Assembly: GCF_001194135.2 (NCBI RefSeq)
Contig: NC_068983.1
Coordinates: 130,961,178-131,002,544 of the forward strand
Direction of reading: 5' to 3'
DNA from: Octopus bimaculoides
Lineage: Eukaryota
Length of the DNA: 41,367 bases
Shown here: positions 1 to 41,367 of the stretch, piece by piece
Layout of the letters: each line of letters begins with the position of its first letter
How positions within the stretch are numbered: the stretch's first letter is position 1
Made by a program: the position numbers and the translations under genes
Notes under the pieces: generated by a model
The model's database searches: none
What the model was told of the DNA's origin: nothing
Seen by the model: the letters and a program-made list of their open reading frames with translations, nothing else

Positions 1-24329: not shown

Positions 24330-25240
24330 CTGGAATATTCCCTTTGTAATGCCTATACTATTCTGTTCTTAGTTGTAAGGGTAAGAATACTTATCCATGC
24401 CTTTGCGAGTCTCTCTATAGCAGCAATTAAGGTAGTAGGTACCTTTGCCAGGTGTAGGCACTTTAACAGCCATGAATGAGGGATAGAGTCGAGTGTCTTC
24501 TTATAGTCAAGGTTTCTGCGTCGTTTTTTTATTACTTCAGACAGTACAGCTTTGTTTATTAGAAGTTACTCGGCCCATCCCCACACTCCCCTCTTTCCAC
24601 CAGCCTGTTCATCATTCAAAATAATCTTGGAGGAATTGGCTGAGGCAACTTGTGTATAGTTTGTACGTAAAGTTTAGGCAAGCAATGGGCTTGTAGTTTC
24701 CTGCCATCTCGGTGATTTCATTTTTGGCAACAAGATTTGTTCTTGCTCTAGCAAGCCAATTTGGTATATCAGTCTGACCTTCCATAGTCCTTTTGAACAT
24801 ATATATCACTTGGTTTCTGAAAAATGTCAGATTTTTTTATCAATATCTAACTGTTATGTCTCTTGCAGGTGCCTTCCCATTCTGCAGTTTGCCTACTGCT
24901 ATAGCGAAGGTTTCTGCACCAATTTTGTATGTTTTACTTTTATTGTTCATACTGCATTCTCTCTCAGTTGTATTTGACCGTGGTGCATTTAGGTTGAAAT
25001 CCCTCTTTTCTTTCTAAATTTTTGACCAGAATGATTGTAGATCTTCTTGTGAGGAAGCATTCTTAATGATAATATGTTCTTTCCTCATCTCTCTGTATAA
25101 TTCTTGTTGGTTGGTGTCAAACTTGCGATTGATACTGACTCGCTCAAAAATTCGTTTGAAATAGCGGAGTTTCTCCTTCATCGTCCTGAGTTCATGTTTT
25201 AAAGTGATAAGCTTTCCCTCAAGAGCTCGGTGTAAAGAGT
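24330..25240 (-). mobile_element. R4/Dong-clade LINE fragment, RT domains 0-4
   Basis: GKAP, PNWLARARTNLVAK...NYKPIACLNFTYKLYTSCL (ORF 24612-24809), WLLKCLHLAKVP and ITKGIFQAD (the RGIFQGD motif). Confidence 0.88.
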
Positions 25241-25379
25241 TGCCATAAAGTTATATGTATGTATGTATGTATGTATGTATATATGTATGTATGATCTCTT
25301 CTTTTTCTCTTTCCGATTTAGAGTAAATTTTGACCAGCCAGAGACTTGGTAGCAAGATTGTAAAGGAAAGTATCTTGAT

Positions 25380-25700
25380 TTAACCGTCATCCTTTAAATC
25401 TTAAGAAGGTCTTGAAGATTTTTATAGTTGCAGATATCGTGATCCTTTGTAGTGTACGAGTTAAGGGTTTTCATTTTCTCTCCAAGATTCCATGTTCAGC
25501 CATATTTTACTCCTTATGGGTTGGTATGTACCCGGCAGATCCAATAACAATGTATATGAAACTGAAAATGCATCTTGGGTACTGGATTCGTAAACTCCTC
25601 ATCAAGGATTCGTAGATGTCCTCTTTTGTTTGTATTTTCTAACCACATTCGTGTCCAGCGGGGCAGCTGATTTCCACAACAAGACAGATTTCTTTTTAAT
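25380..25700 (-). mobile_element. R4/Dong-clade LINE C-terminal endonuclease fragment
   Basis: Minus strand reads VVEISCPAxDTNVVRK...KEDIYESLMRSLRIQYP...IVIGSAGY...IKIFKTFLRF. Confidence 0.75.
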
Positions 25701-27219
25701 GTGTGTACGTAAATTTGTATGTATATTCACACATACACACACACGCACGCGCGCGCGCACATAAATCACAAATGAATATTACAAAATATAACCACAAAAC
25801 ATATATGCTATATAAGCTGACATATACACAAAACGTACAAAACGTAGGAAGTATTCACACGAAACCCACAAATAATATTTGTGAAGATATATGCACAAGC
25901 TTTAAAACCACAAACCTTCTGGAGATGAATACCAAATCTCTCATAAATTCAACACTAGCATCTTAGAGAAAAGAGGGTCAAACAATTTTGTTGTTTTATA
26001 AAAATAAATATAAAACGAAAAGACAATATTGTCTGCCCGTTCAGATCGACTTGAAGCTATATATAAAAAAAAAAGAGAAAATAAAAAAATAAATACAAAA
26101 AGTTCTGTTAGTCTTTTGTCTCGTGAAAATCTCGAAAAAAGTACCTTCCATTATTAACCCAGAATAATCCCTCTACGGTCGAGAGAAGATAGAGTTAACT
26201 AAAGATATTAATATTACATTTGCTGAGAATACTAAGAGAAACTATTATCTTGCATTGTGAGCTATGAAATATAATCGCCATTGTATCAATAAATACTGTT
26301 TCACTGCTTGTGTGCCACTACGTATTTTCTTCACCAACGAAAAATAGCAGTTAAGTTTCTCTAAAATTTCACCTTGAAGTCTTGATGATATAAGGACATT
26401 TTGCATAATATAGTCGTTGGTAAATAGTTCCAGAGTAAAATATAGGAGTGTCACTATTGGAATGTCTCTAGTTATAAATCTACTCGATATCCATAGTGCA
26501 AAGAACAAAACAACAGCAACAACTACGCACAAGTCTATGAAATTGTTAGAGGGGGCACAGTTTTCTGTATTTTGTAAAAGAAACAAAATGGATGTAAAAC
26601 AAAAATGGCGTCAATAGGAAAGTTTAAATGGATGGAATAGATGTTCGAATTGACTTTCTTGAAATCAAATTTCACACTACGGCATTCACAATAACTTTAA
26701 TACCTTCAACAATAAGAAAACAATAAAAATATATCCACGCTTATCACAATCACCACCATCCTCGTGGTTATCGTTAGGAAATGTAGCATCAGCAGCAATA
26801 GCAACAACATCATCACTACTACCACGACCGAAAACAACAACAAAGTTAATCAGTAAATAGAATTCTTATTTCCAGATGACAGAGTTAGTGCTGTGTTGAT
26901 ACTCGCAGCCTCGATAAACAGACAAAGATATAAAGAAATGGAGAAGAAAACGGAGAAAATAAACGGTAAAATGAAGAAGAAAAAGTAGAAAGTAAAAAGA
27001 CTTATAAAAGAAAAAGATAGATATAAAGAAAGTGGAAGGTGGAGGATAAAGTAAAGAAAAGGTTAGTGTTGGTGTATTTGGTTAATGTCATTAGACCAAT
27101 GACTAATGAGAAAGGACGGGTGGTCGTAAACAACACTTATATAGAGTCAATACAGAAATATTTCTTAGGTCTTCCAGCATTGACCTAAGTTTATGTTCTC
27201 ATATCGATCAACATTCACT

Positions 27220-27402
27220 CACTCACACGAACACACATACACACACACACNNNNNNNNNNNNNNNNNNNNNNNNNNNNNNNNNNNNNNNNNNNNNNNNNN
27301 NNNNNNNNNNNNNNNNNNNNNNNNNNNNNNNNNNNNNNNNNNNNNNNNNNNNNNNNNNNNNNNNNNNNNNNNNNNNNNNNNNNNNNNNNNNNNNNNNNNN
27401 NN

Positions 27403-27450
<48 letters not shown>
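27220..27450. repeat. (CA)n-gap-(TG)n microsatellite
   Basis: Visible. Confidence 0.9.
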
Positions 27451-27664
27451 GGTGTGTAGAATTAAATGGATTTCCGTCGGTTTCTACGGTAAATATTGCA
27501 GTCATTCAATCTAGTCAACTATTTACTCGTTAAATTATAGTTCAAGTAGTAAAGTATTGAACAGACACGTGTATCATTAACAAAAGCCTTGGGAAGGCCA
27601 GAAAGAGAAAAAGAGAGAAAGCGAGAGAGATCGTATGAATCAAATACAGAGTGGAGCAATAATA

Positions 27665-27877
27665 GTTCTTTCTGCTATAAGCACAAAGCTTGCAATTTGC
27701 TAAAAATTTGGGGAAAGGCGTCAGCTAATTACATCGACCTCAGTTCTTGTCTGGTACTTATTTCATCGACCACAAAAAAAAAGACAAAATCGACTCCAGT
27801 GGAAAACAGTAAGCACTGACGGAATGCCTCTAAGCATTTAGTTTGACGTAGTAACGATTCTGCATGTTCGCTGCCTT
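27665..27877 (-). mobile_element. Family-A SINE (older member of head-to-head pair 2)
   Basis: ttacatcgacctcag...ggtacttatttcatcgac...aacgattctgcatgttcgctgcc. Confidence 0.8.
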
Positions 27878-27909
27878 AAGAGTGGAACTATAAAATAAAA
27901 TCCATGAAT

Positions 27910-28115
27910 AGGGCGGTGAGCTGCCTGGATTGTTAGCATGCCGGGAAAATCCTTAATGGCATTTCATCCGTCTTTAGGTTCTGAGTTCAATTCCTTTGCC
28001 TGTCATCCTTTAGTGGTCGATAAAATAAGTACCAGTTGACCACTGAGGTCAATGTAATCGACTAAACCCCTCCCCTTAAATTGCTGGCCTCGTACCAAAA
28101 TTTGAAGCCAACATT
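27910..28115 (+). mobile_element. Family-A SINE with 12-bp TSD
   Basis: Head gggcggtgagctg; TSD aaatccatg(a/g)at at 27898-27909 and 28116-28127. Confidence 0.9.
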
Positions 28116-28494
28116 AAATCCATGGATCTGTTGTTATTTTTAGATAATCTGTTGTAGTAGTATTCTGACTGTGGATAGGATGAATTACACAACGTGTATT
28201 ATTTCATGCAACATATCATCTCAGTTTCTTTGTGAATGGCTCAGCCGATATATAAATCTCCTATATAGGGATATTCTGTAATTTAGATATTCTGTAAATG
28301 CTTCTAATTACTGAACTGGGGCCATGTTGGTACGTCTCCAAAAAGAGGTTTTATTTTATATTTTAGTCAACTCCGTAGCTTTATCTTTGTCTATTGTTGA
28401 ATAAATAATATTTTTCCATATAGGGGTGCAGTAAGACACACTGACTCACACTGTAACATAAACACAATTATCCGTATACGTACACATGTACATA

Positions 28495-28515
28495 TATGTG
28501 TGTGTGTGTGTGTGT

Positions 28516-28559
<44 letters not shown>

Positions 28560-28560
28560 A
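28495..28560. repeat. (TG)n microsatellite
   Basis: Visible. Confidence 0.95.
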
Positions 28561-28583
28561 TTTGTATGTGTTACATATATGTA

Positions 28584-29120
28584 TGAGGGTCGGCAGAAAA
28601 GTTCATAGGCTAACCAAGATACTCCAAGATACTCTCATGGAATGAGACCAAATGAAGTTTATTTTTCAACATAGCGCCCCCACCCTTGCGGTCCACACAC
28701 TTCTTACATCAGTGTTGCAGGACTTGGATTCCATGGGCGAAGAAACTTACATTCTGTTGTTAAAAAGAGTCATCAGCATTAAATATAACGCCATCATCAC
28801 AGTGATATGTCTCTCAACCAAGTGTTTTTCATGTTGGAGAACAGATGCTAGTCGGATGGGACCAAGTAAAGAGAGTAGGAAGGCTAATCAACCACTTCAA
28901 AGCCACAGTATGCACAGCAGCCTTCGAAACCAAAGTATTGTATGTTAAAGCATTGTCCTGATGAAACAAGCACCCCTTCATCAGTTTTCCTAGATGTTTA
29001 GTATCGATAACTTTTTGTAACTGTCTCAGGAAATTGGCATCAAACACTTCATTGATGATGTAGCCCTTTTGAAAATATTCAATAAACTCAATGCCTTTTG
29101 CACCCCAAAAAAACTCAGCA
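28584..29120 (-). mobile_element. Second mariner remnant (one TIR plus transposase C-terminus), same family as 6927-7930
   Basis: TA followed by TIR tgagggtcggcagaaaagttcataggctaac; minus ORF LGKLMKGCLFHQDNA. Confidence 0.88.
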
Positions 29121-29124
29121 GAAG

Positions 29125-30961
29125 CAGAAGCAACGAAAGGTAGATGAGCTGAAGAGGAATCTCACATTACAACAGACTTTTTTAACCAATCACAAAATGA
29201 AGCTGCTGTTAAGTCAAGATTTATTGTGGCAGAGATCACAAAATCAGCTCGGCCATTTACTGGCCATTTAATGTGTGACGTTTTGTGTCCAGACAAGAAG
29301 CAACTGTTTGCTAATGTGAGTATTAGCAGAAACACGGTTGCTGATCGGATGTGTGAGATGGCCACGGATTTGAAAACACAGTTGATTGTAAAAGGAAAAG
29401 ATTTTGTTGCATACTCTCGACTGATACGGCGTGGACTCTAATCTGTTCGCCAGGGAGGAAATTTTGGACATTAAATCGATGCAGGGGCAACAATAGGAAA
29501 GGACCTTTTTGAAAATATATGTCAAAGTGTAACCGACACGAAACTCCCTTGAGACAACAGATAGAGCACCGCAATGTACGGTGAAGAAAGTGTACAGGTG
29601 AGTAGGATACGTTTAAAGATGCAAGAAGAGAACTGCGCTGGTGAGTTGACAACATATCACTGCACCATACACTAGGAAACGCTGTGCGCTAAAGCCTTTA
29701 AAATGGAACATGTAATGAGCATTGTAATGTAAACCGTAAACTTTATCCTAGCCAAAGAGTTAAATCACCACTAACTCCAGTCTTTCCTTCGGGAAATGCA
29801 TTCAAAGATCGGTGACGTGCCTTATCAAACGGAGGTGCGGTGGCTCAGTCGGTGAAAGGTCCTCAACATAGTTTTTGAGCTGGTTGAGGAAATATGTCAG
29901 TTCATGGACAGTAAAAGAAAAGAATCCAAAGTTCTGCGGTATGAAAAGTGAAAATGCGAGTTGGCGTTTTTGGTTGACATAACTGCGCATCTCAATGTTT
30001 TAAACATCCAGCTCCAGAGATGGGATTGTATCATCTGTGATATGTACGACGCAGTGAAGGTATCTCAAGTAAAACTGCGCTTATGGGAAACACAAATGCA
30101 CCAATTGAACTTTTCTCACTTTCTCTGTTGCCAAGTAATGTTGAGCCAAGTCAGCGCCACGGTATTCTCAAAACAAAAAACTGGTTGTGCTCTGCACTGA
30201 ATTCACAAGGCGCTATAGTGACTTTGAAGCCCAGAAAAATAATTTCGAGCTGCTTCGCAGCCCATTTGCCGTCAATGTGGAAACTGCACCCGTACAGATC
30301 CAAATGGAGCTGATAGAACTTCAGTGTAATGGGGCATTAAAAGCAAAGTAAGACTTTGTGGGGCATGCACAGTTCACTCGCTGCATACCTGAAGCAATGC
30401 GCCCCAGCTCCGTTTACATGCACCTCGAACGCTGTCTTTGTTTGGAAGCAAATATCTGTGCGAGCAGCTTGTTCTCTGTGATGAAGATGAATAAAAAGTC
30501 ACATAGGAGTCGTCTCACAGATGAACGTCTGCAATCCATCCTGAGAGTCTCAACAACACACAACCTTGTCCCAAATATCAATGAACTCGTTACCAAGAAA
30601 AGATGCCAAGTATGTAGCTTGGACAAAATTGCATAAAGAAAATTGAAAGTCTTGATTTATTGTTTTAATTTTCACTAAAAAGTACATTTATTTATATTAT
30701 CTTTTGTTTTGTTTTTGCAACCTGCTCTTATTTCAAATTTCTATAAGTTTAACTAGAGATATTTTTATGCAGAGCAAAATATTTTAAGTAATTTAAGTTA
30801 AATTTAATTTATTTTTAGAATAAAATTATATACCATCTGTTTCAATACATGTTCATGTTTAAAGAGTTTTAGTCGGCTCAATGAATATTTAGCTTGTTCG
30901 GCCCGCGACCTAAAGTGTGCTTTGAGTTTTGGCCCCTGTGCGATTGAGTTTGACACCCGTG
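29125..30961 (+). mobile_element. hAT Charlie/SPIN-type transposon; most of the transposase is readable, left end lost
   Basis: NVSISRNTVADR, EVRWLSR, ELAFLVDITAHLNVLNIQLQ, QMELIELQC, CEQLFSVMKMNKKSHRSRLTDERL (hAT dimerisation domain). Right TIR gagtttgacacccgtg (30946-30961) is followed by ctctacat. Confidence 0.92.
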
Positions 30962-31530
30962 CTCTACATCAATGGTACCCTACAAAAGGCACTTTTTTAG
31001 TTAAACCAGTTTTCCCATTCGGACCCTACAATTCGAAATGTCTACGTTGCCAATGAGCTAAATTTAACTAAAACAATCTCATAGTTCCAGTTTTATCCTT
31101 CTATTGAAAGACATATGTAACATAGTAAATATATATAACTGAGTATTTATGCATTCTTCACAGCAGATTTAACATCTTGAATCTAAGGAATCCGCGTGCC
31201 TAAGGATGGAAGCCGTCGTCCTGCACATTCAAGTGAAGTGCGAGGATTAACAACCAAATTTCTCCCTCACCATATCCTAAGATGTAAAAAGGAGATGGAA
31301 CTGTTGGACAATTTGACGATGGAAATTCTGTCTGAATAAAAATGGTATTATTCTGGCTTGAAAACTTCCCTTATAAGTTATTGTCAATATGGGGTCACAG
31401 CAATAACAGGCACAATTAACTTCTACACGACCTTCTGATAAGGAATATTTGCTTACAGTTAGAATGTAAAGTCATTAAAGAGCACATTATTTACATTTGA
31501 CGGATATTTTTCCTCATCTTGTTTGTTGTT

Positions 31531-31576
31531 AACACAACGTTTCGGCTGATATACCCTTCAGCCTTCATCAGGTGTT
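31531..31576 (-). ncRNA. Minimal type I hammerhead ribozyme motif (Penelope-like class)
   Basis: Minus strand: AACAC-CUGAUGA-A-GGCUG(aagggtatat)CAGCC-GAAACGUU-GUGUU. Stem I is AACAC/GUGUU, stem II is GGCUG/CAGCC, the CUGANGA and GAAA core is intact, and palindromic AACGUU replaces stem III. Confidence 0.8.
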
Positions 31577-31642
31577 TGGGGAAATTTCGAACCTGGGTTC
31601 TCATTCCTAAGGTATTTTTCGTTTTTGTTGTTGTTGTTGTTG

Positions 31643-31686
<44 letters not shown>

Positions 31687-31690
<4 letters not shown>

Positions 31691-31768
31691 TCACTGCCTG
31701 GAATCGAACTCGGAATCTTAGGGTTAGTAGTCCCGTGCTCTTGACCACTACGTCATATGTCCGTGGGC
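31687..31768 (-). promoter_or_regulatory. tRNA-derived Pol III internal promoter (SINE head)
   Basis: A box TGACGTAGTGG (31755-31745), B box GAGTTCGATTCC (31711-31700), anticodon-like GGG..CTACTAA..CCC arm. No CCA end or intact acceptor stem. Confidence 0.75.
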
Positions 31769-32337
31769 AATTCTGGAATGAATTTTTAGGGCTTATAAAT
31801 CTAATATTTTCCTATCCTTCCATAATATGCTATTCATATCTGCACTCGGTCTGCTTAGGAGTTTATTGTGTCCTAGCACATGTGTTGCTTCTTTTAGTCT
31901 AACGACAAACAAGAAGAGGACAAATATCCATCAAATGTAAATAATGTAAATAATTTCTCATCTCTTAAATATAGAATTGTATCATTAAAGAGCAATTAGT
32001 ATCCCGTGTATTGATTACAAACTGATACTTGCTATTCCAAGTGATGATCAACAATATAGACGCTTATTATGTTCACCAGAAGATACTTTAGAGAAGCTGC
32101 AATGAAGTTTAGGAAACGTTGATACATCTCAGAATGTGTAAAGCCTAGCAATGAAGAAAATTGCTATTGAGTGCCATAAGCTTCTACGGCGATTCTCTAT
32201 CTCCACTTCTTTTCTGTCTAATCCTTGAACTGCTGAGGCAAGAGCTTCATTTACTGATTCACGACTTGAATCTGATGTTGACAAGACACAACAAGCTTCA
32301 TGACTTGTTGCTGTTACTATCTTTCTGAGCAGATAGT

Positions 32338-32539
32338 TTATGTAACAGCTGGGTCATCCATCTTGGATGCTGAGGCTTGAGATTTTCGTTTGAACAACGC
32401 TACATGGCACATATCTCGTACTGTTCTCTGGTCTTGCAAAGACTTGAGGACTTCTGTACTCATGGAAATTCTACTCGAACACATATCAACAAATGTCTTA
32501 TATACACTCACCATCTTCTCATATTGTCCTTGACAATGA
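32338..32539 (-). other. Candidate exon or pseudo-exon (HCQGQYEKMVSVYKTF...DDPAVT*), product unknown
   Basis: Strong acceptor ttttatttttctttcttaag before 32539, open frame to TAA at 32338, and an internal ATG|GTGAGT donor at 32512. No homologue recognised. Confidence 0.25.
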
Positions 32540-33059
32540 CTTAAGAAAGAAAAATAAAAACATACCCAAAAGTAAAACACAAACCTTGTTTCTACTTCCC
32601 AAATACTTGGGAATCAACTGAGGAGCAGAAGAAATGCGTACAAATTTAGCCTGTGCTTTAATTAGCCTTGTCTTAATTAATTATGACCTCGGTAGAGATT
32701 GAACTTGGAAAGTAAAGAGCCAAAGCAAATTCTGTCTGTAATTTTGTTTGACTATCTTACAAATCCACTGTTCCACTGGCTTTATTATAATAATAATTGC
32801 TTAACAAAATAGAAATTTTAGGATTAGTTAATTGTACCACTACTAATACTTGATTGCTACTTTATTTTATCAATCTTAAATGATAAAGGTCAGCGTTTAC
32901 TTCGGCAAGATTTAAATTCAGAAAACATTGACCCGGAAGAAATACAGCAAAGTATTTTGTCTGACCATTCATTGACTTCATAAAAATAGTTGTCTCTACA
33001 TAAGACACAAGGTCAGCCAATCGAGATAGATAGTATTTAGTCAATTATTATGACCTGCG

Positions 33060-36000
33060 TGTTTTACTCTACTGTATCAACACGGCTGTATCAATACGAC
33101 TGTATCAACACGGTTGTATCAGCCATTACTCCAGCACTTCTACAGAAAAACCCTGGTTTATCAACATGACTGTATTAACATTACAGCAACAATACTACTG
33201 CATTATCATTAATGTATCGCTCACTCTTGTGTCAGCCCGATTGTGTTAAAAATACTCTACTAACACTAGTGTATCAATTACTAAAGTATCGACATTGTTG
33301 TATCAATACTTTTATATCTCCACTGCTGTATATCAAATAGTGGTGTTTCAGAGCATATTTGTATCTTCCAGTAATATATCAAACTTACTGTAACAGACGC
33401 TGCTCGATCAACACTATAGAAAGCTATAGAAACGCTTTAGTAACAGCAACTTCTTAGCGAACACTATTGTATCAAAACTAGAGTTTCAGAGAGGACTGCA
33501 CTAACACTGTTGTATCAGACACCACAGACTTTCAAATTCTGTTACAACACTTATGTGTCAACATAACTATATCCACACAATTGTTTGAAAACTACTGTAT
33601 AAGCAACAATGTTACAGGCTCTGCTATAACAACAGTATTCGATCTGCCACTAATATACAATTACTACTATACCAACCATACTACATCAACACTACTGCAT
33701 TAACGCTGCTAGATCACCACTTCTCACCATTAACAAAGTAACAACACAACTATATCATTTACTATTGTTTCAACTATACTATCAATTTCACCAGTCACTA
33801 TTTCATCATAGCTATTGTATCAAATCTAATGTACAAACGCTACTTATCAACGCTACTGTATCAAAAGTTCTACATATCAATACGATAGTGACATCCACTA
33901 ATTTACCAACGCTGCAGTATAAGCCCTATTGTATTAATGATATGACACCACTACTACTGTACCGTCAATACTGTATCTTCAACACTGTACTAGTCACATG
34001 TGAATTAACAATGTTGTAACAACACTACTTTATCAGCTCTAATATATTTACATGTAGTATCAATATTCCAACATCACCTTCATTGTATCAGCACTATTCT
34101 TTTCTATCAAACCTAGTCTATAAGTTACAACTGGATCAATAGTGCTGTTACAGCGCTATCAAAATTGTTGTACCATCAATAATGTATCACCACTAGTGTA
34201 CCAAACTCACTCGATACACCACAATTTTATGAACACTATTGTATGAATCTTTTGTATCCCTGTATCGCACTCTTGTATAAATCTTCAGTACCGACACTGC
34301 TGTATCAGTCACTACTGTAACGAAACTATTGTATCAGACACTACTCTGTCAACATGATTGTCTATACAACTGTGTGAGCGTCTACTGTATCAATACTGCT
34401 GTGTCAGCAATATTGTATCAGCAATACTATCAAAACTGCTGTAGTAGCCTCTACATTATCACTACTGGGGCAATACTGCTGTAACTACCATCATATTATT
34501 AGTGTATCAGCCTTTGTGTATTCAGCACAACTCTATCAACAAAACTGTAACAGCATTACTATTTGAAAATTAGAACATCAATACTACAATATCAACATTC
34601 TTATATCATTCACAGTAATAATGCTTATGTATAAATCACTACACTGTCAACATTACTGTAACAATACGGTTATATTAACACTTCTGTAATAGCCACTACT
34701 CTATGAACACTATCAAGACTATTATATTAACACGACTGCATAACTTTGTCAACAGTCTTCTCTCAGCTGCTAATGTATCAACACTACTCTGCCAGCACTG
34801 CAGTCACCACGTTACTGTATTAGCAACTGTTCTAACAACATCACTGTAACGCCACGCCTGTTTTAAATCTCTGTATCAACACTATCGTATTTACACTTCT
34901 CTAATAAAAGTATAGTATCAATATGGTTGTGTCAACAACTTTGTATCAAACACAGTATTGTCAATACTACTTAACAAAAGAACTGCTGCAACTTTTAGTA
35001 TCAAGATTACTCTTTCAAGCACTACTATATCAACTTTACTGTATCAATTATATTTTATAAGCGATTACTATATCAACACAACATGTATCAATATTAGCGT
35101 AACAACACCGCTGTATCAAAACTGCAGTAGCGATATTTCTGTTTCAGCCACCATTCTCTCAACACATGTCTATCAACACTGCAGAAACGTTACTAGTGTA
35201 CCCACCGCTATTGAATCAACACTACTGTGTTAACAATGTCTTATCAGCAATATTTTGTTAGTGCTACAGTTAGAATACTGCTGTGCCATCACTTCTGTAT
35301 CAGTCGCTAGTATAACAGCACCAGTGTCAGGAACTACGATATCAAGATTACTGCATACACCAGGCCAGGGTAAGTGCTTTTTGGAAGCGAACCACATTAG
35401 ACCTGGCTCATTATCAGTCAGTCTGCGCTATTAAAAAGTTTCAAGGTAGTTTTTGTTCACGTAACATTCAGAAAGTTCTACGGGCCGCAGTTTGCTCATG
35501 ACTGGTATACACACTACTTTATTAGCAACTAATTTTCAATAATACCTATCAACGTTACCTTGTCAACATCAATGAGTCATAACTAGTGTTCCAACTCCAA
35601 CTTCACCAACACTACACACTGAACACTTATGAGTCATCTCTACTATTTCATTACTATCGTTTCGACACCATTCTATCAACATTTCTATATCAGCGACTAC
35701 TGTATCATATGCAACTATATTCACACTACTGTACCAGCTATTAATGCACCGTCACATCTCTATCTGTCACTAGTATATGAATACTATTGCACCTACACTA
35801 CTATCAAAGCTGCTCTATCAACACTACTCACTCACCCCTTTTGTATTTATACTGTGGCAACTGTTACAATGCCAACACTATATTATACCAACGCTATTGT
35901 ATCAAGAATATTATGTCAACAGTACTGTAACAACACCCCTGTATGAGTCATTACCACATTGACACTAATATATCAACAGTGCTGTATAATCCACTACTGT

Positions 36001-36210
36001 ATCAACTCTTTTGAAACACTACTATTGTATCGCCGCTACAGTATCAACATTACTACATCAGCCACTACTATATGAACCCTACTATAGCAGGTTCTAGTTT
36101 AGCAAACATTACAGTATCAAAACTACTTTGTTAGCATTACTGTATCAGCAACTACCGCTTCAACAGTATCAGAATTTCTGTACAAACACTTCTGTGTCAG
36201 CACTGCTGTA
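33060..36210. repeat. ~3.1 kb degenerate satellite, ~14-bp unit CTGTATCAACACTA
   Basis: e.g. ctgtatcaacacgg|ctgtatcaatacga|ctgtatcaacacgg at ~33073; variants recur throughout the tract. Confidence 0.9.
35361..35504. mobile_element. 144-bp hAT-type MITE inserted in the satellite
   Basis: 8-bp TSD gcatacac/gtatacac (35353-35360, 35505-35512); ends CAGGCC... and ...gggccgcagtttgctcatgactg resemble Charlie-type ends. Confidence 0.65.
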
Positions 36211-36270
36211 ACATTGTCTTGGTATAAAAGGTGGGCAACAGCAAACATTCTGCTCAATACCACAGATTTT

Positions 36271-36821
36271 ATGCCTTGATGCAGTACCAGGCAGTGGCTC
36301 TCATGACTTCTGATCTGAACTGCCTGGAAATGCTATCATGTACATTGTTTTGTCTTGTTATAAAAGATGGGCTACAGCAAACATTCTGCTCAATACCACA
36401 GATTTGCTTGTCTATTGCTTGACCTTAATCAGTTGAGCATGTCCCTTGGTGGCTGATATGTGCATTTCTGACCATGCGCAGTAGTGGAGGAACATCATAG
36501 CCATGAGTTGAAAAGAATTCTTTAGAGTTTCAGTAACTAACCTCTGGAAATATGGGCGTTTTGTTCATCCTTAAACAAACCTCATTCAGGGACTTTTTGA
36601 GCGGGGGTGGTGGTTATTCAACCTGAAAAAGTTCTAACTGGGCCCCACCTGCAAGGTCATGCGCTGTTTATGTTGATATGAGATCAACATGTCCGGCACA
36701 TATGGTTGTGATGCATGTGCCTTATCAGGCGGATATTCATGATGGGCATATTTTGCTTCGTACATTTGTACCTCATTTGTACCTCATTGTCACTTTGATG
36801 GCATGTATTGCTCTCTCACTC
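36271..36821 (+). mobile_element. ~550-bp non-coding interspersed repeat ending in an (AAT)n tail
   Basis: Second copy at 12831-13301; the 5'-end fragment also abuts (ATT)n at 18125-18147. Confidence 0.85.
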
Positions 36822-36873
36822 AATAATAATAATTATTATTATAATAATAATAATTATTATTATTATTATTATA

Positions 36874-36909
<36 letters not shown>

Positions 36910-36926
36910 ATTATTATTATTATTAA

Positions 36927-36975
<49 letters not shown>

Positions 36976-36993
36976 ATTATTATTATTATTATT
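36822..36993. repeat. (AAT)n/(ATT)n microsatellite with strand switches
   Basis: Visible. Confidence 0.97.
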
Positions 36994-37280
36994 ATGCACT
37001 TTGTCCACCACCACTAGGTCCGGTCTGTTATGCTGTAGCGCCTGATCTGTTTGGATTGGGAAACCCCAGAGGATTTCGCTAGTCACCGATTCGGCACTCT
37101 CTGCGGTTTGTGCTCATAACATGTCTTGCCTCTCTCTCTAGACCCCACTTGTCATACAGTCTCCAATGTAGCATTTTTGCTACCTGATCGTGTCGCCAGA
37201 GCTTGTAGTGATTTTGAGCAAGTCTAGGGCATTCGTTCGTGATATGGGCAATGGTTTCATCCACTCAATTGCAGACGTGG
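36994..37280 (-). mobile_element. R4/Dong LINE fragment, inverted arm
   Basis: DETIAHITNECPRLAQNHYKLWRHDQVAKMLHW...PIQTDQALQHNRPDLVVVDKVH. Confidence 0.92.
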
Positions 37281-38023
37281 AAGACCGAGGGCAGTATACT
37301 GGCAGCGCAAAACCAAGCTTTGACCACGAAATGGAGGGTCAACCTTAACAGTGAGCAAGTGTCTCCGCTGTGCCACATCTGCAATAGAGTGGATGAAACC
37401 ATTTCCCATATCACGAACGAATGCCCTAGACTTGCCAAAAACCAAAACCAACTGTGATGAAGCGATCAGATAGTAAAAATGCTACATTGGTAACTGTGCG
37501 AAAAGTGGGGGGCAGAGAGAAGCAAGACGTGGTATGAGAACAAACTGCAGAGAGTCGGAGACTTGCAAAATCCTCTACGATTTCCCAATCCAAACAGATC
37601 AGGTGCTAGAGCATAACAGACCGGACCTAGTGGTGGTGGACAAGGTGCACGGCATATGTTGTGTAGTTAATGTCCGTTTGACCCAGGAATAGTCAAGAAG
37701 GAAGGCGAAAAGATAGATAAATAAAACCCTCTTAAGTACTAGATAACCCCTCTATGGAAAATGAAGAAGGTGATGATAGTGCCAATTATTTTGGGGTCCT
37801 TGGGAACAGTATCAGAAGGCATGAAGAAGAATATAAAGGAAATTGAAATAGAGTACCCAGTAGAACCGTTACAAAATGTTTGCTTCTTTGGCAGGTCAGA
37901 ATAATCAGGAAAGTATTAGTTAACTGAAAAGAACAGATAGCATGGTATTGTAGACTGTAGGTAGAAAGCCCGCTACGCATGCAAGACTCCAGGAGCTCAA
38001 CAAAACCTGTGATAAAGAGAATC
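37281..38023 (+). mobile_element. R4/Dong LINE 3' end with 3' UTR, followed by (AAT)n
   Basis: KTEGSILAAQNQAL, CHIC...HITNEC, HNRPDLVVVDKVH, VPIILGSLG, IIRKVL*. Confidence 0.92.
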
Positions 38024-38085
<62 letters not shown>

Positions 38086-38098
38086 TGATGATGATGAT
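38024..38098. repeat. (AAT)n(GAT)n microsatellite
   Basis: Visible. Confidence 0.97.
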
Positions 38099-38099
38099 G

Positions 38100-38790
38100 G
38101 CAAAAGAAAGAACTGATGATCAGGGATACGAAAACAAGAAATATATTGACAGTACACGGAGCTGTCCGGTGACACAGGTAGGCCGAACTTGTCCAGAAGA
38201 ACGGATTCTATTGAAACAGATGAAAACAGCTTAGGGTAGTATGTAAAAAATATCATGGAACCATTGCTGAAACATGTGAAGAAGTCTGGCATTATTAAAA
38301 CTGATAATTGTACTAAAAAAATTTAATGGGGAAAAGAACACAAAAAAAAGAAACAGCATGGAATGAGAAAATATGCTCGGTCATTTTGCAAGAGACAGGA
38401 ACGCCAAGACAGATACAGATGACTGGTGGATATGGATGAGCAGGAGTGACCTGAAGATAGAGATAGAAGGATATATTTGCGCAGCACAAGAACAAGCCTT
38501 AAGGACTAACTATGTGAAGTGCAGAATCCATAACACTACTGACAGTGACAAAGCCGAATGTGTGGTGAGAGAGGTGAAACGGTATGTTACATCGTTAGCG
38601 AGCGCCCGAATTTGGCATAACGCGAATACAAAAGACGACATGACAATGTGGCAAGAATGATCCATTGGGAGCCCTGTGGAAATCATGATCTACAAAGAGC
38701 AAAGACGTGGTATGAGGAAACCCTTAAAGGAGTCACTGAGAATGAAAATTCCGAAATCTTGTGAGCCTTTCCAACATACCCAGCTAAATA
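38100..38790 (+). mobile_element. R4/Dong LINE fragment (linker to zinc knuckle)
   Basis: WIWMSRSDLKIEIEGYICAAQEQALRTNYVKCRI (ORF 38373-38660), then HDNVARMIHWE and TWYEE. Confidence 0.9.
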
Positions 38791-39199
38791 AGCTGAGAAT
38801 TTTCATCAAACAACAACAACAGTAAAAATAATAATAATAGGACATGCCTGAAATCACATAATAATACAACGGTATGACAATCCATCAACTTTTGTGTATG
38901 ACTGATTTCAAGTCATAAGCTGCAAGCGATAAACAACTAGAAACACCACAGCAGACAGTACATAGCTTTGCCAGACGATTTTATATTGTAATATTCAGAT
39001 AATTAAAAATGTCCAAAAGCAACCTTGAAAAGAAGAAACTAATGAGTTGAATGATAAGATGCCATGCATATAAACATAAAGAGAGAGGGAGAGAAGGGGA
39101 GAGAAGGGGAGAGAGAGGGAGAGTGAAAGAAATAGAGAGAGATCTTTCTTAGTTCAAGGAAGCCAATAAATACAAAACAGAGAGTGAAATGATGAATAG

Positions 39200-40500
39200 T
39201 TATGAATGAAAATGAAAACCATAAGAAATAATGAAAAACTTAATTCTGAGCTAAAAATTGGGACTGCAAAATGCTATGATAATGTAGGGACACGAAAGGT
39301 CCGTACATGGAGAATATCTGAAAAACTGAAGCAGACAATAAAAAATTTGAGAAACAGATTGGAAAACACAGAAAACAAATCTGAAAATAAAAGGTTCATG
39401 ATTGCAGCATAGGCACATATCCTTCACATCGGAAACTATTAAACGGCTCATTGGGCAATTGTGACACTAGTACCTGTTCAGGCACTGTTTTTCCATATAG
39501 CACTGGCGGGGAGATGATCCACTGCTATCTCTAGCGGTCGAGCATCCAACATTAACAAAACAAAGGAAGGTCGAACTCGCATGATCTGGTGATCTCGGTG
39601 TTGGAGATGGCGGAGATTTATCTTCTTGCTAGCGATATGAACAAGAGTGCATTTTGAACCAAAATCCTTTATAAGAGTTTCTCTCATGGCATCTGCGACA
39701 GTATAGTTTGTTCTAATAAAACATCTACATTTAAGTGGGGATAGATATTACCTCTCAGTAACTATAGAATATATGGAAGTGATTAAGAAGCAATTAAATT
39801 TAAGACTTAAATATATTAGGAATTTTGCAAGCACAATGAAATGCCCATAGAAAATAGTGTAGGCATACACCAGAAACGATCTCCGAGGATAGCAAATCAC
39901 CTATACTATGAAATATGCCAGTCCACACAAGGAGATCAAGATTAACCGTTCAAACATTTCTGTCATAGTCACAAAGAAAAGGAAATGCCTCCTAATCGAA
40001 GTATCAGTCCCAAAAAATATTGTTTTTGTGAAAGAAACGGAGAAATCATTAATATATATTATCGTATAGGGATAGAAAAACCCGAACATGAAACCTGAAA
40101 GGAGAAGCAACTTATTAAGAGGTGCCATGGGAATGACCAAATACATGCAAACAAATACTTGTTGGTGTGTTCGTGCCTGCGGAGCTTGTCTCGAATAGGT
40201 AAGGCTTCTCTGTAGCACTGCAATGCCAAAGAGTGTAGCAAGTTATTCATGATTCCAGTTTGTAATCTGGAAGTTCTACAGAAAAGACTGCTCAGACTGT
40301 TCTGGTTGAAATCCAGTGTTACTCTCAGGGCCAATGGCGCTTTTCTCCTCAAATAGTTCTCCATAGAAATCTTGTAAATATACAAAAACACAAACGGGAA
40401 ATAGAACTACTTACTAGGCACCGCACTAGAACATTTTCAATATAGTAAATAAAAAGACTTACTCAAAATACTGCACATACGAAAGACATACAGAGCTGAG
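39200..40500 (+). mobile_element. Highly decayed, interrupted R4/Dong LINE 3' fragment
   Basis: KSENKRFMIAA, PVH..EIKINR, KCLLIEVSVP, KETEK and GAMGM remnants. Confidence 0.65.
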
Positions 40501-40544
40501 CTCTTTAGAGCTGTTCAAGAACGCAATAAAAACGATATTACTGA

Positions 40545-40595
40545 ATAATAATAATAATAACAACAACAACAAAGACGACGACGACGACGACGATG

Positions 40596-40627
<32 letters not shown>

Positions 40628-40632
40628 AACAA
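40545..40632. repeat. Compound (AAT)(AAC)(GAC)(GAT) microsatellite
   Basis: Visible. Confidence 0.9.
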
Positions 40633-41154
40633 TGTTGATATTTTCTTAATTATTTGTTTTTCTTATTAACTGTCAAGGGAAAGAAAAACAATCCATTCTC
40701 ATTTTATTATATTCCTTCCCTTACCGCCCCCACCTTTTCGTTCTTCTTTTCTAACCATTTCATTTTGTTTTTTTTTGTTTTTGTTTTTTTGTTTTCTCCG
40801 CAGTCATCACCATATTTGCTATTTCAACTTAATTTTATTTAATGTAACGCCTCTACTTCCTTGAGATTTATTAGCGATTCACTCTTTACCCTTCTCCACT
40901 CTAAACAATCCACTGAATATTCTGCGAACACTCAACACTTTAGTTTATCATTATTTACGAGTATTGTTAAGACATTTAGAGGGAGGATTCCCTTGTGAAG
41001 AAGTGCGAGAGTTAGCAGGAATGTTGTACAATGATATTACGAGTGTGTGCATGCTAGTGCCTGAATATGTAAATTTGTGTATGTAAGTGTAATGCGTGTA
41101 CGTCTACGCTTGTGAACCAGCTAATTTATTTACCTATCAAGAAATATTTTATAT

Positions 41155-41193
41155 CTTTACACACACATATACGCACAGGTACACAGACGCACT

Positions 41194-41230
<37 letters not shown>

Positions 41231-41328
41231 ACACCAATACATATATTAATATGATGCTTATATATGTATATATACTTATACATATATATCTATACATGCA
41301 TACATATATTGATTTTTATTTATTATAT

Positions 41329-41367
<39 letters not shown>
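41155..41367. repeat. (CA)n/(TA)n microsatellite region
   Basis: Visible. Confidence 0.95.

What the first reader, a model, noticed from the sequence alone, without database searches (positions are those of the whole stretch)
31485..31981. tRNA-headed, hammerhead-ribozyme-bearing SINE-like retroelement
Seen (minus strand): a tRNA-like head with A and B boxes (31768-31687), an (AAT)n(AAC)n spacer, a second B-box-like GGTTCGAAAT (31593-31584), an intact hammerhead core (31576-31531) and a short tail, all inside a 13-bp TSD. There is no TTTT terminator between head and ribozyme, so one Pol III transcript could span both. Known: minimal hammerheads occur in Penelope-like pLTRs and retrozymes; schistosome Sm-alpha is a tRNA-related SINE with a hammerhead. 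Inference: a Pol III-driven, self-cleaving non-autonomous element that uses PLE RT/GIY-YIG. I know of no description of this in cephalopods.
Basis: partly seen in the sequence, partly recalled or inferred. Interest (0 to 1): 0.88.

Follow-up and report, generated by a model that had tools for sequence, protein, structure and literature searches.

The report
Octopus SINE with Penelope hammerhead tail
A 497-bp insertion in an octopus-type genome is a small non-coding retroelement that joins a tRNA-like promoter head to the hammerhead-bearing end of a Penelope-like retrotransposon, and the way it is inserted matches Penelope machinery; all its parts are known kinds, but I found no description of this family in cephalopods.

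Summary
On the minus strand, inside an exact 13-bp target-site duplication, lie Pol III A and B boxes 34 nt apart, an (AAT)13(AAC)7 tract, a conserved GGTTCGAAATTTCC block, and a complete minimal hammerhead at 31576-31531. That hammerhead was the only descriptor hit in the window, with none in 300 shuffles.

The 5' end of the insert is an inverted, 5'-truncated 82-nt copy of the element's own 3' tail, and it carries a 34-nt extension that the direct copy lacks. The literature describes this arrangement as the insertion signature of Penelope-like elements (PLEs).

Head, microsatellite, body and CUGAUGAAGG co-occur in a second Octopus bimaculoides copy, seen through an exonised antisense copy. 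A cuttlefish locus carries a related family with the same architecture.

ARAGORN finds no tRNA, and Rfam finds no significant tRNA and no hammerhead. Self-cleavage and Pol III transcription are untested. A 137-nt stretch between the inverted copy and the head is unexplained.

Verdict: a PLE-dependent, tRNA-type SINE with a PLE minimal hammerhead. It is a new member of a known kind; the schistosome Sm-alpha family is the precedent.

The parts
31472..31484 (.). Target-site duplication, 3'-side copy relative to the element's sense (minus) strand: TCATTAAAGAGCA on the + strand.
   Evidence: Exact 13-nt direct repeat (family D4).
31982..31994 (.). Target-site duplication, 5'-side copy.
   Evidence: (D4).
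31900..31981 (+). Inverted, 5'-truncated copy of the element's 3' tail (82 nt). Positions 31900-31947 are the 48-nt arm. Positions 31948-31981 are the 34-nt 'tail' extension, which the direct copy lacks.
   Evidence: The inverted repeat is 92% complementary (I1). The extension is homologous to the long 3' ends of cuttlefish copies...CTCATCTC..ATATAGAC. The architecture is as described for PLE insertions (PMC8557442; PMC11167929).
31763..31899 (-). 137-nt stretch of unknown origin between the inverted copy and the head.
   Evidence: No significant similarity in either orientation to the element, the cuttlefish copy, the window or L002.
31687..31762 (-). tRNA-like head. A box at 31755-31745, B box at 31710-31700, with a 34-nt gap between them.
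   Evidence: Only A+B pair in the window; 0 of 100 shuffles produced one. No tRNA from ARAGORN or Rfam. The head of the cuttlefish relative starts with the same GGACAYATG, has a perfect A box, and gives a sub-threshold full-length tRNA model match (13.3 bits, E=2.3).
31627..31686 (-). Internal microsatellite, (AAT)13(AAC)7.
   Evidence: The second octopus copy has about (AAT)9 at the same place, seen as a run of Ile in the antisense ORF.
31577..31626 (-). Body segment containing the conserved block GGTTCGAAATTTCC (31593-31580).
   Evidence: Conserved in the second octopus copy (LGKFRTWVLIPKVFF, 15/15 aa) and in cuttlefish copies (GGTTCGAAATTCC).
31531..31576 (-). Minimal type-I hammerhead:
- helix I 5' strand, 31576-31572
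- CUGAUGA, 31571-31565
- bulged A, 31564
- helix II, 31563-31558 paired with 31549-31544
- GAAA, 31543-31540
- C15.2 G16.2 U16.1 U17, 31539-31536
- predicted cleavage between 31536 and 31535
- helix I 3' strand, 31535-31531
   Evidence: Single descriptor hit in the window; 0 of 300 shuffles. The minimum-free-energy fold contains helices I and II, z = -2.4. All four non-descriptor features of PLE minimal hammerheads are present (PMC4209133). The core is identical in cuttlefish copies with intact cores.
31485..31531 (-). 3' tail of the direct copy, ending at the short 3' end (...AAATGTAAATAATG).
   Evidence: Right arm of the inverted repeat. About 80% identical to cuttlefish tails. Covariance model R1 scores 112.8 bits over 31485-31600.

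Best explanation
The insert (31485-31981, sense on the minus strand) is one copy of a non-autonomous retroelement family of coleoid cephalopods. It has three modules:
1. a tRNA-derived head with Pol III A and B boxes;
2. a variable body, which in Octopus is an (AAT)n(AAC)n tract plus a conserved GGTTCGAAATTTCC segment;
3. a 3' module of about 95-130 nt, made of a Penelope-type minimal hammerhead followed by a conserved tail.

Shown:
- The modules co-occur in independent copies in Octopus and in cuttlefish.
- The hammerhead meets every sequence and structure criterion of PLE minimal hammerheads.
- The insertion has the PLE signature.

Inferred mechanism: a PLE reverse transcriptase/GIY-YIG endonuclease made a staggered cut, which gives the 13-bp duplication. 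It then primed reverse transcription on both DNA strands. One cDNA started at the internal start site (...AATAATG) and copied the RNA through the head. The other started about 34 nt further 3' (...ATATAGAATTGTA) and stopped after 82 nt. Joining the two cDNAs gave an inverted truncated copy with the 'tail' next to the long copy.

Inferred, not shown:
- Source copies are transcribed by Pol III from the head, reading through the hammerhead and tail because there is no T4 run.
- The hammerhead is retained because it is part of the 3' module that the PLE enzyme recognises. Lacking helix III, it could cleave only when two RNAs pair through the palindrome ACGU. The uncleaved monomer would therefore be the template for retrotransposition.
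For: Family status:
- The antisense ORF 31519-31902 matches O. bimaculoides A0A0L8FR24. The match runs across CUGAUGAAGG, the GGTTCGAAATTTCC block (15/15 aa), the Ile run that corresponds to (AAT)n, and the head (14/15 aa).
- blastn and model R1 find at least 7 related hammerhead+tail copies in 45 kb of Acanthosepion pharaonis DNA.
- One of these (L002 38735-38441) is full length, with a head that starts GGACACATG and has a perfect A box.

Hammerhead:
- Single descriptor hit, 0 of 300 shuffles.
- The bulged nucleotide after A9, the G10.1-C11.1 pair, the complementary 15.2/16.2 pair, a 6-bp helix II and a 5-bp helix I all match PMC4209133.
- Between octopus and cuttlefish, the core and the base of helix II are identical. 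Differences fall in N7, loop II and the distal ends of the helices.
- Pair 10.4-11.4 occurs as C-G, U-A and U-G.

PLE signature:
- A 48-nt inverted arm plus a one-sided 34-nt extension, inside the 13-bp duplication.
- The same arrangement occurs twice in cuttlefish: 38483-38577 against 38745-38839, with a flanking direct repeat at 38434-51 and 38927-44, and 41150-41251 against 41253-41354.
- In all three pairs, one member has the short 3' end and the other has the long one.
- PMC8557442 describes exactly this: an inverted 5'-truncated copy plus a 30-40 bp tail at one end.
- PMC11167929 shows a PLE enzyme extending both strands from two RT start sites that delimit the tail.

Pol III features: a unique A/B box pair and no T4 run.
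Against: - ARAGORN finds no tRNA, and Rfam finds no significant tRNA in the head and no hammerhead; the only tRNA-model match is a sub-threshold one in the cuttlefish relative.
- Octopus and cuttlefish heads align only weakly (162 of 2000 shuffles score as well).
- Covariation in the hammerhead helices is not significant with six sequences (57 of 500 shuffles).
- Half of the cuttlefish copies have mutated cores, and no cuttlefish copy passes the full descriptor.
- No autonomous PLE sharing this 3' module was found. The only PLE-like remnant in the window (5257-5616) shares nothing with the element.
- The 137 nt upstream of the head, inside the duplication, do not fit a template RNA that begins at a Pol III start site.
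- Only two octopus copies could be examined, one of them only as protein.
- Nearest-neighbour energies do not favour the dimeric hammerhead over two monomers (-26.3 against -29.2 kcal/mol).
Confidence: 0.72

Rival explanations
1. The family and its PLE-type mobilisation are real, but the hammerhead-shaped segment does not self-cleave in vivo. On this reading it persists only as part of the RNA structure that the PLE enzyme binds, or as a passenger copied from the PLE terminus.
For: - Minimal PLE hammerheads show no monomer cleavage and only weak cleavage as dimers (PMC4209133).
- Hammerhead catalytic mutants did not change PLE insertion in vitro, and no RNA-seq ends mapped to the cut site (PMC11167929).
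- Whole PLE clades thrive without canonical hammerheads (PMC8557442).
- Cleavage here would cut off the tail that holds the RT start sites (geometry).
- There is a single hammerhead per locus and no tandem partner.
Against: - The catalytic nucleotides, the bulged base and the G10.1-C11.1 pair are the part best conserved between octopus and cuttlefish, while the loop and the distal helices vary. Constraint on the ribozyme fold would produce this pattern.
- The palindromic ACGU is kept wherever its CpG has not decayed.
Confidence: 0.35
2. The template RNA of this copy, and perhaps of the family, is not a Pol III transcript from the head. It is instead a longer read-through or Pol II transcript, and the A/B boxes are only a relic of the tRNA-derived ancestor.
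For: - 137 nt of unrelated sequence lie upstream of head position 1 but inside the target-site duplication.
- The head no longer scores as tRNA.
- Each box carries a mismatch.
Against: - In the cuttlefish composite, the head's position 1 abuts the inverted copy directly. This is what a transcript starting at the tRNA 5' end would give.
- The box spacing is exactly tRNA-like and the pair is unique in the window.
- There is no T4 run along 277 nt of AT-rich sequence.
- The 137 nt could be filler or a template switch at the cDNA junction.
Confidence: 0.3
3. Chance or nested juxtaposition: an ordinary LINE-dependent tRNA SINE with an (AAT)n tail happens to sit next to an unrelated PLE fragment.
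For: - (AAT)n arrays are common in the window, and the head could end at its own microsatellite tail.
- No other copy is present in the window.
Against: - The same order (head, (AAT)n, body block, CUGAUGAAGG) occurs in a second octopus locus.
- A cuttlefish copy joins a similar head to the same body block, hammerhead and tail with no microsatellite.
- One 13-bp duplication flanks the whole unit.
Confidence: 0.04
4. A MITE or foldback DNA transposon with 48-bp terminal inverted repeats.
For: A 48-nt inverted repeat, 92% complementary, and a strongly folding whole-insert RNA/DNA (z = -7.2).
Against: - The repeat is not terminal on one side; it is offset by 34 nt from the duplication.
- The arm equals the 3' tail of a family whose inverted partners are truncated at different points in different loci (82 nt, about 190 nt, about 100 nt).
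- The 13-bp duplication and the hammerhead fit a PLE, not a cut-and-paste element.
Confidence: 0.03

Closest known systems
Sm-alpha / Sj-alpha SINE-like retroposons of schistosomes (Ferbeyre et al. 1998; Laha et al. 2000; cited in PMC8490949)
   Same: Short and non-coding. A Pol III-type (tRNA-related) promoter region is joined to a type-I hammerhead. High copy number, in a genome that also holds hammerhead-bearing PLEs.
   Different: - Sm-alpha carries a canonical hammerhead with a short helix III and loop-loop contacts, and it is active in vitro. Here the motif is the minimal form without helix III.
- Sm-alpha occurs largely in tandem or satellite arrays. This element is dispersed, with an inverted truncated partner.
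- The phylum differs and there is no sequence similarity, so the origin is independent.
Minimal hammerheads in the pseudo-LTRs of metazoan Penelope-like elements (Cervera & de la Pena 2014, PMC4209133)
   Same: - Core CUGANGA/GAAA.
- An unpaired base between A9 and 10.1.
- G10.1-C11.1 pair.
- A long helix II and a 4-5 bp helix I.
- No helix III, with complementary 15.2/16.2.
- Pairs of motifs on opposite strands 100-700 bp apart are reported there.
   Different: Here the motif sits in a roughly 280-nt element with a tRNA-like head and no RT/EN ORF. Activity is untested.
PLE insertion architecture (Craig et al. 2021, PMC8557442; Frangieh et al. 2024, PMC11167929)
   Same: An inverted 5'-truncated copy at the 5' end, a 30-40 bp 'tail' at one end only, two alternative 3' ends, and a target-site duplication.
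   Different: Those papers describe it for autonomous PLEs. Here it frames a SINE-sized element. The partner PLE is not identified.
Metazoan non-LTR retrozymes (Cervera & de la Pena 2020, PMC7229834; Li et al. 2026 preprint, 10.64898/2026.07.22.740005)
   Same: Non-autonomous, hammerhead-bearing, low GC, thought to depend on PLEs. Reported in a mollusc (mussel).
   Different: Retrozymes are tandem repeats of 170-400 bp, each with a hammerhead, processed to circular RNA. This locus has a single hammerhead, is not tandem, and has a Pol III-type head.
Classical tRNA-derived SINEs, including cephalopod Ceph-SINEs (PMC5786205)
   Same: A head with A/B boxes, a body, a 3' module borrowed from an autonomous partner, and target-site duplications.
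   Different: Ceph-SINEs carry a Ceph/CORE domain and RTE-derived sequence. This element has none of these (compared with the sequence). Its 3' module is PLE-like, with no poly(A) or simple-repeat end.

Membership tests
Hammerhead ribozyme, PLE minimal type (min-HHR) | Catalytic core C3 U4 G5 A6 N7 G8 A9 ... G12 A13 A14, followed by A15.1, U16.1 and H17. | tested here: met
   CUGAUGA 31571-31565, GAAA 31543-31540, U16.1 and U17 at 31537-31536.
Hammerhead ribozyme, PLE minimal type (min-HHR) | Helix II closed by G10.1-C11.1, with one unpaired nucleotide between A9 and 10.1. | tested here: met
   A at 31564. GGCUGA/UCAGCC, 6 bp. Criteria from PMC4209133.
Hammerhead ribozyme, PLE minimal type (min-HHR) | No helix III; positions 15.2 and 16.2 complementary, so that A-C-G-U is palindromic for dimer formation. 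| tested here: met
   ACGU at 31540-31537.
Hammerhead ribozyme, PLE minimal type (min-HHR) | Short helix I (4-5 bp) flanking the core and the cleavage site. | tested here: met
   AACAC/GUGUU, 5 bp.
Hammerhead ribozyme, PLE minimal type (min-HHR) | Conservation and compensatory change among copies. | tested here: inconclusive
   - The core is identical between octopus and those cuttlefish copies with intact cores.
- 3 of 6 aligned copies have intact cores.
- One pair shows C-G/U-A/U-G.
- The covariation score was reached by 57 of 500 shuffles.
Hammerhead ribozyme, PLE minimal type (min-HHR) | Self-cleavage at H17. | not testable with these tools
   Needs in vitro transcription of monomer and dimer.
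Hammerhead ribozyme, canonical types in Rfam (Hammerhead_1, _3, II, HH9, HH10) | Match to the family covariance model. | tested here: not met
   No hammerhead match at the gathering score or at E<=10. This is expected for a motif lacking helix III.
tRNA-derived SINE (SINE2) | Internal Pol III promoter: A and B boxes at tRNA-like spacing. | tested here: met
   TGACGTAGTGG and AGTTCGATTCC, gap 34. Unique in the window; 0 of 100 shuffles.
tRNA-derived SINE (SINE2) | Recognisable similarity of the head to a tRNA. | tested here: not met
   ARAGORN finds none. Rfam tRNA finds none at E<=10. The cuttlefish relative is only sub-threshold (13.3 bits, E=2.3).
tRNA-derived SINE (SINE2) | Short, non-coding, a repeated family with the same modular order, flanked by target-site duplications. 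| tested here: met
   Second octopus copy. Cuttlefish copies. Duplications. The copy number in Octopus could not be measured.
tRNA-derived SINE (SINE2) | 3' end shared with an autonomous partner element. | not testable with these tools
   No cephalopod PLE with termini was reachable. The PLE remnant at 5257-5616 shares nothing with the element.
PLE-mediated insertion | An inverted 5'-truncated copy adjoining the 5' end of the unit. | tested here: met
   31900-31981 (+) against 31485-31531 (-). The same is seen twice in cuttlefish.
PLE-mediated insertion | A 30-40 bp 'tail' extension present at one end only (two alternative 3' ends). | tested here: met
   34 nt at 31948-31981, on the inverted copy only. 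Short and long ends are paired in 3 of 3 inverted pairs.
PLE (autonomous) | An ORF with a telomerase-like RT and a GIY-YIG endonuclease. | tested here: not met
   No ORF with a Pfam match in the insert. It is therefore at most non-autonomous.
Metazoan non-LTR retrozyme | Tandem repeats of 170-400 bp, each unit with a type-I hammerhead. | tested here: not met
   One hammerhead only, and no second unit in the window.
MITE / TIR DNA transposon | Inverted repeats at both termini, directly flanked by the duplication. | tested here: not met
   The left arm is 34 nt inside the duplication. Partner lengths vary between loci.

The most novel reading that the evidence does not exclude
This would be a bona fide SINE-PLE partnership: a Pol III, tRNA-type SINE lineage shared by octopus and cuttlefish, and so possibly as old as the coleoid split. 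Its conserved 3' module of about 95-130 nt (minimal hammerhead, plus a hairpin bracketing two RT start sites) would define the minimal cis-requirements for trans-mobilisation by a Penelope-like enzyme. The hammerhead would act only in RNA dimers, as a dosage-dependent brake or processing step. I found no description of such a SINE class in the library searched.
Probability: 0.35. Interest if true: 0.7.

Novelty: new member of a known kind. Interest (0 to 1): 0.5.

Why it matters
SINEs are normally defined by their dependence on LINEs. A SINE-sized element with a Pol III head, a PLE minimal hammerhead and the PLE insertion signature would show that PLEs also support classical SINE-type parasites. 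The schistosome Sm-alpha elements suggested this long ago, and retrozyme work now argues for it.

The 3' module is only about 95-130 nt long and is conserved between octopus and cuttlefish. That makes it a compact natural substrate for two open questions:
- What does a PLE reverse transcriptase recognise in its template?
- What, if anything, does the PLE hammerhead do?

It also bears on repeat annotation in octopus genomes, where SINEs are the largest repeat class. One antisense copy has already been built into a predicted NUP42 protein.

Tried and rejected
- ARAGORN and Rfam (gathering and E<=10) on the window and on the head alone gave no tRNA and no hammerhead.
- blastn of the insert against the window found only microsatellite matches and the inverted arm, so there is no second copy in 41 kb.
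- I looked for other copies through spurious ORFs:
  - The antisense ORF gave one useful hit, P0001.
  - The NUP42 N-terminus found only the cuttlefish orthologue.
- The look-up of encoding contigs found no record for P0001 or for three window ORFs. No further octopus DNA could be fetched.
- DNA pattern scans:
  - metagenome contigs gave one chance bacterial hit, L001;
  - viral and prokaryotic genome contigs gave none.
- I tested whether the 137-nt spacer is a degenerate second head, a partial tandem copy, or a continuation of the inverted copy. It is not better than shuffles in either orientation.
- I tested whether other (AAT)n arrays in the window are tails of the same SINE. They are not.
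- A candidate extra copy at window 29676-29733 was rejected on reading the sequence.
- My first reading of P0001, as showing a 7-nt duplication in helix II and a conserved GAAACGTT, was withdrawn. Alignment to cuttlefish NUP42 showed that ...ERFQDY is genuine NUP42 coding sequence.
- Ceph-SINE membership was rejected: no Ceph/CORE or RTE-like domain.
- Dimer cofolding does not favour the dimeric hammerhead energetically, so it is not used as support.
Full report
**What is in the sequence.** Read on the minus strand, the region is a 497-bp insert (31485-31981). It is flanked by an exact 13-bp direct repeat, TCATTAAAGAGCA, at 31472-31484 and 31982-31994. From 5' to 3' on the minus strand it contains:
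- a 34-nt segment (31981-31948);
- a 48-nt segment (31947-31900) that is the reverse complement of the element's own 3' end, 92% complementary;
- 137 nt with no detectable relative (31899-31763);
- a head (31762-31687) with A box TGACGTAGTGG and B box AGTTCGATTCC, 34 nt apart;
- (AAT)13(AAC)7 (31686-31627);
- a body segment with GGTTCGAAATTTCC (31593-31580);
- a hammerhead-shaped motif (31576-31531);
- a tail ending at 31485.

There is no run of four T on this strand from 31994 to 31400.

**Is it more than chance?**
- Boxes: a scan for A and B boxes (at most 1 mismatch each, gap 25-60) finds only this pair on either strand of the window. None appeared in 100 dinucleotide shuffles.
- Hammerhead: I used a descriptor requiring helix I of at least 3 bp, CUGANGA, 0-1 bulged base, helix II of at least 4 bp closed by G-C, GAAA, complementary 15.2/16.2, U16.1 and H17. 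It finds only 31576-31531 in the window, and nothing in 300 shuffles.
- Only three bare CUGANGA...GAAA cores occur in the window.
- The 52-nt segment folds into helices I and II as its minimum-energy structure (z = -2.4).
- Against this, ARAGORN and Rfam see neither a tRNA nor a hammerhead. The head is tRNA-like only in its promoter boxes and their spacing. The ribozyme is outside the canonical Rfam models, as expected for a motif without helix III.

**The hammerhead is the Penelope type.** Cervera and de la Pena (PMC4209133) defined a minimal hammerhead in the pseudo-LTRs of metazoan Penelope-like elements (PLEs).
- It has no helix III, a long helix II and a 4-5 bp helix I.
- Several traits were not part of their search descriptor but recurred in their hits, including an unpaired nucleotide between A9 and 10.1, a conserved G10.1-C11.1 pair, and palindromic 15.2-16.2.
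- The octopus motif has all of these: bulged A at 31564, the G-C closing pair, ACGU, a 6-bp helix II and a 5-bp helix I.
- That paper also reports that such motifs cleave weakly and only as dimers. 'Intact' here means intact by sequence criteria, not shown to be active.

**Is it a family, and do head and ribozyme co-occur?** The window holds no second copy. The public DNA collections available here hold no octopus DNA. I therefore translated the antisense ORF 31519-31902 and searched protein databases.
- The only real hit is an Octopus bimaculoides gene model, A0A0L8FR24 'NUP42'.
- Its last 48 residues are an antisense copy of this element. They comprise PSSGV (= CACCTGATGAAGG), LGKFRTWVLIPKVFF (15/15; the GGTTCGAAATTTCC region), a run of Ile (= (AAT)n), and QVTAWNRTRNLGVSS (14/15; the head).
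- Alignment with cuttlefish NUP42 shows that genuine coding sequence ends at ...FQDY. The SINE-derived exon therefore begins at the CCCTTCAG| acceptor on the antisense strand of the hammerhead.

**A related family in cuttlefish.** The cuttlefish NUP42 locus (L002; 45 kb of Acanthosepion pharaonis) unexpectedly carries several copies of the hammerhead+tail module.
- A covariance model built from six copies scores them at 95-115 bits. It also finds two degenerate copies.
- One copy (L002 38735-38441, minus strand) is full length. Its head starts GGACACATGGCCCAGTGG, with a perfect A box. About 110 nt of body follow, then GGTTCGAAATTCC, the hammerhead and the tail.
- Rfam's tRNA model aligns end to end with that head, starting exactly at its first base, but only at 13.3 bits (E = 2.3).
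- The octopus and cuttlefish heads share GGACAYATG..C..AGTGG and a few later blocks. The alignment is not significant on its own.
- Between the two species, the hammerhead core, the bulged A and the first three pairs of helix II are identical. Differences fall in N7, loop II and the distal ends of the helices.
- Pair 10.4-11.4 occurs as C-G, U-A and U-G. With six sequences the covariation statistics are not significant.
- Three of the six copies have mutated cores. Several differences are CpG decay, for example ACGU to ACAU.

**The insertion signature.**
- Craig et al. [quoted passage not shown]
- Frangieh et al. (PMC11167929) showed that a purified PLE protein cleaves and extends both DNA strands. 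It starts reverse transcription at two nearby internal sites, and the distance between them corresponds to that tail.
- The octopus insert fits exactly. The direct copy ends at ...AAATGTAAATAATG. The inverted 82-nt copy runs 34 nt further, to ...ATATAGAATTGTA. Both 3' ends abut the 13-bp duplication.
- The 34-nt extension is not random filler. It is homologous to the long 3' ends of cuttlefish copies.
- The cuttlefish locus repeats the pattern twice. The full-length copy has the short end and its inverted truncated partner has the long end, flanked by the direct repeat AARCATTTTTATTA. A second, nearly palindromic pair of truncated copies behaves the same way.
- The inverted partners are truncated at different points (82, about 190 and about 100 nt). 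This fits abortive cDNAs and does not fit a transposon with fixed terminal inverted repeats.
- A conserved potential hairpin (AGATGAGGA...TCCTCATCT) brackets the short end. It shows no compensatory changes, so I list it only as noticed.

**Most likely mechanism.**
- Shown: the modular family, the PLE-type hammerhead, and the PLE-type insertion scars.
- Inferred: a PLE RT/GIY-YIG enzyme supplied in trans cut the target with a 13-bp stagger and primed on both strands. One cDNA copied the element RNA from the internal start site. The other began at the distal site and aborted after 82 nt. The two were then joined.
- Inferred: source copies are transcribed by Pol III from the head, through the T4-free body, hammerhead and tail.
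- Inferred: the hammerhead is kept because it belongs to the 3' module the enzyme uses. Lacking helix III, it would cleave only in RNA dimers. Because cleavage would detach the tail that carries the start sites, the uncleaved monomer must be the retrotransposition template.

**Open problems.**
- The 137 nt between the inverted copy and head position 1 lie inside the duplication but match nothing. In cuttlefish the head abuts the inverted copy directly. This stretch may be carried-along upstream flank, which would argue against a Pol III start for this copy's template. It may instead be filler at the cDNA junction, or an octopus-specific 5' part of the family.
- No autonomous PLE with this terminus could be examined. 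The GIY-YIG-like remnant at 5257-5616 (Pfam E = 0.022, below the cut-off) shares nothing with the element.
- Copy number in Octopus is unknown.

**Comparison with what is known.**
- The closest precedent is the schistosome Sm-alpha/Sj-alpha family: SINE-like, with Pol III boxes and a hammerhead. It has a canonical, active hammerhead and largely tandem organisation.
- Metazoan retrozymes are tandem, circular-RNA-forming, PLE-related non-autonomous elements. This locus fails their defining tandem feature.
- Ceph-SINEs, the described cephalopod SINE superfamily, are built on CORE/RTE-derived sequence and are unrelated.
- Cephalopod repeat surveys in the library list tRNA-Core and tRNA-Deu SINEs and Penelope elements separately. 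The giant squid paper only counts 235 Rfam Hammerhead_1 hits.
- I found no description of a tRNA-headed, PLE-tailed element in cephalopods. Repbase and Dfam could not be consulted.

**Verdict.** The feature is real. All components are known and there is a precedent for the combination, so I rate it a new member of a known kind, of moderate interest (0.5).

Noticed in passing
window 5257-5616 (+): An ORF remnant with Cys-rich linker and GIY-YIG-like motifs (VVYSIRC...YIMETSRS...RLNEH), typical of a PLE endonuclease C-terminus. The Pfam GIY-YIG match is E=0.022, below the cut-off. No RT lies upstream and no hammerhead or tail lies downstream.
   Followed up: partly
O. bimaculoides protein A0A0L8FR24 (P0001), residues 146-194; corresponds to window 31570-31720 antisense: A predicted NUP42 protein ends in 48 residues translated from an antisense copy of this SINE. 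The exon appears to start at a CCCTTCAG| acceptor on the antisense strand of the hammerhead. It is either an exonised SINE or a gene-model artefact.
   Followed up: partly
L002 15459-15576, 23622-23739, 37138-37255 (+): Three 5S-rRNA-derived heads (Rfam 5S, 59-64 bits) in the cuttlefish locus. The one read (15459) is followed by Ceph-domain-like sequence (CCCTTGGGAAAGG...CCAGCTATGGATTAA), which marks it as a 5S-headed Ceph-type SINE unrelated to the element studied.
   Followed up: partly
window 31900-31981 (+); L002 38836-38932, 16138-16230 (+), 41092-41186 (-): A conserved potential hairpin, AGATGAGGA...(about 43 nt)...TCCTCATCT, in the full-length tail. It brackets the short 3' end, which is the putative internal RT start. 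It is conserved in sequence, but no compensatory changes are seen.
   Followed up: partly
window 31899-31763 (-): A 137-nt stretch inside the target-site duplication with no detectable relative. See the notebook entry under 'unexplained'.
   Followed up: yes
window 29832-29870 (+) and 21360-21445 (+): Other tRNA-like fragments: GCGGTGGCTCAGTCGGT, which is A-box-like, and GGGTTCAAGTCC, which is B-box-like. They may be heads of other SINE families.
   Followed up: no
window 18150-18380, 36820-37000, 38020-38100, 40525-40590: Long (AAT)n/(ATT)n arrays not attached to this SINE. Assembly gaps (runs of N) lie near 2750-2900 and 17700-18000.
   Followed up: partly
L002 41150-41354: A near-perfect palindrome of two 5'-truncated hammerhead+tail copies, with arms 102 nt long, 77% complementary and 1 nt apart. 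They belong to a subfamily that lacks the GGTTCGAAATTCC block and may derive from the autonomous PLE or from another non-autonomous lineage.
   Followed up: partly
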